Sequence record: NC_054913.1 | Reading direction: 5' to 3' (one strand) | Source: Escherichia phage F2 | Length of the DNA stretch: 64,000 nucleotides | Shown: positions 1 through 64,000 of the stretch, one piece after another | Layout: each line of letters begins with the position of its first letter | How positions within the stretch are numbered: the first letter of the stretch is position 1 | The notes under the pieces: generated by a model | Database searches by the model: none | Seen by the model: the letters and a program-made list of their open reading frames with translations, nothing else | Told to the model about the DNA's origin: nothing | Program-made: the position numbers and the translations under genes

Positions 1-2
1 GT

Positions 3-470
3 ATTCGTCGTATGCTTCAAGAAGGTGAAGAATCATTACAAGAATATTTTAAAGAGTTTGAAAAAGAATTCCGTCAATTGAATTATATTAGCATCGCGTC
101 GGTATCTTCTGCGAATAACATTGCTAAATATGATGTAGGTGGATTCCCTGGTCCCAAATGTCCATTCCATATTCGTGGAATTCTGACGTATAACCGGGCT
201 ATCAAAGGTAATATCGATGCACCGCAAGTTGTAGAAGGTGAAAAAGTATATGTTCTGCCTTTACGTGAAGGAAACCCATTCGGTGATAAATGTATCGCAT
301 GGCCTTCTGGTACTGAAATCACAGATTTAATTAAAGACGACGTACTTCATTGGATGGACTACACTGTTCTCCTTGAGAAGACATTTATTAAACCACTTGA
401 AGGATTCACATCAGCAGCGAAACTCGATTATGAGAAGAAAGCATCTCTGTTCGATATGTTCGATTTTTGA
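3..470 (+). CDS. 43: DNA polymerase gp43, C-terminal fragment (5' end lies outside window)
   Basis: Translation ends ...KYDVGGFPGPKCPFHIRGILTYNRAIKG...KASLFDMFDF, matching the remembered T4 gp43 C-terminus including the clamp-binding tail; no upstream start within window. Confidence 0.85.
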   Translation: MRRMLQEGEESLQEYFKEFEKEFRQLNYISIASVSSANNIAKYDVGGFPGPKCPFHIRGILTYNRAIKGNIDAPQVVEGEKVYVLPLREGNPFGDKCIAWPSGTEITDLIKDDVLHWMDYTVLLEKTFIKPLEGFTSAAKLDYEKKASLFDMFDF

Positions 471-510
471 TATAATGTCATGGACGGTAAACTAATTAAA
501 TGAGAGAAAT

Positions 511-1146
511 ATGAAAACTACTCCTATTACTATCGCTATTGACGCAATCATAAAACAAGCTTCTTCTTTGGCCGCTATGGCCAAAGTAATTAGTCAAAAC
601 CCTGCTCGTTATAATGCTATTCTAGAAACTCTTCGACGCCCAGGACTTAGTAATTATGAAAGCCGAGTAATTATTACAGGTGTTGGTAAGAATGCTAATA
701 TTGCAACTAAAGCTTCTGAGACATTTGCTTCACTCGGTATCCCGAGTATGTACTTGAACACTGGACATTATTCTCACGGTGATGCAGGATTCATTGCGCC
801 TAATGATGTGTTGATTCATATTAGTCGTTCTGGTAAAACTGAAGAAATGATAGGCGTGGCTAAGCATCTTAAAATGATTCGTCCGAACGTCAAACAGATT
901 CTGTTGCATTGTAACCCGGACATTCCACAAGAATACGAAGCTCTTTTTGATTATACGTTCTGTACAGGCATCGCAGTAGAGGTTGATGAGAATTCTCTGG
1001 CTCCGACCATGTCCACTACATTGTTGTTAGCGCTTATCGATACGTTTGCTATCAACCTTTCGTCTGAACGTGGATTTACCTCTAATGACTTCCTTAAGTT
1101 CCACCCTGGCGGTGCACTAGGTGCCATGTTACGAGGCGAACAATGA
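511..1146 (+). CDS. SIS-domain sugar-phosphate isomerase, KdsD/GutQ-like (arabinose-5-phosphate isomerase type, no CBS domains)
   Basis: ITGVGKNANIATKASETFASLGIPSMYLNTGHYSHGDAGF...HISRSGKTEEM...LAPTMSTTLLLALIDTF...FHPGGALG aligns motif-for-motif with the KdsD SIS domain (GMGKSG..FASTGTPS..HGDLG..ISNSGES..LAPTSSTT..SHPGGALG). Confidence 0.8.
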   Translation: MKTTPITIAIDAIIKQASSLAAMAKVISQNPARYNAILETLRRPGLSNYESRVIITGVGKNANIATKASETFASLGIPSMYLNTGHYSHGDAGFIAPNDVLIHISRSGKTEEMIGVAKHLKMIRPNVKQILLHCNPDIPQEYEALFDYTFCTGIAVEVDENSLAPTMSTTLLLALIDTFAINLSSERGFTSNDFLKFHPGGALGAMLRGEQ

Positions 1147-1286
1147 AAGCAATAACAATAGGACTTTTACTATTGATGCTTGTCATGACTATCTACTGGA
1201 GCTTAACGGCTCCAGTAATGATTCCGACTCTTATAATCGGATGGATTATGATTGGACTACAAGCAAAGTATGAATGCTTTAACTAG
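1143..1286 (+). CDS. small hydrophobic membrane peptide (47 aa), below ORF-track cutoff
   Basis: ATG overlaps stop of upstream gene (ATGA); translation MKAITIGLLLLMLVMTIYWSLTAPVMIPTLIIGWIMIGLQAKYECFN predicts two TM helices; T4 has small membrane proteins (imm) near gene 43. Confidence 0.3.
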   Translation: MKAITIGLLLLMLVMTIYWSLTAPVMIPTLIIGWIMIGLQAKYECFN

Positions 1287-1327
1287 AATAGTGTACAATA
1301 CTCCTACTTACCAATGAGGACCACAAC

Positions 1328-3013
1328 ATGAAAAAAGCTGTTATTCTTGGTGCTGGACTGGCAACTCGTTTGTATCCAATAACGCATCATATTCCTAAGG
1401 TGCTTGTTAACTATAAACAAGACACTATTCTGAGCAATTTGTATACAATTTATTCTGACCTTGGCGCAGATGAAATTATTGTAGTAGTTCATTCAAAATT
1501 TGCTGAAACTGTTCGAGCTTATTGTGAGCAAGAAGGGTTCAATGTGACTATTCGTACAGTTGATGAAGCGTATGGTTCTGCTTATGCTCTTGCTAAATTG
1601 CACAAAGATTTAGACGGCCATAATGTAATTGTTAACTGGTGTGATATTATTCCTGATTTTGGTTCATGGTCTTGGAATGTTAACGCAATCTATGTTAAGG
1701 GTGACGAATGTCGATATAATTTCGACGGTGAAAATATCACTAATGTAGGTTCAACAGGTGGTAATGTTGTAGGAATTTATCAGTTCAAAGACTGGGAATT
1801 CTATATGGGTTCTACTGATGAGGAAATTCATGAATACTGCAAAGGACGTGATTTCGTAGAATTCCTTTACGGCAGCGCATTCAATAAATCAGAGCTTATG
1901 AATCTAATTGATTTAGGTGATATGCCTAAACTTGAAAAAGCTCATGAAGTTCGTGAACTTAATCGTAGTTTTAATGCAGTTGAAATTGGTGAAGAAACTG
2001 TAACTAAATTCGCATTAACCGAACAGGGCCGAGCTCTTCAGAAAGATGAGATTTCATGGTATCTTAAAGTGAAATCAGATTCAGTTCCTCAGTTAGTTTC
2101 TGTTAATGAAAATAACTTTGAAATGGAACGCATTAAAGGTAAGCCGGCATTTGAATATATTAAATCCAAATCAAGTCTTGCTCGTCCACAAATTGTTGAT
2201 GCAATTTTAGATGCACTGAAATTCAGCACAGACACTTATTTTGTAAGTCCTGAAACTGTTCGTCGTGATTTCACTAAAGAATTCTATACTAAAGTTATTG
2301 ATCGTTGTGAAAGTATTCAACCATTGATTGATTCATTTGGTAAAATCACACATGTGAACTACACTAAGATCGGACGTCTGAAGCCAATGTTGAAACAAGC
2401 TTTAGAACACCTTATTCGTTATCATAACCGTTCTCAGGGACAGTACTCTGTTATTCATGGTGACCCGAACTTCAGTAATACTATGATTACTGATAACGGC
2501 GAAGTCAAGTTTATCGACCCTCGTGGATATTTTGGTGAAACCAAGATTTACGGGCCAAAATTGTATGATGAAGCTAAAGTGCTTTACGCTGTTTCAGGTT
2601 ATGATGAATTCAACGCTAATCCGACTTGGGGACAGTTTACTATTGATGAAACAACTTGTAATGTGACTATTAACATCAATCCATTAGTTTACAAATATGG
2701 AAAGATGAGTTCGTTTAACGAGTATCATCATTTGGCAGTGGCAATTATCTGGATTGCATTAGGTGGTTATTTCAAGAATAATCCACTTAAAGCGGTAGCC
2801 GCATATTATAAAGGTATGGAACTTCTGACTAAGCAATTACGTAATATGGGCCGTGTACTTCAAGACGGCTCTATTAGTTATGACGTAGCAGAACCTGTAA
2901 CGGCTACTCTGATTACAAAAAATCCTGGTAAATGGGTACTAACTGATAAAGAAACTGGTGTTTCCTATCGTCCAATCGGTGGCGATATCACTCATCAATG
3001 GGAACGAATCTAA
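1328..3013 (+). CDS. bifunctional sugar-1-phosphate nucleotidyltransferase (N-term) / APH-type sugar kinase (C-term)
   Basis: N-terminus ILGAGLATRL is the GxGTRL signature of RmlA/GlmU-type NDP-sugar pyrophosphorylases; C-terminal region has Brenner motif VIHGDPNFSN and IDPRG typical of aminoglycoside/choline-kinase fold. Confidence 0.7.
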   Translation: MKKAVILGAGLATRLYPITHHIPKVLVNYKQDTILSNLYTIYSDLGADEIIVVVHSKFAETVRAYCEQEGFNVTIRTVDEAYGSAYALAKLHKDLDGHNVIVNWCDIIPDFGSWSWNVNAIYVKGDECRYNFDGENITNVGSTGGNVVGIYQFKDWEFYMGSTDEEIHEYCKGRDFVEFLYGSAFNKSELMNLIDLGDMPKLEKAHEVRELNRSFNAVEIGEETVTKFALTEQGRALQKDEISWYLKVKSDSVPQLVSVNENNFEMERIKGKPAFEYIKSKSSLARPQIVDAILDALKFSTDTYFVSPETVRRDFTKEFYTKVIDRCESIQPLIDSFGKITHVNYTKIGRLKPMLKQALEHLIRYHNRSQGQYSVIHGDPNFSNTMITDNGEVKFIDPRGYFGETKIYGPKLYDEAKVLYAVSGYDEFNANPTWGQFTIDETTCNVTININPLVYKYGKMSSFNEYHHLAVAIIWIALGGYFKNNPLKAVAAYYKGMELLTKQLRNMGRVLQDGSISYDVAEPVTATLITKNPGKWVLTDKETGVSYRPIGGDITHQWERI

Positions 3014-3399
3014 TGCACCGTGTAGAAAACATGCTTAATCTTTGTTTTGATGTCGACGATTGTATAACAGAGTGGAATAACAATCGTGATTACGTGAACT
3101 TCAAGCCAGACGTCGAAATGGTGACTGCCATTAATGCCCTGTATGATGCAGGGCATACCATAACGCTTTACACTGCTCGCGGTATGAAGTCAGTCGGTCC
3201 TGGTCGTATAGCAATTGACATTCTCCCAAGTCTGATTCAGAACTTGGCAAACATTGGATTGAAGTACCATAATTTGCTAACACATAAACCAGTATATGAT
3301 TGGATTATCGACGACAAAGCTATGCGTCCTGACGAATTCAAAGCTCTTATGAATAAAGGCGAATTCGAAACATTTAAATCATATAAACCGAATCTATAA
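3013..3399 (+). CDS. HAD-superfamily phosphatase (small, GmhB/KdsC-like)
   Basis: HAD motif I LCFDVDDCIT, motif II LYTAR, motif IV WIIDDK; start chosen at ATG overlapping upstream stop (TAATG). Confidence 0.6.
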   Translation: MHRVENMLNLCFDVDDCITEWNNNRDYVNFKPDVEMVTAINALYDAGHTITLYTARGMKSVGPGRIAIDILPSLIQNLANIGLKYHNLLTHKPVYDWIIDDKAMRPDEFKALMNKGEFETFKSYKPNL

Positions 3400-3446
3400 T
3401 AATTTAAGTAAGACCTGCAAAAACCATCGCATCAATTAACGGCGAG

Positions 3447-4616
3447 ATGCAAAAAATGAATACCTTTAAAATCGGAACGAATTTTGATTTAGCTCTTCTT
3501 GATAAAATCGTAGAGCTCAATAAAACTTATCCTAATAGCTTGATAAACGAAGTATACGGCTCTACAAGAGAAATGGCTTTTGTAGCAGCCAGACCTGATT
3601 TTAGGCTTCCTGACGTTGACAAAAAGATGTTAGAAGATTACGTTAAACGTTGTAACGAATTAGGTATTTGCTTTAACTATACACTCAACACGATAAATCC
3701 TGGTTCAAAAAGAGAACTAGTTGAGTGGAAGAAGAAAGCTATTCAGGACTATGTTCAGTATCTTTGGTCAATAGGCGTATGGCGTATTACTATCGCTAAC
3801 CCTGTTGTTATGGAAATTGTTCGTGAAGTCAATAAAGACATTGAGATTGAAGTTTCAACAATTCTACATGTCGATGCTGTAACTCAAATCAAATACTTGC
3901 ATGACCAATATAATATCAAAAAGGTCTGCTGTGGAATTCATAAGAACCGTTCAGTTTCTTTCCTGAAGCGTGCAGCAGAGTTTTGTAATAAGAACAATAT
4001 AATATTTGAAGTTCTTGTAAATGAGTTCTGTTCTAATGCTGGTAAAGGGTATACAACACATTGTAGCTATCGTGACTCTTGCTATATTTTCCATAGCACC
4101 GATGTTACAGTAGATGATGCCAAATCCTTAAATGGATATCCAATGCAGCACTGTATTAAAGCTCGTGATACAGACCCATTTAACTGGTTGAGAACTCGTT
4201 TTGTTCGTCCTCAAGATTTGAAACTTTATAATGATATTGGTATCACTCAATTCAAAGTTTCAGGACGTACAGGTAGCACCGACTACATTTTGAAAGTTCT
4301 TGAAGCTTACGCTTCTGAAAAGTTTGAAGGTAATTTGTTGGAATTGTGGAAGCCTTTAGAGACCATTTTCACTCTTGAAAATGAGACTGAGTTTTCACAT
4401 ACGGTAAATATTGAAACCTCTTTGTTAGATGGCTTTTTAGAAAAAAGGTGGTTCAAACATCCAGATTTCGATTGTGCTAATGAAATCTGCGGGACGACGT
4501 GTACATATTGTGAAAGATATTATAAACGTCAGTTATCTAAAAATGGGTTATCAGAAAACTCTATATCTATTATTGATATAACTAACTCTGATGACGCTTT
4601 GAGGTACCCAGAATGA
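3447..4616 (+). CDS. Cys-rich protein of unknown function (possible metal/Fe-S enzyme) in sugar module
   Basis: 389 aa ORF, consistent coding frame; cysteine clusters EFCSNAGKGYTTHCSYRDSCY and C-terminal CANEICGTTCTYC; weak resemblance to U32-type TIM-barrel enzymes, not confirmable by eye. Confidence 0.55.
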   Translation: MQKMNTFKIGTNFDLALLDKIVELNKTYPNSLINEVYGSTREMAFVAARPDFRLPDVDKKMLEDYVKRCNELGICFNYTLNTINPGSKRELVEWKKKAIQDYVQYLWSIGVWRITIANPVVMEIVREVNKDIEIEVSTILHVDAVTQIKYLHDQYNIKKVCCGIHKNRSVSFLKRAAEFCNKNNIIFEVLVNEFCSNAGKGYTTHCSYRDSCYIFHSTDVTVDDAKSLNGYPMQHCIKARDTDPFNWLRTRFVRPQDLKLYNDIGITQFKVSGRTGSTDYILKVLEAYASEKFEGNLLELWKPLETIFTLENETEFSHTVNIETSLLDGFLEKRWFKHPDFDCANEICGTTCTYCERYYKRQLSKNGLSENSISIIDITNSDDALRYPE

Positions 4617-4894
4617 TTTCTAGAAAAACTTTTAACCACCAACTTAACGAAGAGATTTTGACTATTAAAATTAACAGCAACGAACAAATTCTTAAAAAGG
4701 CCCTTATGGGCCTGTTTGAAACTAAAGCGGCTAAAGTGATTAAAGAACCTGTTCAATTGTAATACTACGCTGATGCATTTCTTCATAGTGTTCTTGGAAG
4801 TATCGATGCTGAAGCTTTACGTTATATCAACATCGCTAAGAAATTCAAATAAGCTTTATGAATTGAGTATATAATAAATTGTATTGAGGTAAAC

Positions 4895-5611
4895 ATGGGA
4901 AAACATAACACAATGAAATATATTAAAGCCGCAGATTTTCAATCCGCATTTAAAGCTGTCAATCGTGAAATTTTAGAAAACCCGGAATTCGTTACTGATT
5001 CTCGTATTGGACGTTGTAATGAAATTGGGTCTATGACAGTAGTTGTTGATACCCCTTCATCATTCAAAATGACAGACCCACGTATTAATCGCATCTCTTA
5101 TGAATATGCTGAAGATTTCTGGAAATTTATGATTTCTGGTGGTACTGATGCAGAAGAAGCATTTAAGGCATATCCTAACGTTGCTAAATTTATTTCTAAA
5201 CCTAAATCAGATGCTTTGCCTGCAAACTTCAACACTTTCTACGGTCCACGAATTGCGGCCCAGTTACCAACTCTTCTAAAAGAACTTAAAGAAAAACCTA
5301 ACTCTCGAAGAGTTGTGTTCCAAATTCTAGAAAGTTCTGATCAGGCTTTGCTTGATTCAGACGAAACACTTGAATATCCATGTACTGACTCAGTGACTTA
5401 TTATATTCGTGATGGTAAGCTTTATACCCACTGTCATATGCGTTCTCAGAACTGTGCTGTTGTTATGCAGTTGGATTTTTATCTCCAAGGAAAATTACTT
5501 CATTATATCGCTAACGAATGTGGTGTAGAAGTTGGTGATTATACTCATACCATGGTAAGTGCCCATGTGTTTGAACGTGATTTTGATTATGTTAAAGGAT
5601 TCCTTGTCTAA
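4895..5611 (+). CDS. 42: dCMP hydroxymethylase (thymidylate-synthase superfamily)
   Basis: NSRRVVFQI...YPCTDSVTYYIRDGKLYTHCHMRSQNCAVVMQLDF parallels TS catalytic region (DSRRII...PCHxxxQFYVxDGKL...RSxD) but is distinct from td at 53514; syntenic with T4 gene 42; SD GAGGT upstream. Confidence 0.75.
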   Translation: MGKHNTMKYIKAADFQSAFKAVNREILENPEFVTDSRIGRCNEIGSMTVVVDTPSSFKMTDPRINRISYEYAEDFWKFMISGGTDAEEAFKAYPNVAKFISKPKSDALPANFNTFYGPRIAAQLPTLLKELKEKPNSRRVVFQILESSDQALLDSDETLEYPCTDSVTYYIRDGKLYTHCHMRSQNCAVVMQLDFYLQGKLLHYIANECGVEVGDYTHTMVSAHVFERDFDYVKGFLV

Positions 5612-6510
5612 TGGCTATTTTCCGCGTACCTATCTTGAGTATGCGGTCTTATGAAACTGGACAGTATGCTATCCTTAAGGATGGCAACTTCCAACTTCAT
5701 TTGCACCGTGCTAATCCGGGTGATGTGATTACATATCCACGTAATGCATCTGATATTAAAGAATGCGAACGTCTTTTCCCAGAATTTAAGTTTGTTCCAT
5801 TATGGTATAAAGATAACGCATATAACACTCGTAAATATTTCTGGTCTGAAAATGAATTTGTGGTTGATTCATTAATTGATTATTATGATTGTGATTTTCT
5901 AATCACAGATATCACTGGATATGACGGCAATTTTGACGTAGAATTCAATTTCAATATCACTGCAGACCCTAATAAACCACGTTTTTATATTGACGAATTC
6001 TTAAAAACCGACATGTTGTCTGTTAATCGTTCACTTCAAACTACTGTGTTGAATGAACGTCAAAAAGAAGTGCTGGTTAACGCAGGTGCAGATGGTAATA
6101 AGATTATCGTAACGCAGAAAGTTATACGTCCTTCCATCATGCAGCGTCTTGTAGGTGATTTGGCTCCTATTCATCTAGATGGTATTTTTCATCCATTTCG
6201 AATTAGTGACCCGTGCTATCGTTTTGAACAAGTGGTTGAATGTGCAATTCAATTAGGTCAACCGCTTTATATAACCGATCCAAATAATAGCTTCGACAGA
6301 AATAAGTATCCTGAAGAAGCGCTGATTCGAATTTTTAAACCAACTAAAACTGAGTACTATCAAATTCTTAAAGGACGTCCGAAGATTCAATACTTCGAAA
6401 ATCCTGAAGAAGTATTCCATCCAGGTCTTGGCGAGTTCATCTACTTTAATGCTTTAATTTCTTCGCCGTATAATATACCTAAATATGAAGATGTCGTAAT
6501 CGAGGAATAA
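5611..6510 (+). CDS. hypothetical protein occupying the T4 beta-glucosyltransferase position
   Basis: 299 aa ORF, start overlaps stop of gene 42 (TAATG); no motif I recognise; not similar to remembered T4 beta-gt. Confidence 0.5.
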   Translation: MAIFRVPILSMRSYETGQYAILKDGNFQLHLHRANPGDVITYPRNASDIKECERLFPEFKFVPLWYKDNAYNTRKYFWSENEFVVDSLIDYYDCDFLITDITGYDGNFDVEFNFNITADPNKPRFYIDEFLKTDMLSVNRSLQTTVLNERQKEVLVNAGADGNKIIVTQKVIRPSIMQRLVGDLAPIHLDGIFHPFRISDPCYRFEQVVECAIQLGQPLYITDPNNSFDRNKYPEEALIRIFKPTKTEYYQILKGRPKIQYFENPEEVFHPGLGEFIYFNALISSPYNIPKYEDVVIEE

Positions 6511-6511
6511 A

Positions 6512-7060
6512 ATGGCTAAAATTATTTTAGTAGATGGCCCGGATAATGCTGGTAAAACAACTTTCATTAATGACATAATGGAAATTAGTGAAAGATATGT
6601 AAAGATTGATTTCCCTAAACGAACAGTTGATGGACGTTTCGATGTTAAGTCTCGAAATGAAGTTGGCTGTTTCGAAACGATGTTGAATTATTTAGACCCT
6701 ACTAAGATTTATCTGTTAGACCGTGGATATATTAGTAACTGGGTTTATGGACGTATTCGACAAGATGCGGACTCGGTTCTTGACGTTTATGAACAGGATT
6801 ATGTTCGTCTTTGCCAAAACCATGATGTGTTCACAATTATTTTAACACGTAACGAAATGACTGAAAGTTTTGAAGACGACCTTATTACTTTGTCTTCATT
6901 CAGGTTTAATACAGTCATTTCGTATTTTGAAGAGTTTGCAATTCATAACGAAATCCAAACGTATCAATTACTTAATCATGATGGTGCTAACAAAGTTATA
7001 GGATTTAATGCAAGCGAACGTAATAATTTGATTACAGAAATTATCAAATGGGCTCGTTAA
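6512..7060 (+). CDS. P-loop nucleoside/nucleotide kinase-like protein (thymidylate-kinase fold)
   Basis: Walker A ILVDGPDNAGKTT at N-terminus, DRGY lid-like segment; resembles dTMP kinase/dNK family layout. Confidence 0.55.
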   Translation: MAKIILVDGPDNAGKTTFINDIMEISERYVKIDFPKRTVDGRFDVKSRNEVGCFETMLNYLDPTKIYLLDRGYISNWVYGRIRQDADSVLDVYEQDYVRLCQNHDVFTIILTRNEMTESFEDDLITLSSFRFNTVISYFEEFAIHNEIQTYQLLNHDGANKVIGFNASERNNLITEIIKWAR

Positions 7061-7078
7061 GAGCCTGTTTAAAGTTTT

Positions 7079-7106
7079 AAATGCTGTATAACCCTTAGTA
7101 TATAAT
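7079..7106 (+). promoter_or_regulatory. candidate MotA-dependent middle promoter upstream of uvsX (MotA box AAATGCTGTA + TATAAT)
   Basis: aaatgctgta 12 nt upstream of tataat, about 55 nt before uvsX start; matches T4 middle promoter architecture. Confidence 0.4.
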
Positions 7107-7159
7107 CGTCTTATCTTTTAAACATGAGTAAAATATAATGATGCCTATGGAAAAATACA

Positions 7160-8332
7160 ATGTCTGATTTAAAATCTCGTCTGATTAAAGCTTCTACTTC
7201 TAAAATGACTGCAGACTTGACTAAGTCTAAGCTGTTTAATAATCGTGATGAAGTCCCTACTCGTATTCCGATGTTGAATATTGCATTAGGTGGTGCACTG
7301 AATGCTGGGTTGCAATCAGGCTTAACTATTTTTGCTGCTCCTTCTAAACACTTTAAAACGTTGTTTGGACTGACCATGGTTGCAGCATATATGAAGAAAT
7401 ATAAAGATGCAATTTGTTTGTTCTATGATTCGGAATTTGGTGCTTCAGAATCTTATTTTCGTTCAATGGGTGTTGATTTAGACCGTGTAGTTCATACTCC
7501 GATTCAATCTGTCGAACAACTTAAAGTTGATATGACTAATCAGCTTGACGCGATTGAACGCGGTGATAAAGTTATTATCTTTATCGATTCAATCGGTAAT
7601 ACTGCATCTAAGAAAGAAACTGAAGATGCATTGAACGAGAAAGTTGTAGGTGATATGTCTCGTGCTAAGGCACTTAAATCTCTGTTCCGCATTGTGACTC
7701 CTTATCTGACTATTAAAGATATTCCATGTGTTGCAATCAACCATACAGCAATGGAAATCGGTGGATTGTATCCTAAAGAGATTATGGGTGGTGGTACAGG
7801 TATTCTTTACTCTGCTAACACTGTATTCTTTATCTCTAAACGTCAGGTTAAAGAAGGTACAGAATTGACCGGTTATGACTTCACGTTGAAAGCAGAAAAA
7901 TCTCGCACCGTTAAAGAAAAATCTACTTTCCCAATCACGGTTAATTTCGATGGTGGTATTGACCCATTCAGTGGCTTGTTAGAAATGGCAACTGAAATCG
8001 GTTTTGTAGTTAAGCCTAAAGCCGGGTGGTATGCTCGAGAATTCCTTGACGAAGAAACAGGCGAAATGATTCGTGAAGAGAAATCATGGCGTGCTAAAGC
8101 TACTGATTGTGTAGAATTCTGGGGACCGTTGTTTAAACACAAACCTTTCCGAGATGCAATTGAAACTAAATATAAACTAGGTGCTATCTCTTCTATTAAA
8201 GAAGTTGATGATGCTGTTAACGACCTTATTAATTGCAAAGCAACAACTAAAGTTCCGGTTAAAACTTCTGATGCTCCTTCTGCAGCAGATATAGAAAACG
8301 ACCTTGACGAAATGGAAGATTTCGATGAATAA
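7160..8332 (+). CDS. uvsX: UvsX recombinase (RecA-like)
   Basis: 390 aa; sequence MSDLKSRLIKAS...IPMLNIALGG...DSEFGAS... matches T4 UvsX throughout. Confidence 0.95.
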   Translation: MSDLKSRLIKASTSKMTADLTKSKLFNNRDEVPTRIPMLNIALGGALNAGLQSGLTIFAAPSKHFKTLFGLTMVAAYMKKYKDAICLFYDSEFGASESYFRSMGVDLDRVVHTPIQSVEQLKVDMTNQLDAIERGDKVIIFIDSIGNTASKKETEDALNEKVVGDMSRAKALKSLFRIVTPYLTIKDIPCVAINHTAMEIGGLYPKEIMGGGTGILYSANTVFFISKRQVKEGTELTGYDFTLKAEKSRTVKEKSTFPITVNFDGGIDPFSGLLEMATEIGFVVKPKAGWYAREFLDEETGEMIREEKSWRAKATDCVEFWGPLFKHKPFRDAIETKYKLGAISSIKEVDDAVNDLINCKATTKVPVKTSDAPSAADIENDLDEMEDFDE

Positions 8333-8666
8333 TCTCGATGATTTAAATCTAGAAATCGTTGATGAATCCCCTTCTTCGGAAGGGGAAGACATTCGCAAAG
8401 AACGAGTGTTTAATGAATCTCTTAAAATTATCCGTTCAGCAATGGAAAATGTCATTCAAGAGATTCTGATTACACTTGAAGATGGTTCTCATCATATAGT
8501 CTATATTACAAAACTAGACTGGGTTGATGGTAAAATCGTAATGGACTTTGCAGTTCTTGACCAAGACAGAAAAGCAGAACTTGCACCACATGTTGAAAAA
8601 TGTGTTACAATGCAAGTACAACAAGCTTTTAATGAACGGACCAAGAAAAAATTTAAATTCTTTTAA
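8325..8666 (+). CDS. 40: gp40 head vertex assembly chaperone (by position/size)
   Basis: Small ORF between uvsX and 41 as in T4; start ATG overlaps uvsX stop. Confidence 0.55.
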   Translation: MNNLDDLNLEIVDESPSSEGEDIRKERVFNESLKIIRSAMENVIQEILITLEDGSHHIVYITKLDWVDGKIVMDFAVLDQDRKAELAPHVEKCVTMQVQQAFNERTKKKFKFF

Positions 8667-8675
8667 GGAGTTATC

Positions 8676-10118
8676 GTGGTAGAAATTATTTTGTCTCATC
8701 TAGTATACGACCAGGCTTATTTTTCTAAGGTCTGGCCTTATATGGATTCTGAGTATTTTGAGCGTGGACCGGCAAAAAATGTCTTTAAAATTATAAAGAG
8801 CCACGTTAACGAATATAATGCAATGCCGTCTATCAATGCATTAAAGGTGGCTTTAGATAACAGTTCTTTAACTGAAGCCGAATATAAAGGAACTTCAGAC
8901 CTAATTGAAAAATTGGCTGATACTCCTGAAGACCACGAATGGTTGGTTAAAGAAACTGAGAAATATGTCCAGCAAAAAGCGATGTATAATGCTACATCCA
9001 AAATCATTGAGATTCAGTCTAATGCTGAACTACCTCCAGAACAACGTAACAAGAAAATGCCTGACGTAGGAGCTATTCCTGATATTATGCGTCAAGCACT
9101 TTCAATTTCGTTTGATAGTTATGTTGGACATGACTGGATGGAAGACTATGAAACCCGCTGGCTTTCTTATCTGAACAAAGCACGTAAGGTCCCGTTCAAA
9201 TTAAACATTTTGAATAAAATCACTAAAGGTGGTGCAGAAACAGGTACACTGAATGTTTTAATGGCCGGTGTTAACGTTGGTAAATCTTTAGGCCTTTGTT
9301 CACTTGCTGCAGATTATCTTCAAACAGGTCATAATGTTCTTTATATTTCTATGGAAATGGCTGAAGAAGTTTGTGCTAAGCGTATAGATGCAAACATGCT
9401 TGACGTATCGCTCGATGATATCGATGATGGTAACGTATCTTATGCTGAATATAAAGCCAAGATGGAAAAATGGCGTTCAAAAACAACATTAGGACGTTTA
9501 GTAGTTAAACAGTATCCTACTGGTGGAGCTAATGCTAATACATTCCGTGCATTGCTTAATGAATTGAAACTCAAGAAGAACTTTGTGCCATCTGTAATCA
9601 TGGTTGATTACTTAGGTATTTGTGGGTCTTGTCGTATCAGAGTTTACACTGAAAATAGTTACACATTAGTTAAAGCTATCGCAGAAGAACTTCGTGCATT
9701 AGCAGTAGAATCTGAAACAGTTCTATGGACTGCAGCTCAAGTAGGACGTGCAGCATGGGATGCGTCGGATATGAACATGAGTGATATTGCAGAATCAGCA
9801 GGTTTACCAGCAACGGCAGATTTCATGTTGGCTGTAATTGAAACCGAAGAACTTGCACAAGCTGAACAACAACTTATCAAACAAATCAAATCACGATATG
9901 GTGATAAGAATAAGTGGAATAAATTCCTGATGGGTGTACGTAAAGGCAACCAGAAATGGATTGAGATTGAGCAAGAAGGCATGAACACACCTAACACAGT
10001 AAATGAAAACGCAGGTGCTCAGATGCGTCAGGCAGAGGTGAATCGTACGGAACGCGTAGGTAAAGCCAAAGCAACACGTGCTGACCTAGATAGCTTAGCC
10101 AATGAGTTAAAATTTTAA
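8676..10118 (+). CDS. 41: replicative DNA helicase gp41 (DnaB family)
   Basis: GTG start after AAGGAG; MVEIILSHLVYDQAYFSKVWPYMDSEYFE... matches T4 gp41; Walker A GVNVGKS. Confidence 0.95.
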   Translation: MVEIILSHLVYDQAYFSKVWPYMDSEYFERGPAKNVFKIIKSHVNEYNAMPSINALKVALDNSSLTEAEYKGTSDLIEKLADTPEDHEWLVKETEKYVQQKAMYNATSKIIEIQSNAELPPEQRNKKMPDVGAIPDIMRQALSISFDSYVGHDWMEDYETRWLSYLNKARKVPFKLNILNKITKGGAETGTLNVLMAGVNVGKSLGLCSLAADYLQTGHNVLYISMEMAEEVCAKRIDANMLDVSLDDIDDGNVSYAEYKAKMEKWRSKTTLGRLVVKQYPTGGANANTFRALLNELKLKKNFVPSVIMVDYLGICGSCRIRVYTENSYTLVKAIAEELRALAVESETVLWTAAQVGRAAWDASDMNMSDIAESAGLPATADFMLAVIETEELAQAEQQLIKQIKSRYGDKNKWNKFLMGVRKGNQKWIEIEQEGMNTPNTVNENAGAQMRQAEVNRTERVGKAKATRADLDSLANELKF

Positions 10119-10123
10119 TAAAA

Positions 10124-10150
10124 GGAGACTTCGGTCTCCTTTCGGGGTTT
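10124..10150 (+). terminator. rho-independent terminator hairpin (UUCG loop) after gene 41
   Basis: ggagacttcggtctcc stem-loop followed by tttcggggttt. Confidence 0.5.
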
Positions 10151-10205
10151 ACATCTTCCTCTAGGCATGATATGATGTACTTACACAAACCAAGAGGAAA
10201 ACACT

Positions 10206-10580
10206 ATGAATATGTCTCAAGCAATTTTTACTGCAATCACCGAAAACACAACTGTTGAAGTAGCTTCTCCGCTGGCAACCTACGTTATTCTTGCTCCTAA
10301 AACCATTGTATCTCGTATGGAAAACATGGGCAAACGTATCGTACAAATTGTTGGAGCCGGAAATCAAAAACTTGATTATCTGCGAACCATCAAAGCTTAT
10401 GAACATTTCCAACTCGAAAAAGGTTCTCCTATCCAGGTAGAACTCGTAAATGGTGATATCGTTCGAGCAATGTTCCATCATTTCTATGCATTGAATGACC
10501 CATCTAAAGCGGTTCGTTTAATTGCATACGACGCAAACCAAAACGAAATCAACGCAGATGTATCTAAATTACGTTTTTAA
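10206..10580 (+). CDS. hypothetical protein
   Basis: 124 aa ORF with SD AGAGGA; no recognised motif. Confidence 0.5.
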   Translation: MNMSQAIFTAITENTTVEVASPLATYVILAPKTIVSRMENMGKRIVQIVGAGNQKLDYLRTIKAYEHFQLEKGSPIQVELVNGDIVRAMFHHFYALNDPSKAVRLIAYDANQNEINADVSKLRF

Positions 10581-10610
10581 GTTTACTTCTCCAGCAGTTG
10601 TGTTATTATA
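10581..10610 (+). promoter_or_regulatory. T4-type early promoter module (GTTTAC -35, TATTAT -10, conserved ctatcaa downstream)
   Basis: gtttac-N17-tattatagacctatcaa; member of repeated promoter family. Confidence 0.45.
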
Positions 10611-10635
10611 GACCTATCAACTACTGGAGAACAAA

Positions 10636-10953
10636 ATGAAAACCATTGATTGTAAAGCAGAATTTAAGATTTTTTATCACGGTTCAAGCAGTTCAGCTAA
10701 CATTGAAAACATGCTTTGTCCTCCTGAGGAAACAGGAGTTCTGTCTGAAACTGGACGTAAGAAAAACTTGGACCGTGTATTCTTTACCGAAGATATCGGT
10801 TTAGCAAAGATTTATGCAGGACGAGCAGCACGCTCTTATGGAGGTGAACCACGTCTCTATCGAGTAATTTCTCCGGTAGACGTAGTTCAAATGAATAATA
10901 CTAAAGGTGCTACAGTTTATCACGCTGAATGGGCATTTTGCGAGGAAATATGA
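10636..10953 (+). CDS. hypothetical protein
   Basis: 105 aa ORF following promoter module; stop overlaps dmd start. Confidence 0.5.
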   Translation: MKTIDCKAEFKIFYHGSSSSANIENMLCPPEETGVLSETGRKKNLDRVFFTEDIGLAKIYAGRAARSYGGEPRLYRVISPVDVVQMNNTKGATVYHAEWAFCEEI

Positions 10954-11141
10954 GCAAATTAACTAAAGTTACTTTTATTGGTTGGTTTAAAAGCGGTGAG
11001 ATGTTCACTAAAGATATCATGTTATCAGGTGATCGCGAAGAAATCGAGTGGGTTGCTGTACAACTTGCTGAAGTGAACAACGCATTAGTTAAAGCATTTG
11101 TTAATGACGAGAAAGTTTTTGAAGCTGATTTCAGAGGATAA
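10950..11141 (+). CDS. dmd: Dmd-like antitoxin (discriminator of mRNA degradation)
   Basis: MSKLTKVTFIGWFKSGEMFTKDIML...AEVNNALVKAFVNDEKVFEADFRG closely resembles remembered T4 Dmd (..VFMGWFKNESMFTKEI..AEVNKALVKAFIDDKKV..); located between 41 and 61 as in T4. Confidence 0.7.
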   Translation: MSKLTKVTFIGWFKSGEMFTKDIMLSGDREEIEWVAVQLAEVNNALVKAFVNDEKVFEADFRG

Positions 11142-11142
11142 T

Positions 11143-11355
11143 ATGTATTCAACTGTGTTTAAACCATCAACATACGAATTTGCATCAACTACACAATGGA
11201 AAGCTCTTATTCTGGAAGGATGGGAACTAATGATGGACTGTGAAGCATCTGAAAAGTTTCCACACGGCAAAGTGGACTTCGTTAAATTTGCTGTACGTCC
11301 GACTAAACGACAGATTCGTCAAGAAAAACGCAAATTTCGCAAAAGTTTAAAATAA
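11143..11355 (+). CDS. hypothetical protein
   Basis: ATG 2 nt after dmd stop with SD AGAGGA. Confidence 0.45.
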   Translation: MYSTVFKPSTYEFASTTQWKALILEGWELMMDCEASEKFPHGKVDFVKFAVRPTKRQIRQEKRKFRKSLK

Positions 11356-11357
11356 CT

Positions 11358-11387
11358 GTTTACAAGCACCACATACTGTGTTACTAT
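11358..11387 (+). promoter_or_regulatory. T4-type early promoter module
   Basis: gtttac ... tactat with about 18 nt spacing upstream of lipoprotein gene. Confidence 0.4.
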
Positions 11388-11415
11388 CTTTTTATCAACT
11401 ACAGAGGAAATTGAA

Positions 11416-11784
11416 ATGAAAAAATTAATCGCTTTAGCAATGGTATTTGGATTAACCGGATGTGGTGCCCATGGCTTTATCCCTAATAACGTTGGCCAAC
11501 TGATTTACAATCCTAATGTTAAACAGTATGACCAACCTAAAGTTGAAGTGGAAGACCCGGTTACTGTAGGTAATCGAATGATTCAAGCTGATGCCCATGC
11601 TCAACGTTATCGTGACTCTGATACTGTAGCATTGTCAAAAGAACAACGCGTTAAAGAACATTGTCTACAGGCTACTGAAATCGCATTCATTCGCTATGTT
11701 GAAACAACTGGTAAAGAGCCTTCCAAGAAACAAATCGCGAATAACTACGTCCAGTGTATTGAACGTTTAAACAAATTTAATTAA
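11416..11784 (+). CDS. putative lipoprotein
   Basis: Signal peptide with lipobox MKKLIALAMVFGLTGC. Confidence 0.6.
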   Translation: MKKLIALAMVFGLTGCGAHGFIPNNVGQLIYNPNVKQYDQPKVEVEDPVTVGNRMIQADAHAQRYRDSDTVALSKEQRVKEHCLQATEIAFIRYVETTGKEPSKKQIANNYVQCIERLNKFN

Positions 11785-11844
11785 TTGGTTACACCAAAGT
11801 TAAAATAAGATACTATAAACATAACAAATCAAGAGGAAATTAAC

Positions 11845-12093
11845 ATGGAATTATTCGTAGCTAGTTCAGTAGCAGTTTTAATCGCAGGTATTGGTTCAAT
11901 CATCATTTACATGTTGCCTTGGGTAATCGCACTTATTCGTGGCACAAAAAGCACAACAGCAATCTTCTTTGTATCTTTACTCTTTAACTGGACGATGATT
12001 GGTTGGATTGGAACTTTAATTTGGTCTATCGTTGCCGAAAAGAAATCTGCTCAGCAGCCTCAACAAGTAATTATTATTCGCGAAAAAGAATAA
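11845..12093 (+). CDS. small integral membrane protein (2 TM)
   Basis: Two hydrophobic helices (VAVLIAGIGSIIIYMLPWVIALI; IFFVSLLFNWTMIGWIGTLIWSIV). Confidence 0.5.
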   Translation: MELFVASSVAVLIAGIGSIIIYMLPWVIALIRGTKSTTAIFFVSLLFNWTMIGWIGTLIWSIVAEKKSAQQPQQVIIIREKE

Positions 12094-12097
12094 AGTT

Positions 12098-12127
12098 GTT
12101 TACATTATAGATGGACTATGGTATAGT
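12098..12127 (+). promoter_or_regulatory. T4-type early promoter module
   Basis: gtttac ... tatagtagtcctatcaa upstream of 12157. Confidence 0.45.
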
Positions 12128-12156
12128 AGTCCTATCAAATCAACTAAGGAGTTAAA

Positions 12157-12450
12157 ATGAAAAAGTTATCATTGGCAGCAATCTTACTTGCGGTATCATG
12201 TGCACCAGCTCCAGTTACAGCAGGTTATGATAAAGACCTCTGTGAGTGGTCAATGACTGCAAATCAAGAAGATGTTGAACAACAAATCTTCTCTGATATC
12301 ATGAACATCACTAAACGAGACCGTCCTAATATGGTTAATAAAGTTGTTGAACAACTTAAGTCTGGTGGTATTATGCAGTACAATTATGTTTTGTATTGTG
12401 ACCCTAATTTCGATAACAAAGATATCGTAACCGAAATCACAGGTGAATAA
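12157..12450 (+). CDS. sp: secreted periplasmic protein, spackle-like (superinfection exclusion/lysozyme inhibitor) by size and position
   Basis: 97 aa with cleavable signal peptide MKKLSLAAILLAVSCAPAPVTA; T4 sp is a 97-aa periplasmic protein in the 41-61 interval. Confidence 0.5.
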   Translation: MKKLSLAAILLAVSCAPAPVTAGYDKDLCEWSMTANQEDVEQQIFSDIMNITKRDRPNMVNKVVEQLKSGGIMQYNYVLYCDPNFDNKDIVTEITGE

Positions 12451-12451
12451 T

Positions 12452-13102
12452 ATGATTTATTACATGCACAAAAACGCACCATTTAAATATGGTAAATTTC
12501 CTAATGCACAATGTTATAATATAACGCCGAATGAAAATAATAACGGATACCGTATTGGTGTAATTTTTGTAATTGTTAAAGATAACGAAATCGTTGCCTG
12601 GGCAGATTTTAAAGGTACAACATATGATGTTAATCCTGTGCCTTTCACATATTACAATATAATGGATTTGGCATATGATTATAATTGGTTTACTCATGAC
12701 ACGTTGGCTCATATTGAAGGTGTAGGATTTGACATCTCTTATTCTAGCTATTCATTATGTCCTATGAGCCGAGCTCACGGTAAAGATGTATCATATCTTT
12801 CAATTCGGAAACGTGTAAACTTCAAACGTAGTACAGAGTATGTTGGTGGACTCTTTGTTAAAGATAATAAAATAACCCGTATTAGTTATCCTTTAAGTGT
12901 AGGTCAAAAAGATGTTGATGTTGATTTAGACTTAACTGAAAGTAACATTAATCGTATTGCTTCTGTATATTTTGATATCGATGAAAAAATTGTAGTGTGT
13001 GGATACGAATTACCACCTGAAGAAAAGGCTGAAACAATTGAAGTCGAATTAGAAATTTCTGTTGATGACCAAATATTTAACGCATTTATGAATCGAGGTT
13101 AA
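12452..13102 (+). CDS. hypothetical protein
   Basis: ORF with SD AGGTGA; no recognised motif. Confidence 0.5.
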   Translation: MIYYMHKNAPFKYGKFPNAQCYNITPNENNNGYRIGVIFVIVKDNEIVAWADFKGTTYDVNPVPFTYYNIMDLAYDYNWFTHDTLAHIEGVGFDISYSSYSLCPMSRAHGKDVSYLSIRKRVNFKRSTEYVGGLFVKDNKITRISYPLSVGQKDVDVDLDLTESNINRIASVYFDIDEKIVVCGYELPPEEKAETIEVELEISVDDQIFNAFMNRG

Positions 13103-13103
13103 A

Positions 13104-13301
13104 ATGACTACTGCAATTTGCACTGGTTCTAAAATTAGTGTTTTTACAAGTTTTGAAGATTATGGAGTTGTTTCAAAACACCAATGCCATATTAGCGTAA
13201 AAGCTAATGGTGGTGTAATTTGGAATATTCCGCACTATGAAGACACTACATATGAAGTCACAGATGCGAACGGTGATAAAGCGATCTTTGTGATTGATTA
13301 A
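13104..13301 (+). CDS. hypothetical protein
   Basis: 65 aa ORF tightly packed between neighbours. Confidence 0.45.
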   Translation: MTTAICTGSKISVFTSFEDYGVVSKHQCHISVKANGGVIWNIPHYEDTTYEVTDANGDKAIFVID

Positions 13302-13320
13302 ATATACTCAGGAGGTACCT

Positions 13321-13788
13321 ATGGGTATTATTAACACTGCAATAGATTCTGTTTACGCATATAAGTTTATTCGACTAATGCAAAAACCTTTTACCGAATG
13401 GAAAGCATACGAAGCCAAAATCATCGATGAACGTGGAAGTGTTCTTAAACGTCCTTCTACTCCCGAAGAAAAAGCGGCTTATACACCTTTTCATGCTTCA
13501 GTTCGTTCAATGAAGCGAATGATGAGCACTGTTCCAGGTCTTAATGGAATGGCCTCAATGATGTCTGCCTGGAGTGCTGTAGCTTCACGCTATAACATTA
13601 CGGAAGAACAACAGAAAGAAATATTTAAAGAACTCCCTTTATTTGAGGATATGGTTGCTGGTGATTCAGGCGGTAGTCCTCAAGCTATTGCATCAGGAAC
13701 AACTACAGGTGCAGTCGTAAATAAAGGTCCAGAACAAATTCCTTCCAAGAAAAGAAAGCGAATTAAAGTAAATATTAATAAGTTGTGA
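13321..13788 (+). CDS. hypothetical protein
   Basis: SD CAGGAGG 8 nt upstream of ATG. Confidence 0.5.
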   Translation: MGIINTAIDSVYAYKFIRLMQKPFTEWKAYEAKIIDERGSVLKRPSTPEEKAAYTPFHASVRSMKRMMSTVPGLNGMASMMSAWSAVASRYNITEEQQKEIFKELPLFEDMVAGDSGGSPQAIASGTTTGAVVNKGPEQIPSKKRKRIKVNINKL

Positions 13789-13827
13789 TATGATGGCCTT
13801 ATTAATTTAAGGCCTCTGGAGAATACT

Positions 13828-14850
13828 ATGGCTGAATGGATAGATAATGAATTTGCTTATCGTGCGTTTTCTCACCTACCTCGTTTTAGACAAATCAATA
13901 ATTCAAGTACATTTAAATTAACATTTCGATGTCCAGTTTGTGGCGACTCCCAGACAGATGCAATGAAAGCTCGTGGATGGTATTATGGCGGTACTCCTGG
14001 TAATGTACATTGCTATAATTGTCAATACCACAATACAATTTCCGGATACTTAAAAGAGTATGATGAAGAGCTTTACCGCGAATATCTAATGGAAGTTCGT
14101 AAAGAAAAAGCTAGAATGGAACCAAAGATTGAAAAGGTTCCTGAACATAAACCAGAACCGGAGAAAAAGACTATAAATTCTTTGCCGTCTTGTTCTCGTC
14201 TGGACAAGCTGCCTGAAGAGCATCCTATTGTGAAATATGTTAAGTCTCGATGCATTCCTAAAGAATCATGGAACAGATTATGGTTCACATTAGAATGGCC
14301 TAAATTGGTCAACAAGATTCAACCAGGCACATATAAGAAAGAGATTCCAGAACCACGTTTAGTGATTCCTATTTTTAATAAAGACGGGAAGGCTGAGTCA
14401 TTCCAAGGACGTGCACTTCGTAAAGATGCTCCTCAGAAATATATCACTATTAAAGCGTTTGAGTCCGCAACAAAAATTTATGGTGTTGAACGTGTTAAGG
14501 AAGGGGACGTCTGGGTAATGGAAGGCCCTATTGATAGTTTATTCATACCCAATGCAATCGCTATTACAGGCGGCTCAATAGATTTAGATGTGGTACCATT
14601 TAAAGAACGTCGGGTATGGGTAATGGATAATGAACCTAGGCATCCAGATACTATAGCTCGCATGAAGCGATTAGTTGATGCAGGCGAACGTGTCATGTTC
14701 TGGGACCGAGCTCCGTGGAGATCAAAGGATGTGAATGATATGGTAATGAAAGAAAATGCAACACCACAAGAAATTTTAGAATATATGAAACAGAATATTT
14801 CAAGTGGGTTGCATGCTAAAATGAGATTATCTCGTTATTCGAAGATTTAA
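13828..14850 (+). CDS. 61: DNA primase gp61
   Basis: 340 aa, N-terminal zinc ribbon CPVCGDS...CYNCQYH and Toprim-like core; size and position match T4 gp61. Confidence 0.9.
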   Translation: MAEWIDNEFAYRAFSHLPRFRQINNSSTFKLTFRCPVCGDSQTDAMKARGWYYGGTPGNVHCYNCQYHNTISGYLKEYDEELYREYLMEVRKEKARMEPKIEKVPEHKPEPEKKTINSLPSCSRLDKLPEEHPIVKYVKSRCIPKESWNRLWFTLEWPKLVNKIQPGTYKKEIPEPRLVIPIFNKDGKAESFQGRALRKDAPQKYITIKAFESATKIYGVERVKEGDVWVMEGPIDSLFIPNAIAITGGSIDLDVVPFKERRVWVMDNEPRHPDTIARMKRLVDAGERVMFWDRAPWRSKDVNDMVMKENATPQEILEYMKQNISSGLHAKMRLSRYSKI

Positions 14851-15044
14851 ACAAGCCCTATAATAGCAAAGGCCAAATCAACTACAGTATCCAATGGAAC
14901 AGAAGGAACTATAATACCATGGGCAACTAACAATGGTGCAATCCAGAAGTTCCATGAAATAATGCCACCTACAACTATTGCAGCGATAGCAGTTTTCTTT
15001 TTATTGCCTTTAATAGCGTTGATTAACGATGGAAGTTTAAACAT
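14847..15044 (-). CDS. hypothetical small membrane protein (reverse strand)
   Basis: 65 aa hydrophobic ORF filling the 61-56 gap on the opposite strand; no other support. Confidence 0.3.
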   Translation of the reverse strand: MFKLPSLINAIKGNKKKTAIAAIVVGGIISWNFWIAPLLVAHGIIVPSVPLDTVVDLAFAIIGLV

Positions 15045-15133
15045 AATATCTCCTTAGTTACCTTATTATTTATTATGCTTTATAAAATTAATGTTAGAAT
15101 TAACTCTCTTATACTGAATTGAAAGGAAAAATA

Positions 15134-15655
15134 ATGGCACACTTTAACGAATGTTCACAACTTATTTCTGGTGTTGATAAAGCAGAAGAAGCTTATTTTA
15201 ATGCCCTGATTCACGAAGATAAAGACCCGCTGCAGGTAATGCTTGATATGCAGAAATCTTTACAGGTTCGTCTGGCAAATGACAAGCCTGAACATAACAA
15301 ACATCCTGATGAATTGGCTACTGCTGGTGATGTTGTTGATTGGCTGCGTAATCAGAAAGATTATATTGATGATGAATTCCGTGAACTGCTGACTTCACTT
15401 GGTGGTATGAGCAATGGTGAAAAGGCCGCTAGCTCTGTATGGAAGCCGTGGAAGGCCCAGCATGCTGAATATCGAAATCGTCGTATCGATGAACTGTCTC
15501 CTGAAGACCAGCTTGAAATTAAATTCGAGATGATTGATATTCTGCATTTCGTTCTAAATATGTTCCAAGGTCTAGGACTTTCTGCTGAAGAAATCTTCAA
15601 ACTGTATTACCTGAAAAACCAACACAACTTTGAACGCCAGGATAATGGTTACTAA
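15134..15655 (+). CDS. 56: dCTPase/dUTPase gp56 (MazG-like NTP pyrophosphatase)
   Basis: MAHFNECSQLISGVDKAEE...DPLQVMLDMQ...ETAGDVVDWLRNQKDYIDDEFRELLTSLG... matches T4 gp56; SD AAAGGA. Confidence 0.85.
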   Translation: MAHFNECSQLISGVDKAEEAYFNALIHEDKDPLQVMLDMQKSLQVRLANDKPEHNKHPDELATAGDVVDWLRNQKDYIDDEFRELLTSLGGMSNGEKAASSVWKPWKAQHAEYRNRRIDELSPEDQLEIKFEMIDILHFVLNMFQGLGLSAEEIFKLYYLKNQHNFERQDNGY

Positions 15656-15661
15656 TTAAGT

Positions 15662-15669
15662 TATAAATA
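15662..15669 (+). promoter_or_regulatory. late promoter TATAAATA upstream of soc
   Basis: Exact TATAAATA 32 nt upstream of soc start. Confidence 0.5.
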
Positions 15670-15700
15670 CACCTGTAATTAAACAACAAAGGAGTTAATT

Positions 15701-15937
15701 ATGGGTGGTTATGTAAACATCAAAACCTTTACGCATCCTGCAGGTGAAGGCAAAGAAGTTAAAGGTATGGAAGTTTCTGTACCGTTTGAGATTTATTCAA
15801 ACGAACATCGGATTGCAGATTCTCATTATCAGACTTTCCCGTCTGAAAAAGCTGCTTATACAACGGTAGTAACTGATGCTGCTGACTGGAAGACCAAGAA
15901 CGCAGCAATGTTCACGCCTACACCAGTAAGCGGTTAA
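15701..15937 (+). CDS. soc: small outer capsid protein Soc
   Basis: GYVNIKTF...HYQTFPSEKAAYTTV matches T4 Soc. Confidence 0.8.
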   Translation: MGGYVNIKTFTHPAGEGKEVKGMEVSVPFEIYSNEHRIADSHYQTFPSEKAAYTTVVTDAADWKTKNAAMFTPTPVSG

Positions 15938-15946
15938 ATAATTTAA

Positions 15947-15973
15947 GGAATCCTTCGGGATTCCTTTTTTGTT
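15947..15973 (+). terminator. rho-independent terminator after soc
   Basis: ggaatccttcgggattcc hairpin followed by tttttt. Confidence 0.7.
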
Positions 15974-15979
15974 TCTACA

Positions 15980-16010
15980 GTTTACAACCACTAAAAACTG
16001 TGTTAAGATA
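15980..16010 (+). promoter_or_regulatory. T4-type early promoter module
   Basis: gtttac then taagat about 19 nt downstream. Confidence 0.4.
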
Positions 16011-16037
16011 TTCTTACTTACTCAAGAGGAGAACAAT

Positions 16038-16265
16038 ATGTTAAATCGTTGGATTAAACCTAATAACACATTAGGTGCTTTGATTGCTCAAGAAGTTTCG
16101 TTGAAATACGGCCTTGGATATTATGATGATGTAGTCGTACACTCGTTCATGATGGATGGTGAAGACGTCAAATTTAATGCCGAAATCCGTTGGGATGACG
16201 GTGGTGTTCGTTTTGTTCGAGGAACAATTAATGCTTACGATGCTGAAGAAGTTGTTTGCTGTTAA
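16038..16265 (+). CDS. hypothetical protein
   Basis: Start at internal ATG with SD AAGAGGAG. Confidence 0.5.
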   Translation: MLNRWIKPNNTLGALIAQEVSLKYGLGYYDDVVVHSFMMDGEDVKFNAEIRWDDGGVRFVRGTINAYDAEEVVCC

Positions 16266-16278
16266 ACCAGGCGAAGGT

Positions 16279-16479
16279 ATGATGCCGATTCCTGATACAC
16301 ACGAAAAAAGTTGGGAATATATCGGCGACGGAATGATGGAAGAAGTTGTTCGTCCAAAAACAAAACAGGTTAATGCTTCAAGCTCTTCCGATTATAATCA
16401 TTCATACGTATCGTCTTGGCCTGGTGATTCCGGGTCAAGTTATTCTGATTGTGGTTCAAGCTCAGGGAGCTGCGAATGA
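16279..16479 (+). CDS. hypothetical protein with Ser-rich C-terminal tail
   Basis: ATGATG start after SD GAAGGT; tail SSSSDYNHSYVSSWPGDSGSSYSDCGSSSGSCE. Confidence 0.4.
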   Translation: MMPIPDTHEKSWEYIGDGMMEEVVRPKTKQVNASSSSDYNHSYVSSWPGDSGSSYSDCGSSSGSCE

Positions 16480-16655
16480 ACAAGATAGTTAAATGGTTTA
16501 AAAGCTGGGACGATGGTGTCGGTCCAGAAGATTGGCTGGATGTTCTTGAAGAGAATATGGCTAAAGAATTCCAGAAACATGAAGAGAAGCTCGTCGAAGA
16601 TGAAGGCGAACGTATTGTAAAACTTTATATGGGTGAACCATCGAGGAAATTATAA
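16476..16655 (+). CDS. hypothetical protein
   Basis: ATGA overlap with upstream stop. Confidence 0.4.
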   Translation: MNKIVKWFKSWDDGVGPEDWLDVLEENMAKEFQKHEEKLVEDEGERIVKLYMGEPSRKL

Positions 16656-17119
16656 TGGATGCTATGCTATTTAAAATGTATTTGCTTGAAGCCAAGTCAT
16701 TTAAACATATACCAGTGGAAGATAAGACTCCACTAGAAATAGCTATTCTCATTAACAAAAGTCTAAATAATCCGCAATATATCGTAGAAGAATTCTGCAA
16801 ATTGCAGATTCCTAAAGGTTACAAAATTCGTGTAGAGCGAGTTGGAGCTATTACTCGTTCTAAAAATTCTCCGTTTAGTCTTGAAGAAGGCATAAAGGAC
16901 TTAGGTTATGAATCTACGGAAAATGCCGTTTATGTGAATCCTGAAAAGCGTTTAGACTTGTTTGAAAAGCGAGATCACAAGTATTTTGCCAAAAAATACT
17001 TTATTACATCATTAGCAGATTTAATCCACTTGCAACGGGCTATTTGGAAATTTTTTAAGACAAAAGGCGTAGCACTAGAAACATTCTCTGAACCTGCTAG
17101 TTTTTATCTCGGTGAATAA
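16655..17119 (+). CDS. hypothetical protein
   Basis: 154 aa ORF, TAATG overlap with upstream gene. Confidence 0.5.
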   Translation: MDAMLFKMYLLEAKSFKHIPVEDKTPLEIAILINKSLNNPQYIVEEFCKLQIPKGYKIRVERVGAITRSKNSPFSLEEGIKDLGYESTENAVYVNPEKRLDLFEKRDHKYFAKKYFITSLADLIHLQRAIWKFFKTKGVALETFSEPASFYLGE

Positions 17120-17300
17120 TATGGACCTGATGAGTATGTTTGATGAGCCCGAAGTTGAGGCTCCTAAAGTGCATCGTAGTGAACTTGTTGATGAACTAGA
17201 TAGTATTATACAACGTCACGGCTTTAGTTTACCTGTCGAAGCCCTGAAAGACCTTGCATCTTATTATGACGACCCTCCACCATGGAGTCCTTGGAAATGA
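17112..17300 (+). CDS. hypothetical protein
   Basis: 62 aa acidic ORF. Confidence 0.45.
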   Translation: MNNMDLMSMFDEPEVEAPKVHRSELVDELDSIIQRHGFSLPVEALKDLASYYDDPPPWSPWK

Positions 17301-17461
17301 AAGAGAAATTTAAAGAGAAATTCTTACTAGAAATCAAGGAAAAAGACTTTGAGATATGGTATCGAATGGTGAAAGGGTTGACATTGCTTTTTAAAGCATC
17401 CTTATTCATGTTAGAACAACCTGGCCCTGATGGGCCTTTAGTAGGAAAGCTTAAAAAGTAG
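17297..17461 (+). CDS. hypothetical small protein (54 aa), below ORF-track cutoff
   Basis: ATGA overlap with upstream stop; translation MKEKFKEKFLLEIKEKDFEIWYRMVKG... Confidence 0.3.
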   Translation: MKEKFKEKFLLEIKEKDFEIWYRMVKGLTLLFKASLFMLEQPGPDGPLVGKLKK

Positions 17462-17489
17462 TTTACATTCCCTCCTCTCGTGTTATGAT
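17461..17489 (+). promoter_or_regulatory. T4-type early promoter module
   Basis: gtttac-N17-tatgat. Confidence 0.35.
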
Positions 17490-17647
17490 AGGCTTATCTT
17501 TAAATGGAGGTCTATCATGACATGTCAATCTGAACTTCAAGAACGCGAATACCTAACAAAATCATTCATTTAAAAATGTTGAATTTTTAGTGTACAAACT
17601 CTTCCGATGATGATACTATACCTTTATCAACCACAGGAGAAACCTAA

Positions 17648-18256
17648 ATGTTTATGCCGTATAACGAGTGTGAAATTGAAGAAATGGTTCGTCGTGCTCA
17701 AAACCCAGAATATCAAGATGTATTGCAGTATGAAATTGATAGTCAATTCAGCGACATTGAACAAAGTGTACTGTGGCAGTGTATGGAAAACAAGCCAGAC
17801 TGTATTCAACAGGAGTTAAGTTCAATCGTTCGTAGAAATTGGACGTCTTCTGTTCCTGAGACAATGTATCGTGGAATCTCTAAGAAAACTATGGCCACAC
17901 TCGATGATAAAGGCATTGGTAGTATTATTAAATTTGACAGAGTAATGAGCTTCAGTCCGGTGTTTGGTGTAGCACGTAACTTCGCTTCATATAATTTTTA
18001 TGGAACATTTAATATGTTCTGCATCAAAGATGCACCATTTGCTTTCAACTTCCGTGAACATATGCTTAATATGATTCTGGCTGCACCATCTTGTGAGTTC
18101 AATGGAGCTTTCCCTGAAGCGACAAGACGGTCTAATGCTAGACTTATATCTGACGAATGTGAATTTATGCTCCCTATAGGGACTACACTGCGTGTAGATT
18201 CTATTATTCAAGATGGACGTTATACAATCTGGAATCTGTCTATTGTTGGTTACTGA
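17648..18256 (+). CDS. mono-ADP-ribosyltransferase, ModA/ModB-like
   Basis: 202 aa; candidate R (YRGI), S-x-S (FSP) and E-x-E (DECEF) ART motifs; position between 56 and dda as T4 modA/modB. Confidence 0.55.
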   Translation: MFMPYNECEIEEMVRRAQNPEYQDVLQYEIDSQFSDIEQSVLWQCMENKPDCIQQELSSIVRRNWTSSVPETMYRGISKKTMATLDDKGIGSIIKFDRVMSFSPVFGVARNFASYNFYGTFNMFCIKDAPFAFNFREHMLNMILAAPSCEFNGAFPEATRRSNARLISDECEFMLPIGTTLRVDSIIQDGRYTIWNLSIVGY

Positions 18257-18330
18257 CTGGATTGGAATAACCGGATGGAACTCAGAACCATTATAACACA
18301 TAAAAAATTAAAGCATTTTATGAAAAAGAG

Positions 18331-18358
18331 TGTACACTACCTGAGGGCATGATATTAT
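18331..18358 (+). promoter_or_regulatory. early promoter-like module (TGTACA -35 variant, TATTAT -10, ctatca)
   Basis: tgtacac ... gatattatagacctatcagc. Confidence 0.35.
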
Positions 18359-18407
18359 AGACCTATCAGCTAAATGACCTAACGTCCGTAAGACAGAGGA
18401 AAATATT

Positions 18408-19154
18408 ATGTTATCAAATAATAAAATTAACAAAATCAATCGTCGTCTTGACCACACCAGAGCTTCTGCGAAGAGACGCTCTAAGGATTTTAACTTAGAC
18501 TTTAATTACCTTAAAAACATTCTTGATCAAAAGGTCTGCGCTTACTCAGGTGAATCTTTCAATAACTCTGTTGAAGGTGAGAAATTATCCTTAGAACGTT
18601 TTAATAACGATATAGGCTACATTAAAGGTAATGTTATCCCAGTTAAGAAAAAATATAACACGGCTCGTTCTGATTTAACATTAGAAGAACTTATTGAAAA
18701 ACGTGATGCCATTGCAAGACGTATCGCTAATCCTTCTGCCCGTAAAGTAGAGAAACTTAATCTCGACGAGAAGAAATGGGCCCAAATTAAAAAGGTTTAT
18801 GGTACTATTTTAAAAATCCGAGCAAAACGTGAAAATCGTGTTAAGCATATGGCGAACATGATGAAAAATCAACCTTTATCTAACGAATCTAAACTTAGAA
18901 TTGTTGCTTTGAAAGCACGCATTAATGGCTCACATCAAGCAGAAGGCCATGAACTTACTAAACTCAACGTTCTTCTTAAAGGCTCTGACTGGAAAACTAA
19001 AACTAAATTAACTGACGCTGAATCGCTTTTCGATACATATGATAAAGTTATCCAAGGTCTGCAACGTTTTGAAAAGATTGGTTTCATTGGTAAATTAAAA
19101 TTGAAACGTGGCTTACCACTTAGCGCATCATTATTCCAACTGATTAAAGGTTAA
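18408..19154 (+). CDS. hypothetical basic protein (T4 srd position)
   Basis: 248 aa lysine/arginine-rich ORF immediately upstream of dda region; identity not verifiable by eye. Confidence 0.5.
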   Translation: MLSNNKINKINRRLDHTRASAKRRSKDFNLDFNYLKNILDQKVCAYSGESFNNSVEGEKLSLERFNNDIGYIKGNVIPVKKKYNTARSDLTLEELIEKRDAIARRIANPSARKVEKLNLDEKKWAQIKKVYGTILKIRAKRENRVKHMANMMKNQPLSNESKLRIVALKARINGSHQAEGHELTKLNVLLKGSDWKTKTKLTDAESLFDTYDKVIQGLQRFEKIGFIGKLKLKRGLPLSASLFQLIKG

Positions 19155-19156
19155 TT

Positions 19157-19468
19157 ATGGTTTATGTATATGCAATAGTTTATCGAGATATGGAAGGATT
19201 TACTGTCCCGGTTCCACTTGATGAGCATCGTCCTGCAGTATTTTTTAGAAAGGATATTGCAGATAAAGTTTTTGATACTTTGAAAACACAGTATAAAACA
19301 GATTTAAAAATGGGAGTTCTAAGAATGGTCGAAACTCCGCGTAAGTTCTGGTTTAATAAGCTTGAAATGAAACACGTTAAACTAGATGCGGAGACGCAAA
19401 AATTGTATCAACGAATCCTGGACACAGGCCGTATTGTTAGTATTCCAATTGCAGGGACTTTACGATGA
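19157..19468 (+). CDS. hypothetical protein (dda.1 position)
   Basis: 103 aa ORF whose stop overlaps dda start. Confidence 0.5.
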   Translation: MVYVYAIVYRDMEGFTVPVPLDEHRPAVFFRKDIADKVFDTLKTQYKTDLKMGVLRMVETPRKFWFNKLEMKHVKLDAETQKLYQRILDTGRIVSIPIAGTLR

Positions 19469-20778
19469 CATTTGATGATTTGACTGAAGGTCAGAAAAAC
19501 GCCTTCAACGTTGTTATGAACGCTATTAAAGAAAAGAAACATCACGTAACTATTAATGGGCCTGCCGGTACAGGTAAAACAACCCTTACTAGATTCATCG
19601 TTGAAGCCCTTATTTCTTCTGGAGAATCAGGTATTATTTTAGCAGCCCCTACACATGCTGCTAAAAAGGTTCTAAGCAAACTCGCTGGTCAAGAAGCATC
19701 GACTATTCATAGCATTCTTAAAATCAACCCAACTACATACGAAGAAAACGTATTGTTTGAACAGAAAAAGGTCCCAGACTTAGCCTTGTGTCGTGTACTG
19801 TTATTTGATGAAGCGTCAATGTGCGACCGTTCTCTGTTTAAAATAATGTTAGCTAGTATCCCTAAATGGTGTACAGTAATTGGAATCGGCGACCGTTGCC
19901 AGATTCGTCCGGTAGACCCAGGCGAATCAACTGCGTATCTAAGTCCTTTCTTCACTCACAAAGACTTCGTGCAATGCAACCTTACAGAAGTTAAACGTAG
20001 CAATGCACCAATTATTGATGTTGCGACTGATATTCGTAATGGGAAATGGATTTACGATAAAGTAGTTGATGGACATGGTGTTCACGGATATACCGACCTT
20101 AAATCGTATATGATGAACTATTTTAACGTCGTTAAAACTCCTGAAGACCTTTTCGAAAATCGAATGATGGCATTCACAAATAAGTCGGTGGACAAGTTAA
20201 ATTCAATTATTCGCCGAAAACTTCTTGAAACAGAAAAACCATTTATTAAAGACGAAGTCATTGTTCTACAAGAGCCGTTTACTAAGACATATAAGCTAGA
20301 TGGTAAAAATATGACCGAAATGCTTTTCAATAACGGCCAATTCGTTCGTATTCGAGATGCTGTAGAAACGTCTACATTCGTTAAAGCACGTGGTGTTTCA
20401 GGCGAATATATGATACGATACTGGAATCTTACAGTAGAAACATACGGGGATGATGAAGAATACATCCGCGAAGATATAAAGGTTATTTCTTCTGAAGAAG
20501 AGCTTTATAAATTCAATTTGTTTTTGGCTAAGACCGCAGAAACATACAAATTTTGGAATAAAGGTGGTAAAGCTCCATGGAGCGAATTCTGGGATGCTAA
20601 ACGTATGTTCACTAAGGTGAAGGCACTACCAGTATCGACCTTCCATAAGGCCCAGGGTATGTCTGTTGACACGGCCTTTGTTTATACACCGTGTATCCAT
20701 TATGCTGATTCAGAATTAGCTAAACAGTTATTGTATGTTGGCACAACTCGTGGTCGGTTTGACGTCCATTTTATTTGA
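19465..20778 (+). CDS. dda: Dda DNA helicase (SF1B)
   Basis: 437 aa; Walker A GPAGTGKTT, Walker B LLFDEASM; matches T4 Dda. Confidence 0.9.
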   Translation: MTFDDLTEGQKNAFNVVMNAIKEKKHHVTINGPAGTGKTTLTRFIVEALISSGESGIILAAPTHAAKKVLSKLAGQEASTIHSILKINPTTYEENVLFEQKKVPDLALCRVLLFDEASMCDRSLFKIMLASIPKWCTVIGIGDRCQIRPVDPGESTAYLSPFFTHKDFVQCNLTEVKRSNAPIIDVATDIRNGKWIYDKVVDGHGVHGYTDLKSYMMNYFNVVKTPEDLFENRMMAFTNKSVDKLNSIIRRKLLETEKPFIKDEVIVLQEPFTKTYKLDGKNMTEMLFNNGQFVRIRDAVETSTFVKARGVSGEYMIRYWNLTVETYGDDEEYIREDIKVISSEEELYKFNLFLAKTAETYKFWNKGGKAPWSEFWDAKRMFTKVKALPVSTFHKAQGMSVDTAFVYTPCIHYADSELAKQLLYVGTTRGRFDVHFI

Positions 20779-20787
20779 GAGAAAATT

Positions 20788-21465
20788 ATGAGCACTGATG
20801 TTATTATAGATTTTGAAACATTCGGCAATACATCAAAAGCGGCTGTTATTGACCTTGCGGTTATTGCATATGATTCCGACCCTGAAGTTGTTGAATCATT
20901 TGAAGAACTTGTTCAACGAGGTAAGCGAATTAAATTTAATTTAGCTTCTCAGAAAGGGAAGCGAGTTTTCGCTAAATCCACTATGAAATGGTGGAAAGAA
21001 CAATCGGCCGAAGCACGTAAAAACTTGGCTCCGTCTGAAGACGATGTCACTACGCTTGAAGGCATTAAAATCTTTTTAGATTATTGCCGAGCTAATAAAG
21101 TTGACCAATGGAAATCACAGATGTGGTGCCGTGGTATGAGCTTTGACTTCCCGATCTTGGTCGATTTGATTCGTGACCTCTATCGTGATGAAGGTGTTCT
21201 TGAACCAGATATTGATACTGATAAATTAGAACCGGTTAAATTCTGGGCTCAACGCGATATTCGTACTGCAATCGAAGCTTACTCGTTGACACGAGGATTA
21301 AGTATGTGTCCATTACCGATGGGTACGCTAAAAGGATTCGTTGCCCATGATAGTATTCATGATTGTGCTAAAGATATTTTGATGTTAAAATATGCTCAGC
21401 GTTATGCGCTTGGTCTTGAAGATGTCCCTGAGAATCCTGACCCGTTAAGTGTAAAACAGCGATAA
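20788..21465 (+). CDS. dexA: exonuclease A (DexA, DEDD 3'-5' exonuclease)
   Basis: IIDFETFG...WCRGMSFDFPILVDLIRD...GFVAHDSIHDCAKDILM matches T4 DexA. Confidence 0.85.
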   Translation: MSTDVIIDFETFGNTSKAAVIDLAVIAYDSDPEVVESFEELVQRGKRIKFNLASQKGKRVFAKSTMKWWKEQSAEARKNLAPSEDDVTTLEGIKIFLDYCRANKVDQWKSQMWCRGMSFDFPILVDLIRDLYRDEGVLEPDIDTDKLEPVKFWAQRDIRTAIEAYSLTRGLSMCPLPMGTLKGFVAHDSIHDCAKDILMLKYAQRYALGLEDVPENPDPLSVKQR

Positions 21466-21470
21466 AACCA

Positions 21471-21500
21471 GTTTACAACCAAGGACGGTTGGAGTATAAT
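21471..21500 (+). promoter_or_regulatory. T4-type early promoter module
   Basis: gtttac-N18-tataat. Confidence 0.45.
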
Positions 21501-21531
21501 CTTTCTATCTTAACCAAACAGGAAAAACATT

Positions 21532-22026
21532 ATGAATATCAATACTACGGCTACTTACATCCTGAAAGACGAAAAACAAATCAACTGGTACGGTGCTTCA
21601 GTGCGAGCTTACGAAAAGTTTTGTGAAATTTTAGGTGCCACTCAAGGTAATAGTTTCACTATTGTTAACTTTATCAAACAAGCTGAAGGCCCTTGGTTAT
21701 TCTTAGAAATTAAAAATTCATACGGTACAATTTCTACTACCGCCATTCCAAGCACCGACTTTGAACTGTTGATTGAAGAAGCACCTGTTAAAGATGGTCT
21801 CCACTTTGATATGGATATCGCTTGTATGTACGGTACTCTGATTAAGCCTATTGAGCCTACTGATTTGTTGTGTAAAGCTGTTTCAATTCGACGACCATTC
21901 GCTGGACCGGTAAGTGGCTGGGTAACTGACCAGTGGATTGAAGATGGGGTTGAACTTCTGAACGTTGTTCATGCCGGTGATTTTAGTGTGGTTCCACGTA
22001 GTGCTGTGGTTAATATCCTTAATTAA
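21532..22026 (+). CDS. hypothetical protein, paralog family member 1
   Basis: C-terminal block GWVTDQWIEDGVELLNVVHAGDFSVVP shared with the next two ORFs. Confidence 0.5.
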   Translation: MNINTTATYILKDEKQINWYGASVRAYEKFCEILGATQGNSFTIVNFIKQAEGPWLFLEIKNSYGTISTTAIPSTDFELLIEEAPVKDGLHFDMDIACMYGTLIKPIEPTDLLCKAVSIRRPFAGPVSGWVTDQWIEDGVELLNVVHAGDFSVVPRSAVVNILN

Positions 22027-22027
22027 T

Positions 22028-22058
22028 GTTGTACATCCAAGGATGGATGGAGTATAAT
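22028..22058 (+). promoter_or_regulatory. early promoter-like module (TTGTAC -35 variant, TATAAT -10)
   Basis: gttgtacatccaaggatggatggagtataat. Confidence 0.4.
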
Positions 22059-22088
22059 GAATTCAACTTAAACAAAGAGAGAAAAAAT

Positions 22089-22586
22089 ATGATTACTATT
22101 GGTGAAATCCTTCGTGTATCTCCTGCTTCTCGTTCTAAAGCTGCAGGTCGTCTGGTTGAAGTAGCAGGGCTTCGTACTAACGGCATGGGACGTGTTAAAG
22201 AAGTTAAAGTTCGAATCATGCCCAGTTTTGGCGGACAAGATGCCCAGTATGCTTACGTAAGTCCTAAATTCCTGGAAAAACATATACGAGTCCAATTTGC
22301 TTCAAGCGAAGAAGTTGCACCTGCACACTTTGCTTCAAGCGATATCGTTGAGCCTAATGTACAGTTCAAATGGGCCTTGTGTAAAGGCGTTGAATTTATA
22401 ACCGATAAAGAATTCGATTACATCGACGAATACGGTTATCCAAGCACAACCGATACCATGTGTGGCTTCATTAGTGACCAATGGGTAGAAGATGGCGAAA
22501 AGTTATACAATATCGTATTCTTAGGTGACTTCCGAGTTGTTAAAGAATCTGAAATCACTCGCTATGTGTCTCCTCGTAAAGCTTAA
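22089..22586 (+). CDS. hypothetical protein, paralog family member 2
   Basis: VSPASRSKAAGRLVEV... and GFISDQWVEDGEKLYNIVFLGDFRVV shared with neighbours. Confidence 0.5.
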   Translation: MITIGEILRVSPASRSKAAGRLVEVAGLRTNGMGRVKEVKVRIMPSFGGQDAQYAYVSPKFLEKHIRVQFASSEEVAPAHFASSDIVEPNVQFKWALCKGVEFITDKEFDYIDEYGYPSTTDTMCGFISDQWVEDGEKLYNIVFLGDFRVVKESEITRYVSPRKA

Positions 22587-22595
22587 GGAATTATT

Positions 22596-23015
22596 ATGAA
22601 TATTGTAAATCTCTCTACAGGTGATTACGTATATGTATCTGTTGCTTCTCGCTCTAAAGTTGCCGGGAAGTTGGTTGAAGTTCTTTCTGTGAGTGATCCG
22701 GTTTTTGGACGTAACGAAGTTAAAGTTCGTGACGCTGATGGTAACATTGGTTATGTTAAAAGCCAATTCATTGAGCCAGAAGAACGTGTGTTCAAATGGA
22801 AACTGTGCAGGTCTGTTTTAGTTGTAAAAGACCGTGAATTCACTATTGCTGCGGCAACCGATGGAACGCCGTGGAAAACTAAGCAAATCGCCGGATTTAT
22901 TAGCGACCGTTGGGTAGAAGATGGTGTTAAGCTTTATAACATCGTTTTCGCCGGACAGTTCATGGTAGTTCCTGAGTTCCAAATCAAAAAATATTGTCCA
23001 GCATCTTTTGCATAA
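22596..23015 (+). CDS. hypothetical protein, paralog family member 3
   Basis: VSVASRSKVAGKLVEV... and GFISDRWVEDGVKLYNIVFAGQFMVV. Confidence 0.5.
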   Translation: MNIVNLSTGDYVYVSVASRSKVAGKLVEVLSVSDPVFGRNEVKVRDADGNIGYVKSQFIEPEERVFKWKLCRSVLVVKDREFTIAAATDGTPWKTKQIAGFISDRWVEDGVKLYNIVFAGQFMVVPEFQIKKYCPASFA

Positions 23016-23037
23016 AGTAGTTTACTTCTCCTCTAGA
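23009..23037 (+). promoter_or_regulatory. T4-type early promoter module
   Basis: gtttac-N17-tactatagacctatcaa. Confidence 0.45.
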
Positions 23038-23076
23038 TGTGTTACTATAGACCTATCAAAACAAGAGGAGAATATT

Positions 23077-23304
23077 ATGAAACGTCAAATCATTAAAAAC
23101 GTAACTACTGATTCAAACATCGATGAGTTTGAAGATGTTCTGTTTAATCCTGATTTAGTTGTTGTACAGAAAAACTGGACCGAATTTTTATGCTACACCG
23201 AAGTGGTTTACGTTTACGAAAAACTCGGTGATGAAATGCCTATCTATGGCATCTTCCGTGAAATCACTGAAAACGGTACAACTTATTGGAAGGAAACTTA
23301 CTAA
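23077..23304 (+). CDS. hypothetical protein
   Basis: SD AAGAGGAG before ATG. Confidence 0.45.
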
Positions 23305-23714
23305 TGGCTAATAAATTCCGCGTTAACTCATGGTACCAATTTATAGATAAACGTGCCCAAGAAGAGTTTATTAAAGACCACACTGATAATGGGATTTATG
23401 CACGACGTCTTGGCATGGAACCATTTAAAGTATTAGATGTTGACCATCTTGGTCGTCCTACTAAAATTTTAACATCTACTGGCACGGTTGGATACGCAAC
23501 AGGCGGTGATATCCTTGATGAAAACTTTATCTGGCTCTCCACGAATGAAGCAGAGTTCTTTGACGAAGTTGAAAATCCATATCAAGCGTCTGAAGAGCAA
23601 GATTCTGGTGAACTTGGTGAATTGTCTGAATTTCCTGTGATGACGATTACTATCGAAAATAATGACCAGGCATGGTCTTTGTATCAAATGTTGAAAGCAC
23701 ATTTTAAGGAATAA
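23304..23714 (+). CDS. hypothetical acidic protein
   Basis: TAATG overlap with upstream stop. Confidence 0.45.
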
Positions 23715-23716
23715 TA

Positions 23717-23896
23717 ATGCCATTATACGACTATAAATGTCAATCTGAAGATTGTGGCCATGAATATGAAAAAATTAAAAGAATTTCTGAACGAGAAAAC
23801 GATGTTTGCCCTGAATGTCATCGTCTGTCTACTCGTCGGGTTTCTGCTCCTAAACATGTGAACGGTGGTTTTTACGACTTACTTAAGAAGGGTTAA
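23717..23896 (+). CDS. FmdB-like zinc-ribbon protein (59 aa), missing from ORF track
   Basis: MPLYDYKCQSEDCGHEYEKIKRISERENDVCPECHRLSTRRV...: CxxC...CPxC zinc ribbon; read directly from sequence. Confidence 0.5.
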   Translation: MPLYDYKCQSEDCGHEYEKIKRISERENDVCPECHRLSTRRVSAPKHVNGGFYDLLKKG

Positions 23897-23898
23897 TT

Positions 23899-24324
23899 AT
23901 GGCTTTTAAAGGTTTTGAAGTTGGTAAGAAATATCGTATTATCAAAGGACAGGAAGATAATTTCTTGAGAATTCTTAATACGACTGGTAAACGTCTTAAT
24001 ACTAATCTGCATACTACTTTATTGTCCAAAGATTTTATTGTAGAAGAGATGATTGGTTACGGTGTTTCGGTTATTGCCGTAGAAGCCGTAGGCGATTATG
24101 GCCGAACTATTCATAGTATGCAAGGTGATATTCTGCTTTATGGTGCAGAATTTAAATTCTTTGAAGAAGTTCCGGAACCAGATACAGCTGTCGATTTCAA
24201 AAAAGGCTCTGTAGAATTTGTTGATGGTTCGGTGATCGTATCAGGTGATGTGGTCATTACAGTTAAAAGTGAACAAGGGCGTTTGGCTGCAATTGATGCA
24301 CTTCAGAAAATTAAATTTAAATAA
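23899..24324 (+). CDS. hypothetical protein
   Basis: 141 aa ORF followed by terminator. Confidence 0.5.
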   Translation: MAFKGFEVGKKYRIIKGQEDNFLRILNTTGKRLNTNLHTTLLSKDFIVEEMIGYGVSVIAVEAVGDYGRTIHSMQGDILLYGAEFKFFEEVPEPDTAVDFKKGSVEFVDGSVIVSGDVVITVKSEQGRLAAIDALQKIKFK

Positions 24325-24346
24325 GGGCTTCGGCCCTTTTTGCTTT
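24323..24346 (+). terminator. rho-independent terminator
   Basis: aagggcttcggccctt + ttttgcttt. Confidence 0.7.
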
Positions 24347-24387
24347 AGATTTCGGATGATAGAATACCTTCATAACGAGGAGACAAC

Positions 24388-26205
24388 ATGATTAAAAATG
24401 AAATTAAGGTATTGTCAGATGTAGAACATATTAAGAAACGAAGTGGCATGTATATTGGTTCTTCGGCCAAAGAAGCCCACGAGCGTTTTTTGTTTGGTAA
24501 ATATCAACAAGTTGAATATGTTCCTGGTCTGGTTAAATTAATCGATGAGATTATTGACAACTCGGTTGATGAAGCTATTCGTACATCATTTAAGTTTGCA
24601 AATAAAATTGATGTGCAAATTAAAAATAATCAAGTCTCAGTAGAAGATAACGGACGTGGTATTCCTCAAGGTTTAGTTACCGACCAAACAGGTGAACAAA
24701 TTCCTGGGCCTGTAGCAGCCTGGACTATTCCAAAGGCCGGCGGTAACTTTGGTGATGACTCTGAACGTAAGACCGGTGGTATGAACGGCGTCGGGAGTAG
24801 TTTAACTAATATCTTCTCTACGTTGTTTACAGGCATCACGTCAGATGGCGAAAATGAAATCACTGTTAACTGTTCAAACGGAATGGAAAACAAATCATGG
24901 TCTTCTAAGAAATCTAAAGGTAAAGGCACTAAAGTAATCTTCACTCCCGATTTCTCTTCATTTGAAGAGCATAATTTATCTCAAATTTATTTAGATATTA
25001 CTTTAGACCGACTTCAAACATTGGCAGTCGTTTATCCTGATATCAAGTTCACATTTAATGGTAAAAAGGTTGATGGTAATTTTAAACGATTTGCTAAACA
25101 ATTTGGTGAAGATAACATCATTCAAGAAAATGATAAAGTCTCTATAGCATTCACAACATCACCAGACGGCTTCCGTCATTTAACTTATGTGAATAACATT
25201 CATACTAAAAATGGTGGTCATCATGTTGAATGTGTAATGGATGATATCTGCGAACATCTTTTGCCCGGCATTAAAAAGAAATATAAGGGTATTGAAGTCA
25301 CTAAAGCTCGTGTTAAAGAATGTCTCACAATGTTGATGTTTATTAGAGACATGAGCAACATGCGTTTTGATTCTCAGACTAAAGAACGTTTAACGTCAAC
25401 GTATGGTGATATTCGTAATCATATCCAATTAGATGCTAAGAAAATTGCTCAGGCACTTCTTAAAAATGAAGCTTTGATTATGCCTATTGTTGAAGCAGCA
25501 TTAGCTCGTAAATTGGCAGCAGAAAAGGCTGCAGAAACTAAAGCAGCTAAAAAGGCAACTAAAGCTAAGGTTCATAAGCATATTAAAGCTAACCAATGTG
25601 GTAAAGATGCGGATACGACATTGTTTTTAACAGAAGGTGATTCGGCAATTGGTTATCTCATTGATGTTCGTGACCGTGAACTACACGGCGGATTCCCATT
25701 ACGTGGTAAGGTGATGAATAGCTGGGGTATGTCATATGCTGATATGATGAAGAACAAAGAGCTCTTTGATATCTGTGCTATCACAGGTCTTATTCTTGGT
25801 GAAAAGGCAGAGAATACAAACTATCGTAATATTGCAATTATGACTGATGCCGATCATGATGGTCTTGGAAGTATTTATCCGGCTTTGCTTGCTTTCTTTA
25901 GTAATTGGCCTGAATTGTTTGAACAAGGACGTATTCGCTTTGTTAAAACGCCTGTAATTATTGCACAAATTGGCAAAACACAAAAATGGTTTTATACTGT
26001 AGCTGAGTATGAAGAAGCTAAAGATACACTTCCTAAGCATAGTATTCGATACATCAAGGGATTGGGCTCCCTTGAAAAGTCAGAATATCGTGAAATGATT
26101 CAGAACCCTGTGTACGACGTAGTTAAACTTCCTGAAAATTGGAAAGAACTCTTTGAAATGTTGTTGGGTGATGATTCAGAACTTCGTAAAGAATGGATGT
26201 CCTAA
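24388..26205 (+). CDS. 39: type II DNA topoisomerase large (ATPase) subunit, gp39 with gp60-equivalent C-terminus fused
   Basis: GHKL ATPase motifs (LIDEIIDNSVDEA, GxxGxG region) and Toprim region; 605 aa, about the sum of T4 gp39 + gp60. Confidence 0.9.
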   Translation: MIKNEIKVLSDVEHIKKRSGMYIGSSAKEAHERFLFGKYQQVEYVPGLVKLIDEIIDNSVDEAIRTSFKFANKIDVQIKNNQVSVEDNGRGIPQGLVTDQTGEQIPGPVAAWTIPKAGGNFGDDSERKTGGMNGVGSSLTNIFSTLFTGITSDGENEITVNCSNGMENKSWSSKKSKGKGTKVIFTPDFSSFEEHNLSQIYLDITLDRLQTLAVVYPDIKFTFNGKKVDGNFKRFAKQFGEDNIIQENDKVSIAFTTSPDGFRHLTYVNNIHTKNGGHHVECVMDDICEHLLPGIKKKYKGIEVTKARVKECLTMLMFIRDMSNMRFDSQTKERLTSTYGDIRNHIQLDAKKIAQALLKNEALIMPIVEAALARKLAAEKAAETKAAKKATKAKVHKHIKANQCGKDADTTLFLTEGDSAIGYLIDVRDRELHGGFPLRGKVMNSWGMSYADMMKNKELFDICAITGLILGEKAENTNYRNIAIMTDADHDGLGSIYPALLAFFSNWPELFEQGRIRFVKTPVIIAQIGKTQKWFYTVAEYEEAKDTLPKHSIRYIKGLGSLEKSEYREMIQNPVYDVVKLPENWKELFEMLLGDDSELRKEWMS

Positions 26206-26230
26206 GCTCCTTCGGGAGCTTCATTTTAAT
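26204..26230 (+). terminator. rho-independent terminator after gene 39
   Basis: aagctccttcgggagctt + cattttaatttt. Confidence 0.6.
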
Positions 26231-26247
26231 TTTAATAAGGCTTAATT

Positions 26248-27348
26248 ATGAAAGTTATGTTTATCCCATCTCGTGCAGTCCCGTTTAATCCTGACCGTGT
26301 ACAAGGTGGCCTTGAAGCAGTACATTTAAATGTGTTGAAATATCTTGTGTCCATCGGCGCTGATATTGATTATATCGGCTTTGATAATGACACGTTTGGT
26401 GATTGGAAAGTTACACACCATCCTGTTGGTCATCTGACTAAATTCAGTCTAGGTATGAGTTATACTATGGCTCGTAAGATTGTTGAACTAGCCGGCATCC
26501 ATGAATACGATTTTGTTGTTACTATGGAACCGACTAAACTAACCGTTCAGGCAATTAAAGACGCAGGTCTCTCTAAAGTTCATAAGAATTTTATGGCAAC
26601 ACCATTTGAACCGGTATCTCGTGGCATTGTTCAAATTTGGGACCAGACTATTCAAATTCATAAGAATGGTGGTAAGAGTTATGCTCCTACTAAAGCCTTC
26701 CGTGAATTTGAACGCAAATATTGTTATATGACTTCAGGTCTGACTGACAAAATTGATTATGATTATTGGCGAGCAAATCCGTTGTTTGAAGCCGAAGATT
26801 ATCCGGTTATTTGTTTGAATGAGAAACCTGAAGTTCTTCCGGCGACTGATCTGATTATTAGTGCACAACGTTATGACACTAAAATGCGTCGCACTGATGT
26901 TGCTCTTGAAGCAATTAAAGCACTAGGCGAAAATGGTGTAGGATACTGTCCAAGCAAATGGGCACCACCAGCTAAATATCCTGTTATTATTGATGCTCCA
27001 CACAGTGAAATCATGGAACGTCTTAAAACAGCTAAAGCACTTATTAATACTTGTCCTGACACAGGTACAGTAGAGAATAGTTCTATTGAAGCCATCTCTA
27101 AAGGTGTCCCTGTAATCCAGTTAGTTTTTAAGGATTATCCTCATGCGACATTTGAATACGACCCAGATACTGTGCGTGTAGAAATTGATTCCTCTACTCC
27201 TAAGAAAGAAGTAGTTGCGCTTTACACAAAAGCTGTATTAGAATTCACTGATACATACGAAGCTCGAGTTAAACGTGCTGAAGCAGTATGGAAGAAGTAT
27301 AACCGAGATGCAGTTGTTGCGATGTGGGATAAAATCTTCACAGCGTAA
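26248..27348 (+). CDS. GT-B-like glycosyltransferase candidate (possible DNA sugar transferase)
   Basis: N-terminal VQGGLEAVHLNVLKYLVSIGADI and C-terminal TGTVENSSIEAISKGVPVIQ resemble GT4-family GG motif and E-x7-E donor-binding motif; located between 39 and rIIA. Confidence 0.55.
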   Translation: MKVMFIPSRAVPFNPDRVQGGLEAVHLNVLKYLVSIGADIDYIGFDNDTFGDWKVTHHPVGHLTKFSLGMSYTMARKIVELAGIHEYDFVVTMEPTKLTVQAIKDAGLSKVHKNFMATPFEPVSRGIVQIWDQTIQIHKNGGKSYAPTKAFREFERKYCYMTSGLTDKIDYDYWRANPLFEAEDYPVICLNEKPEVLPATDLIISAQRYDTKMRRTDVALEAIKALGENGVGYCPSKWAPPAKYPVIIDAPHSEIMERLKTAKALINTCPDTGTVENSSIEAISKGVPVIQLVFKDYPHATFEYDPDTVRVEIDSSTPKKEVVALYTKAVLEFTDTYEARVKRAEAVWKKYNRDAVVAMWDKIFTA

Positions 27349-27440
27349 ATCCTGAATAGCCTGAGGCACTATTACACATAAGATGATAGATTATATGGTC
27401 TTTAGTAATAGTGCCCTAGGAATCTACTGAAGAGAATATT

Positions 27441-27641
27441 ATGAGAACATATAACGTGGACTTGGAACTTTTTGATAAAGCTGTGCTCCGGGAATTCCGG
27501 CTTATCCAAAGATTTTTTGATATCGAATCAGCTGAAGCCTTTAAAGAACGCTTTAAGGAAATTCGATATAAAATACAAACCGATACAGCTACTAAAGAAG
27601 AACTTCTTGAAGTAGCAGAAATTTTTAAACGTAACTTGTGA
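27441..27641 (+). CDS. hypothetical protein (rIIA.1 position)
   Basis: 66 aa ORF upstream of rIIA. Confidence 0.45.
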   Translation: MRTYNVDLELFDKAVLREFRLIQRFFDIESAEAFKERFKEIRYKIQTDTATKEELLEVAEIFKRNL

Positions 27642-27653
27642 TGAGAGAAAAAT

Positions 27654-29867
27654 ATGATTATTGAAACGGCTAAAGAAACGATTATTGGTTCAGGTGGTAA
27701 GAGCACAGCATTTACTATTCAAGGCAATAGCAAAGTTTATAAGATTTTGTCTAATGACCTTTATACAAACAAAGAATTGGCTTGTGTACGTGAATTAATC
27801 ACAAACTGTATCGATGGTCAAATTCTTAATGGTTGCACTGATAAGTTTATTGTTCAGGCTCCAGGTCGTTTAGACCCACGTTTTGTAGTTCGAGACTTTG
27901 GTCCTGGTATGAGTGATTTCACCATTCGAGGTAATGACGAAGAGCCAGGAATCTATAACTCATATTTCGCTTCAACTAAAACATCGAGTAACGATTTCAT
28001 TGGTGGATTCGGACTCGGCTCTAAAGCTCCACTAGCGTATACCGATACGTTTAACCTTACGTCTTATCACAACGGTGAAGTTCGTGGTTATGTAATTTAT
28101 CAAGATGACAGTGGTCCACAGATTAAGCCGACCTTCGTAGATAAGATGGGCCCTGATGACCGGACCGGCGTTGAAGTAGTTGTGCCTGTTAACCCAGAAG
28201 ATTTTGAAAAGTTCGCATCCGAAATTGCTTATGTTATGCGTCCTCTCGGCGATATTGCAGAAGTTCGTGGTGTTAAAGATATCAAATACTTCCCGGAATT
28301 CGATGATGTATATTTGGCCAAGGAAGCTCCATGGGGTGAACGTGGTAATATCATGGCTGTTTATGGTGGTATTGTATATCCAATCGGAAGTGTTATTAAA
28401 GAACAAACATGGATGATGACGCGATGCACTACAGCTTATATTAAATTCCCTATGGGTGAACTAGATGTAGCCCCGTCTCGTGAAGCATTGTCATTTGATA
28501 AACGTACAGTAGCAAATATCCATAAACGTGTTGCAGAAATCGATGCAAAATTATTTGCTGAAGACTCTAAGAAATGGATTGATTGTGAATATCCACGTCA
28601 TGTATTCCGTGAAATCGATTCTCTTGGTTACTCTGCTCGTAGATACATGGAAAAAGCCGGTTCTAATATTGAATCACTGAAATATTCTAAAGAACAGCTA
28701 ACTTATTCTGAGTTGTACAAACGTTTTAAAATGGGTCCTGAATGGTGCAACCTTGGTGTTGTATACGATATCGTTTCAGATCCACGACTTCGTCGTATTC
28801 GTGAAAGCGGAAGCTCGTCTTCAACTATTTCAATTAATAGCCTGCTAGGTATTAGTCGTAAGCATATTGATATTGTTATTGACGATGTGAAAGGCCGCGT
28901 ACCAATGATGCGTGCTCTGAACGATGCTTTGACTTCCACCGATGCATCAACACTCGTTGATAAGGTTCCTTCCGGATGGGGTAGTAGCGTATTATTCGTT
29001 AATCCGGAAGATGAAGTTGCAATGAAACTTCTAGAACGATTAAAGGTTATTTTCGCTGGTGATAGCCTTAAATTTTATAAGACCTCTGAAATTCTTGCAT
29101 TAGTTAAACCGTGGATTGAAGTTAAAGAACGTTCATCACAGCCTCGTCCTAAATCACCGAGTGCTCATCGGTTCTTTAAGAATGAAAACGATGTTTGGGT
29201 ATCAGAAGATCTCTTTATTCCGGCCGGTAAAGCTGATGAGATTCAAGGTTATGTTGTAATTCGTAATCGTTCTAACGCTGAATGTCTTGACGCAGATAAA
29301 GGTTGGTTGAACTATGATTCTAGTTTCTTGACTCGTATTGCCGATTTATCAGGTATTAAAGAGTTCACTGTAGTCCGTCCACAGATTGCTAAGAAAGTTC
29401 GTAAACTTGGTGAAGTAGAATGCTTGTTCGAAAAATCAATTAATGACTATATTACGCTAATTGATAAAGTGGATTATGATGAGTATGTATCGCCAAGTCG
29501 TAGAGCACAGCCTTATTTGAATCATATTACTCGTAATGAAGAGCTTAACTTCCTTAGTAAGTATTTTAGCTCTAAGAACAAAGAAATCAGTAAAGATTTT
29601 GCAAAACTTTCAACAGTAAATAATCGTTGGGGATGGAATCGATTCGCAGGTGCTGATAATAGAGACCTGAACAGGAAGTTAGAATTGTGTGCTAAAATTT
29701 TCGATAAGCTTAAAGATAATGCTTACGATAATGATGATAAAATGGTTATTGAATTTGAAACCAATTATCATATTGTGTCAGAATACATGGGACGACGTGG
29801 TACTCTTTCTAAAGAACAGGTCGCTCAAATCGTTAAATTCATGAAGGCCGTGGAAGCGGCCAAATAA
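27654..29867 (+). CDS. rIIA: rIIA protein
   Basis: MIIETAKETIIGSGGKSTAF...LYTNKE...RELITNCID...GRLDPRFVVRDFGPGMSDF...IGGFGLGSKAP matches T4 rIIA. Confidence 0.9.
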   Translation: MIIETAKETIIGSGGKSTAFTIQGNSKVYKILSNDLYTNKELACVRELITNCIDGQILNGCTDKFIVQAPGRLDPRFVVRDFGPGMSDFTIRGNDEEPGIYNSYFASTKTSSNDFIGGFGLGSKAPLAYTDTFNLTSYHNGEVRGYVIYQDDSGPQIKPTFVDKMGPDDRTGVEVVVPVNPEDFEKFASEIAYVMRPLGDIAEVRGVKDIKYFPEFDDVYLAKEAPWGERGNIMAVYGGIVYPIGSVIKEQTWMMTRCTTAYIKFPMGELDVAPSREALSFDKRTVANIHKRVAEIDAKLFAEDSKKWIDCEYPRHVFREIDSLGYSARRYMEKAGSNIESLKYSKEQLTYSELYKRFKMGPEWCNLGVVYDIVSDPRLRRIRESGSSSSTISINSLLGISRKHIDIVIDDVKGRVPMMRALNDALTSTDASTLVDKVPSGWGSSVLFVNPEDEVAMKLLERLKVIFAGDSLKFYKTSEILALVKPWIEVKERSSQPRPKSPSAHRFFKNENDVWVSEDLFIPAGKADEIQGYVVIRNRSNAECLDADKGWLNYDSSFLTRIADLSGIKEFTVVRPQIAKKVRKLGEVECLFEKSINDYITLIDKVDYDEYVSPSRRAQPYLNHITRNEELNFLSKYFSSKNKEISKDFAKLSTVNNRWGWNRFAGADNRDLNRKLELCAKIFDKLKDNAYDNDDKMVIEFETNYHIVSEYMGRRGTLSKEQVAQIVKFMKAVEAAK

Positions 29868-29876
29868 GGAAACATT

Positions 29877-30812
29877 ATGTACAATATCAAATGCTTGTCC
29901 CAAGAAGAACAGTTAGAAGCTTACGACCTGGTCAAATCAGGCAAATGGACCCGTAAAGAAATTGCCGATTACTTTGACATTTCAACAGATACTCTTCGTA
30001 AGATTGTTAAGAATTTTAAAGCTGAAGAGAAAGCAGCTGAATTTGAAGACGAAGAACAGGTCCCAGAAAATAATGAACCTATTATTACAGGTCATCGTCC
30101 AGAAATCGTATGGAACGCGTCATCTAAATTTATTTCAATCATTGAAGGACGCGTAGCATACAATGCGACCCCATCAAGTCATGCAAATTTTGAAGAAATT
30201 AAAGCCAATTTGGTCGCAGGAAACCTTAGTAAAGCTGTCGAACTTATTAACATCAAGAAAGCTATTACTAAGTTTGTTGACGGTAATGTTACTATTGAAG
30301 GTGGTAGTTTATTTTATCAAGGTATAGAGATTCGTTCAGGGCTGGTTAACCGTATTATTGATTCCATGGAAAAAGGCGAAGACTTTAAATTCTATCTGCC
30401 GTTCCTTGAAAACCTGTTAGAAAACCCAAGCGAAAAAGCTGTACAACGTTTATTCGACTTCTTGGTTGCAAACGATATTGAAATCACTGAAGACGGACAT
30501 TTCTATGCGTGGAAAGTAGTTCGTAAAGACTATTTAGATTGCTATAGCGGCACATTTGATAACTCGCCTGGTAAAGTTGTTTCAATGCCTCGTACTCGTG
30601 TTAACGATGATGATACTCAAACCTGCTCTCGTGGTCTACATGTTTGTGCTAAATCATATATTCGTTACTTTGGTTCTAGCTCAGATAAAGTTGTTAAGGT
30701 TAAAGTTCATCCACGTGATGTTGTGTCCATCCCAGTTGACTATGGCGATGCTAAGATGCGTACTTGTCGTTATGAAGTAATTTCAGACGTTACTGAATTA
30801 TTTGCAGAATAA
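29877..30812 (+). CDS. rIIB: rIIB protein
   Basis: MYNIKCLSQEEQ... with long C-terminal identity block (GGSLFYQGIEIRSGLVNRIIDSMEKGEDFKFYLPFLENLLENPSEKAV...) to T4 rIIB. Confidence 0.9.
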   Translation: MYNIKCLSQEEQLEAYDLVKSGKWTRKEIADYFDISTDTLRKIVKNFKAEEKAAEFEDEEQVPENNEPIITGHRPEIVWNASSKFISIIEGRVAYNATPSSHANFEEIKANLVAGNLSKAVELINIKKAITKFVDGNVTIEGGSLFYQGIEIRSGLVNRIIDSMEKGEDFKFYLPFLENLLENPSEKAVQRLFDFLVANDIEITEDGHFYAWKVVRKDYLDCYSGTFDNSPGKVVSMPRTRVNDDDTQTCSRGLHVCAKSYIRYFGSSSDKVVKVKVHPRDVVSIPVDYGDAKMRTCRYEVISDVTELFAE

Positions 30813-30816
30813 TAAT

Positions 30817-30840
30817 TGGGGACTTCGGTCCCCTTTTTTC
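30817..30840 (+). terminator. rho-independent terminator after rIIB
   Basis: ggggacttcggtcccc + ttttttc. Confidence 0.8.
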
Positions 30841-30853
30841 TTTAGGGGTAATT

Positions 30854-31141
30854 ATGATTCATCCATTTGACGTATCAGAATCCAAAATTGCTAATCTTCG
30901 TGGTCATCATAAGTGTAAATCAGTTTATTGTGCTAAATTGGTAAAACATCCTGGCGATGCACACTATGGTTGGTTAGAATGCGACGAAGTTGTTATTGAA
31001 ATCCCACCGGTAGATGCAGAATATCTTGAAGAAGGTGACCGCATTTATTTTGGCGAACTACACATCAGAGGTATCTATGGTAAAGACGAACTTGGGACTG
31101 TTGAGACTGAAGAATCTTCCGACATTTATCCTGTCGAATGA
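30854..31141 (+). CDS. hypothetical protein
   Basis: 95 aa ORF with Cys/His pairs (HHKCKSVYC..HYGWLEC). Confidence 0.45.
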   Translation: MIHPFDVSESKIANLRGHHKCKSVYCAKLVKHPGDAHYGWLECDEVVIEIPPVDAEYLEEGDRIYFGELHIRGIYGKDELGTVETEESSDIYPVE

Positions 31142-31157
31142 GTTTTTGACTAGTGAA

Positions 31158-31634
31158 ATGAAGGTGAAGATTGCTGACACTGCTCGGTACTCGTTGAAAC
31201 AAGATCCAGGCCAAAACAAAGAAGATGTAGTTCGACGTTGTAAGGTTGCGGTCTTTGCAGAGTATGTAGTAGCAAATTGGTTAGACGGATATGTTAATAA
31301 AGGTATTGAAGACGTAGAAGACCCGTACACGTATGCATGGGACGTGTTAGCCCATCCCAAGTATTGTGGAATTCGTGTAGAAGTCAAGACACACCAGATA
31401 GATTCTAAATGGATTTCGGTTACCACAGGATACAGTGGTGATTATCCGGGTGGTAATGGAATCAATATAGGGCCCTTCTTGAACCATCGAGTCGCAGATT
31501 GCATTATTATATTAGATGTCAAAGAAACCTCACCTGACGTCTTCTCCTATTCTATAAAGTTCGTGGGAGACCATGAAGACCTAAAGAAAATCGTCCGCAA
31601 GAGCAACTACAACGGGTGGTATCTTCATCTTTAA
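31158..31634 (+). CDS. hypothetical protein (T4 denB position; identity unverified)
   Basis: Start taken at first ATG after upstream stop rather than overlapping out-of-frame 31014 start. Confidence 0.4.
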   Translation: MKVKIADTARYSLKQDPGQNKEDVVRRCKVAVFAEYVVANWLDGYVNKGIEDVEDPYTYAWDVLAHPKYCGIRVEVKTHQIDSKWISVTTGYSGDYPGGNGINIGPFLNHRVADCIIILDVKETSPDVFSYSIKFVGDHEDLKKIVRKSNYNGWYLHL

Positions 31635-31646
31635 TTTCATAAAAGT

Positions 31647-31676
31647 GTTTACAACTAAGTAGGACTATGATATAGT
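31647..31676 (+). promoter_or_regulatory. T4-type early promoter module
   Basis: gtttac ... tatagtagtcttatc. Confidence 0.45.
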
Positions 31677-31702
31677 AGTCTTATCTAAAAGAGGATAACA
31701 TC

Positions 31703-31966
31703 ATGAAATTTAAATTTTTCTACGCAAAACATAAAGTAACAGGCGAATTTGTTTCAATGTACAACACTGCAGATGACGAAGGGATGATTTATACCCATTT
31801 AGGACTATCTCATTGGGACTCAGACGTGCCTTATATGTCATCTGAAGCAGAAATAACTCGTTTAGTTAATGGACATATGAATGACCATTTTAGTGTTATT
31901 CTTTCTAAAGACCTTAAAGATGTTATCAACAAAGGATATATGGAACTCGCGGAAGTTGAGATATGA
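31703..31966 (+). CDS. hypothetical protein
   Basis: 87 aa ORF after promoter module, SD AGAGGA. Confidence 0.45.
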   Translation: MKFKFFYAKHKVTGEFVSMYNTADDEGMIYTHLGLSHWDSDVPYMSSEAEITRLVNGHMNDHFSVILSKDLKDVINKGYMELAEVEI

Positions 31967-32159
31967 GCTCTAAAATGTGGATCGGAATATGGTTGCTTAG
32001 TATCCCTATGATTTGTATAATATTTTCAATTGCATTGAGATACTTATGAAAAAATGCACTTCTTGTTATACTAAGAACAATTTGTGATACGGGTTTTTAC
32101 ATCGCATGTTCGTTCACTGGAACATGGTTGGCTTTAACATATTTTAATGTAATTTAATT

Positions 32160-32189
32160 GTTTACATCAAGGTAGGATTATGGTATAGT
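32160..32189 (+). promoter_or_regulatory. T4-type early promoter module
   Basis: gtttac ... tatagtagtcctatcaa. Confidence 0.45.
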
Positions 32190-32217
32190 AGTCCTATCAA
32201 AATATGAGGAACACAAA

Positions 32218-32418
32218 ATGGCTAAGCTTTTTAAAGATGTTGAAATTGGTGAAAAATTTGTTCTGAATAATGGTCAGCAGCTTATTCGTGTAGCTTCTAT
32301 CGCCGGACAAACTCATAACTGTATCGCCCCAACGTGTTGGACTCGATTCTTTATTGAAGATGACACTGAATGTTTAACTATTGAAGAGCTTTTTGAACGT
32401 TCTGATATAGCCGAATAA
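32218..32418 (+). CDS. hypothetical protein
   Basis: 66 aa ORF after promoter module. Confidence 0.45.
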   Translation: MAKLFKDVEIGEKFVLNNGQQLIRVASIAGQTHNCIAPTCWTRFFIEDDTECLTIEELFERSDIAE

Positions 32419-32420
32419 AA

Positions 32421-32450
32421 TTGTACAAACTCTTGAGAGCAGAGTATAAT
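32421..32450 (+). promoter_or_regulatory. early promoter-like module (TTGTAC, TATAAT) with palindrome gagagcagagtataatgctctc
   Basis: Near-identical copy of module at 62095. Confidence 0.45.
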
Positions 32451-32494
32451 GCTCTCATGGATTACAAAAACATTAATCAATTGAGGAAATTAGC

Positions 32495-32941
32495 ATGTCC
32501 AAATATTTAACTCGTAAAGACCTTCTGGCAGTTGGCGGTGAAGTTGTTGCAGTAGTTCGTAATGGCGAATACGGTTCTGAAGTTTCTAAAGAGTTTCGTT
32601 CTCGTGAAGGTTTTTACTTCTTTGTTAAAGGTTCATCTGACTGGCGTCAAGTTGCAGCACGATTCTTTGTAGGACGTCAACGTTCTAAACAAGGGTTGGA
32701 TGCAATTCTTTCTCACATTCGTCAAGGCCGTTCGCAACTAGCCCGTACTATGGGCACTAACAATATTGAATATGATGTAATCTTTGTTGCAGCTAAGAAC
32801 ATGAAACCCCTGACTACTGGTTATGGTAAAGGACAATTGGCTCTGGCATTCACTCGCAATCATACATCAGAATATCAAACACTCACTGAAATGAACCGTC
32901 TTCTGGCTGATAATTTCAAATTCATTCTGCAGAGTTACTAA
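32495..32941 (+). CDS. hypothetical basic protein (T4 ndd position; identity unverified)
   Basis: 148 aa, similar size to T4 Ndd (about 151 aa), between rIIB and 52. Confidence 0.45.
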
Positions 32942-32993
32942 TTTATACAGGCCTAGCTTAATAGGCCTTTAATTTATTTTTGAGGTAATTAAA

Positions 32994-33137
32994 ATGGTAA
33001 CATGGATTGCATTGTTGTGTTGGTCGTTTTTATTCATTAACACTTTAGTTACAGGCGAAACAACAGTATTTCAACAGGCGGTATCACAAGGTACATTAGC
33101 GGTCTTAGCTCTTTTTAACGTATTAAAAGGCGAGTAA
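32994..33137 (+). CDS. small hydrophobic membrane peptide (47 aa)
   Basis: MVTWIALLCWSFLFINTLVTGETTVFQQAVSQGTLAVLALFNVLKGE; SD GAGGTAA; T4 encodes small peptides (ac, stp) in this interval. Confidence 0.35.
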   Translation: MVTWIALLCWSFLFINTLVTGETTVFQQAVSQGTLAVLALFNVLKGE

Positions 33138-33277
33138 TGATTAAGAAAATCTTAGCAGGAGCCTTCGGGCTCTTGTTGTTGCTTACTGTTCTGTACTACG
33201 GTGTGATGTTTGGGCTAATCCAAGTAGTGCTTTTCATTTCGGATGTTATAATGGTTATTCGTTCATTAGTATGGTGA
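33137..33277 (+). CDS. small hydrophobic membrane peptide (46 aa)
   Basis: MIKKILAGAFGLLLLLTVLYYGVMFGLIQVVLFISDVIMVIRSLVW; TAATG coupling to previous peptide. Confidence 0.35.
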   Translation: MIKKILAGAFGLLLLLTVLYYGVMFGLIQVVLFISDVIMVIRSLVW

Positions 33278-33281
33278 AAAT

Positions 33282-34607
33282 ATGCAATTGAATTCTCGTA
33301 ATCTAAAAAGTATTATTGATAACGAAGCCTTAGCATATGCGATGTATACCGTTGAAAACCGTGCAATCCCAAACATGATTGATGGATTTAAGCCGGTTCA
33401 ACGTTTTGTGGTTCATCGTGCGTTAGATTTGGCTCGTGGTAATAAAGAAAAATTTCATAAACTTGCGTCAATTGCAGGCGGTGTTGCAGATTTAGGTTAT
33501 CACCATGGTGAAATCTCTGCGCAAGACGCGGGGGCTTTGATGGCTAACACATGGAATAATAACTTTCCTCTGTTAGACGGTCAAGGAAACTTTGGTTCTC
33601 GAACAGTCCAAAAAGCAGCGGCAAGTCGTTATATTTTTGCTCGTGTAAGTAAAAATTTCTATAACGTATATAAAGATACTGAATATGCTCCAGCTCATGA
33701 AGATAAAGAACACATTCCACCAAAATTCTATCTTCCTATTATTCCGACAGTTCTTTTGAATGGTGTCTCTGGTATTGCAACCGGTTACGCAACAAATATT
33801 CTGCCTCATAGTTTTAAATCAGTCAAAAAGGCCGTATTACAAGCTCTTCAAGGTAAAAATGTCACTAAGCCAAAAGTTGAATTCCCGGAATTCCGTGGTG
33901 AAGTACATGAAGTTGATGGGCGTTATGAGATTCACGGAACATATAAGTTCACATCTCGCACTCAAATGCAGATAACTGAAATCCCATATAAATTCGACCG
34001 TGAAACGTATGTGAGTAAGGTTCTTGACCTATTGGAAGACAAAGGTCTAATCTCATGGGAAGATGATTGCGGTGAACACGGCTTTGGGTTTAAGGTGAAG
34101 TTCCGTAAAGAGTACTCGCTTCCTGATGATGAAGAGCTACGTCATGAAAAAATCATGAAAGATTTTAGTCTCATCGAACGTCGTTCACAAAACATCACAG
34201 TGATTAATGAAAAGGGTAAATTAGCAGTCTACGATAACGTAGTGGACTTAATCAAAGATTTTGTTGAAGTCCGTAAGACTTACGTTCAGAAACGTATTGA
34301 CAACAAAATCCTTGAATCTGAAAAAGCGTTTAAACTTGCTTTTGCTAAGGCACACTTCATCAAAAAAGTTATTACAGGTGAAATTGTGATTCAGGGCAAG
34401 ACTCGTAAAGCTTTGACTGAAGAGCTAGCACAAATCGAAATGTATAAAGAACATGTCGATAAACTGGTAGGTCTTAACATCTTCCATATCACTTCCGACG
34501 AAGCACGTAAACTAGCAGAAGAAGCTAAAGCTAAGAAAGAAGAAAATGAGTATTGGAAGTCTACCGATGTTGTGACAGAGTACACTAAAGACTTGGAGGC
34601 ACTTTGA
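33282..34607 (+). CDS. 52: type II DNA topoisomerase medium subunit gp52 (GyrA-like cleavage-religation)
   Basis: 441 aa; GyrA-like N-terminus with candidate active-site Tyr context AASRYIFARV; size matches T4 gp52. Confidence 0.9.
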   Translation: MQLNSRNLKSIIDNEALAYAMYTVENRAIPNMIDGFKPVQRFVVHRALDLARGNKEKFHKLASIAGGVADLGYHHGEISAQDAGALMANTWNNNFPLLDGQGNFGSRTVQKAAASRYIFARVSKNFYNVYKDTEYAPAHEDKEHIPPKFYLPIIPTVLLNGVSGIATGYATNILPHSFKSVKKAVLQALQGKNVTKPKVEFPEFRGEVHEVDGRYEIHGTYKFTSRTQMQITEIPYKFDRETYVSKVLDLLEDKGLISWEDDCGEHGFGFKVKFRKEYSLPDDEELRHEKIMKDFSLIERRSQNITVINEKGKLAVYDNVVDLIKDFVEVRKTYVQKRIDNKILESEKAFKLAFAKAHFIKKVITGEIVIQGKTRKALTEELAQIEMYKEHVDKLVGLNIFHITSDEARKLAEEAKAKKEENEYWKSTDVVTEYTKDLEAL

Positions 34608-34683
34608 GTGCCATAGCCTTAGGATTTCTCGGTGCAATAGCTGCACTAGTGATTTGGCTGTATTGGTTGGACAAACATGATTA

Positions 34684-34706
34684 GGGAGCTTCGGCTCCCT
34701 TTTGTG
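34684..34706 (+). terminator. rho-independent terminator downstream of gene 52
   Basis: gggagcttcggctccc + tttt. Confidence 0.7.
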
Positions 34707-34725
34707 CATTTTTCTCACAAAAACA

Positions 34726-34754
34726 GTTTACTTTTGCTTCAAACATGATATTAT
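34726..34754 (+). promoter_or_regulatory. T4-type early promoter module upstream of motA
   Basis: gtttacttttgcttc-...-tattatagacctatcaa. Confidence 0.5.
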
Positions 34755-34793
34755 AGACCTATCAAAACAAAACAACCAAATTGGAGAAATAAA

Positions 34794-35426
34794 ATGTCTA
34801 AAGTTACTTACATCATCAAAGCTTCTGAAAACGCTCTGAATGAAAAAACTGCCGCAATAATGGTTTATATCATTAAGAACAACTTCACCACTGCTGCCAA
34901 TGTCCGTGAAGCTCTAGAAGCGGAATACAATGCATCGGTTGTTAACTCTAACATTGGCGTATTGATTAAGAAAGGTTTAGTCGAAAAATCCGGTGATGGA
35001 CTTATAGCAACAGGCGAAGCAATGGATATTATCCAAAAAGCTGCAGACCTCTTTGCCCAAGAAAATGCTCCAGAACTTCTTCAGAAACGTAACACTAGAA
35101 AAGCACGTGGAGTTACTCCTGAAATGCATGAATTAGCAAACTTTGTTTTTGAAAATATTAAAGATAAAGTTGAAGTTAAAGAAATTGGTGAAAACCGTAG
35201 TAACTTGGAAGTTCGATTTGCAAAACGAGTTCTAGGTATTCGTCAGATCGAAATTCGTCGAAATGGTTCTCTTAGAATCTTTGCATACAACATGTCAGAA
35301 ACCGAATCAAAGCTGTTTACTTCTCTTGAAAATGATGTTAAGATTAAGATCGGTGGTAAATATACTTACATTGACTTCCCTAATGTGTCCAAAGAAATCA
35401 TTACCCTTGTAACTAACGTACTGTGA
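34794..35426 (+). CDS. motA: MotA middle-transcription activator
   Basis: MSKVTYIIKASENALNEKTAAIM...NSNIGVLIKKGLVEKSGDGLI...QENAPELL matches T4 MotA. Confidence 0.9.
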   Translation: MSKVTYIIKASENALNEKTAAIMVYIIKNNFTTAANVREALEAEYNASVVNSNIGVLIKKGLVEKSGDGLIATGEAMDIIQKAADLFAQENAPELLQKRNTRKARGVTPEMHELANFVFENIKDKVEVKEIGENRSNLEVRFAKRVLGIRQIEIRRNGSLRIFAYNMSETESKLFTSLENDVKIKIGGKYTYIDFPNVSKEIITLVTNVL

Positions 35427-35436
35427 GGAATACATA

Positions 35437-35793
35437 ATGAATAAGCTGAATATTATTAACGAACTTCGTAAATGTGCAGAACCTACTCAGGAAGGATGGG
35501 ATATTTGGTACCACGGGGCTTATCTTGGAACTATAGTTAAAGTTAAAGCTGGGTTATATTTAATTATTCGCGAAAATTCTGAATTCCCTAATGGAGTAGC
35601 TCCTGGCGGTATACGTAAAAACTTTATGGCAGCGATCAGTTCATTTGTTGATGCCGCTTACGAAATCTATAAAGAAGATTATAAAGAAGATTATAAAGAA
35701 TATCAGCAGTCACAACCGGTTATTCGTTCGATTGGTGTAAATAAACAAGCACAAAAATCTATTTGGCAACGTATTAAGGAATGGTTTAAATGA
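35437..35793 (+). CDS. hypothetical protein
   Basis: 118 aa ORF. Confidence 0.45.
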
Positions 35794-36251
35794 AATCATT
35801 TAAAGAACGTTTAGAGCTATTAGATTTGGCCTTGTCTCGTGAGACTCCTGAAAGTCTAGCAGAAAAATTACAGTCCTACGGTTATAATTATTCTGCTGAT
35901 GATGTAATGAATGAAGTTCCTGAAATCTGTTGGCAAACGTGCTATTGGAATAATGACCAAAAAGTTCAACGTGTTATAGTATGTGCAGCTAATAGGTTTA
36001 AATTGAAGAGTGGTGGAACTCTGGTTATTCCTGGAGTTCGTCATTACTCTAAAGATATGGCTGAAGTACTTGATATAGTTGGTCCTCAATTAGTCTCGCA
36101 ACAAGTTTGTGGTGACGATCAAGGCTTTATCGACCAATACTCTAATTACTGGACTCGTGAAGAAGCAATGATTATTGCAACGTATGCTGGACAGGTACGT
36201 ATTGAACGTGGCGGAAGTGAGAAAGAACTTTATTCAGAGGACCTTTATTAA
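35790..36251 (+). CDS. hypothetical protein
   Basis: 153 aa ORF, ATGA overlap. Confidence 0.45.
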
Positions 36252-36532
36252 TGAATATTAAACAACTCCAGAAAGATGCTATTGAATCACGCATCCAAGA
36301 TATCAAACGTCTTAATCATATGATGGAAGAAAACTATGGTATGTATGCTAATCAGCCTGGTTGGGACGCTTTAGACCATCCTTATTTGGTTAATTTATGT
36401 AAAGGTGATACGTTAGCAATTATTCGTGATGGGTTAAAACCTTTCTTACGCGACATGTATATTAAAATGAACGAAGAAATTATTAGCTCGTTGCAATATC
36501 AATTAAGGAAATTAGATGATGAGAATAATTGA
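36251..36532 (+). CDS. hypothetical protein
   Basis: 93 aa ORF, TAATG overlap. Confidence 0.45.
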   Translation: MNIKQLQKDAIESRIQDIKRLNHMMEENYGMYANQPGWDALDHPYLVNLCKGDTLAIIRDGLKPFLRDMYIKMNEEIISSLQYQLRKLDDENN

Positions 36533-36743
36533 TTCTAAAGCAGATTATTTTAATTCTGTTAATGATAAGAATAAAGCTTTAATTCGCCACTTTATTACTG
36601 AGATGGGATACACTGACTCTAAAGATTTGAAAGAGCACATTATCGAATGTTCTGTGGCTAAAAAGTTTTCTTTTACCGATAAATGTTTAAACGAGGTTAT
36701 AAAGCATTATGAACAATCTTGTAGCAAAACACGATTTCAATAA
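36516..36743 (+). CDS. hypothetical protein
   Basis: 75 aa ORF. Confidence 0.4.
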   Translation: MMRIIDSKADYFNSVNDKNKALIRHFITEMGYTDSKDLKEHIIECSVAKKFSFTDKCLNEVIKHYEQSCSKTRFQ

Positions 36744-36817
36744 GGCTTCTGTTCATAAGGACAAGAAGAAATCAGAACTTCAATCTAAACGTAAACAAAA
36801 ACATAAGGGTAAAGACT

Positions 36818-37117
36818 ATGCTTACTAAAATCAAAGAAAATCCTTCAACTGAACTTGTTATTCGATGCGAAGAACTTGCAGAGCTTTATCAGGTTAACCG
36901 AGAAGTATATCGTAGTGTTGTTGCAGATATGGCAGACGAAGTATGTTCTCGTATTCCTTTTAGTGTTGATTTCAATCACATGAAGCCTGGTGAAATCACT
37001 ATCGTCTTTGGTTCTGACTATACTGAAGAACGGGCTCTTAATGCCCTAGAATATGAAATGTCGTTCTTCGACATACAGGACTATATTGATAGTTATAAGG
37101 AACGATATGAGTCATAA
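36818..37117 (+). CDS. hypothetical acidic protein
   Basis: 99 aa ORF with SD AAGGGTAAAG. Confidence 0.45.
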   Translation: MLTKIKENPSTELVIRCEELAELYQVNREVYRSVVADMADEVCSRIPFSVDFNHMKPGEITIVFGSDYTEERALNALEYEMSFFDIQDYIDSYKERYES

Positions 37118-37268
37118 TCTTCAGAACGTAGTAGAGGCCGAACGTGAGCGTGAGGCTTTAGTCTATAATGAACTATTAGTTCCGTTCTTGGCCTTACACT
37201 CGTACGAACAGGAAGACTACACCAATTACGTTAAAAGCGTAGAAAAAGCCATTTACAATCAACACTGA
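37107..37268 (+). CDS. hypothetical small protein (53 aa)
   Basis: ATG overlapping upstream gene end; low support. Confidence 0.3.
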   Translation: MSHNLQNVVEAEREREALVYNELLVPFLALHSYEQEDYTNYVKSVEKAIYNQH

Positions 37269-37314
37269 TAATGGTACTATACTCTTATCAATTAAGTGGA
37301 ATGAATAAAACGTT

Positions 37315-37587
37315 ATGAATAAAGACATTGAAATCGTACGTGAAATTATTACTATTGCTTCTATTTTGATTAAATTCTCTAGGGAAGATATTGTTGAAGA
37401 CCGAGCAAGTTTCATCGGATTCTTGAATGAGATTGGAATTAAAAAAGATGGTCGGCAGCTAAATCAGAATTCGTTCAGAAAACTAATTACAAATTTAACT
37501 GCCGAAGAAAAGAAAACACTGATTAGTGAATTCAACGAAGGTTTTGAAAATATTTATCGTCATTTAGCGATGTATTCTAACAACTAA
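37315..37587 (+). CDS. asiA: anti-sigma-70 protein AsiA
   Basis: MNKDIEIVREIITIASILIKFSREDIVEDRASFIGFLNEIG... matches T4 AsiA (90 aa). Confidence 0.9.
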   Translation: MNKDIEIVREIITIASILIKFSREDIVEDRASFIGFLNEIGIKKDGRQLNQNSFRKLITNLTAEEKKTLISEFNEGFENIYRHLAMYSNN

Positions 37588-38247
37588 TTATTTGGCCCTT
37601 CCTAGTATTCGGACCGCTTGGTTGCATATAGCCGCTAAGCGATCCTCCTCAAGTATATTACTCCCCTTATACCAATACATCGTCACAGTTCCGGCATAGA
37701 TGTTATCCAAATTAAAGTATGGACAACTATACATATAAGAAAGTTCGGCAGTCTTAGATTTTGTAGGCAAAAATGCAAATTCTGATTTAGATGAGAAATG
37801 ACGGCCACTTAAATGAATTATATATTCATTGGCCGTTTTATCCACCGGGAATCCGCCAAGGGACTTTTCAGAAATTGTGCTAGGTAGTTTGCCTTCATAA
37901 GCTATAAGGTCGACAAAATAATTTAAGTTTTTAGGTCTGAAAGAATACACAGCACTAAAATCTGCACCAGATGAGATATGAACTATTTGCAGTTGTTCTA
38001 GAGCCGCAGATTCAAAACGTAAAGCTCGTTCTTTTTGGATTATTTCAGTATAAGTATCATACTTAGCTCTTACGTAATAATCCAGCAAAATACTTCCTTT
38101 GTACCATATTAGTGCCATTAGGAACAAAAGAATAATTACCGCTACTCGGGACATTAAAACCTTTCCAGTAGCGTTATCTTTGAAAATACGATCTAGCAAC
38201 CCAAATAGAATATCACTAAGTGAAAATGATACTTTTGGTGTTGCCAT
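37588..38247 (-). CDS. t: holin T
   Basis: MATPKVSFSLSDILFGLLDRIFKDNATGKVL...YMYSCPYFNLDNIYAG matches T4 holin; single N-terminal TM. Confidence 0.9.
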   Translation of the reverse strand: MATPKVSFSLSDILFGLLDRIFKDNATGKVLMSRVAVIILLFLMALIWYKGSILLDYYVRAKYDTYTEIIQKERALRFESAALEQLQIVHISSGADFSAVYSFRPKNLNYFVDLIAYEGKLPSTISEKSLGGFPVDKTANEYIIHLSGRHFSSKSEFAFLPTKSKTAELSYMYSCPYFNLDNIYAGTVTMYWYKGSNILEEDRLAAICNQAVRILGRAK

Positions 38248-38256
38248 AATACCTCC

Positions 38257-38808
38257 TTACTTAAAGATATTTATAATCGCTTTGATAATAGATTTGTTTT
38301 CAAGGTCAGGGAATTTAGGGAATTCACCGCCAAGATGTTCATGTTTTTCTAAAAGGGCAAAGAATTTTTTGAGCTCTTTAAATTTTCGTTTTTCTTCTCT
38401 ATTAGCAACCTCTGCGTCAATAAGAGAACTTAAAACACTGAATAATTTATAGAGTTCATGAATTTTCTTATCACGTTGAACTACGCGTTTATATGCTTCA
38501 TCTTCCTTCCACCCGTCGTCGGTCCAAATGTCAAATTCACCAGGTTCTTCTGTAGTAACATTTTGAAGAGCACCTGGGGTGTCAATAACAATTTTTTGCT
38601 TATCATAAGTCCATACTGTTTTTCCACGATGGTCTTCAACATATACCCATTCTTGTTCGCGTTCATCAAATACAACAGCATAGCCTTCTTTAGGGTCTAA
38701 AGGTTTTTTAATTGTTGAATGAGCGGGAAGACCAAGACCTTTAACCGGTTTGTAATTTTCTTCTTTGTAAAATTCTTTAGTGTCAAAATAATAATGATAT
38801 ATTTTCAT
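38257..38808 (-). CDS. 38: gp38 long tail fibre assembly chaperone (T4 type)
   Basis: MKIYHYYFDTKEFYKEENYKPVKGLGLPAHSTIKKPLDPKEGYAVVFDE... matches T4 gp38. Confidence 0.85.
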   Translation of the reverse strand: MKIYHYYFDTKEFYKEENYKPVKGLGLPAHSTIKKPLDPKEGYAVVFDEREQEWVYVEDHRGKTVWTYDKQKIVIDTPGALQNVTTEEPGEFDIWTDDGWKEDEAYKRVVQRDKKIHELYKLFSVLSSLIDAEVANREEKRKFKELKKFFALLEKHEHLGGEFPKFPDLENKSIIKAIINIFK

Positions 38809-38815
38809 ATTTAGA

Positions 38816-38831
38816 AGGGGCCGAAGCCCCT
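38816..38831 (-). promoter_or_regulatory. mRNA hairpin between Shine-Dalgarno and AUG of gene 38
   Basis: On - strand: ...taaGGAGaggggcttcggccccttctaaatATG; the only SD-like GGAG is 22 nt from the ATG with a 6-bp GC stem/UUCG loop in between. Confidence 0.45.
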
Positions 38832-38835
38832 CTCC

Positions 38836-41800
38836 TTATGCTAAACGAACGATATAGTTAAAAGCAATGTTTTTAACCGTGTTTTCTGTATTACCTGTAC
38901 TATTTACAGTTATTGTATGTCCATGTGAACCAATTGCTACTGAATGGGTGTGAGCACCAATACCAACTGTATGGGTATGAGCACCAATACCAACAGTATG
39001 TGCGTGAGCGCCTGCGCTTGCAGCAGTACCAGATATAGAGTGCGAATGTGCCCCAGAAGAAGAAGAAGTTCCAAGCGTATTACCACCACCGGCGGATCCT
39101 CTTATAGAACCAGTACCAGGAGAGTTGTTACTTCCCGCATAAAGAGCGCTTGTGTGGCTGTGCGCACCGGCGGTGTTTGTGGAACCGCTCAAACTATGCG
39201 TATGAGCACCAGTATTATTACTGGTCTTAGTACCATAGTCGAAACTACTTGTCGTCTTAGTACCATAGTCAAAGCTTGATGTGGTTTTAGTACCTAAATC
39301 TGTGCTTGATGCACTTGCACTATGACTATGAGCCTTAACACCATCTGCCTCAGCGCTCAAAACAGCACGACCACTTGGTTTACCCTTGATAGTTTGTCCA
39401 CGCATATCAGGAATAGTACCTGTAGGATATGCGATAGCGAGCTTAGGATATGCAGACTTATCAAAAGTCTGACCTTCCATTAAAGCAAATCCAGCAGGAA
39501 CTGAATCACTTGGCCACGGAATCGGAGCACCGACTGGATAAGGTATTTGAGCATCAGAATACATCATATACACTTGACCAACAAGGTGACCAGCGGGTAA
39601 TTCTGCGACTGGGGTTTGGGGGCCTTCGTTAATTCCAACAACTGTCACGGCAGAGTTAGACGAACATTCATATTCAACTATTAACGAGTTTGAGAACGTT
39701 CCAACATATACATAAACATCGTAGGTGTCACCTGAAGTATTCATTGTAGCAATATTGGCGAAACCATTGCTGGTTCTAGCCCACATAGTGGCGTTAATAC
39801 CTTTAGGATTATTGTTGCCAGTACGAAGAACTATTTCGGTAATAGTGGCTTGTTCCGGTGAATTAGCATTAAATCCATTACCGCCAATTATTTTAAAGCT
39901 TGCTGTTCCTACAGCTTGTGGAATAGTTACTGTTGCAAATTTATACCATCCGGCGGTTGCTCCACCCTGCCAGCCGCCAGTATTAACTTTACGGTCTAAA
40001 GTAGTGTTTAAGTTAGCAAAGTTACCAGAGCCACCGGTGATATTACCGTCAGTTCCTAAAGTTGCGGCACCTGCAATAATTTTACCAGGTACGCGGAAGT
40101 CACCGGTACGACGGAATTCCCAACTTAAATCAGTTCCGGTAGTACTATTGCCCTGGTGATAATGGACGCGGAAGTCTCCTTGAGAAATTAAGGTGCCAAT
40201 AGAATAAGTGCTATCACCATTTACATACCGTTGTTTAACAATAGGAATGTATTCAGAAGTAGCAGTACGCTCTATATTCATATAAATTGGAGCCCTGACA
40301 TCTGCGTAATTCTGAGATGCAAACGAACCAGCTCCTGCTGGGCGTACCGTATCAGTACATTCGGCCTCAATATATGCAGCCTGACCTAATTGCATACGGT
40401 AATTAGGAGAAATGCGGCTATGACTAGTAACAACAACAATTTTGCTGTCATTGTCCACGGTAATCATATTGCCACCTCTGCCATCATCGCCTAACGTGAC
40501 AGAATGGCGCATTTGAACCATACCATTATTAAGGCCGATACTTAATGGGCGAAGATTACTTATTCCACCGAACCGCCCGGCATCTTTAGGAGTCGGAATA
40601 ATATGCAATGCGGCTTCTGAACGACGGAAAATAGCACCGTATTCAGCATTCCAAATTCTTAATGCATCAGCTGTTCCACCGAATTTAGCTTGACCGTTTA
40701 CAGATAATCCGCTATTAGCAACTAAACTTGATTCAGTAGCAATAGAGCCGGAAGCAGTAATACCACCGGAAGCTAATAATGCTCCAGCAATTCTAAATTG
40801 AATTGGTCCTACAGTTGAACCTGCTGCAGGAGCCGTACGTTGTGCATAAAAATAATAACCTTGGCCGTCAGCAACTTCAAACACAGTTTCACGAGATTTA
40901 TCACCAGACGTATTATTAGCAGTGCCCCATGCTTTAACAGTTACATAACTCTTATTCTGACCTGAACGAGTACCACCTTCCCACACGATTTGCTTAGTGC
41001 CGTCAATACCTGAAGCTGCTTTAAAAACTAGAGAAGCGTTGGTTCCATCACCATTAAAATATAATCCATTATTAAGCTTTAATGTTTGAACAGAAGCAAT
41101 AGTGCCATCGGCACGTAAATTTAATGAATTTGAACCAGTTTTAATATCTAAAATACCAGGCTCAATAAGAAGACCATCGCCCATACTAACAGACATGCGT
41201 CCTTGGCCACGGAAATAGTGATACATTTTAGCGTTAGAACTATAACCGATATGAGTCTGACCATCACCGTTATTATTACCATCAACATCAGTACGCGCAG
41301 TAAACATTGCCTGATTGCTATTAGGAAAATCCCATGTAGTACCAGAATCACGGCTATAACCGACCATCAATTTTTTAGTACTGTTAATACCATTGCTGTT
41401 TATTGTACCCGCAGAAATACCATTCGCAACTAAATCGATAACCCCGTCACGAACCCATTTAATACCAGTATCATTGTCACCAATTGCAATACCTTTACCA
41501 AACGAAACCAATGGATAACGTCCTTGGTCACCAACATCAGCAAGACCTATACCTATCGAATTAGCAACAGACATACGCCCATCTGTGGTATAAGACCATT
41601 GATAAACTTCAGCATTACGTCCCGTCCAATACGAAATATTCTGTGGTTTACCTGAACGAGCATCAGCAACTTCATGGAAAATAGCAGAAGAAACATGTCC
41701 GCGGAATTTACGAAGGTAGTTTATACCATTAGTATCCAAATCCGTTTCGGTTGGAGTATACTGCCAAGTAGGTAATGAAACTAAATCATATGCAGTATCA

Positions 41801-42450
41801 ATATTAGTGTCCCAAGATTTAGTGCTCACATTGATATTTTTGGTAATAACTTTAGGACCAATTAAAGAACCAGCTTTAGTTTCAATATTACTTTGAGTAA
41901 CTAAATATCCATTAGATACTAATAAACTTCCGGAATCAACTTGAAAATTACCGTTTCGATTAAAAGTCCAGTATTTTGAAGTCCCGGTTTCATCAATATA
42001 ATGGAATTTAAAACTACCTTCGTTTACTAATGTACCAGCAGAAAAAGTTCCATCTTTATAGCGTTGTTTAATCAGCGGATGGTATTCTGAAACAGAAGTA
42101 GTTGAACTTAAATCTGTAAAGATAGGGGCTTTATTCAAATGTTGGTTGGCCCAAGCACCATTTCCAGCGGTTTTAGGTAAAAATTCAATATACTTACCGG
42201 CGTAAACGAACATATTACCATTGAGGTTAAATGTGCCGTTTTGTAAATAATCACCATTTTGAGTTACATTACCGTTAATATCCCCGCCCTTAGCAAAGCC
42301 TAGGCTAATAATATTACCGAGGTCATCTTTAGTAAAAAGAGTTCGATCTTTTAAGTTTATCGCTAATTCGCCTTCGGCTAATTGTGCTGCAGTAGGATTA
42401 ACTCCTGCCACTTTGCTTCTTTTAAATTGTATCTGTTTTAATGTAGCCAT
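38836..42450 (-). CDS. 37: gp37 long tail fibre distal subunit (receptor-binding)
   Basis: 1204 aa; C-terminal His-rich [27 protein letters not shown]...[11 protein letters not shown] as in T4 gp37; order 34-35-36-37-38-t. Confidence 0.9.
39226..39300 (-). repeat. imperfect 30-nt tandem repeat (2.5 copies) inside gene 37
   Basis: cttagtaccatagtcgaaactacttgtcgt / cttagtaccatagtcaaagcttgatgtggt / tttagtacctaaatc; encodes repeated ...[10 protein letters not shown]... peptide. Confidence 0.6.
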
Positions 42451-42458
42451 AAGTCCTC

Positions 42459-43124
42459 TTAATAATAGCCGAAATCTTGAACAGAATCTTTAATTACAAT
42501 CTGGTCGAAACGAGGAACATGATTAGCCTCGGATGCCGGATTCTGTGAGAAAAAGTTTGGTGCTGTTAAAGTACCGGTCATGGTATCGCCAGAACGCAAT
42601 ACACGGGAATTTGCGTTATCCGTAACAATATTTATTCGTCCATCAACATAATCTTTTCTTGTGAGATCATTTGCTGCAACTGGAGCGGTAACGTTAGAAC
42701 GGACGGGTCCATTTGCATAAATACCACCCTTATTGCTGATATCACCAGTACGAGTGTCAACAACAACAGTTCTACCTGCAGATCCTTGCGATGATTTAAA
42801 ACCAATGCCATACCATGAAACAATATCAATATTTGTTCTATCAAAAGTAGCAGCATCACCATTGCCAGGATAAATACCGCTTTGGTTTGTATTGTTTACA
42901 GCATATGGTACTTGAACACCAGCATTAAATGTTACCTTTGACGCAAAAGTACCACCATTAGCTTTAGAAACAAAATCGTTATCAGCTGCCTGTGGTTTAT
43001 TATATTCTGAATAGAGTTTAAACGTTTTATACAGGACGTCATCACCTGCTGGCATTAAAGGGAAATTACCTTGATGCCATATAACGGCACCGCCAGTTGT
43101 ACTACCAGCTTTTAAATCGGCCAT
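42459..43124 (-). CDS. 36: gp36 long tail fibre hinge subunit
   Basis: 221 aa, same size as T4 gp36, syntenic. Confidence 0.85.
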
Positions 43125-43149
43125 AGTTGTCTCCTTATATGTATACCAT

Positions 43150-43157
43150 ATTTATAC
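43150..43157 (-). promoter_or_regulatory. late promoter TATAAATA for genes 36-37-38-t
   Basis: Reverse complement of tatttata; followed by SD AAGGAGA and gene 36 ATG. Confidence 0.5.
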
Positions 43158-43182
43158 AAAAATGGGAGCCCGAAGGCTCCCT
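43158..43182 (-). terminator. terminator hairpin after gene 35 (- strand)
   Basis: - strand gggagccttcgggctccc followed by atttttg. Confidence 0.55.
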
Positions 43183-43186
43183 AAAT

Positions 43187-44314
43187 TTATTCTGACGCTT
43201 CTTTAAATTCTTGTCCAAATACCTTACCAGTATCAGTTGAAGATTGAGTAGGTAATGTCATTATGTCTGGGGCACTTAAAGATTCTGAAACATAATTTAC
43301 ACGAATACCGTTTATACCAAACTCGGCAGGTTTTGAAACGCTTCCATTACATGATACTTCAGTGAATATAACGTTTCTTAATCCACCTTGCCCGACTGGA
43401 GCTGTACGATAACAATAAATCGTGAACCCGTCAGCACCGGCAGGAATTTCTATGTAGTCTTCATATATCTTCCATTCACCTGCACCCCCATCAAAGTTTA
43501 TATCCTTAAATGAAATAGGTGAAGTAGAAGGAGATTTAAAGAACCGAATAGAAAGTCGTGTCGTCCCTTGTGCTAACAAATCAGCATCGGCCATTAGTTG
43601 GAATTTCATATAAAGGAAATCTCCAGCCTTCAATTTATACCCAGCGAGAGGTGTAATAAGGGACGTTGTAGGCATCCTTTTAATTTCATTATTAGTACCT
43701 CCAACAGCGGATAAAAATGTGTCTGTCGATTCGTACGTACGACTAGGGAAGCCGGTAGCACCAATATCATTAATCGTGTCGTACACAACATCAAGTGGTG
43801 TACTATAGTCGGTTGAAGTTTTCTTATTACTATACTTAATATGCTCTAGTGCTATAGCATTCTTACCAGAAATATAAAATGCCGAATAAGAAATGTCCAC
43901 TATATTTAAAACTTGTTGAGCTAATGGAATAGCAGAACTCCCAACTTTAGTAAACCAGGCAAGAACTTCTGGCGGAAAGTTTGTTTTAGCGTTAGTAACA
44001 AGAGCAAATATAAAATTAGAAGCGTATGTGTCCATGAAAGTAACAAATGCACTTGACGTGGCGTCGTTTTCAGTAGAGAAATTATATGACTTAGATTCAA
44101 CTACTGCACCTGTTGTAGGATTTATTACACGAACGTTTAATCCAACGGAAAAAACCTGGGACCCAAGTGGATTATCTTGGAACTTAATATAAGCAGGAGA
44201 TGTTGATAGCGGGCAAGAGCCCGCTATGCTTAATTTAAATCGTACTGAATTGCTTTCCGATAAAAATGGCGTTTGGACGTATCCTTGTCCAAACTTAGCC
44301 ATAAATTTTTCCAT
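43187..44314 (-). CDS. 35: gp35 long tail fibre hinge/connector
   Basis: 375 aa (T4 gp35 about 372), syntenic. Confidence 0.85.
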   Translation of the reverse strand: MEKFMAKFGQGYVQTPFLSESNSVRFKLSIAGSCPLSTSPAYIKFQDNPLGSQVFSVGLNVRVINPTTGAVVESKSYNFSTENDATSSAFVTFMDTYASNFIFALVTNAKTNFPPEVLAWFTKVGSSAIPLAQQVLNIVDISYSAFYISGKNAIALEHIKYSNKKTSTDYSTPLDVVYDTINDIGATGFPSRTYESTDTFLSAVGGTNNEIKRMPTTSLITPLAGYKLKAGDFLYMKFQLMADADLLAQGTTRLSIRFFKSPSTSPISFKDINFDGGAGEWKIYEDYIEIPAGADGFTIYCYRTAPVGQGGLRNVIFTEVSCNGSVSKPAEFGINGIRVNYVSESLSAPDIMTLPTQSSTDTGKVFGQEFKEASE

Positions 44315-44322
44315 AATACCTC

Positions 44323-47300
44323 TTATTCAATCCACTCGAATTTAACAGATTTATTCACAGGGTCTGGAATAATGCGAACATTACCAATCCTTAAGAAATC
44401 CCTTATTGTCAAGTTTCCGATTGTTGCATTATCAGAAGGTAAAGCGCCAATATCAGAAGGTTGAGGAGGGTTTCCACCATCAAATACCTGAACAAAACTC
44501 GACCAAGAATTTTTAGTTTTCTGCCATGTACGTGTCCAACGGGTTGTACGTGCTTCTGGAGTTGTTGGATAAGTAATCCAATCTTGGTAAAGCGAATCAA
44601 GTGTGTTACCAAACTGAGTCAGTGTACCAGGAGATTTAACTTCTTCGCCACGTTCTAAGTATGGAAGTCCAGTCACTTCATTAGTTTTTTCAACCATTTT
44701 AAAATAACCCGGGAACTGGTTATAAGTGGCTGAATCGTTAATATCGATTGACCAGAATCCGACTGTATCAGCAGTAGGAGCACGAGTGTATAAATCAGCA
44801 GTTTTAGAACCATGAGAACGAATTCTCGAGTTAACAGTTAAACCACCTGAATTTATAGTAGCACCTTTGGCAATGATTAAGCCTTCACCAATCGTTACTT
44901 GGCCGGATGCATTATTAATAGCTAAAGGACGTAATCCATTAAATCCGCCAGTCTGATCACCTGATGCAGTAAGCATAAAATAGGTATTAACAGCATCATT
45001 ACGAATAAAGAATCCGTAATCACCACTAATTGCTCTGAAAGCATTTGCAGACTTACTAATGAATTCGCCATTAGCAGTAACTGAACGACCGAATGTTGCA
45101 ACGCCATTCACATTCATCAAACCGGAAGCATTAATGTTTATTGGCATTACAGTACCATTAATGCTAAACGCTATATTCCCATCTTTATTACGTTGAGAAT
45201 AAAAATGATTAGACGTTTCATCACCAACTTCAAATACAGTAGAACGTGTTGTATCTGATCCGCCACCAAACTGATTTCCCCAAACTCTGATAGACATCGT
45301 CTGTGCTGGGTTGGTTCCAGTTTGAGGTCCTTTCTCAAAAATAAGACGAGTTGCCGTTCCAGTATTAGAAATAGTTAATGTACTATTTGCCGAAACTGAA
45401 CCACCAAACGTAGCAGTACTAGATGATACAAGAGGGGCACTCAGATTCGTTTGTTGGGTTAAGGTTAGTGAACCATTAACCGTCTGTGCAATGTCCCTAC
45501 GAATGAACTGAGATGAATCTAGACCATCTAATAAATTTGCGTCAGCAGCTTTTGCTTTTAATGGCAAGTAATTTGCTAATACACGGTTTAATTCATACGG
45601 TGATACTGCATAGCTATTTTTCTCGTATAGCTCTAAGTTTTGTGTAGAACCGACTGTATCATTACCAACGAATGTAATAGAACCGGATGAAGTTTTAACG
45701 AATCCGCGAATTGCTGTAGTAGCAGCCCATGTTGGTTCGTTCTGGACAATCCATTTTAAATTCTTAGGAGATACAGCAGTATTCGCTGACGTTCCTGTTA
45801 CAGTTTCAGCCTGAGTAGCAACCTTAATTACGCCTTCAGACGTTTCAGTGGACTTAGTCCCTAAAAGCTTTTTAGGAGTAATAAGAACATCATCTAAAGT
45901 TCCTGCATTAGATTCTGCCTGGGTCGCTACGCGAAGTGTACCACGTTGTGTTTCATTTGCTTTAGAAATATCAAGAGTATAATGGTTCCACAAGGTTCCT
46001 TCTTCAATAAGTCCGGAATCAGAATTAACACTGGTACGGTCAGAAGAATCAAAATGAGTTTTAATTTTCAGTGGAGTCGAGATACGAGTATCATCAGTTC
46101 CAGTATCAAATTCAACTTGCGTAGCAATTTCGGCTATGCCGGATAATCCTTCCGTAGCTTTCCTATCATTTAACGTCTTAGGCGTTACTGCACGTGTATA
46201 ATCAGTCCCAGCATTAGTTTCTGCTTGCGTAGCAATTTCAATTAAACCAATACGTCCATCAGTAGAAGTTTTCTTATGTAGTGTTTCAGGAGTTACTACA
46301 GCGTGAGAGTATCCAGACTGAGATTGACCAGCAATTACTTCACTATCAATAGCTAAAATTACTGCACCTTGTTGAGTATATGTTGCTTTATATTGGTCAA
46401 GGGCTTTAGGAGAAATAGTTAAATTATTTACAGTTTTATTATAAACGTTAGTGCCTGCGGCACCACGAGTTTCAGCAGGAGTAGCAGAAGTAGTCGATAC
46501 ATATTTAACTATACCCGATAGTGTTTCGGAACCCTGACGTGCCTGTAATTTCTTAGGCGTAATAATCGTTGTGTCATCAAGACCAGCATCGGTTTCAGCC
46601 TGAGTAGCAATTTCAGCAAGACCTCGACGAGTTTCAGTTGCTGTACGCTCATTTAGTTTTTTAGGCGTAACAATAGTATCGTCCACAAATGATGCTGTGG
46701 AATTCTGGTTAACTTGTGCTGTTGTAGCAATTTTAGCGATACCACGTCGAGCTTCAGTTGCTGTACGATTTGCCAACGTTTCAGGAGTAATAGCAACTTC
46801 TTTAGCTGGAGTATTCTCTAAATCAACATTTGCTTGCGCTTGAGTAGCAAGAGCAATAACACCTAAACGAGCTCGTGTAGCATCAGTTCCAGCATCAACA
46901 CGTTCTATCGTAGGGACATTCTGTTGCACAACCCAATAACGTGTACCAGCAACGGTGTCTTCGATATACGATAATTCTAATACAGGAACATATGAAGTAG
47001 TGCCATTGAATTCTAGTTCAGTAACAGAGACCCATTGAGCATCAGGTGGATATTCAGAACGTTTAGGGAACTGAAGCAACGCAACAGAAGAAGCAATTGT
47101 ATCACCTTCGGCAGCTTTAATTTTTACTGTTTGGCCTTTACGCATGTAGTTCATTGAAATTTTAACAGTGTCACCACTCAAAATTCCGGTAGGCAGCGTA
47201 AGATTAATAGTTCCGGTTGCAGCGTTATTTGTGCCAAAAATAAGAACTTCTTCATTTGGACGAATATTTGAATCCGCACGGATAATACGAAGACGCGATT

Positions 47301-48198
47301 TCTGGTCGCCTTCCCATATACGCCATAAACTATTCGCAGCATCAAAAACAAAAAACGCGTCAGAGTCATTTCTGCCTTCGGCAATATGAGTCCCGACTTC
47401 ACCAATAGACGTTGTATCATCAAATGTTTTAACAATTGTATGATACAACGGGTTTAATTTATCTAAATCGACTAGGCTGATTATATCACCATTGTTAGCA
47501 TTACGTGGAAGTGTAATGTTGATTGGTGCTGCACTAGTAAAACGACGAACGATAAAATCATTTGCTTGTGCTTGATATGGTGCCGCAGGTGTAACAGTGA
47601 TTGATTCTTTACCGTAATCAATGATATACATCTGCCACAAACGATTACTAAACACAAACACTAGTTGTGAACGTGGTCGCGTCATTAAAACTGAACGAAC
47701 TTGTTCACCTCTAAAGTTTAAAATACTCTGCACAGACGCGTTAATCTGTACTTTAACTGTCCCGGTTCTTCCACCAATATCAGCCAAAACAACAGTATCA
47801 CCATCAACCGGCGCATTTGGCAACGTGAAAACCATATCATTGCCGGCGCCAGTGTTAACCGAAATCGATTCGCCTGAAGAAAGTTGATAAGTCCCAGAAG
47901 CGACAGTTATCCATTGTGCATCGGTACGAACTGCACGCCATTGTAAAAGGTTAAATGCCCCGGAAGGAGACACGATATCATTTATTGCTTGATATAAACG
48001 GTTGTCATAAAGAACAACAAATCCTTTGTTATATCCACGCGTAGAATCATATACTTGAACGGTGTTTTCTTGTACCAGGAAGTCAACGTTTACGCCATCA
48101 GTACCTACTGTACGGTCGGCTAATGCTACGTTAACAATCTTGTCGCCACCGGCGTCCAGACCGTCTTCGGCTCTGAACTTACGTTTGATGTCGGCCAT
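44323..48198 (-). CDS. 34: gp34 long tail fibre proximal subunit
   Basis: 1291 aa (T4 gp34 about 1289); N-terminus MADIKRKFRAEDGLDAGGDKIVNVALADR. Confidence 0.9.
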   Translation of the reverse strand: MADIKRKFRAEDGLDAGGDKIVNVALADRTVGTDGVNVDFLVQENTVQVYDSTRGYNKGFVVLYDNRLYQAINDIVSPSGAFNLLQWRAVRTDAQWITVASGTYQLSSGESISVNTGAGNDMVFTLPNAPVDGDTVVLADIGGRTGTVKVQINASVQSILNFRGEQVRSVLMTRPRSQLVFVFSNRLWQMYIIDYGKESITVTPAAPYQAQANDFIVRRFTSAAPINITLPRNANNGDIISLVDLDKLNPLYHTIVKTFDDTTSIGEVGTHIAEGRNDSDAFFVFDAANSLWRIWEGDQKSRLRIIRADSNIRPNEEVLIFGTNNAATGTINLTLPTGILSGDTVKISMNYMRKGQTVKIKAAEGDTIASSVALLQFPKRSEYPPDAQWVSVTELEFNGTTSYVPVLELSYIEDTVAGTRYWVVQQNVPTIERVDAGTDATRARLGVIALATQAQANVDLENTPAKEVAITPETLANRTATEARRGIAKIATTAQVNQNSTASFVDDTIVTPKKLNERTATETRRGLAEIATQAETDAGLDDTTIITPKKLQARQGSETLSGIVKYVSTTSATPAETRGAAGTNVYNKTVNNLTISPKALDQYKATYTQQGAVILAIDSEVIAGQSQSGYSHAVVTPETLHKKTSTDGRIGLIEIATQAETNAGTDYTRAVTPKTLNDRKATEGLSGIAEIATQVEFDTGTDDTRISTPLKIKTHFDSSDRTSVNSDSGLIEEGTLWNHYTLDISKANETQRGTLRVATQAESNAGTLDDVLITPKKLLGTKSTETSEGVIKVATQAETVTGTSANTAVSPKNLKWIVQNEPTWAATTAIRGFVKTSSGSITFVGNDTVGSTQNLELYEKNSYAVSPYELNRVLANYLPLKAKAADANLLDGLDSSQFIRRDIAQTVNGSLTLTQQTNLSAPLVSSSTATFGGSVSANSTLTISNTGTATRLIFEKGPQTGTNPAQTMSIRVWGNQFGGGSDTTRSTVFEVGDETSNHFYSQRNKDGNIAFSINGTVMPININASGLMNVNGVATFGRSVTANGEFISKSANAFRAISGDYGFFIRNDAVNTYFMLTASGDQTGGFNGLRPLAINNASGQVTIGEGLIIAKGATINSGGLTVNSRIRSHGSKTADLYTRAPTADTVGFWSIDINDSATYNQFPGYFKMVEKTNEVTGLPYLERGEEVKSPGTLTQFGNTLDSLYQDWITYPTTPEARTTRWTRTWQKTKNSWSSFVQVFDGGNPPQPSDIGALPSDNATIGNLTIRDFLRIGNVRIIPDPVNKSVKFEWIE

Positions 48199-48228
48199 TC
48201 GTTTTTCCTTTATTGTTTCAATAATACT

Positions 48229-48236
48229 TATTTATA
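48229..48236 (-). promoter_or_regulatory. late promoter TATAAATA for gene 34
   Basis: Reverse complement of tatttata about 30 nt upstream of gene 34 start. Confidence 0.5.
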
Positions 48237-48239
48237 CCA

Positions 48240-48270
48240 GTTTACGCTTTCAAATGAGTATGTTACTATA
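48240..48270 (+). promoter_or_regulatory. T4-type early promoter module upstream of rnh
   Basis: gtttac ... tactatagtcaa. Confidence 0.45.
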
Positions 48271-48301
48271 GTCAAGTTGACTAACTGAACAAGAGGTTCA
48301 T

Positions 48302-49219
48302 ATGGATTTAGAAATGATGTTGGATGAAGATTACAAAGAAGGTATTGCACTTGCCGACTTTAGTAACATTGCATTGGCAGCCGCATTAAACAACTTTGAA
48401 GACGGCGATAAAATTACTGTTCCGATGGTTCGCCATGTAATCTTGAATTCAATTCGTAAAAACGTGGTGATGTTCCGTAAGCAAGGCTATACAAAATTTG
48501 TATTGTGTATGGATAATGCTACTTCAGGTTATTGGCGTCGTGACTTTGCTTACTACTACAAGAAAAATCGTAAAACCGATCGTGAAGCTTCAAAGTGGGA
48601 TTGGGAAGGATATTTTACTGCGCTCCGTCAAGTTGTTGATGAGATTAAGAAATACATGCCATACGTTGTAATGGATATTGACAAATATGAAGCGGATGAC
48701 CATATCGGTGTATTAACTAAATATTTGTCATTAGCTGGACATAAGGTATGTATTGTTGCATCAGATGGTGACTTTACACAATTACACAAATATCCTAACG
48801 TTAAACAGTGGTCGCCACCACAGAAAAAATGGGTTAAAATTAAGAACGGTTCTGCTGAAATTGATTGCATGACTAAAATTCTTAAAGGTGACCGTAAAGA
48901 CGGCGTTGCATCTGTTCGAGTTCGTGGCGACTTCTGGTTTACCAGAGTTGATGGTGAACGAACTCCGAGCATGAAAACAACGATTATTGAAGCAATTGCC
49001 AATGACCGTTCTCAAGCTGAAGTATTATTAAGTGCAGAAGAATATAAACGGTACCAAGAAAATTTGGTTCTCATTGATTTTGATTATATCCCTGATAATA
49101 TTGCTTCAACCATTATAGAGTATTATAACTCATATAAACCACAACCTAAAGGCAAGATTTATTCATACTTTGTAAAATCTGGTCTTTCTAAATTAACAAG
49201 TGTAATTAATGAATTCTGA
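48302..49219 (+). CDS. rnh: RNase H (5'-3' exonuclease/flap endonuclease)
   Basis: 305 aa, same as T4 RNase H; acidic clusters (DFSNIA, MDID, VASDGDF) typical of FEN-family; syntenic next to gene 34. Confidence 0.85.
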   Translation: MDLEMMLDEDYKEGIALADFSNIALAAALNNFEDGDKITVPMVRHVILNSIRKNVVMFRKQGYTKFVLCMDNATSGYWRRDFAYYYKKNRKTDREASKWDWEGYFTALRQVVDEIKKYMPYVVMDIDKYEADDHIGVLTKYLSLAGHKVCIVASDGDFTQLHKYPNVKQWSPPQKKWVKIKNGSAEIDCMTKILKGDRKDGVASVRVRGDFWFTRVDGERTPSMKTTIIEAIANDRSQAEVLLSAEEYKRYQENLVLIDFDYIPDNIASTIIEYYNSYKPQPKGKIYSYFVKSGLSKLTSVINEF

Positions 49220-49226
49220 GGTAAAC

Positions 49227-49496
49227 ATGGCTAAGAAAGAAGCAGTTGAATTTAATCAAGATGTGCATGGTGAAGAACTGGCTAAACTAGTCAAGGAAGC
49301 TTCCGATAACAAACTTAAAATTTCTGGTTATAATGAACTGATTAAAGACATTCGTACTCGTGCTAAAGAAGAGCTTGGCGTCGATGGAAAAATGTTTAAT
49401 CGTTTGTTAGCTCTTTATCATAAAGACGCTCGTGACCAATTTGAAGCTGAAAACGAAGAGGTAGTCGAGCTTTATGACACAGTTTTCACTAAGTGA
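49227..49496 (+). CDS. dsbA: dsDNA-binding protein DsbA (late transcription enhancer)
   Basis: MAKKEAVEFNQDVHGEELAKLVKEASDNKLKISGYNELIKDIR... matches T4 DsbA (89 aa). Confidence 0.85.
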   Translation: MAKKEAVEFNQDVHGEELAKLVKEASDNKLKISGYNELIKDIRTRAKEELGVDGKMFNRLLALYHKDARDQFEAENEEVVELYDTVFTK

Positions 49497-49812
49497 TATT
49501 AAACCGGTTGATGAGGCCGGTTTATCTGAACAAGAATTAGCAGTAAAACACGATAAAGATGATATCGCTAAATTGCTTGACAGACAAGAAAACGGATTCA
49601 TTATCGAATCCATGGTTGAACAATTTGGTATGTCTTATTTAGAAGCAACAACTGCTTTCTTGGAAGAAAATTCTATTCCAGAAACACAATTTGCTAAATT
49701 TATTCCTACAGGAATTGTTGAAAAAATTACAAGCGAAGCAATTGACGAAAACATGCTTCGCCCATCAGTTGCTCGTGGCGAAAAAACTAATACGTTAGAT
49801 TTCTTATTATGA
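49474..49812 (+). CDS. 33: gp33 late transcription co-activator
   Basis: MTQFSLSDIKPVDEAGLSEQEL...EENSIPETQFAKFIP...KTNTLDFLL matches T4 gp33 (112 aa). Confidence 0.9.
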   Translation: MTQFSLSDIKPVDEAGLSEQELAVKHDKDDIAKLLDRQENGFIIESMVEQFGMSYLEATTAFLEENSIPETQFAKFIPTGIVEKITSEAIDENMLRPSVARGEKTNTLDFLL

Positions 49813-50462
49813 TTAAAATACGCATGCCTCCTGATGGAGAACGTTATATTAATGGAAAATCGGTATATAAACTATACTTGATGTGCAAAAACCATTTTGG
49901 TGGTCGGTATGACGTAATCAAATATAACTGGTGCATGCGTGTTTCTGATAATGCGTATCAAAAACGCCGAGATAAATATTTCTTTGAAAAACTATCAGAG
50001 AAATATAAATTGAAGGAACTCACCTTGATATTCATAAGCAACTTAGTTGCTAACCAAGACGCATGGATTGGTGAGATATCAGACGCTGATGCATTAGTTT
50101 TCTATAGGGAATATATTGGACGTCTCAAACAAGCTAAAGAGACGTTTGCTGAAGATGTACGTAACATCTACTATTTCAGTAAGAAAGTTGAAGTTAGTGC
50201 GCTTCAAGAGATATTTGATTATAATAACAACGTTCAGTCGAGCTACATATTCAAATTGCTACAAAGCAATATAATTTCATTTGAGACTTTCTTATTGTTG
50301 GACTCATTTTTGAATATTATAGATAAGCACGACGAACTCACCGATAACTTAGTCTGGCAAAATTATTCTACCAGATTAAAGGCATATCGAAAAATACTTC
50401 AAATCGATGGAAATGCTGCTAAGAAATTGTTCATAGAAACAATCAAATCATGTAAGTATTAA
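49809..50462 (+). CDS. 59: gp59 helicase loader
   Basis: 217 aa, MIKIRMPPDGERYINGKSVYKLYLM...; size and position match T4 gp59. Confidence 0.85.
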   Translation: MIKIRMPPDGERYINGKSVYKLYLMCKNHFGGRYDVIKYNWCMRVSDNAYQKRRDKYFFEKLSEKYKLKELTLIFISNLVANQDAWIGEISDADALVFYREYIGRLKQAKETFAEDVRNIYYFSKKVEVSALQEIFDYNNNVQSSYIFKLLQSNIISFETFLLLDSFLNIIDKHDELTDNLVWQNYSTRLKAYRKILQIDGNAAKKLFIETIKSCKY

Positions 50463-50490
50463 GCTTTATTTCTTGTGTGTTAAATTACTT

Positions 50491-50498
50491 TATAAATA
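50491..50498 (+). promoter_or_regulatory. late promoter TATAAATA upstream of gene 32
   Basis: Exact TATAAATA about 78 nt upstream of gene 32 ATG. Confidence 0.5.
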
Positions 50499-50534
50499 AA
50501 TCATACCAGCTACGAGGTATAAGTGTCGTAGCAA

Positions 50535-50575
50535 CCAACTGTAAAATTTAATTAATCTAAATAAAGGCAAATAAA
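50535..50575 (+). promoter_or_regulatory. gene 32 translational operator (A/U-rich autoregulatory leader)
   Basis: aaaatttaattaatctaaataaaggcaaataaa immediately 5' of gene 32 ATG, resembling the T4 UUAAA-repeat operator bound by gp32. Confidence 0.45.
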
Positions 50576-51475
50576 ATGTTTAAACGTAAAAGTACCGCAG
50601 ACCTCGCAGCTCAGATGGCTAAACTGAATGGTAACAAAGGTTTCTCTTCAGAAGATAAAGGTGAATGGAAGCTGAAACTCGATGCGTCCGGTAATGGTCA
50701 AGCGGTAATTCGTTTCCTGCCGGCAAAAACAGATGACGCACTTCCGTTTGCAATTCTTGTTAACCACGGGTTCAAGAAAAATGGTAAATGGTATATTGAA
50801 ACCTGTTCATCTACACACGGCGATTACGACTCTTGTCCGGTATGTCAGTACATTAGTAAAAATGACCTGTACAATACAAACAAAACAGAATATTCTCAAC
50901 TGAAACGTAAAACTTCTTATTGGGCTAATATCCTGGTTGTTAAAGACCCACAAGCTCCAGATAATGAAGGTAAAGTATTCAAATATCGTTTCGGTAAAAA
51001 GATTTGGGACAAAATCAATGCAATGATTGCAGTCGATACTGAAATGGGTGAAACTCCTGTTGATGTAACTTGCCCATGGGAAGGTGCTAACTTTGTGCTG
51101 AAAGTTAAACAGGTTTCTGGTTTCAGTAACTACGACGAATCTAAATTCCTGAATCAATCTGCGATTCCAAACATTGATGATGAATCTTTCCAGAAAGAAT
51201 TGTTCGAACAAATGGTTGACCTTTCTGAAATGACTTCTAAAGATAAGTTCAAATCGTTTGAAGAATTGAATACTAAATTTACTCAAGTTCTTGGTACTGC
51301 CGCTCTTGGTGGTGCAGCAGCTGCCGCAGCTTCTGTTGCAGATAAAGTTGCTTCTGACCTCGACGATTTTGATAAAGACATGGAAGCCTTTAGTTCTGCA
51401 AAAACTGAAGATGACTTCATGAGTTCCTCGTCTTCTGACGATGGCGACCTCGATGACCTGTTAGCTGGTCTATAA
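50576..51475 (+). CDS. 32: ssDNA-binding protein gp32
   Basis: [36 protein letters not shown]... with near-identity to T4 gp32 through the acidic C-terminus. Confidence 0.95.
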
Positions 51476-51481
51476 TAAATT

Positions 51482-51504
51482 GGGAGACTTCGGTCTCCCT
51501 TTTG
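51482..51504 (+). terminator. rho-independent terminator after gene 32
   Basis: gggagacttcggtctccc + tttt. Confidence 0.75.
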
Positions 51505-51533
51505 AGTATCTGTAAATTGCCAAAAAAAAAGTT

Positions 51534-51562
51534 GTTTACTTCTTCCCTAGATGTGATATTAT
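51534..51562 (+). promoter_or_regulatory. T4-type early promoter module
   Basis: gtttac-N17-tattatagttctatcaa. Confidence 0.45.
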
Positions 51563-51591
51563 AGTTCTATCAACAACATGAGGAAATCAAA

Positions 51592-51984
51592 ATGGAAATC
51601 GGAAAATCTTATATCATTAACCCTTTATTTAAAGACGACTTTGTTCAAGAAGCACCACACAATAACGCTAAGATGTTAAAATTGATTGAACTCCACGGGC
51701 CTAGTTTTGTTGTAAACGGAATGGAACCTGATTATGATAGCGATACGTCAAACGTAGTAAGTGTAACTATGGAAGATGGTACTGTATGTTCTGCCGGTGG
51801 TGGAATTGAAACTTATTTTGAGATTTATCCTGACGAGTTCAAATACTTTATTGAGGTAGATTTAGTAAAGCCTCAACCTACTAACGAAGGTATAACTTTA
51901 GGTGTAACAAAAATCCATTGTATCGTAGACGAAACCAACGTCGACGAAATCATCAAACTTTTGCAAAAAACTTTTAAAAAGTAG
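51592..51984 (+). CDS. hypothetical protein
   Basis: 130 aa ORF. Confidence 0.45.
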   Translation: MEIGKSYIINPLFKDDFVQEAPHNNAKMLKLIELHGPSFVVNGMEPDYDSDTSNVVSVTMEDGTVCSAGGGIETYFEIYPDEFKYFIEVDLVKPQPTNEGITLGVTKIHCIVDETNVDEIIKLLQKTFKK

Positions 51985-52013
51985 TTTATAACAAGATAGG
52001 GCTATGTTATAGT
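51984..52013 (+). promoter_or_regulatory. early promoter-like module (GTTTAT, TATAGT)
   Basis: gtttat ... tatagtagccctatcaa. Confidence 0.4.
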
Positions 52014-52045
52014 AGCCCTATCAAATAAAAGTGAAGGAGAATAAA

Positions 52046-52288
52046 ATGAGATTGCAACGCCAGAGCATCAAAGATTCTGAAGTTAGAGGTAAATGGTACT
52101 TCAACATCGTCGGTAAAGACGCTGAACTTGTTGAAAAAGCTGAACATCTTTTACGCGATATGGGTTGGGAAGATGAATGCGATGGATGTCCACTCTATGA
52201 AGATGGTGAAAGTGCAGGATTCTGGATTTACCACTCTGACATTGAATCGTTTAAAGCTGATTGGAAAATTGTGAAAAAGTCTGTTTGA
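52046..52288 (+). CDS. hypothetical protein
   Basis: SD AAGGAGA before ATG at 52046. Confidence 0.45.
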   Translation: MRLQRQSIKDSEVRGKWYFNIVGKDAELVEKAEHLLRDMGWEDECDGCPLYEDGESAGFWIYHSDIESFKADWKIVKKSV

Positions 52289-52299
52289 GGAAAAATAAT

Positions 52300-52542
52300 A
52301 TGATTTTTGTATTTGAATTTATGAATGACGAATTCGATTATGCAATTTTTAACGCATTGCATAATCCCGATTTAAGTGAATTTAATGAAATGTTTTCTGA
52401 CGCTTTGAGTATGTCAGAAGAATACTGCGGAGAATGTCAACGTGTTTGTGTGACAGTTTTTGAAAACAAAGAAAAGACATATGAAGAGTTATTCTTTGAC
52501 GCTAATAAAGCCACTGAATGGTTTATTGAAAAGGGGTTTTGA
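52300..52542 (+). CDS. hypothetical protein
   Basis: SD GAGGA before ATG. Confidence 0.45.
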   Translation: MIFVFEFMNDEFDYAIFNALHNPDLSEFNEMFSDALSMSEEYCGECQRVCVTVFENKEKTYEELFFDANKATEWFIEKGF

Positions 52543-53500
<958 letters not shown>

Positions 53501-53513
53501 TTATAGGTGCTAA

Positions 53514-54374
53514 ATGAAACAATATCAAGATTTAATTAAAAATATCCTTGAAAACGGCTATGAAACAGACGACCGTACAGGCACAGGAACAATTGCCCTG
53601 TTCGGAACTAAATTACGTTGGGACCTGACTAAAGGATTCCCTGCAGTAACAACTAAGAAATTAGCATGGAAAGCTTGTATTGCCGAACTACTGTGGTTCA
53701 TGTCCGGTTCTACTAATGTTAACGAATTACGTCTTCGTACCCATGGTAGTCTAATTGAAGGTAAAACTATTTGGGACGATAATTACGAAAATCAGGCAAA
53801 AGACCTTGGGTACCATAGCGGTGAACTTGGTCCTATATATGGTAAACAATGGCGTGATTTCGGCGGTGTAGACCAATTAGTTGAAACAATCGACCGTATT
53901 AAAAAATTACCAACTGATCGTCGTCAAATTGTTTCTGCCTGGAATCCAGCTGAAATAAATCAAATGGCACTTCCTCCTTGCCATATGTTCTACCAGTTCA
54001 ATGTGCGTAATGGTCATCTTGATTTACAATGGTATCAACGCAGTGTAGATGTTTTCTTGGGCCTGCCGTTCAACATTGCCTCGTACGCTGCCTTGACGCA
54101 TATTGTAGCGAAGATGTGTAACCTTATCCCAGGTGATTTAGTGTTCTCAGGCGGCAACACGCATATCTACAGCAATCATGTAGAACAATGCAAAGAAGTT
54201 TTACGACGTGAGCCTAAAGAACTGTGTGAATTAGTTATTAACGGATTACCATACAAATTTAGACATCTATCAACCGAAGAACAAATCGAATATGTATTAA
54301 AACTTCGTCCTAAAGACTTTATTCTTAAAAATTACGAATCACATCCAGCTATCAAAGCTAAAATGGCGGTATAA
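53514..54374 (+). CDS. td: thymidylate synthase (uninterrupted, no intron)
   Basis: 286 aa continuous ORF with TS catalytic PCH and RSVDVFLGLPFNIASYA motifs. Confidence 0.95.
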   Translation: MKQYQDLIKNILENGYETDDRTGTGTIALFGTKLRWDLTKGFPAVTTKKLAWKACIAELLWFMSGSTNVNELRLRTHGSLIEGKTIWDDNYENQAKDLGYHSGELGPIYGKQWRDFGGVDQLVETIDRIKKLPTDRRQIVSAWNPAEINQMALPPCHMFYQFNVRNGHLDLQWYQRSVDVFLGLPFNIASYAALTHIVAKMCNLIPGDLVFSGGNTHIYSNHVEQCKEVLRREPKELCELVINGLPYKFRHLSTEEQIEYVLKLRPKDFILKNYESHPAIKAKMAV

Positions 54375-54375
54375 A

Positions 54376-54630
54376 ATGATTTTACGTTTTATTAATTCAT
54401 ACGGCACCACAATTTTTGAAATGAAAAATCCTACCGAACTAGATATCCCTTCACCAAATAGTGAAATCACAGTTAAAGGTGAACGATTCGTTTGTTATTC
54501 ACATGAACGAATTTATGAATATCGTGAATTTTGTGGTGGTTACGGTATGGAAAAAGAACCAGTGGTTTATTTCGATATCACGGTCTTGACTCCTAAAGAA
54601 TACAAAGAAATTATTGCTAAGAATAATTAA
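54376..54630 (+). CDS. hypothetical protein
   Basis: 84 aa ORF. Confidence 0.45.
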   Translation: MILRFINSYGTTIFEMKNPTELDIPSPNSEITVKGERFVCYSHERIYEYREFCGGYGMEKEPVVYFDITVLTPKEYKEIIAKNN

Positions 54631-54717
54631 CGCTTCAGTTTAAAAGTGTATAATAAATTAACGGGATAAATACTATCCCGTTTGGAGTAATGTCTATCAA
54701 CCTATACTGAGGAATAT

Positions 54718-56142
54718 ATGCAAGTAACTAAGAGCAGTGGGGTATCCCAAAATTTTGATGCACAGAAAATTATTCAAGTCTTAACTTGGCAATGTGAAGG
54801 AACACAAATTGACCCATATGAATTGTACGAAGAAATTAAGACCCATCTTGTTGACGGGATGAGCACCAAAGATATCCAGAAGATTTGTATTAAAGTTGCA
54901 GCTAACTCGATTTCTGTCGAAGAACCTGATTATCAGTATGTCGCCGCCAAAGGGCTAATGTTTGCACTTCGTAAAGATGTGTATGGGCAGTTTGAACCGC
55001 CTGCTTTTATCGACCATATTTCTTACTGTGTTAATGAAGGCAAATATGACCCTGAGCTGTTGTCTCAATATTCAGCAGAAGAAATCATTTATCTCGATTC
55101 ACAGATTAAACATGAACGAGACTTTGACCTGACTTATGCTGGTGCTATGCAGCTTAAAGAAAAATATCTAGTTAAAGATAAAACAACTGGAAAGATTTAT
55201 GAAACTCCTCAGTTTGCTATCATGGCTATTGGTATGGCCTTACACCAAGACGAAACCCATGACCGTTTGAAACATATTATTCGTTTTTATGATGCCGTTT
55301 CTACTCATCAAGTTTCATTGCCAACCCCAATTATGGCGGGTGCTCGTACTCCAACTCGCCAGTTCTCTAGTTGTGTAGTTATTGAAGCAGGTGATTCGTT
55401 AAAATCTATTAACAAAACTTCAGCATCAATTATTGAATATATTTCTAAACGAGCTGGTATCGGTATCAACGTTGGTATGCTTCGTGCAGAAGGTTCTAAG
55501 ATCGGTATGGGCGAAGTTCGACATACGGGTGTTATTCCGTTCTGGAAACATTTCCAAACTGCAGTAAAATCTTGTTCTCAAGGTGGTATTCGTGGTGGTG
55601 CTGCTACAGCGTATTATCCGATGTGGCACTTAGAAGTAGAGAACCTATTAGTTCTGAAAAATAACAAAGGCGTGGATGAAAACCGTATTCGACATATGGA
55701 CTACGGAATTCAGATTAATGACCTTATGATGGAACGCCTTGGTAAAAATGATTATATTACTTTATTTAGCCCTCACGAAATGTCAGGCGAACTATACTAC
55801 TCATTCTTTGAAGATCAAGATAAATTCCGTGAGCTTTATGAGAAAGCTGAAAAAGACCCGACAATCAGAAAGAAAAGAATCAAAGCACTAGAACTCTTTG
55901 AATTGTTCATGACTGAACGTTCTGGTACTGCTCGAATTTATCCTCAGTTCGTTGATAACACTAACAACTTCACACCATTTATTCGTGAAAAAGCTCCAAT
56001 TCGTCAGAGTAACTTATGTTGTGAAATCGCTATTCCAACTAATGATGTGAATAGTCAACAAACCCGTTTAATTAAAATTAAGAAGTCGGATGTAGCTAAG
56101 TTTTATGAAGCTAATCCTGGCGGTATAATTCAAAGCAAATAA
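54718..56142 (+). CDS. nrdA: ribonucleotide reductase large subunit, N-terminal piece (NrdA-a)
   Basis: Class Ia NrdA N-terminal and catalytic region ending with active-site SNLCCEIAIPT then 29 non-conserved residues and stop. Confidence 0.85.
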   Translation: MQVTKSSGVSQNFDAQKIIQVLTWQCEGTQIDPYELYEEIKTHLVDGMSTKDIQKICIKVAANSISVEEPDYQYVAAKGLMFALRKDVYGQFEPPAFIDHISYCVNEGKYDPELLSQYSAEEIIYLDSQIKHERDFDLTYAGAMQLKEKYLVKDKTTGKIYETPQFAIMAIGMALHQDETHDRLKHIIRFYDAVSTHQVSLPTPIMAGARTPTRQFSSCVVIEAGDSLKSINKTSASIIEYISKRAGIGINVGMLRAEGSKIGMGEVRHTGVIPFWKHFQTAVKSCSQGGIRGGAATAYYPMWHLEVENLLVLKNNKGVDENRIRHMDYGIQINDLMMERLGKNDYITLFSPHEMSGELYYSFFEDQDKFRELYEKAEKDPTIRKKRIKALELFELFMTERSGTARIYPQFVDNTNNFTPFIREKAPIRQSNLCCEIAIPTNDVNSQQTRLIKIKKSDVAKFYEANPGGIIQSK

Positions 56143-56187
56143 AGTACACAGACCGTTAATAAATAATCCATAACAAGAGGAAAAGTT

Positions 56188-56898
56188 ATGGATTATTCTA
56201 AAATTTACAATAACCTTATTTCTAAAGCTAAGAACAGAAAATTAGATTGCTATACCGAATCACATCATATTATACCTCTGTGTATTGGTGGTTCTGATAC
56301 AAAGGAAAACCTGGTAGATTTGACACCAGAAGAGCATTACATAGCTCATCAATTATTAGTAAAGATATATCCAGATAATCATAAATTGATATTTGCCGCT
56401 AATATGATGTGTGTTTATTCTGAAGATAATATTGAACGAAAGAACACCAATAAACGACATGGGTGGCTTAGAAGAAAATTGGCTATTTCTGTATCTGAAA
56501 ATAATAAAGGCAAACCGGCCTGGAACAAAGGTATTCCTATGTCTCCAGAAGTTAAATCTCGACTTCAAACAACTTGGGTATTTACTTTCCCGGACGGTCA
56601 TGAAGAAATCCATAAAGGCCTAAGAGAATTTTGCGAACTACATTCACTCAATGCTTCGGCAATGTCGGCCGTATGCAAAGGCAAAAGGTCTCAACATAAA
56701 GGCTTTAAGTGTCGAAAGCTTGATAATATCTCTGAAAACGATAATCAAGAATACGTCAGTAAACCTCATCCAAAGGGATTAAAACCTCATAACTTAATTG
56801 CTGTAAAAATAAACGGTATAGAATATCAATCAATACATCGAGCATCTAAAGCTTTAGGAATTACTAGAAAAAAGGTAGAAGAATTAAATGAATATTGA
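56188..56898 (+). CDS. HNH homing endonuclease (MobE-like) interrupting nrdA
   Basis: HNH motif ESHHIIPLCIGGSDTKENLVDLTPEEHYIAH; own SD AAGAGGAA; lies between the two nrdA pieces. Confidence 0.8.
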   Translation: MDYSKIYNNLISKAKNRKLDCYTESHHIIPLCIGGSDTKENLVDLTPEEHYIAHQLLVKIYPDNHKLIFAANMMCVYSEDNIERKNTNKRHGWLRRKLAISVSENNKGKPAWNKGIPMSPEVKSRLQTTWVFTFPDGHEEIHKGLREFCELHSLNASAMSAVCKGKRSQHKGFKCRKLDNISENDNQEYVSKPHPKGLKPHNLIAVKINGIEYQSIHRASKALGITRKKVEELNEY

Positions 56899-57877
56899 TT
56901 ATGAATTTGTAGATGAATTTTACGAAGATGATGAGTATACAACAATACAAGTTATTGAAAACAGGGGAGAAGTGGGGCTTTGTACCCTTAGCGCATTTGT
57001 GTTAGATAACTTCGATTGGCAAGACCAAGATAAAATTAATGAACTTGCTGAAGTACAAGTACGTGCACTTGATAACCTGTTAGACTATCAAGATTATCCG
57101 GTTCCAGAAGCTTTAAAAGCTAAAAAGCGTCGTAATCTGGGTGTTGGTGTTACGAACTATGCAGCTTGGTTAGCAAGCAACTTTGCTTCTTATGAAGACG
57201 CAAACGATTTAACTCATGAACTGTTTGAGAGATTACAATATGGGCTTATCCGAGCATCAATCAAGTTGGCCGAAGAAAAAGGACCTTGCGAGTATTATTC
57301 AGACACTAAATGGTCTCGAGGCGAATTACCTATCGACTGGTACAATAAAAAGATTGACCAAATCGCAGCTCCAAACTACGTTTGTGACTGGGAAGAACTT
57401 CGAGCTGAACTCAAAGAACATGGAATTCGTAACTCAACGTTGTCTGCACTCATGCCTTGTGAGTCAAGCAGTCAAGTATCGAACTCTACAAATGGGATTG
57501 AGCCCCCACGTGGTCCAGTAAGTATTAAAGAATCTAAAGAAGGCAACTTCCGTCAGGTTGTTCCTAATATCGAACATAACGTGGGTCTTTATGACTACGC
57601 GTGGAAACTTGCTAAGAAAGGTAATAAACCTTATTTGACCCAAGTTGCTATCATGTTGAAATGGGTGTGCCAATCTGCTTCTGCTAATACTTACTATGAC
57701 CCTGCGGTATTTGAGAAAGGTAAAGTGCCAATGTCGGTAATGCTTGACGATCTGCTTTACTTCTGGTACTTTGGTGGAAAAAACCTCTACTATCATAACA
57801 CTCGTGATGGGTCAGGTACAGATGACTATGAATTAGAAACACCTAAAGCTGAAGATTGTTCTGCTTGTAAGCTTTAA
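56888..57877 (+). CDS. nrdA: ribonucleotide reductase large subunit, C-terminal piece (NrdA-b)
   Basis: Continues conserved NrdA sequence (GEVGLCTLSAF...NSTLSALMPCESSSQVSNSTNGIEPP...) to the C-terminal Cys pair; start overlaps HNH gene end. Confidence 0.85.
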   Translation: MNIDYEFVDEFYEDDEYTTIQVIENRGEVGLCTLSAFVLDNFDWQDQDKINELAEVQVRALDNLLDYQDYPVPEALKAKKRRNLGVGVTNYAAWLASNFASYEDANDLTHELFERLQYGLIRASIKLAEEKGPCEYYSDTKWSRGELPIDWYNKKIDQIAAPNYVCDWEELRAELKEHGIRNSTLSALMPCESSSQVSNSTNGIEPPRGPVSIKESKEGNFRQVVPNIEHNVGLYDYAWKLAKKGNKPYLTQVAIMLKWVCQSASANTYYDPAVFEKGKVPMSVMLDDLLYFWYFGGKNLYYHNTRDGSGTDDYELETPKAEDCSACKL

Positions 57878-57930
57878 GACTTTTGATTATAATTTACTCA
57901 TGGATGAGTTAAACTAAGTGAGAAAATATA

Positions 57931-59070
57931 ATGAGTACAGTTTTTAACACACGACAAGTCGATGTTTTGAATGAACCGATGTTCTTTGGTTCTGGTCTTG
58001 GTATTGCGCGTTATGATATTCAACGCCATAAAGTTTTTGAAGATTTGACCGAAAAGCAATTATCGTTTTTTTGGCGCCCAGAAGAGGTAAACTTGATGTT
58101 GGACTCTGCGCAGTTCAATAAGCTTCCTCAGTTCCAACAGGACATCTTTACAAACAATCTTAAGTATCAATCATTATTAGATTCTATCCAAGGCAGGGCC
58201 CCATCTGCGGTACTTATGGCACTGATTTCCGACCCTTCATTAGATACGTGGGTTGCAACATGGACATTCAGTGAAACTATTCACTCTCGTTCGTATACTC
58301 ATATTATGCGAAATCTTTATACGGATCCATCTAAGGTATTTGATGAAATTGTATTAGACGAAGCAATCATGAAACGAGCTGGATCAATAGGTAAATATTA
58401 CGATGATGTTCTAGTCAAGACTCGCCTTTACCGGAATGCTTTAGAAGAATATCACGAGTTTAGCGAAGGCGTAAAACAGGCTAAATACGAACTAATGCGT
58501 TCTCTTTACCTCTGTCTGCACGTAATCAACGCTCTGGAAGCTATTCGTTTTTACGTATCATTTGCATGTACTTTCAACTTCCATAAAAATATGGAAATTA
58601 TGGAAGGTAATGCAAAGATTATGAAGTTCATTGCTCGTGACGAACAACTCCACCTCAAGGGTACTCAGTACATTATCCGTCAACTTCAATCTGGTACTGA
58701 TGGTGATGAGTGGGTTCAAATTGCTAAAGAATGTGAACAAGAAGCAGTTGACATTTTTATGGAAGTAAATAGACAAGAGAAGGAATGGGCTGCACACCTC
58801 TTTAAAGACGGTACATGCCCAGGTATCAATACGCAGAGTATGTGTGCTTTTGTTGATTACTTGACTGTGTCTCGTATGAAACAGTGTGGTTTGCCATGCC
58901 CAATCACTGATGCTCCGACCAAGCATCCGTATCCTTGGATTCGTGAATATCTGAACTCTGATTTAGTTCAAGCAGCTCCTCAGGAAGTTGAAATCAGTTC
59001 TTATCTTGTCGCACAAATTGATAATGATGTAGACCAAAATGTAATCAATTCATACAAAAAATATTTCTAA
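57931..59070 (+). CDS. nrdB: ribonucleotide reductase small subunit (uninterrupted)
   Basis: 379 aa; di-iron/tyrosyl radical protein motifs; syntenic. Confidence 0.9.
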   Translation: MSTVFNTRQVDVLNEPMFFGSGLGIARYDIQRHKVFEDLTEKQLSFFWRPEEVNLMLDSAQFNKLPQFQQDIFTNNLKYQSLLDSIQGRAPSAVLMALISDPSLDTWVATWTFSETIHSRSYTHIMRNLYTDPSKVFDEIVLDEAIMKRAGSIGKYYDDVLVKTRLYRNALEEYHEFSEGVKQAKYELMRSLYLCLHVINALEAIRFYVSFACTFNFHKNMEIMEGNAKIMKFIARDEQLHLKGTQYIIRQLQSGTDGDEWVQIAKECEQEAVDIFMEVNRQEKEWAAHLFKDGTCPGINTQSMCAFVDYLTVSRMKQCGLPCPITDAPTKHPYPWIREYLNSDLVQAAPQEVEISSYLVAQIDNDVDQNVINSYKKYF

Positions 59071-59074
59071 GGAC

Positions 59075-59096
59075 GGGACTTCGGTCCCACTTTATT
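59075..59096 (+). terminator. terminator-like hairpin after nrdB
   Basis: gggacttcggtccc + actttatt. Confidence 0.5.
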
Positions 59097-59507
59097 ATGA
59101 AAGATATTGCCGCCGAATATTCCTTTATTAAATATACAGAATTGGAGCTATTAGAAGATGCAACAATTAAAACAGTTGATGTCCCTAATAAGAAAAATGT
59201 CATATACGCTATTGCTATAGATGACGAACTTGTGTATATTGGTAAAACCAAGAATTTAAAGAAACGCATTAACTATTATCGAACAGCCATAAATCGAAAA
59301 GACCAGACTTCAGATTCAAGAAAATCACTTATGATTTTGGATGCCTTAATGCAAGGCAAAAAGGTTGAATTCTGGGCCCGCCAATGTTTTGACCTTTCAG
59401 TCACCAACGAACTTGGTTCAATGACCATCGCAACAATGGACCTTGAAGAACCGCTTTTTATCAAAAAGTTCAACCCGCCTTGGAATATCCAACATAAGAA
59501 AAAGTAG
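59097..59507 (+). CDS. denA: endonuclease II (GIY-YIG family)
   Basis: 136 aa; MKDIAAEYSFIKYTELEL...VIYAIAIDDELVYIGKTKNLKKRINYYRTAINRKD...FNPPWNIQHKKK matches T4 EndoII. Confidence 0.9.
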   Translation: MKDIAAEYSFIKYTELELLEDATIKTVDVPNKKNVIYAIAIDDELVYIGKTKNLKKRINYYRTAINRKDQTSDSRKSLMILDALMQGKKVEFWARQCFDLSVTNELGSMTIATMDLEEPLFIKKFNPPWNIQHKKK

Positions 59508-59536
59508 TTTACATGCCACAAGGATTGTGGTACAAT
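59507..59536 (+). promoter_or_regulatory. T4-type early promoter module upstream of rnlA
   Basis: gtttac ... tacaat. Confidence 0.4.
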
Positions 59537-59552
59537 TTAAAAAACTAACTGA

Positions 59553-60686
<1,134 letters not shown>

Positions 60687-60688
60687 TG

Positions 60689-60718
60689 GTTTACAAACAC
60701 CAAGGAAGGTGTTACTAT
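60689..60718 (+). promoter_or_regulatory. T4-type early promoter module upstream of alc
   Basis: gtttac ... tactat. Confidence 0.4.
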
Positions 60719-60748
60719 GGCTTTTATCAATAACACGAGGAGAAAATT

Positions 60749-61249
60749 ATGAATATGCAATTGATTACTAACGATATGGTTGTGGCAGCATTTGGTGATT
60801 CTACAGATGGAATCCGAGTCTTTAAGAAAGGACGTCCAGTTGGTTATCTTACTGACCTACGTGTTACTCTAGCGAAAAATGCTAAAAAGAAGTTAAAGCA
60901 AAAGGAATATTCAACACGTTACACCGAAGAGAAACGCGAAGCGATGCCGGAAGCAGTTAATGCCATGGTAGAATTTCTTCAAAACAATTTGTCTAAATAT
61001 GACGCTAACGTATTCATTAATATTAGTCAACCAAACGTACATATCTCAGGTATAAAATTCTACATTATTTGCGACCCTCTTACCGACAAATTCAACCGTC
61101 TCGGAATCTCAAGTCCGTATCATACAGCAGAAGAGTTGTGTGTATTGTTTGAATCGTACAAAATCCAGTGCGATGGTCCGAAAACCGTTCTTATCAATGG
61201 ATTATCCCGAGATGAAATCATTGAGATTATTAAAACATGCTTAAAGTAA
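60749..61249 (+). CDS. alc: Alc-like protein (by size/position)
   Basis: 166 aa ORF between rnlA and the spanin pair, as T4 alc (167 aa). Confidence 0.55.
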   Translation: MNMQLITNDMVVAAFGDSTDGIRVFKKGRPVGYLTDLRVTLAKNAKKKLKQKEYSTRYTEEKREAMPEAVNAMVEFLQNNLSKYDANVFINISQPNVHISGIKFYIICDPLTDKFNRLGISSPYHTAEELCVLFESYKIQCDGPKTVLINGLSRDEIIEIIKTCLK

Positions 61250-61593
61250 ATCCGATTTATGCTATAGTAGCAGCTTTTGCTCTAGTTTCTACGGTAACAA
61301 TAGTTGTCTTAAACAACAAAGTTGATTCGTTGAATACTGAATTAGCTTCTGTCAAAGAGACCGCTAAAAACAATGCTAAAGTATTAGACGACTTCAAGGT
61401 TCAATATCAGTCAATCGAAGAAATGACTTATAAGAACCGTGTTTTAGTTGACCAACTTAAGGCCGAAAATGAAAAGCTCCGTAAGGATTCGAAGAAGAAG
61501 AACGTGGTGGCAAGTAAACCAGGATTGGTCGAAAAACAAATCAACAAGTCCTTCGATTCCTTTGCAGAAGACCTCAGGAAGCTCTCAGAATGA
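61237..61593 (+). CDS. i-spanin (inner-membrane spanin, PseT.3-like)
   Basis: N-terminal TM anchor IYAIVAAFALVSTVTIVVL followed by coiled-coil-like charged region. Confidence 0.6.
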   Translation: MLKVNPIYAIVAAFALVSTVTIVVLNNKVDSLNTELASVKETAKNNAKVLDDFKVQYQSIEEMTYKNRVLVDQLKAENEKLRKDSKKKNVVASKPGLVEKQINKSFDSFAEDLRKLSE

Positions 61594-61880
61594 TTAAATT
61601 AACCGCAGTTGTATTATCTATTGGCATTTTGGCCGGATGTGCCCAGGATGTGCCCTTAAGCCCTAAAGAAACTTTACATCCGCCATGGCCTGAATCTATT
61701 GTTGAATATAACCAGAAATGGCAAGTAAAGGTTATTGATGGTAATCCGTGGGTTGGAATGCCGTTTGAAGACTCTCAAGAATTTCGTATCTGGTTAAACG
61801 ATGTAAAAAGATATGTACATGACCAGAAGACTATGTTATGTTATTATCGTAGTGGTTTAAAAGAGGAAAAATGCCAATGA
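61590..61880 (+). CDS. o-spanin (outer-membrane lipoprotein, PseT.2-like)
   Basis: Lipoprotein signal MIKLTAVVLSIGILAGC; overlaps i-spanin stop. Confidence 0.6.
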   Translation: MIKLTAVVLSIGILAGCAQDVPLSPKETLHPPWPESIVEYNQKWQVKVIDGNPWVGMPFEDSQEFRIWLNDVKRYVHDQKTMLCYYRSGLKEEKCQ

Positions 61881-62095
61881 CTAAAGAACAACATGAATAC
61901 ATTAAAGGGCTTATCTATGAATCTGAAATGGCGGCTATGATTTATGGGCGCCAGATTCAACGATTAGAATCTTTGCCTCCGACTAATGACCGATTGTTAG
62001 TTCAGTCTCGTGCTAATCTGAAAAATGAATATCAGAATAAGTGGGCAGTAGCGACTAAAGCTCTTCACGAGTATATTGAATCTTTAGTAAAATAG
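61871..62095 (+). CDS. hypothetical protein
   Basis: 74 aa ORF. Confidence 0.4.
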   Translation: MPMTKEQHEYIKGLIYESEMAAMIYGRQIQRLESLPPTNDRLLVQSRANLKNEYQNKWAVATKALHEYIESLVK

Positions 62096-62124
62096 TTTAC
62101 AAACTCTCAGGAGCAGAGTATAAT
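62095..62124 (+). promoter_or_regulatory. T4-type early promoter module (near-identical to copy at 32421)
   Basis: gtttacaaactctcaggagcagagtataatgctcc. Confidence 0.45.
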
Positions 62125-62152
62125 GCTCCTATGGATAATTGAGGAAATCTAA

Positions 62153-62451
62153 ATGAAAACATTACTAGAGAATTACATCAAACGGTCTGATGAGTATATT
62201 GATATCTGTCGTGGAATGTCACTCGGCAATTATGACAAAGATGCAGCAAAGGCACTAGATGAAGCAGGTAAAGCTCTTCGTAAAGCTGCTAAAGAAAAAG
62301 GGTTGGATTTGCAACAACTCAAAAGTCATATGATTAAATTTATTTCTTCAAACGTTAGAAGTACGTCAATTAATAAAAACGTTGCTGAAATTAATAAAGA
62401 CCGGCGCGAGCATAACATTCGTATTCTTGAAATTTTCTTAGGAATAAAATA

Positions 62452-62452
<1 letters not shown>
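62153..62452 (+). CDS. hypothetical protein
   Basis: 99 aa ORF. Confidence 0.45.
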
Positions 62453-63538
<1,086 letters not shown>

Positions 63539-63539
<1 letters not shown>

Positions 63540-63730
63540 TGAAACGATTATATGAAGTGATTGAGGCCATCGAACAGCATAAAGAATATTTGTTTGTAGT
63601 ATGGCCTTTAGTAAATGGACGGTTCGGTATTGATGTGCTGGACTATGAACATGAAGAATGGTTGGACGGCGGTATATTTGATAACGTCGACCAGGCAATT
63701 GAATGGTTAAATGAAAACTATGTACGATAA
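63539..63730 (+). CDS. hypothetical protein
   Basis: 63 aa ORF, TAATG overlap. Confidence 0.4.
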
Positions 63731-63935
63731 ACATCATGAAATCGAAGATGAAGCATACAAAATGCTTCGTAAACTAGTGGGACTTAATATGAGTCCTACA
63801 TTAATCAACAAACTCGCAGGAATTCGTAATGATCTGAATACTCGTTACAAAGGTGAATATCATGTAGAGTTTGTTCCTGTAGGTGAACCGACCGAGCGAT
63901 TTGTTGTTCGAGTTAAAGTAAATACTGTACACTGA
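63711..63935 (+). CDS. hypothetical protein
   Basis: 74 aa ORF. Confidence 0.4.
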   Translation: MKTMYDKHHEIEDEAYKMLRKLVGLNMSPTLINKLAGIRNDLNTRYKGEYHVEFVPVGEPTERFVVRVKVNTVH

Positions 63936-63942
63936 GGTAATT

Positions 63943-64000
63943 ATGTTCCCAACTTATTCTGAAATTGTAAAGGTAGTCTTCAGTCAGATTATTGCTAATA
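63943..64000 (+). CDS. start of downstream gene (3'-truncated by window edge)
   Basis: ATG after SD GAGGTAA; ORF runs off the window end. Confidence 0.35.
   Translation, partial: MFPTYSEIVKVVFSQIIAN

What the first reader, a model, noticed from the sequence alone, without database searches (positions are those of the whole stretch)
511..4616. Sugar-nucleotide biosynthesis module between DNA polymerase and dCMP hydroxymethylase
Four consecutive genes sit where T4 has only imm/42: a KdsD-like SIS arabinose-5-phosphate isomerase lacking CBS domains, a fusion of an RmlA-type nucleotidyltransferase (GxGTRL) with an APH-fold kinase (HGDxxxxN), a small HAD phosphatase, and a Cys-rich unknown protein. 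A parsimonious pathway is ribulose-5-P -> arabinose-5-P (SIS) -> free pentose (HAD) -> pentose-1-P (kinase) -> NDP-pentose (nucleotidyltransferase), supplying an activated sugar for glycosylation of hmC DNA. Arabinosyl-hmC is known from RB69-like phages, but this enzyme combination as the donor pathway is my inference, not something the sequence proves.
Basis: partly seen in the sequence, partly recalled or inferred. Interest (0 to 1): 0.85.

Follow-up and report, generated by a model that had tools for sequence, protein, structure and literature searches.

The report
Known phage arabinose-DNA pathway, plus unexplained hydroxylase
This is the already-published gene set that RB69-like phages use to make UDP-arabinose for decorating their DNA cytosines; the one member nobody has explained looks like an oxygen-independent, prephenate-using hydroxylase.

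Summary
The window is a Mosigvirus (RB69-like phage), about 98% identical to RB69 and HY126. The ORFs exist as described.

**Already known.** The module was flagged as a UDP-arabinose candidate in 2018. It was resolved in 2025-26 by Mahler 2025, He 2026 and Lee 2026 (PMC13326640). The window's proteins are 95-100% identical to HY126's, and near-identical crystal structures are in the PDB (9iqw, 9iqc).

- The kinase acts before the phosphatase: Ara5P, then Araf-1,5-P2, then Araf-1-P, then UDP-Araf.
- The acceptor base is 5-hydroxycytosine, not hmC.
- The flanking "dCMP hydroxymethylase" is a flavin/O2-dependent dCMP hydroxylase.
- The "Cys-rich unknown" is a U32-family Fe-S protein.

**New lead.** U32 is absent from phages that still arabinosylate (DLP3), so the sugar pathway does not need it.
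- In 13 of 15 T4-like relatives a chorismate mutase gene sits directly beside it.
- In 12 unrelated large-phage loci it sits beside DAHP synthase and/or chorismate mutase. There it is part of the same GT/SIS/kinase/HAD module, but without the ThyA-like hydroxylase.
- Prephenate is the oxygen donor of the known U32 hydroxylases.

I infer an O2-independent route to 5-hydroxycytosine. This is untested.

The parts
12..470 (+). C-terminal end of DNA polymerase gp43 (left boundary of the module)
   Evidence: ORF; annotated as DNA polymerase in all near-identical records.
511..1146 (+). Single-domain SIS arabinose-5-phosphate isomerase (RB69 gp55): Ru5P <-> Ara5P
   Evidence: Pfam SIS 1.7e-10; NCBIfam KpsF/GutQ 2.2e-32 and KdsD 1.2e-30; PDB 3etn 5.5e-25, 5uqi, 2xhz; 100% identical to HY126 XAN60481; role as stated in PMC13326640.
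1143..1286 (+). 47-aa hydrophobic ORF (RB69 ORF054c homologue), function unknown
   Evidence: 100% identical in HY126; 57% to JS98 orf44; no Pfam hit.
1328..3013 (+). Bifunctional AfhE-type enzyme (RB69 gp52:53). The C-terminal kinase makes Araf-1,5-P2 from Ara5P; the N-terminal nucleotidyltransferase makes UDP-Araf from Araf-1-P.
   Evidence: NTP_transferase 8.5e-10 at residues 3-99; kinase-fold hits at 308-409; motifs GAGLATR at residue 8 and HGDPNFSN at residue 377; 97% identical to HY126 XAN60479; activities as reported for HY126 AfhE in PMC13326640.
2998..3399 (+). AfhF-type HAD phosphatase (RB69 gp51): Araf-1,5-P2 -> Araf-1-P
   Evidence: PDB 9iqw E 2e-87 and 1xpj 6.7e-10; TIGR01689 4.6e-13; DVDD motif; role in PMC13326640. 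An alternative start at 3013 is used in the HY126 annotation.
3447..4616 (+). U32-family Fe-S protein (RB69 gp50). Proposed here to be a prephenate-dependent, O2-independent hydroxylase (inference).
   Evidence: Pfam Peptidase_U32 6.4e-11. hhalign to E. coli UbiU/UbiV/RlhA/TrhP: probability 96%, E 2.4e-9, with C206/C212/C236 aligned to UbiU Fe-S ligands C169/C176/C232. 10 invariant Cys. AF2 pLDDT 91; best PDB fold 5d88, a U32 protein. Chorismate mutase or DAHP synthase adjacent in 25 related loci.
4613..4762 (+). Truncated small ORF (RB69 ORF049c homologue; 79 aa when intact)
   Evidence: GAA->TAA nonsense relative to Bas47 and phiE142; HY126 carries indels. It occupies the slot where most T4-like relatives have, in addition, a chorismate mutase gene.
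4895..5611 (+). Thymidylate-synthase-family 5-hydroxy-dCMP synthase (RB69 gp48), flavin/O2-dependent; not a hydroxymethylase
   Evidence: PDB 9iqc/9ir2 E 2.9e-161; 98% identical to HY126; signature L143E, C146, D169N, N177D; activity shown for RB69 gp48 in PMC13326640.
5611..6510 (+). Glycosyltransferase (RB69 gp46:47), putative first DNA arabinosyltransferase
   Evidence: ORF; 99% identical to HY126; assignment in PMC13326640 Table 1; homologues lie next to U32 in about 24 distant loci.
6512..7060 (+). Thymidylate-kinase-like nucleotide kinase (RB69 gp45)
   Evidence: ORF; weak dTMP kinase hit; structural assignment in PMC13326640 Table 1.
7160..8332 (+). UvsX recombinase (right boundary of the module)
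   Evidence: ORF; 100% identical to the HY126 'recombination protein'.

Best explanation
Window 511-7060 is the cytosine-arabinosylation cluster of a Mosigvirus.

Shown elsewhere for near-identical proteins:
- The SIS isomerase diverts ribulose-5-P to D-arabinose-5-P.
- The C-terminal kinase of the 561-aa AfhE-type enzyme phosphorylates C1, giving arabinofuranose-1,5-bisphosphate.
- The small HAD phosphatase (AfhF-type) removes the 5-phosphate.
- The N-terminal nucleotidyltransferase of AfhE makes UDP-arabinofuranose.
- Glycosyltransferases, one of them at 5611-6510, then transfer arabinose onto 5-hydroxycytosine in DNA.
- The hydroxyl of that base was installed on dCMP by the flavin/O2-dependent ThyA homologue at 4895-5611.

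The logic mirrors the ADP-heptose pathway (GmhA isomerase, HldE kinase/nucleotidyltransferase, GmhB phosphatase).

Inferred here:
- The fourth gene (3447-4616) is not part of sugar activation.
- It is a divergent U32-family iron-sulfur enzyme that most likely acts as a prephenate-dependent, O2-independent hydroxylase.
- It would give the phage a route to 5-hydroxy-(d)cytosine when O2 is lacking.
- Host chorismate mutase would supply the prephenate in this genus.

Confidence is about 0.95 for the identity of the module and about 0.45 for the U32 role.
For: Identity of the module:
- The DNA is 97.8-98.8% identical to RB69, HY126 and about 150 other Mosigvirus records.
- The proteins are 95-100% identical to HY126's.
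- PDB 9iqw (2e-87) and 9iqc (3e-161) are near-identical.
- The pathway and the 5hoC chemistry are described in PMC13326640, and 5hoC is confirmed for another Mosigvirus in PMC13390438.
- The hydroxylase signature is.

U32 role:
- Pfam U32 is above its cut-off.
- The profile-profile match to UbiU/UbiV/RlhA/TrhP has probability 96% and E 2.4e-9, with the CX5-6C pair and YP(M/T)xxC aligned to proven UbiU Fe-S ligands.
- U32 is absent from DLP3, which still makes tri-arabinosyl-5hoC, and from JS98.
- It is at least 80% conserved where AfhE has drifted to 43-55%.
- A Pfam-verified chorismate mutase lies immediately downstream in 13 of 15 T4-like loci. It occurs in only 51 of 50,697 phage records, always between U32 and the ThyA-like gene.
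- In unrelated large-phage contigs, U32 sits in GT-SIS-NT/kinase-Tmk-like-[DAHP synthase-chorismate mutase]-HAD-U32 blocks. No hydroxylase-type ThyA lies within 10 kb in about 40 loci.
- Prephenate is the O donor of the U32 hydroxylases, and aerobic-flavin/anaerobic-U32 enzyme pairs are the rule: UbiIHF with UbiUV, TrhO with TrhP (PMC10990095).
Against: - Core pathway: none found here. I could not read the primary biochemical paper (He et al. 2026) and rely on its summary in PMC13326640.
- No experiment supports the U32 role.
- This window's genus has no chorismate mutase in 64 kb.
- Dhakaviruses infect E. coli without U32, so it is not needed by every phage of a facultative anaerobe.
- Only 3 of the 4 UbiU cluster ligands align.
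- No U32 protein has yet shown hydroxylase activity in vitro.
- Lee et al. label gp50 'sugar or heterocycle reductase'.
- ThyA-like genes could lie beyond the 10-kb flanks of the distant loci.
- U32 is also linked to sugar genes in many loci, so a sugar substrate is not excluded.
Confidence: 0.8

Rival explanations
1. One reading: Ara5P is first dephosphorylated by the HAD enzyme to free arabinose. The kinase then phosphorylates it at C1, and the nucleotidyltransferase activates it.
For: The same order appears in the function column of Table 1 of PMC13326640. Anomeric kinases acting on free sugars exist within the APH/choline-kinase fold that the C-terminal domain resembles.
Against: [quoted passage not shown] The HAD protein resembles GmhB-type bisphosphate phosphatases. 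The window's proteins are 95-97% identical to the HY126 ones.
Confidence: 0.07
2. The U32 protein is a sugar-pathway enzyme. It could be a reductase, dehydratase or epimerase-like enzyme acting on the pentose or on UDP-arabinose, as in the annotations 'sugar or heterocycle reductase' and 'enzyme involved in UDP-arabinose biosynthesis'.
For: It lies between the HAD and ThyA-like genes in the cluster. It is so labelled in PMC13326640 Table 1 and in the Bas46/47 records. In many distant loci it co-occurs with SIS, NT/kinase and GT genes.
Against: DLP3 makes tri-arabinosyl-5hoC without it. The three-enzyme route already accounts for UDP-Araf. All characterised U32 members are tied to aromatic-ring C-hydroxylation. 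A sugar role does not explain the chorismate mutase or DAHP synthase adjacency. In L002 and L004 it sits with dCMP deaminase and Tmk, without SIS or NT/kinase.
Confidence: 0.15
3. The U32 protein is a prephenate-dependent hydroxylase, but for another substrate. Candidates are host tRNA or rRNA (like TrhP and RlhA), a quinone, or uracil nucleotides rather than cytosine.
For: The nearest E. coli paralogues by profile score are TrhP and RlhA, which act on RNA. dCMP deaminase, which makes dUMP, is adjacent in several distant loci.
Against: It is embedded in a DNA-base modification cluster, next to the GT and a Tmk-like kinase, in both T4-like and unrelated phages. RB69 DNA shows only cytosine replacement.
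Confidence: 0.15
4. The U32 protein is a genuine peptidase (collagenase-like PrtC), as most GenBank records annotate it.
For: The Pfam family name and RefSeq 'peptidase' labels.
Against: Ten invariant Cys include the family's Fe-S motif. No characterised role of a U32 protein in E. coli is proteolytic. Its context is nucleotide/sugar modification with prephenate-supplying enzymes.
Confidence: 0.02

Closest known systems
Afh pathway of Escherichia phage HY126 and the gp45-gp55 cluster of RB69 (arabinofuranosyl-5-hydroxycytosine DNA)
   Same: Same genes in the same order. Proteins are 95-100% identical and the DNA is about 98% identical. Near-identical crystal structures exist for the HAD phosphatase and the ThyA-like hydroxylase.
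   Different: Only strain-level differences. The 561-aa and 299-aa genes are intact here, whereas the RB69 GenBank record splits them through sequencing errors. The small ORF after U32 carries a nonsense codon here.
ADP-L-glycero-beta-D-manno-heptose pathway (GmhA SIS isomerase, HldE bifunctional kinase/adenylyltransferase, GmhB HAD phosphatase)
   Same: The same four-step logic and the same three protein folds: a SIS isomerase makes the sugar phosphate, a kinase makes a bisphosphate, a HAD phosphatase removes the distal phosphate, and a nucleotidyltransferase activates the sugar. PMC13326640 reports a structural hit of the HAD protein to GmhB.
   Different: The substrate is a pentose rather than a heptose, and the carrier is UDP rather than ADP. 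The kinase belongs to the APH/choline-kinase fold and sits C-terminal to the nucleotidyltransferase. There is no detectable sequence membership in the HldE or GmhB families. The analogy itself rests on established knowledge of the heptose pathway, not on a test made here.
U32 O2-independent hydroxylases: UbiU/UbiV (ubiquinone), RlhA (ho5C2501 of 23S rRNA), TrhP (ho5U34 of tRNA)
   Same: Pfam U32 domain; conserved CX5-6C and downstream Cys aligned to Fe-S ligands; the KIxGRxxS motif. It is genomically coupled to the enzymes that make prephenate, the O donor of this family. It coexists with a flavin/O2-dependent enzyme for the same chemistry, like UbiIHF/UbiUV and TrhO/TrhP.
   Different: A very divergent, phage-only subfamily: phmmer finds no PDB or E. 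coli relative, and the NCBIfam UbiU hit scores 19 bits against a cut-off of 440. It has an extra invariant C-terminal CX4CX3CX2C motif and additional invariant Cys161/180/195. The presumed substrate would be a deoxynucleotide or DNA rather than RNA or a quinone. Activity is untested.
T4 dCMP hydroxymethylase (gp42) with alpha/beta-glucosyltransferases
   Same: [quoted passage not shown] A ThyA-family enzyme modifies dCMP before replication, and GTs decorate the DNA afterwards.
   Different: Here the enzyme hydroxylates C5 directly with flavin and O2 (5hoC, not 5hmC). The sugar is arabinofuranose from a phage-made donor rather than host UDP-glucose.

Membership tests
KpsF/GutQ/KdsD arabinose-5-phosphate isomerases (SIS) | SIS domain with significant similarity to characterised arabinose-5-P isomerases | tested here: met
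   PF01380 41.2 bits against a cut-off of 25; TIGR00393 2.2e-32; KdsD model 1.2e-30; PDB 3etn, 5uqi, 2xhz.
KpsF/GutQ/KdsD arabinose-5-phosphate isomerases (SIS) | Full-length architecture: SIS plus tandem CBS domains | tested here: not met
   The protein is 211 aa with the SIS domain only, and its NCBIfam scores are below the full-length cut-offs (112.7 against 203.7). It matches the single-domain isomerases 3etn and 5uqi instead.
KpsF/GutQ/KdsD arabinose-5-phosphate isomerases (SIS) | Ru5P <-> Ara5P isomerase activity | not testable with these tools
   Proposed computationally in PMC13326640.
AfhE (HY126 bifunctional Ara5P 1-kinase / UDP-arabinose pyrophosphorylase) | Orthology to the characterised HY126 protein | tested here: met
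   545 of 562 residues identical (97%) to HY126 XAN60479, at the same position in the cluster.
AfhE (HY126 bifunctional Ara5P 1-kinase / UDP-arabinose pyrophosphorylase) | N-terminal sugar-1-P nucleotidyltransferase domain with a Gly-rich NTP loop; C-terminal kinase with an HGDxxxxN catalytic loop | tested here: met
   PF00483 39.1 bits against a cut-off of 21.2, at residues 3-99; GAGLATR at residue 8; HGDPNFSN at residue 377; sub-threshold kinase-family hits at residues 308-409.
AfhF / HAD phosphatase (EcbF-BcbF type) | HAD DxD nucleophile motif and similarity to a solved family member | tested here: met
   FDVDDC at residue 18; PDB 9iqw 2e-87 and 1xpj 6.7e-10; TIGR01689 4.6e-13, at 49 bits below the subfamily cut-off of 162.
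5-hydroxy-dCMP synthase clade of the thymidylate synthase superfamily | Catalytic Cys146 retained, with L143E, D169N and N177D (E. coli ThyA numbering) | tested here: met
   E at position 143 and C at 146. RSQN...D gives D169N and N177D when the MAFFT gap is removed. PDB 9iqc 2.9e-161.
Peptidase_U32 / U32 Fe-S hydroxylases | U32 domain above the curated threshold | tested here: met
   PF01136 42.4 bits against a cut-off of 22.4; hhalign to UbiU/UbiV/RlhA/TrhP, probability 96.2%, E 2.4e-9; best PDB fold 5d88.
Peptidase_U32 / U32 Fe-S hydroxylases | Four conserved Cys binding a 4Fe-4S cluster (CX6CX15CX3/4C or a variant) | tested here: inconclusive
   C206, C212 and C236 are invariant and align with UbiU C169, C176 and C232. 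No residue aligns with UbiU C193. Invariant C161, C180 or C195 could substitute. Model coordinates could not be inspected.
Peptidase_U32 / U32 Fe-S hydroxylases | Prephenate-dependent, O2-independent hydroxylation | not testable with these tools
   Only genomic association is available. Chorismate mutase and/or DAHP synthase lie adjacent to U32 in 25 of about 55 loci. None is present in this window.

The most novel reading that the evidence does not exclude
RB69 gp50 and its relatives form a phage-specific branch of the U32 family. They hydroxylate C5 of a deoxypyrimidine (dCMP or DNA cytosine) using prephenate instead of O2.
- T4-like phages of facultative anaerobes keep this enzyme, usually with their own chorismate mutase, as the anaerobic partner of the O2/flavin-dependent ThyA-like 5hodCMP synthase.
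- Unrelated large phages use it, with a phage-encoded DAHP synthase-chorismate mutase, as their only hydroxylase for glycosylated hydroxy-pyrimidine DNA.

This may already be addressed in He et al. 2026 or Mahler et al. 2025, which I could not read.
Probability: 0.4. Interest if true: 0.8.

Novelty: already known. Interest (0 to 1): 0.4.

Why it matters
The sugar-donor module itself adds nothing new. It is the published RB69/HY126 system, which matters for phage therapy, resistance to restriction and CRISPR, and enzymatic synthesis of glycosylated DNA.

The U32 lead would matter for three reasons:
1. The known 5hoC synthase needs O2, yet these phages replace all cytosines while infecting gut bacteria. 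An O2-independent hydroxylase would explain how.
2. No U32 enzyme has been reconstituted in vitro. A small soluble phage enzyme with a nucleotide substrate and a dedicated chorismate mutase could be the tractable model for prephenate-dependent hydroxylation.
3. Phage-encoded DAHP synthase and chorismate mutase would gain a rationale as auxiliary genes that feed a DNA-modification cofactor.

Tried and rejected
- He et al. 2026 (Nat Chem Biol) and Mahler et al. 2025 (Cell Host Microbe) are not held, so the AfhE/AfhF biochemistry is cited second-hand.
- Literature searches linking U32, chorismate mutase or prephenate to phage DNA modification found nothing relevant. The LC53 genome paper and the phage Tn-seq preprint do not mention these genes. 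The Thanatos paper mentions neither U32 nor anaerobiosis.
- A PDB sequence search with the U32 protein found nothing. A family-profile search gave only a spurious BIM1 hit.
- The AFDB fold library was unavailable.
- I first considered that the DAHP_synth_1 neighbours were KdsA, which uses Ara5P. I rejected this because the NCBIfam DAHP synthase models score far better and five of the proteins carry chorismate mutase domains.
- A search for a chorismate mutase anywhere in the 64-kb window was negative.
- A strict rule of 'U32 present if and only if the host is a facultative anaerobe' fails. It holds for Acinetobacter phages (0 of 57) but not for the E. coli Dhakaviruses.

Full report
**1. What is there**

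The + strand of window 1-8400 carries a tight, co-oriented gene row:
- DNA polymerase C-terminus: 12-470
- SIS protein: 511-1146
- 47-aa hydrophobic ORF: 1143-1286
- 561-aa protein: 1328-3013
- 133-aa protein: 2998-3399
- 389-aa protein: 3447-4616
- 49-aa ORF: 4613-4762
- ThyA-family protein: 4895-5611
- 299-aa protein: 5611-6510
- 182-aa protein: 6512-7060
- UvsX: 7160-8332

Base composition is unremarkable.
- The nucleotidyltransferase loop reads GAGLATRL.
- Two small ORFs were missed.
- The "Cys-rich unknown" protein passes Pfam's Peptidase_U32 threshold.

**2. Whose genome, and is it known?**

The first 7.1 kb is 97.8-98.8% identical to about 150 Mosigvirus records, including RB69 and HY126.

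- Thomas et al. 2018 already singled out this module between the polymerase and UvsX genes as the likely source of UDP-arabinose (PMC6024577).
- Lee et al. 2026 (PMC13326640) showed that RB69 DNA carries mono- and di-arabinosylated 5-hydroxycytosine, with the sugar ether-linked directly to C5.
- They also showed that the ThyA homologue gp48 makes 5-hydroxy-dCMP using O2 (18O2 labelling) and a flavin.
- They assigned gp55, gp52:53 and gp51 to NDP-arabinofuranose synthesis.
- Citing He et al. [quoted passage not shown] AfhF is the Mg-dependent phosphatase that converts Araf-1,5-P2 to Araf-1-P.

The window's proteins are 100% (SIS), 97% (AfhE-type), 95.5% (AfhF-type), 98.7% (U32) and 98.3% (ThyA-like) identical to HY126's. 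The PDB holds near-identical chains for the phosphatase (9iqw, 2e-87) and the ThyA-like enzyme (9iqc, 9ir2 and 9iqu, about 1e-160). That these entries are the HY126 proteins is my inference from the sequence identity. The window's ThyA homologue carries the published hydroxylase signature: L143E, C146, D169N and N177D.

The module is therefore already known.

**3.

The general idea is right: the module is a phage-encoded donor pathway for DNA arabinosylation. Four points are wrong or outdated:
- The step order is wrong. The kinase acts before the phosphatase and no free pentose is formed.
- The acceptor is 5hoC, not hmC.
- The neighbouring gene is a hydroxylase, not a hydroxymethylase.
- The fourth protein is neither unknown nor part of the sugar route.

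The pathway is best described as a pentose/UDP analogue of the GmhA-HldE-GmhB heptose route. That comparison rests on established knowledge, plus the GmhB structural hit reported.

**4. The unexplained member: the U32 protein (3447-4616)**

The accessible literature gives it only a table label, "sugar or heterocycle reductase", or the annotation "enzyme involved in UDP-arabinose biosynthesis". The evidence gathered here is as follows.

*(a) Family*
- Pfam U32 matches at 6e-11.
- A 36-member family alignment has 10 invariant Cys.
- Profile-profile comparison with E. coli UbiU, UbiV, RlhA and TrhP gives 96% probability and E 2.4e-9. C206, C212 and C236 align with UbiU C169, C176 and C232, which are three of its four proven 4Fe-4S ligands.
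- A confident AF2 model (pLDDT 91) matches best the only solved U32 protein, 5d88.

*(b) Dispensability for the sugar route*
- Acinetobacter phage DLP3, which makes tri-arabinosyl-5hoC, has no U32 gene. Neither does Dhakavirus JS98.
- Across GenBank phages, U32 occurs in 220 records, none of them from Acinetobacter. The AfhE-type enzyme occurs in 372 records, 57 from Acinetobacter.

*(c) Constraint*
- U32 stays 82-89% identical in genera where AfhE has fallen to 43-55%.

*(d) Context in T4-like relatives*
- In 13 of 15 loci, a roughly 79-130-aa ORF immediately downstream of U32 is a chorismate mutase. Pfam CM_2 scores are 36-52 bits against a cut-off of 27.
- This gene occurs in only 51 of 50,697 phage records, always between the U32 and ThyA-like genes.
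- It is absent from the U32-less clusters.

*(e) Context in unrelated phages*
- Homologues at 37-58% identity lie on large phage contigs of up to 466 kb with DnaE-type polymerases.
- Seven of these loci have a true DAHP synthase next to U32. Five of the seven are fused to a chorismate mutase domain.
- Five more loci have a standalone chorismate mutase right after U32.
- Several carry the whole module in the order GT - SIS - NT/kinase - Tmk-like - DAHPS-CM - HAD - U32 (L038 and L041; L043 is similar).
- None of the roughly 40 distant loci has a hydroxylase-type ThyA within 10 kb. The one ThyA-family gene found (L028) is canonical-like.

*(f) Chemistry*
- Prephenate, the product of chorismate mutase, is the oxygen donor for UbiU/UbiV. 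It is proposed as the donor for RlhA (5-hydroxycytidine in rRNA) and TrhP (5-hydroxyuridine in tRNA).
- These U32 enzymes are the anaerobic counterparts of O2-dependent enzymes (PMC10990095 and PMC6747719).

**5. Mechanism proposed for U32 (inference, about 0.4-0.5)**

gp50 is a prephenate-dependent Fe-S hydroxylase that installs the C5 hydroxyl on a deoxypyrimidine without O2. It would complement the O2/flavin enzyme gp48. Relatives supply prephenate with their own chorismate mutase. Mosigviruses, which have no CM in this 64-kb window, would rely on host PheA and TyrA.

Weak points:
- There is no experiment.
- Dhakaviruses of E. coli lack the gene.
- The fourth cluster ligand is unclear.
- The flanks of the distant loci are limited to 10 kb.
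- U32 is also linked to sugar genes, so a sugar substrate cannot be excluded.
- Two key papers were unreadable and may already address this.

**6. Verdict**

- The module is already known, so the finding as written scores low.
- The U32/chorismate-mutase association is the part worth following. It is reported as the novel case, not as an established result.

Noticed in passing
window 4613-4762: The small ORF after U32 (RB69 ORF049c homologue) is cut to 49 aa by a GAA->TAA change relative to the intact 79-aa ORF of Bas47 and phiE142. HY126 has independent indels in the same gene. It therefore looks dispensable in Mosigviruses.
   Followed up: yes
window 1143-1286: A 47-aa strongly hydrophobic ORF overlaps the SIS stop codon. 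It is 100% conserved in HY126 and 57% identical to JS98 orf44, which sits beside imm there. It has no family hit and its function is unknown.
   Followed up: partly
L014-L025 and L027, about 11130-11900 (T4-like relatives): An AroQ-type chorismate mutase gene lies between the U32 and ThyA-like genes in phages of Enterobacter, Klebsiella, Yersinia, Serratia, Proteus, Pectobacterium, Edwardsiella, Erwinia and Shewanella. Most records call it a hypothetical protein.
   Followed up: yes
L038 8411-9430; L041 7317-8354; L043 8353-9384; L051 11106-12200; L039 108-968; L003 9145-9888; L026 9384-10127: Large uncultured phages encode DAHP synthase, five of seven with a C-terminal chorismate mutase domain, next to the U32 gene. 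These are shikimate-pathway auxiliary genes inside a DNA-modification module.
   Followed up: yes
L002 7447-9939; L004 7504-9826: In some huge-phage contigs U32 is flanked by dCMP deaminase, thymidylate kinase, a UDG-family gene and a conserved 248-254-aa ORF with no family. SIS and NT/kinase are absent. This may be a different hydroxy-pyrimidine modification.
   Followed up: partly
L036 8695-9954: An IS605 OrfB/TnpB (Cas12f-like) gene is inserted between the sugar genes and U32 in one phage contig.
   Followed up: no
L052 7943-9220: A guanylate kinase-methyltransferase fusion gene lies two genes upstream of U32 in one distant locus.
   Followed up: no
L063 3852-4490 (Serratia phage CHI14): A segB-like homing endonuclease gene is inserted between the HAD phosphatase and U32 genes. 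This is an example of the plasticity of the region.
   Followed up: no
L013, L017, L018, L024 (Klebsiella Marfa-type and Proteus phages): These T4-like loci keep the NT/kinase, HAD, U32, ThyA-like and GT genes, but no SIS isomerase was detected. The Tmk-like gene sits between HAD and U32. They presumably use host KdsD or GutQ for Ara5P.
   Followed up: no
window 1328-3013 and 5611-6510: Both genes are intact single ORFs here. The RB69 GenBank record splits them (ORF052/053 and ORF046/047), which the literature attributes to sequencing errors.
   Followed up: yes

What the first reader, a model, noticed from the sequence alone, without database searches (positions are those of the whole stretch)
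1328..3013. Fused nucleotidyltransferase-kinase: a one-protein salvage-type sugar activator
Anomeric kinase plus pyrophosphorylase in a single polypeptide is uncommon; known analogues (fucokinase/GDP-fucose pyrophosphorylase, LicA/LicC, AmgK/MurU) use different kinase folds or separate genes. This enzyme would set the sugar and nucleotide specificity of the whole module.
Basis: partly seen in the sequence, partly recalled or inferred. Interest (0 to 1): 0.7.

Follow-up and report, generated by a model that had tools for sequence, protein, structure and literature searches.

The report
Known phage arabinose-activating fusion enzyme (AfhE)
This gene of an RB69-like coliphage really does encode a nucleotidyltransferase fused to a sugar kinase, but it is already published (RB69 gp52:53, AfhE of phage HY126) as the enzyme that helps turn arabinose 5-phosphate into UDP-arabinose for decorating the phage's DNA, so it is not new.

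Summary
Window 1328..3013 (+) is a real 561-aa gene with an N-terminal sugar-1-phosphate nucleotidyltransferase domain and a C-terminal choline-kinase/APH-fold kinase domain.

The window is a Mosigvirus (RB69-like T4-type coliphage). The protein is 100% identical to that of phage JS09 and shares a 90% cluster with RB69ORF053c.

The gene is already in the literature:
- Thomas 2018 described RB69 ORF53_52c.
- Lee 2026 described RB69 gp52:53 and reports that He et al. 2026 characterised AfhE of phage HY126 biochemically.

The pathway, as Lee reports it, runs in four steps:
1. A phage SIS isomerase converts Ru5P to D-arabinose 5-phosphate.
2. The kinase domain makes arabinofuranose 1,5-bisphosphate.
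3. A separate HAD phosphatase (the next gene) removes the 5-phosphate.
4. The nucleotidyltransferase domain makes UDP-arabinofuranose, which is used to arabinosylate 5-hydroxycytosine in the DNA.

- The pathway is de novo, not salvage.
- One protein does not suffice.
- The kinase fold is the same as in LicA, NahK and MtnK, not a different one.

The logic copies HldE/GmhA/GmhB of ADP-heptose synthesis, using unrelated folds.

Novelty: already known. Interest: low.

Two side leads came up. The neighbouring U32-family gene may be an O2-independent cytosine hydroxylase. Giant viruses carry the four activities fused in one protein.

The parts
1328..3013 (+). The gene in question: 561-aa bifunctional nucleotidyltransferase-kinase. 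It is the orthologue of RB69 ORF53_52c / gp52:53, and presumably of HY126 AfhE.
   Evidence: ORF. RBS and overlapping stop/start. 99% DNA identity in >150 Mosigvirus genomes. Same 90% cluster as RB69ORF053c and 100% identical to the JS09 protein. Literature.
1328..1942 (+). N-terminal domain (residues 1-205): sugar-1-phosphate nucleotidyltransferase (pyrophosphorylase).
   Evidence: Pfam PF00483, E 8.5e-10. PDB profile hits HddC 3e-12 and LicC 8e-11. Foldseek hits MurU, RmlA, LicC, HddC and IPCT at E about 1e-8. Invariant G10, R14, T19, K24 (the GxGxR...PK signature), G83, D106, D195, G197, D198, K201.
1943..2848 (+). C-terminal kinase domain (residues about 206-507), choline-kinase/APH (eukaryotic-like kinase) fold.
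2849..3010 (+). C-terminal tail of about 55 residues (508-561), present only in the phage-type homologues. Role unknown.
   Evidence: Alignment A1: the tail is absent in distant homologues P0082-P0120. The model has lower confidence here, pLDDT 72-84.
511..1146 (+). SIS-domain arabinose-5-phosphate isomerase (RB69 gp55). It supplies the kinase substrate from ribulose 5-phosphate.
   Evidence: Pfam SIS 1.7e-10. NCBIfam KpsF/GutQ 2.2e-32 and KdsD 1.2e-30. PHROG 'arabinose 5-phosphate isomerase'. 32% identical to the SIS domain of the four-domain fusion P0084, E 5e-29.
1143..1286 (+). Conserved 47-aa hydrophobic small ORF inside the module. Function unknown.
   Evidence: Sequence. Annotated CDS in Bas46. 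PHROG 3610, E 4.5e-27.
2998..3399 (+). HAD-type phosphatase (RB69 gp51, AfhF orthologue). It removes the 5-phosphate from arabinofuranose 1,5-bisphosphate. The real start is probably ATG 3013.
   Evidence: NCBIfam TIGR01689 capsule-biosynthesis phosphatase 4.6e-13. DxD motif FDVDDC in the sequence. 128/129 identical to PDB 9IQW. Function as reported.
3447..4616 (+). Peptidase-U32-family protein (RB69 gp50). Its role in the module is unassigned. See Noticed in passing.
   Evidence: Pfam PF01136, E 6.4e-11. Labelled only 'sugar or heterocycle reductase' in Lee et al..
4895..5611 (+). Thymidylate-synthase homologue: 5-hydroxy-dCMP synthase (RB69 gp48). It makes the acceptor base.
   Evidence: Pfam Thymidylat_synt 2.2e-15. 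234/237 identical to PDB 9IQC/9IR2. Experimental function.
5611..6510 (+). Arabinosyltransferase 1 candidate (RB69 gp46:47). It would use the UDP-arabinose.
   Evidence: Position and length match RB69 gp46:47 as described. PHROG 3891. No Pfam hit.
6512..7060 (+). Thymidylate-kinase-like nucleotide kinase (RB69 gp45).
   Evidence: PHROG 761 thymidylate kinase 4.3e-45. Table 1 of Lee et al..
26248..27348 (+). Second arabinosyltransferase (RB69 ORF003c), far from the module, between topoisomerase gp39 and rIIA.
   Evidence: 99.2% identical to RB69ORF003c. Neighbouring genes. Role as.

Best explanation
The gene encodes the Mosigvirus orthologue of AfhE (RB69 gp52:53). It is a two-domain enzyme that catalyses the second and fourth steps of a de novo pathway from the host pentose-phosphate pool to UDP-D-arabinofuranose.

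1. The phage SIS isomerase (511..1146) converts D-ribulose 5-phosphate to D-arabinose 5-phosphate.
2. The C-terminal choline-kinase/APH-fold domain uses ATP to phosphorylate O1, giving arabinofuranose 1,5-bisphosphate.
3. The separate HAD phosphatase, encoded by the overlapping next gene (3013..3399), removes the 5-phosphate.
4. The N-terminal RmlA/MurU-like domain condenses arabinofuranose 1-phosphate with UTP, giving UDP-arabinofuranose and PPi.

Two phage glycosyltransferases (5611..6510 and 26248..27348) then arabinosylate 5-hydroxycytosine in the DNA. That base is made as 5-hydroxy-dCMP by the thymidylate-synthase homologue (4895..5611).

Shown here: the gene, its two folds, the conserved catalytic residues, its orthology to the RB69 gene and its genomic context.

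Taken from the literature at second hand: the substrates, the order of steps and the choice of UTP. He et al. 2026 is known to me only through Lee et al. 2026.

Inferred: that this exact protein behaves like HY126 AfhE.
For: Orthology:
- The protein is 100% identical to the JS09 protein and shares a 90% cluster with RB69ORF053c.
- Thomas 2018 showed that RB69 ORF053c and ORF052c are one 561-aa ORF, expressed as a single band of about 64 kDa.
- The products of the two flanking module genes are 99% identical to crystallised proteins (9IQC/9IR2/9IQU and 9IQW). These are most likely the HY126 structures that Lee et al. mention.

Independent genomic support found here:
- The neighbours are a KdsD-like isomerase and a HAD phosphatase.
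- Distant homologues (31-35% identity) are fused as HAD-SIS-NT-kinase in a single polypeptide. Their SIS domain is homologous to the phage isomerase.

Genetics:
- The 54%-identical homologue TH1_060 is essential for propagation of Shewanella phage Thanatos.
Against: - The primary biochemical paper (He et al., Nat Chem Biol 2026) and Mahler et al. 2025 could not be read. Substrates and order of steps therefore rest on a secondary account.
- Table 1 of Lee et al. still lists the older alternative: the phosphatase acts on Ara5P first and the kinase on free arabinose.
- Purified Thanatos TH1_060 made no NDP-xylose from xylose 1-phosphate with any of five NTPs. That paper attributes pyrophosphorylase activity to the glycosyltransferase homologue TH1_063 instead. 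However, xylose 1-phosphate is not the cognate furanose substrate.
- The kinase domain is below Pfam's gathering thresholds.
Confidence: 0.85

Rival explanations
1. Salvage or phosphatase-first route. The HAD phosphatase first makes free D-arabinose from arabinose 5-phosphate, or free arabinose is scavenged. The kinase domain then phosphorylates free arabinose at C1, and the transferase domain activates it, as in AmgK/MurU or FKP.
For: - Table 1 of Lee et al. still annotates gp51 as 'dephosphorylates Araf5p to Ara' and the C-terminal domain as 'phosphorylates Ara to Araf1p'.
- The closest kinase folds (NahK, MtnK, maltokinase, choline kinase) mostly act on unphosphorylated substrates.
Against: - The text of Lee et al. 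reports that He et al. showed the bisphosphate route experimentally.
- The HAD protein's structural neighbours include heptose-1,7-bisphosphate 7-phosphatase.
- The isomerase-kinase-phosphatase-transferase gene set mirrors the HldE/GmhA/GmhB logic.
- The presence of a dedicated A5P isomerase argues against scavenging.
Confidence: 0.08
2. The enzyme activates a different sugar or uses a different nucleotide in this phage, for example GDP-, CDP- or dTDP-arabinose, or another pentose.
For: - The base-recognition segment reads D79-E80-A-Y-G83-S-A. In the alignment it lines up with the EEEPLGTAG segment of GDP-mannose pyrophosphorylase, so sequence alone does not fix UTP.
- HddC, a GTP enzyme, is the best PDB profile hit.
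Against: - UDP-D-arabinose is reported for AfhE.
- Mosigvirus DNA (RB69, Bas46, NP) contains D-arabinofuranose.
- The flanking module proteins are 99% identical to the crystallised proteins I take to be from HY126.
Confidence: 0.05
3. The database annotations are right. Either the protein is a GlmU-like bifunctional enzyme, or the N-terminal domain is a GT-A glycosyltransferase that transfers the sugar to DNA.
For: - GenBank records call it 'bifunctional protein GlmU' or 'glycosyltransferase family A'.
- The Thanatos paper treats TH1_060 as a glycosyltransferase candidate.
Against: - There is no left-handed beta-helix acetyltransferase domain. The C-terminal half is a kinase.
- The N-terminal domain carries the GxGxR...K nucleotidyltransferase signature, and its best structural hits are all sugar-phosphate nucleotidyltransferases.
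- TH1_060 showed no transfer of xylose to DNA or nucleotides.
- Dedicated GT-B arabinosyltransferases exist.
Confidence: 0.02

Closest known systems
AfhE of E. coli phage HY126 / RB69 gp52:53 (ORF53_52c) / Acinetobacter phage DLP3 gp82
   Same: It is the same protein family, and for RB69 essentially the same protein: same 90% cluster, 561 aa, same NT-kinase architecture, same neighbours. DLP3-type Acinetobacter homologues are about 56% identical.
   Different: Nothing substantive. The HY126 sequence itself could not be compared. Its closeness is inferred from 99% identity of the neighbouring gene products to PDB 9IQC and 9IQW.
HldE with GmhA and GmhB (ADP-L-glycero-D-manno-heptose pathway; from established knowledge)
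   Same: The pathway logic is identical. A SIS isomerase makes an aldose phosphate, an anomeric kinase makes a bisphosphate, a HAD phosphatase removes the distal phosphate, and a nucleotidyltransferase activates the sugar. Kinase and transferase are fused in one protein and catalyse non-consecutive steps.
   Different: The folds are unrelated. HldE combines a PfkB/ribokinase-type kinase with a cytidylyltransferase-type (HIGH-motif) adenylyltransferase, in the order kinase-transferase. Here an RmlA-type transferase precedes an APH-type kinase. The sugar is a pentofuranose rather than a heptose, and the nucleotide is UDP rather than ADP.
MurU + AmgK (MurNAc recycling) and LicC + LicA (phosphocholine activation)
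   Different: These are usually separate genes. LicCA fusions exist in some bacteria, from my own knowledge and not tested here. They are true salvage pairs acting on unphosphorylated substrates in consecutive steps, with no intervening phosphatase.
FKP (L-fucokinase/GDP-fucose pyrophosphorylase) and Leishmania AFKP80 (D-arabino/L-fucokinase-pyrophosphorylase; from established knowledge)
   Same: A single polypeptide with an anomeric sugar kinase and an NDP-sugar pyrophosphorylase. AFKP80 even activates D-arabinose.
5-Methylthioribose kinase MtnK
   Different: It is a stand-alone enzyme of the methionine salvage pathway. Its 5-substituent is a methylthio group, not a phosphate. Sequence identity is only about 15%.

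Membership tests
AfhE / RB69 gp52:53 orthologous group | Full-length sequence homology to RB69 ORF53_52c (561 aa) | tested here: met
   Same 90%-identity cluster as RB69ORF053c and 100% identical to the JS09 protein. PHROG 4098 matches end to end, E 3.7e-295.
AfhE / RB69 gp52:53 orthologous group | N-terminal nucleotidyltransferase plus C-terminal kinase in one polypeptide | tested here: met
AfhE / RB69 gp52:53 orthologous group | Lies in the module between DNA polymerase and UvsX, with the A5P isomerase, HAD phosphatase, 5hodCMP synthase and arabinosyltransferase | tested here: met
   Module proteins are 99% identical to PDB 9IQC and 9IQW.
AfhE / RB69 gp52:53 orthologous group | Ara5P 1-kinase and UDP-Araf pyrophosphorylase activities | not testable with these tools
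   Reported for HY126 AfhE by He et al., as cited in Lee et al.. Not measured for this protein.
Sugar-1-phosphate nucleotidyltransferases (Pfam PF00483; RmlA/GalU/MurU type) | Pfam score above the gathering threshold | tested here: met
   39.1 bits against a cut-off of 21.2.
Sugar-1-phosphate nucleotidyltransferases (Pfam PF00483; RmlA/GalU/MurU type) | G-x-G-x-R-(x)n-K signature loop and conserved acidic residues | tested here: met
   G8-A-G10-L-A-T-R14...P23-K24, with D106, D195 and D198, invariant in 36 sequences. Mapping the Asp residues to metal ligands is inference.
Sugar-1-phosphate nucleotidyltransferases (Pfam PF00483; RmlA/GalU/MurU type) | Rossmann-like alpha/beta fold of the family | tested here: met
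   Foldseek probability 1.00 to MurU, RmlA, LicC, HddC and IPCT, with TM (target-normalised) 0.6-0.7.
Choline-kinase/APH (eukaryotic-like kinase) superfamily (Pfam PF01636 and relatives) | Pfam score above the gathering threshold | tested here: not met
   APH 14.4 bits against 23.2. Fructosamin_kin 17.1 against 22.4. EcKL 16.2 against 22. Some homologues do carry a precomputed PF01636 hit.
Choline-kinase/APH (eukaryotic-like kinase) superfamily (Pfam PF01636 and relatives) | Bilobal kinase fold | tested here: met
Choline-kinase/APH (eukaryotic-like kinase) superfamily (Pfam PF01636 and relatives) | Catalytic residues: ATP-binding Lys and Glu pair, Brenner motif HxDxxxxN, metal-binding Asp | tested here: met
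   K227, E241, H377-G-D379-P-N-F-S-N384 and D397 are all invariant. They lie in the expected secondary-structure elements.
HldE (bifunctional heptose kinase/adenylyltransferase) | PfkB/ribokinase-fold kinase domain and cytidylyltransferase-fold transferase domain | tested here: not met
   No PfkB or CTP_transf_like hit. The folds found are APH-type and RmlA-type. It works like HldE but is not a member.
FKP / AFKP80 (fucokinase-pyrophosphorylase) | GHMP-family kinase domain | tested here: not met
GlmU (the annotation in several GenBank records) | C-terminal left-handed beta-helix acetyltransferase domain | tested here: not met
   GlmU models match only residues 3-107, far below their cut-offs. 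The C-terminal half is a kinase.

The most novel reading that the evidence does not exclude
For the window gene itself I see no room for novelty beyond one detail: the unexplained phage-specific C-terminal tail of about 55 residues.

The most novel reading my evidence leaves open concerns the family. The AfhE-type NT-kinase pair may be the core of a wider, apparently undescribed de novo route to an NDP-pentofuranose outside phage DNA modification.

In giant-virus-like contigs, all four activities are fused into one polypeptide of 890-955 aa, in the order HAD phosphatase, SIS isomerase, transferase, kinase. These genes sit near glycosyltransferases, sugar epimerases and a sulfotransferase. That placement suggests they supply NDP-arabinofuranose for virion or host glycans rather than for DNA.
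Probability: 0.3. Interest if true: 0.45.

Novelty: already known. Interest (0 to 1): 0.15.

Why it matters
The enzyme is biologically interesting. It lets a phage make UDP-D-arabinofuranose, a sugar nucleotide its enterobacterial host does not have, so that every cytosine in its DNA can be hidden from restriction and CRISPR nucleases. It is also a neat case of convergent pathway design with ADP-heptose synthesis.

However, this has been published:
- 2018: the gene was recognised.
- 2025-2026: the modification was corrected to arabosyl-5-hydroxycytosine and the enzyme was characterised.

The value of this check is therefore to close the finding and to correct the annotations that circulate in GenBank and PHROGs. 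These include 'GlmU', 'hypothetical protein' and, for the phosphatase, 'phosphoheptose isomerase'.

The open questions lie next door: the role of the U32-family protein, and the role of the giant-virus fusion proteins.

Tried and rejected
1. I tried to read He et al. 2026 (Nat Chem Biol) and Mahler et al. 2025 (Cell Host Microbe) by DOI and by PubMed id. Neither is held. No supplement of Lee et al. is held either.

3. I looked for a solved AfhE structure and found none. The best PDB sequence hit is LicC, covering the N-terminal domain only.

4. The GlmU and GT-A annotations were rejected on fold and motif grounds. Membership of HldE and FKP was rejected on fold.

5. I tested whether the HAD domain of the giant-virus fusion is homologous to the phage phosphatase. 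It is not detectably so: BLASTP E 0.076, and it belongs to a different HAD subfamily. The fusions therefore support the chemistry, not orthology of that step.

6. I tested whether the small ORF after the U32 gene is a diverged chorismate mutase. There is no similarity.

7. BLASTP of the phage U32 protein against E. coli RlhA gave only a short motif match at E 0.05. The PDB sequence search for the U32 protein found nothing.

8. The tRNA scan of the window found no genes.

9. I tried to find the HY126 genome to compare AfhE directly. Only its taxonomy entry could be located.
Full report
WHAT THE WINDOW IS

The window is part of a T4-like phage genome. It opens with the C-terminus of the DNA polymerase, and UvsX and the gp41-type helicase follow.

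The 1686 bases of the finding are 95-99% identical to more than 150 phage genomes. Nearly all are Escherichia or Shigella phages of the genus Mosigvirus, the RB69 group (taxonomy of one of them).

One of these records, the BASEL phage Bas46, already annotates the gene as 'putative enzyme involved in UDP-arabinose biosynthesis'.

THE OBSERVATION

The finding's coordinates are exactly one ORF: ATG at 1328, TAA at 3011-3013, 561 aa. A GAGGA ribosome-binding site lies 8 nt upstream. The stop codon overlaps an ATG of the next gene as TAATG.

The exact protein is on record for phages JS09, p000y and others. It belongs to the same 90%-identity cluster as RB69ORF053c.

Full-length homologues occur in T4-like phages of several hosts:
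- Serratia, Enterobacter and Yersinia: 66-73% identity.
- Acinetobacter, Pseudomonas and Shewanella: 54-57%.
- Klebsiella and Proteus phages, and JS98-like coliphages: 42-44%.
- Vibrio jumbo phages: about 28%.

The ORF is therefore a conserved gene, not a chance reading frame.

THE TWO DOMAINS

N-terminal domain:
- Residues 3-99 match Pfam NTP_transferase above threshold, E 8.5e-10.
- NCBIfam shows only partial matches to sugar-1-phosphate nucleotidyltransferases (AglF, RmlA, MurU, GlmU N-terminal domain, HddC). All are confined to the first ~110 residues.

C-terminal half at the sequence level:
- Kinase families match only below their thresholds: APH 14.4 bits, fructosamine kinase 17.1, EcKL 16.2, RIO1 16.1. 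All centre on residues 350-405.
- A 36-sequence profile finds only marginal protein-kinase and RIO hits in the PDB, at E about 0.1.

Structure:
- An AlphaFold model from a 36-sequence alignment is confident, with pLDDT 92.5 and pTM 0.88.
- Foldseek against the PDB matches the N-terminal ~205 residues to MurU, RmlA, LicC, HddC and IPCT at E about 1e-8. It matches the C-terminal part to APH(2'')-IIa at E 1.3e-7.

Conserved residues, from the alignment of homologues down to 28% identity:
- Transferase signature: G10, R14, T19, K24 within LGAGLATRLYPIT..IPK.
- Further transferase residues: G83, D106, D195, G197, D198, K201.
- Kinase core: K227, E241, H377-G-D379-P-N-F-S-N384 (the Brenner motif) and I396-D397-P-R-G.

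K227 falls in a strand (224-229) and E241 in the following helix (232-247) of the model. That is what a protein-kinase-like N-lobe requires.

The observation 'fused nucleotidyltransferase-kinase' is confirmed.

WHAT IS ALREADY PUBLISHED

Thomas et al. 2018 (PMC6024577):
- They found that RB69 ORF053c and ORF052c were split by a sequencing error.
- They re-sequenced the region, defined the 561-residue ORF53_52c and expressed it as a single band of about 64 kDa.
- They proposed it as a candidate for UDP-arabinose synthesis, together with the SIS protein ORF055c.
- They noted that JS09 has the same region.

Lee et al. 2026 (PMC13326640):
- They showed that the RB69 base is not arabinosyl-hydroxymethylcytosine. 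It is beta-D-Araf-(1-3)-alpha-D-Araf linked by an ether bond to 5-hydroxy-deoxycytidine.
- The thymidylate-synthase homologue gp48 makes 5-hydroxy-dCMP using O2 and a flavin.
- For the sugar they propose Ru5P, then Araf5P (gp55), then Araf-1,5-P2 (the C-terminal domain of gp52:53), then Araf1P (gp51), then UDP-Araf (the N-terminal domain of gp52:53).
- They cite He et al. 2026 (Nat Chem Biol). [quoted passage not shown]

I could not read He et al. or Mahler et al. 2025.

HOW CLOSE HY126 IS TO THIS WINDOW

However, the PDB copy holds two sets of relevant entries:
- Entries named 'thymidylate synthase' (9IQC, 9IR2, 9IQU) are 234/237 identical to the window's thymidylate-synthase homologue.
- An entry named 'capsule biosynthesis protein' (9IQW) is 128/129 identical to the window's HAD phosphatase, starting from the ATG at 3013.

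Lee et al. say that He et al. solved a crystal structure of the HY126 hydroxylase homologue. I infer that these entries are the HY126 proteins. If so, HY126 is a Mosigvirus almost identical to this window in the module, and the window gene is, to within a few residues, AfhE itself.

No AfhE structure is in the PDB.

INDEPENDENT SUPPORT FOR A DE NOVO PATHWAY

The upstream gene (511..1146) is a KpsF/GutQ/KdsD-type arabinose-5-phosphate isomerase core: NCBIfam 2.2e-32 and 1.2e-30, and PHROG 'arabinose 5-phosphate isomerase'.

The downstream gene is a small HAD phosphatase. It matches TIGR01689 at 4.6e-13 and carries the FDVDDC motif.

Among distant homologues of the NT-kinase (31-35% identity over about 88% of its length), many are proteins of 890-955 aa that also carry HAD and SIS domains. 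A Pfam scan shows the order HAD-SIS-NT-kinase.
- The SIS part of one of them, P0084, is 32% identical to the phage isomerase, E 5e-29.
- Its HAD part belongs to a different HAD subfamily and shows no similarity to the phage phosphatase.

These fusions say that the four activities belong together. That fits a pathway starting from ribulose 5-phosphate, not scavenging of free arabinose.

In genetics, the 54%-identical homologue TH1_060 of Shewanella phage Thanatos can be inactivated only when complemented in trans.

EVIDENCE THAT DOES NOT FIT NEATLY

In the Thanatos study, purified TH1_060 formed no NDP-xylose from xylose 1-phosphate with any of five NTPs. The homologue of the 299-aa glycosyltransferase (TH1_063) was reported to form UDP-xylose. 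Xylopyranose 1-phosphate is not the cognate substrate, so this does not contradict the AfhE assignment. It remains unexplained.

Table 1 of Lee et al. keeps the earlier scheme, with the phosphatase first and the kinase acting on free arabinose, whereas their text follows He et al..

The base-recognition segment of the transferase domain (DEAYGSA) lines up with the EEEPLGTAG segment of GDP-mannose pyrophosphorylase in the alignment. A GTP enzyme, HddC, is the best profile hit. The choice of UTP therefore cannot be read from the sequence and rests on the reported biochemistry.

COMPARISON WITH KNOWN SYSTEMS

In function, the closest parallel is the ADP-heptose pathway, from established knowledge:
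- The SIS isomerase GmhA.
- The kinase domain of HldE, which makes heptose 1,7-bisphosphate.
- The HAD phosphatase GmhB.
- The adenylyltransferase domain of HldE.

The phage module has the same four chemistries and the same fusion of the two non-consecutive steps. It uses an APH-type kinase and an RmlA-type transferase in place of the PfkB and cytidylyltransferase folds. It works like HldE but is not a member.

In fold, it is a fused MurU/LicC-type transferase and LicA-type kinase.

FKP and AFKP80 are salvage enzymes with GHMP kinases and are not related.

The GenBank labels 'bifunctional protein GlmU' and 'glycosyltransferase' are wrong. So is the PHROG label 'phosphoheptose isomerase' for the phosphatase.

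VERDICT

- The feature is already known.
- Interest as a new finding is low.

SIDE LEAD 1: THE U32 PROTEIN

The gene at 3447..4616 is a peptidase-U32-family protein. Lee et al. list it only as 'sugar or heterocycle reductase' and never discuss it.

What is known about the family:
- U32 proteins are the O2-independent, prephenate-dependent hydroxylases UbiU/UbiV, TrhP (ho5U in tRNA) and RlhA. RlhA is annotated in E. coli K-12 as the '23S rRNA 5-hydroxycytidine C2501 synthase' (papers listed).
- The phage's own hydroxylase needs O2.

What I found:
- The U32 gene occurs in 220 phage records, all from facultative anaerobes, at 82% identity or more. The NT-kinase has drifted to 42-54% in some of the same phages.
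- No Acinetobacter phage appears among the listed host genera for the U32 gene, although 57 Acinetobacter phages have the NT-kinase.
- In 54 phages a chorismate mutase, the enzyme that makes prephenate, is present. In the records examined it lies next to the thymidylate-synthase homologue, and in several beside the U32 gene. Examples are Serratia LC53 and CHI14, Klebsiella, Yersinia, Proteus and Thanatos-2.
- Mosigviruses have an unrelated small ORF in that slot. In this window it is cut to 49 codons by a premature TAA, against 79 codons in Bas46.
- An alignment with UbiU, UbiV and RlhA conserves two of the Fe-S cysteines (C195, C212), with other cysteines nearby. This is inconclusive.

I suggest that the U32 protein provides an anaerobic route to 5-hydroxycytosine. 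I cannot tell whether the two unread papers already address this.

SIDE LEAD 2: THE GIANT-VIRUS FUSIONS

The HAD-SIS-NT-kinase fusion proteins lie on contigs that look like giant viruses.
- Markers include a MutS with an HNH domain, RNA polymerase Rpb2, a 1553-aa family-B DNA polymerase and dUTPase.
- They sit near a GT2 glycosyltransferase, sugar epimerases and a sulfotransferase.

Noticed in passing
window 3447..4616 (+); L005 5992-7502: The U32-family protein in the module may be an O2-independent, prephenate-dependent cytosine C5-hydroxylase, like RlhA, TrhP and UbiU/V. It would complement the O2-dependent thymidylate-synthase-like 5hodCMP synthase.

- It is at least 82% identical across 220 phage records, all from facultative anaerobes.
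- No Acinetobacter phage appears among the listed host genera, although 57 Acinetobacter phages have the NT-kinase.
- A chorismate mutase gene is present in 54 phages of other genera; in the records examined it lies next to the ThyA-like gene, and in several also beside the U32 gene.
- This is not discussed in the accessible literature. He 2026 and Mahler 2025 could not be checked.
   Followed up: partly
L002 8001-10781; L008 8001-10679; L010 8001-10862: Distant homologues of the NT-kinase are fused with a HAD phosphatase and a SIS isomerase (order HAD-SIS-NT-kinase, 890-955 aa).

- They lie on giant-virus-like contigs carrying MutS+HNH, Rpb2, a large PolB and dUTPase.
- Neighbours include GT2, epimerases and a sulfotransferase.
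- One contig carries a second, 805-aa paralogue.
- One homologue comes from a eukaryote transcriptome (P0091).

They may be a one-polypeptide NDP-arabinofuranose pathway for glycans.
   Followed up: partly
window 4613..4762 (+): The small ORF between the U32 gene and the thymidylate-synthase homologue is 79 codons in Bas46 (PHROG 8601). Here it is cut to 49 codons by a premature stop: TTG TAA against TTA GAA. It is not homologous to the chorismate mutase that occupies this slot in other genera.
   Followed up: yes
window 1143..1286 (+): A conserved 47-aa strongly hydrophobic ORF (PHROG 3610) lies between the isomerase and the NT-kinase. Its start overlaps the isomerase stop (ATGA). A small membrane protein inside a cytosolic sugar-nucleotide module is unexplained.
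   Followed up: no
window 2849..3010 (+), residues 508-561 of the NT-kinase: A C-terminal tail of about 55 residues (motif TKNPGKWxLxDxETG...W) is conserved in the closer phage and metagenomic homologues but absent from the more distant ones. The model has lower confidence here, pLDDT 72-84. Its role is unknown.
   Followed up: no
window 2998..3399 and 4895..5611: PDB entries 9IQW (named 'capsule biosynthesis protein') and 9IQC/9IR2/9IQU (named 'thymidylate synthase') are 99% identical to the window's HAD phosphatase and 5hodCMP synthase. Their deposited names hide their real functions. The 9IQW construct starts at the ATG at 3013, which suggests that is the true start.
   Followed up: yes
window 1328..3399; many GenBank records: Misleading annotations are propagated widely. 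The NT-kinase is called 'bifunctional protein GlmU', 'mannose-1-phosphate guanyltransferase' or 'hypothetical'. The HAD phosphatase is called 'phosphoheptose isomerase' (PHROG 1238), 'haloacid dehydrogenase' or 'capsule biosynthesis protein'.
   Followed up: yes
window 5611..6510 (homologue TH1_063 of Shewanella phage Thanatos): The Thanatos paper reports UDP-xylose pyrophosphorylase activity for the homologue of this GT-B-like arabinosyltransferase, and none for the NT-kinase homologue. This conflicts with the roles assigned in RB69 and HY126 and is unexplained.
   Followed up: no
window 12443..13102 (+): Pfam AdfA (anti-DarT factor A), E 2.9e-118: a known counter-defence gene of T4-like phages.
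   Followed up: no
window 26248..27348 (+): The second arabinosyltransferase (RB69ORF003c, 99.2% identical) lies about 20 kb from the module, between topoisomerase gp39 and rIIA. Its only other phage homologues, at about 42% identity, are in Acinetobacter phages, where two copies per genome occur.
   Followed up: partly

What the first reader, a model, noticed from the sequence alone, without database searches (positions are those of the whole stretch)
3447..4616. Cys-rich 389-aa protein of unknown function embedded in the sugar module
No T4 counterpart at this position; it has a Cys cluster (EFCSNAGKGYTTHCSYRDSCY) and a C-terminal Cx4Cx3Cx2C motif suggestive of metal or Fe-S binding. Co-location with the isomerase/kinase/phosphatase genes suggests it acts in sugar or nucleotide modification (for example an oxidoreductase or epimerase step), possibly defining a novel modification.
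Basis: inference. Interest (0 to 1): 0.65.

Follow-up and report, generated by a model that had tools for sequence, protein, structure and literature searches.

The report
Phage U32 iron-sulfur protein, probable anaerobic cytosine hydroxylase
The Cys-rich protein is a divergent member of the U32 "peptidase" family, whose characterised members are needed to hydroxylate RNA pyrimidines and ubiquinone precursors without oxygen, and it most likely gives this RB69-like phage an oxygen-free route to the 5-hydroxycytosine on which its DNA sugar coat is built.

Summary

It keeps the Glu and two Cys that are essential in TrhP and RlhA. It also has a strictly conserved C-terminal Cx4Cx3Cx2C motif.

The module makes arabinosyl-5-hydroxycytosine (Lee et al. 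2026). Its known hydroxylase, the neighbouring thymidylate-synthase homolog, needs O2 and flavin. UDP-arabinose synthesis was shown without a U32 protein, and Acinetobacter phage DLP3 makes the modification with no U32 gene.

About 50%-identical U32 homologs sit in unrelated metagenomic phages. There they lie next to the same base-proximal glycosyltransferase family, a nucleotide kinase, MazG, dCMP deaminase or the arabinose genes. None has a 5-hydroxy-dCMP-synthase-type homolog within 10 kb. Often they lie next to a phage DAHP synthase–chorismate mutase, which makes prephenate, the oxygen donor shown for UbiU/UbiV.

Best explanation (confidence about 0.5): an O2-independent, prephenate-dependent C5 pyrimidine hydroxylase. 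No papers held here propose this. Two key papers could not be read. No activity was tested.

The parts
3447..4616 (+). U32-family Fe-S protein (RB69ORF050c ortholog), 389 aa. The probable true start is ATG 3456, giving 386 aa.
4008..4154 (+). U32 signature region and core Cys set: E188, C195, C206, C212, H216 and C236. This is the putative [4Fe-4S] site.
   Evidence: E188, C195 and C212 align with TrhP E162/C170/C177 and RlhA E161/C169/C176, which are essential residues (PMC6599085). They are invariant across homologs. There is a 10-residue insertion carrying C206 relative to the canonical Cx6C spacing.
4473..4511 (+). C-terminal Cx4Cx3Cx2C motif (C343, C348, C352, C355). It is a putative second metal or Fe-S site and is absent from UbiU, UbiV and TrhP.
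   Evidence: Invariant in 121 of 121 close homologs. All four Cys are present in 113 of 123 distant representatives. No aligned counterpart in the E. coli paralogs.
3373..3400 (+). Sigma-70-like promoter match (TTTAAA-16-TATAAT) in the 47-nt gap upstream of the ORF. This is weak evidence.
   Evidence: The number of promoter-like sites in the region is not above the shuffled expectation.
511..1146 (+). SIS-domain arabinose-5-phosphate isomerase (RB69p055 ortholog).
   Evidence: Pfam SIS. RB69 annotation. PMC13326640 Table 1.
1328..3013 (+). Bifunctional nucleotidyltransferase/kinase (AfhE-like, RB69p052:53). It is an intact single ORF here.
   Evidence: Pfam NTP_transferase plus kinase-like hits. 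PMC13326640 section 27.
2998..3399 (+). HAD-like phosphatase (AfhF-like, RB69p051).
   Evidence: PMC13326640 section 27.
4895..5611 (+). Thymidylate-synthase homolog, the O2/flavin-dependent 5-hydroxy-dCMP synthase (RB69 gp48 ortholog).
   Evidence: Pfam Thymidylat_synt. It carries the E143 and N169 signature that PMC13326640 uses as diagnostic. 18O2 labelling is reported there.
5611..6510 (+). Base-proximal DNA arabinosyltransferase (RB69 gp46:47 / DLP3 gp79 family).
   Evidence: PMC13326640 Table 1. hhalign to the glycosyltransferase next to U32 in unrelated phages gives probability 99.9%, E 3e-31.
6512..7060 (+). Thymidylate-kinase-like nucleotide kinase (RB69p045).
   Evidence: hhalign to the kinase next to U32 in the type C loci gives probability 97%, E 1e-10.

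Best explanation
The protein is a phage-adapted U32-family iron-sulfur enzyme. It most likely hydroxylates C5 of a cytosine nucleotide without O2 to give 5-hydroxy-dCMP, the base to which the phage's arabinose is attached. dCMP is the most probable substrate, and cytosine already in DNA is the alternative. By analogy with UbiU/UbiV (oxygen donor shown) and with TrhP and RlhA (prephenate requirement shown), the oxygen would come from host prephenate. The core cluster (C195/C206/C212/C236), and perhaps the C-terminal Cx4Cx3Cx2C cluster, would carry away the two electrons.

In RB69-like phages of facultative anaerobes it would work in parallel with the O2- and flavin-dependent thymidylate-synthase-like hydroxylase encoded 280 bp downstream. 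That would mirror the bacterial aerobic/anaerobic pairs TrhO/TrhP and UbiI,H,F/UbiU,V. In phages of strict anaerobes it would be the only hydroxylase.

Shown here: family membership, fold, conservation of the essential residues, and the gene-neighbourhood patterns. Inferred: the Fe-S content, the substrate, the use of prephenate, and the anaerobic role.

For: 2. Metal ligands. C195, C206 and C236 are invariant, and position 212 is Cys or His, across 244 family members.

3. The known pathway has an O2-dependent step and needs no U32 protein for the sugar. gp48 incorporates 18O2 and binds flavin. AfhE and AfhF suffice for UDP-arabinose. DLP3 makes tri-arabinosyl-5hoC with no U32 gene (PMC13326640).

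4. Displacement of the hydroxylase. In 41 non-T4 loci, about 50%-identical U32 genes sit beside:
- the same base-proximal glycosyltransferase family (hhalign E 3e-31);
- a TMK-like kinase;
- MazG, dCMP deaminase or dUTPase, or the SIS/AfhE/HAD sugar genes.
The only TS homolog within 10 kb of any of them is a canonical ThyA.

5. Supply of the proposed co-substrate. Phage DAHP synthase genes lie within one or two genes of U32 in 6 loci, and a seventh locus (L051) has a fragment four genes away. Four of them carry a C-terminal chorismate mutase. Reciprocally, 8 of 16 IMG/VR contigs that encode such a DAHP synthase also carry the U32 gene.

6. Ecology. Among isolated phages with the 5hodCMP synthase, U32 is present in enterobacterial and Shewanella phages and absent from all 57 Acinetobacter (strict aerobe) phages. 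Metagenomic relatives are binned with obligate anaerobes, and one lies in a Phocaeicola isolate genome.
Against: - No biochemical or genetic data exist for this protein in any source I could read.
- No U32 protein has yet been shown to hydroxylate anything in vitro (PMC10990095).
- Similarity to RlhA, TrhP and UbiU is very low: HMM scores of 16 bits or less and hhalign probability of at most 73%. The Cys spacing differs from the canonical Cx6C.
- Dhakavirus phages of E. coli, and some Enterobacter and Serratia phages, have the 5hodCMP synthase but no U32 gene. The gene is therefore dispensable even in hosts that grow anaerobically.
- The Acinetobacter absence is probably a single phylogenetic event.
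- 'No TS homolog' holds only within 10 kb of each metagenomic locus.
- U32 also co-occurs with sugar-nucleotide genes in many loci, so a sugar role is not formally excluded.
- The oxidant required by the proposed chemistry is unknown.
Confidence: 0.5

Rival explanations
1. The protein acts on the sugar branch. It would oxidise, reduce or epimerise the pentose phosphate or the UDP-arabinose. This matches current annotations: 'sugar or heterocycle reductase', 'epimerase', and 'putative enzyme involved in UDP-arabinose biosynthesis'.
For: In T4-like phages the gene sits directly after the isomerase/kinase/phosphatase genes. It does the same in about 13 unrelated phage loci. PMC13326640 Table 1, PMC13390438 and the GenBank annotation of Bas46/47 lean this way.
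Against: As summarised in PMC13326640, UDP-arabinofuranose is produced from arabinose-5-phosphate by AfhE and AfhF alone. DLP3 and Dhakavirus carry the sugar genes without U32, and DLP3 is shown to arabinosylate. The type C loci (MazG, kinase, glycosyltransferase, U32) and the dCMP-deaminase-U32 loci keep U32 with no sugar-nucleotide genes. No U32 member is known to act on sugars.
Confidence: 0.12
2. The protein is a redox partner of the neighbouring 5hodCMP synthase. Its Fe-S clusters would reduce the synthase's loosely bound flavin, and it would not be a hydroxylase itself.
For: It lies next to gp48 in every T4-like locus. gp48 needs reduced flavin, and its flavin is weakly bound (PMC13326640). 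The protein has two conserved Cys clusters.
Against: None of the 41 non-T4 loci has a 5hodCMP-synthase-type homolog within 10 kb, yet they retain the protein. gp48 with a kinase makes 5hodC in E. coli without it (PMC13326640). The conserved U32 catalytic-motif residues and the adjacency to a prephenate-producing gene are unexplained by a pure electron carrier.
Confidence: 0.08
3. The protein hydroxylates RNA, either phage or host tRNA wobble uridine or rRNA cytidine, as TrhP and RlhA are thought to do. It would tune translation during infection rather than modify DNA.
For: The two U32 members linked to pyrimidine hydroxylation act on RNA (PMC5727448, PMC6599085). T4-like phages encode tRNAs (general knowledge).
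Against: The gene is embedded in DNA-modification and nucleotide-metabolism operons in at least four unrelated phage lineages. It lacks the C-terminal domains of RlhA and TrhP. E. coli hosts already encode RlhA, TrhP and TrhO.
Confidence: 0.07
4. The protein is a genuine collagenase-like U32 protease, as the RefSeq product name 'peptidase' implies.
For: The family name and the RefSeq annotation. The top structural match is deposited as a predicted collagenase-family protease.
Against: The catalytic type of U32 'peptidases' is undefined. The characterised members are Fe-S proteins required for hydroxylation (PMC6747719, PMC10990095). Conserved synteny with nucleotide and DNA-modification genes gives no role for a protease.
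Confidence: 0.02

Closest known systems
RlhA (YdcP), needed for 5-hydroxycytidine at C2501 of E. coli 23S rRNA
   Same: It shares the U32 domain, the essential Glu and two Cys of the signature motif, and the FKxxGRxxSxxY motif. It is needed for C5 hydroxylation of cytosine, depends on prephenate and is linked to iron (PMC5727448). It gives the best hhalign match among the E. coli paralogs (E 3e-5).
   Different: RlhA is 653 aa with a large C-terminal domain and acts on rRNA. Its Cys pattern is Cx6Cx15Cx3C, against Cx10Cx5Cx23C plus a C-terminal Cx4Cx3Cx2C here. Sequence similarity is marginal.
TrhP (YegQ) and the TrhP/TrhO dual pathway for tRNA ho5U34
   Same: TrhP is a U32 protein needed for prephenate-dependent, O2-independent C5 hydroxylation of a pyrimidine. 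It is paired with an unrelated O2-dependent enzyme for the same product (PMC6599085). That is the same logic proposed here for gp50 and gp48.
   Different: Its substrate is tRNA uridine. It has no C-terminal Cys cluster. It is not detectably closer to the phage protein than the other paralogs.
UbiU/UbiV, required for O2-independent ubiquinone hydroxylation
   Same: They are U32 proteins that each bind a [4Fe-4S] cluster through the conserved Cys motif. Prephenate was shown to be the oxygen donor. They back up the flavin- and O2-dependent UbiI, UbiH and UbiF (PMC6747719, PMC10990095). UbiU is the only NCBIfam hit, far below threshold.
   Different: They form a heterodimer with a lipid substrate and an SCP2 partner, UbiT. 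The phage protein is one polypeptide with two Cys clusters and has no UbiT-like neighbour.
Thymidylate-synthase-like 5-hydroxy-dCMP synthase (RB69 gp48, DLP3 gp80, HY126 homolog)
   Same: It would make the same proposed product in the same operon. It occupies the same position relative to the glycosyltransferase and kinase.
   Different: It has an unrelated fold and uses flavin and O2 (PMC13326640). It is absent from the non-T4 loci that carry U32.
Mk0906 (PDB 5d88), U32 'peptidase' from Methanopyrus kandleri
   Different: Identity is 14%. It is 247 aa and has no counterpart of the C-terminal Cys motif. Its function is unknown.

Membership tests
Peptidase U32 superfamily (Pfam PF01136) | Match to the family profile above the curated threshold | tested here: met
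   42.4 bits against a gathering score of 22.4, E 6e-11, residues 97-289.
Peptidase U32 superfamily (Pfam PF01136) | U32 TIM-barrel fold | tested here: met
U32 hydroxylation-linked proteins (RlhA, TrhP, UbiU, UbiV) | The signature Glu and two Cys that are essential in TrhP (E162, C170, C177) and RlhA (E161, C169, C176) | tested here: met
   E188, C195 and C212 occupy those alignment columns. C195 and C212 are invariant, and E188 is 90% or more conserved, in close homologs.
U32 hydroxylation-linked proteins (RlhA, TrhP, UbiU, UbiV) | Canonical Cys spacing Cx6Cx15/16Cx3/4C (x38 in UbiU) | tested here: not met
   The spacing here is C195-x10-C206-x5-C212-x23-C236, with a 10-residue insertion. Four conserved Cys are still present, and position 212 is Cys or His in distant members.
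U32 hydroxylation-linked proteins (RlhA, TrhP, UbiU, UbiV) | Binds a [4Fe-4S] cluster | not testable with these tools
   Only the conservation of candidate ligands can be shown.
U32 hydroxylation-linked proteins (RlhA, TrhP, UbiU, UbiV) | Prephenate-dependent, O2-independent hydroxylation | not testable with these tools
   Support is indirect. Phage DAHP synthase and chorismate mutase genes lie next to homologs. 8 of 16 phage contigs with such a DAHP synthase also carry U32.
UbiU (NCBIfam NF047963 equivalog) | Score above the equivalog cut-off, with UbiV and UbiT partners | tested here: not met
   19.3 bits against a cut-off of 440. There is no UbiV- or UbiT-like neighbour.
RlhA / TrhP orthologs | Full-length similarity and the C-terminal domains of these proteins | tested here: not met
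   No NCBIfam match. The family HMM scores 16 bits or less against the E. coli proteins. The C-terminal regions do not align.
Radical SAM enzymes | A Cx3Cx2C motif within a radical-SAM core domain | tested here: not met
   C348-x3-C352-x2-C355 fits the spacing. However, it lies at the extreme C-terminus outside the barrel, and no Radical_SAM profile matches.
5-hydroxy-dCMP synthase (thymidylate synthase superfamily) | TS fold with the N169 signature | tested here: not met
   The U32 protein is unrelated to it. That enzyme is the neighbouring ORF at 4895-5611, which has E143 and N169.

The most novel reading that the evidence does not exclude
This protein defines a largely viral branch of the U32 family that acts as an O2-independent, prephenate-dependent hydroxylase of DNA precursors. 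If so, it would be:
- the sole source of 5-hydroxypyrimidine for glycosylated DNA in phages of strict anaerobes, some of which bring their own DAHP synthase-chorismate mutase to raise prephenate;
- the anaerobic backup of the O2/flavin enzyme in RB69-like phages;
- the first U32 enzyme with a soluble small-molecule substrate, which would make the unresolved U32 chemistry testable in vitro.
Probability: 0.45. Interest if true: 0.85.

Novelty: new variant of a known kind. Interest (0 to 1): 0.72.

Why it matters
5-Hydroxycytosine-based DNA hypermodification was described only in 2025-26. Its one known hydroxylase needs molecular oxygen, yet these phages and many metagenomic relatives infect bacteria that live without oxygen.

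A prephenate-dependent U32 hydroxylase would explain how the modification is made in anoxic habitats. It would extend O2-independent U32 hydroxylation from RNA and quinones to DNA precursors and to viruses. It would also give a function to phage-encoded DAHP synthase/chorismate mutase genes.

No U32 hydroxylase has yet been reconstituted in vitro (PMC10990095). A single-subunit enzyme acting on dCMP could be the tractable model the field lacks.

There is a practical side too. Arabinosyl-5hoC protects phage DNA from restriction and CRISPR, so whether it is made in the gut matters for phage therapy.

Tried and rejected
- phmmer against PDB sequences found nothing relevant.
- NCBIfam gave only a far sub-threshold UbiU hit.
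- hhalign and a family HMM against E. coli UbiU, RlhA and TrhP were too weak to place the protein in any characterised subfamily.
- The AlphaFold-database Foldseek library was unavailable.
- He et al. 2026 (Nat Chem Biol) and Mahler et al. 2025 (Cell Host Microbe) are not held. They may discuss this gene, so I cannot exclude that the function has been tested there.
- Searches for a paper linking U32, prephenate or anaerobiosis with phage 5hoC found none. The search for Afh gene names returned only unrelated papers.
- Radical-SAM reading of the C-terminal Cx3Cx2C: rejected. There is no profile match and the location is wrong.
- KDO-pathway reading of the DAHP-synthase-like neighbour (KdsA with a KdsD-like SIS protein): rejected. 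NCBIfam DAHP synthase models score 3-4 times higher than KDO8P synthase models, and four copies carry a chorismate mutase domain.
- The single TS homolog near a non-T4 U32 gene (L023) was checked and is a canonical ThyA with L143, D169 and N177.
- The promoter and terminator scan was not above the shuffled expectation.
- The small downstream ORF is not a conserved partner. It is 49 aa here, 79 aa in RB69 and absent in L008.
- PADLOC gave no match for the protein.
Full report
**What is there.**
The window is a T4-like phage of the genus Mosigvirus. The 1,170-bp ORF is 98-99% identical to RB69 and its relatives and corresponds to RB69ORF050c, annotated in RefSeq as 'peptidase'.

The ORF at 3447-4616 (+) encodes 389 aa with 13 cysteines. 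GGCGAG at 3441-3446 abuts the first ATG, and its GAG lies 9 nt before the second ATG. Many homologs also start at MNTFK. The real start is therefore probably 3456.

The gene order is:
- DNA polymerase C-terminus;
- SIS arabinose-5-phosphate isomerase (511-1146);
- nucleotidyltransferase/kinase (1328-3013);
- HAD phosphatase (2998-3399);
- this ORF;
- a thymidylate-synthase homolog (4895-5611);
- a glycosyltransferase (5611-6510);
- a TMK-like kinase (6512-7060);
- uvsX.

**Family and structure.**

The protein is far from every characterised subfamily. NCBIfam gives only 19 bits to UbiU against a cut-off of 440. A family HMM scores 16 bits or less against E. coli TrhP, RlhA and UbiU. hhalign reaches only E 3e-5 with RlhA.

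What is conserved is informative:
- E188, C195 and C212 fall in the columns of the Glu and two Cys that mutagenesis showed to be essential in TrhP and RlhA (PMC6599085).
- The FKxxGRxxSxxY motif is shared.

**The cysteines.**
In 121 homologs, C161, C195, C206, C212, C236 and the C-terminal C343, C348, C352 and C355 are invariant. In 123 more distant cluster representatives, C195, C206, C236 and R274 remain essentially invariant. Position 212 is Cys in 75 and His in 47, a swap typical of a metal ligand. The four C-terminal Cys are all present in 113.

The core set is spaced Cx10Cx5Cx23C rather than the canonical Cx6Cx15Cx3/4C. It is a variant of the motif that binds [4Fe-4S] in UbiU and UbiV (PMC6747719). 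The C-terminal Cx4Cx3Cx2C has no counterpart in the E. coli paralogs. It may be a second cluster. Metal binding itself could not be tested.

**What the module does, from the literature.**
Lee et al. 2026 (PMC13326640) showed that RB69 DNA carries mono- and di-arabinosylated 5-hydroxycytosine. The thymidylate-synthase homolog gp48 makes 5-hydroxy-dCMP using O2 (18O2 labelling) and a loosely bound flavin. The ortholog in this window has their diagnostic N169 and E143.

They summarise work on phage HY126 showing that AfhE-type and AfhF-type enzymes suffice to make UDP-arabinofuranose from arabinose-5-phosphate. RB69p050 appears only in their Table 1, as a 'sugar or heterocycle reductase', with no experiment. 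Other sources call it an epimerase (PMC13390438) or a UDP-arabinose biosynthesis enzyme (GenBank annotation of Bas46/47).

Acinetobacter phage DLP3 makes tri-arabinosyl-5hoC with the same module but no U32 gene. I confirmed that its phosphatase gene abuts the TS homolog. The U32 protein is therefore not needed for the sugar or for aerobic hydroxylation.

**Comparative genomics, the main new evidence.**
The family is large: 1,179 cluster representatives at E of 0.001 or better. The clade close to this protein is rare in cellular genomes. A pattern scan of 185,579 species genomes found 10 loci. The same kind of scan found 44 loci in IMG/VR viral contigs.

Fifteen of the viral loci are T4-like and carry the full RB69-type module, including the TS homolog. 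I examined 41 non-T4 loci in all: 29 of the viral loci, the 10 genome loci and 2 earlier contigs. They fall into recurrent contexts:
- Type B: glycosyltransferase, SIS, AfhE-like, HAD, U32.
- Type C: MazG, TMK-like kinase, glycosyltransferase, U32, DNA polymerase III alpha. There are no sugar-nucleotide genes.
- A dCMP-deaminase-U32 pair in very large phage contigs, one of 466 kb.
- L081: U32 flanked by two glycosyltransferases, with a UDP-galactopyranose mutase about 4 kb downstream.
- Type D: a four-gene cellular cassette, described under 'Side observations'.

The glycosyltransferase next to U32 is homologous to RB69 gp46:47 and DLP3 gp79, the enzyme assigned to put the first sugar on 5hoC (hhalign probability 99.9%, E 3e-31). 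The adjacent kinase is related to RB69 gp45 (E 1e-10).

None of the 41 loci has a 5hodCMP-synthase-like gene within 10 kb. The single TS homolog found, in L023, has the canonical ThyA residues L143, D169 and N177.

The trio of hydroxylase, base-proximal glycosyltransferase and nucleotide kinase is therefore conserved. The hydroxylase slot is filled by the TS homolog in DLP3, by U32 in these metagenomic phages, and by both in RB69-like phages.

**The prephenate link.**
Seven of the non-T4 loci encode a DAHP synthase. Six copies lie within one or two genes of U32. The seventh, in L051, is a fragment four genes downstream.
- NCBIfam scores them as DAHP synthase, not KDO8P synthase (for example 237 against 63 bits).
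- Four carry a C-terminal chorismate mutase domain (Pfam CM_2, E 7e-18).

Chorismate mutase makes prephenate. Prephenate is the metabolite required by TrhP and RlhA, and it was shown by 18O labelling to be the oxygen donor for UbiU/UbiV (PMC5727448, PMC6599085, PMC10990095).

The reverse test holds too. Of 16 IMG/VR contigs that encode such a DAHP synthase, 8 also carry the U32 gene, one of them about 120 kb away on the same contig. The U32 clade was found on only about 50 of 2.9 million viral contigs, so this cannot be chance. The window itself has no such gene. E. coli makes prephenate with PheA and TyrA.

**Host pattern.**
Among isolated phages, the 5hodCMP synthase occurs in 344 records, including 57 Acinetobacter phages. 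The U32 protein occurs in 220 records:
- All hits are at 80% identity or more.
- The genera I could see are Escherichia, Klebsiella, Shigella, Serratia, Proteus, Yersinia, Enterobacter, Providencia, Edwardsiella, Morganella, Kosakonia, Pectobacterium and Shewanella.
- No Acinetobacter phage appears in the top genus counts or the 60 rows shown. Seven minor genus words were not displayed.

Acinetobacter is a strict aerobe, and the genera listed above are facultative anaerobes.

The metagenomic relatives are binned with Oscillospiraceae, Erysipelotrichales, Lachnospiraceae, Tannerella and Eubacteriaceae. One lies in a cultured Phocaeicola faecalis genome.

The pattern is suggestive but not clean. 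Dhakavirus phages of E. coli, such as Bp7, lack U32 and the SIS gene. So do some Enterobacter and Serratia phages. The Acinetobacter phages are probably a single lineage.

**Interpretation.**
The best-supported reading is an O2-independent, prephenate-dependent C5 hydroxylase of a cytosine nucleotide. This parallels the bacterial aerobic/anaerobic pairs TrhO/TrhP and UbiI,H,F/UbiU,V.

A mononucleotide substrate is favoured for two reasons. U32 is repeatedly adjacent to a dedicated nucleotide kinase, MazG or dCMP deaminase. These phages also replace all cytosine before replication. Action on DNA cannot be excluded.

I put this at about 0.5. The rivals are a sugar-branch enzyme (0.12), a redox partner of gp48 (0.08), an RNA hydroxylase (0.07) and a true protease (0.02). 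The remainder is unknown.

Nothing here is biochemical. The Fe-S content, the substrate, the oxygen donor and the anaerobic role are all inferences.

**Novelty and limits.**
The gene is known and annotated, and the modification is published. The proposed role is not in any paper I could search. He et al. 2026 and Mahler et al. 2025 were not available and may bear on it. I rate it a new variant of a known kind: U32 hydroxylation extended to viral DNA precursors.

**Side observations.**
The closest cellular relatives (42-47% identity) form the type D cassette:
- a PF17338 (GP88) protein;
- a guanylate-kinase-like/methyltransferase fusion;
- a protein weakly resembling AGOG/HhH-GPD DNA glycosylases;
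- the U32 protein.

The cassette sits in chromosomal regions of anaerobes. In two of the three loci I checked, the flanks carry restriction, Abi and STAND NTPase genes. It matches no PADLOC system.

Noticed in passing
L055:5192-9086, L058:5161-9086, L059:3044-7137 (also L042, L052, L056, L057, L060): The closest cellular relatives of the phage U32 protein (42-47% identity) sit in a conserved four-gene cassette. Its genes are a PF17338 'GP88' protein, a guanylate-kinase-like plus SAM-methyltransferase fusion, an unknown ~267-aa protein with weak AGOG/HhH-GPD DNA-glycosylase similarity, and U32. The hosts are anaerobes, including a Phocaeicola faecalis isolate. In L055 and L058 the flanks carry an Eco57I-like methylase/helicase, Abi_2 and a STAND NTPase, so they look like defence islands. 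L059 has ordinary chromosomal neighbours. There is no PADLOC match. This may be an undescribed defence or DNA-modification cassette.
   Followed up: partly
L032:8411-9433, L034:9-971, L035:7302-8357, L036:8332-9387, L003:9145-9891, L021:9384-10130, L072:9998-11017, L075:9980-11098: Phage-encoded DAHP synthase genes, most with a C-terminal chorismate mutase domain. This auxiliary metabolic gene would raise prephenate. 8 of 16 IMG/VR contigs that carry it also carry the U32 gene. The others lie near dUTPase, radical-SAM or cytosine-C5 methylase genes.
   Followed up: partly
L081:7777-16179: In a 61-kb metagenomic phage contig, U32 is flanked by a Gly_transf_sug glycosyltransferase, a 334-aa protein in the position of the base-proximal transferase, a TAGT-like (Tet-associated) glycosyltransferase and dUTPase. 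A UDP-galactopyranose mutase lies about 4 kb downstream. This recalls the galactofuranosyl-5hoC of Rhizobium phage RL38J1, but no TS homolog was called.
   Followed up: no
L002:7447-9939; L079:8279-10601; L080: In very large phage contigs (one of 466 kb), U32 lies directly after a dCMP deaminase and before an overlapping 248-254-aa protein with no Pfam match, near thymidylate kinase, UDG-like and DNA polymerase III alpha genes. The substrate there might be a uracil rather than a cytosine nucleotide.
   Followed up: no
window 4613-4874: The small ORF after the U32 gene is 49 aa here (4613-4762), followed by a separate 33-aa ORF. RB69 annotates one 79-aa ORF049c. Some relatives (L008) have only a 47-nt gap at this position. 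It is probably not a conserved gene.
   Followed up: partly
window 1328-3013 and 5611-6510: The nucleotidyltransferase/kinase (561 aa) and the glycosyltransferase (299 aa) are single intact ORFs here. The RB69 reference splits each into two genes (52/53 and 46/47). This agrees with the statement in PMC13326640 that those splits are sequencing errors.
   Followed up: yes
L062 (Escherichia phage Bp7, Dhakavirus) 4409-8589: Dhakavirus has a reduced module: AfhE-like, phosphatase, kinase, 5hodCMP synthase and glycosyltransferase. It has neither the SIS isomerase nor U32, and the kinase sits before the synthase rather than after the glycosyltransferase.
   Followed up: partly
L052:8001-9140 and a second copy about 6 kb downstream: One Bacillota MAG contig carries two paralogous copies of the phage-type U32 gene, of 365 and 377 aa.
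   Followed up: no
window 3447-4616, residue 212 (nt 4080-4082): The second signature cysteine (C212, equivalent to TrhP C177) is replaced by histidine in 47 of 123 distant family representatives. The other three core Cys stay invariant. This suggests a subfamily with a Cys3His-ligated cluster.
   Followed up: no
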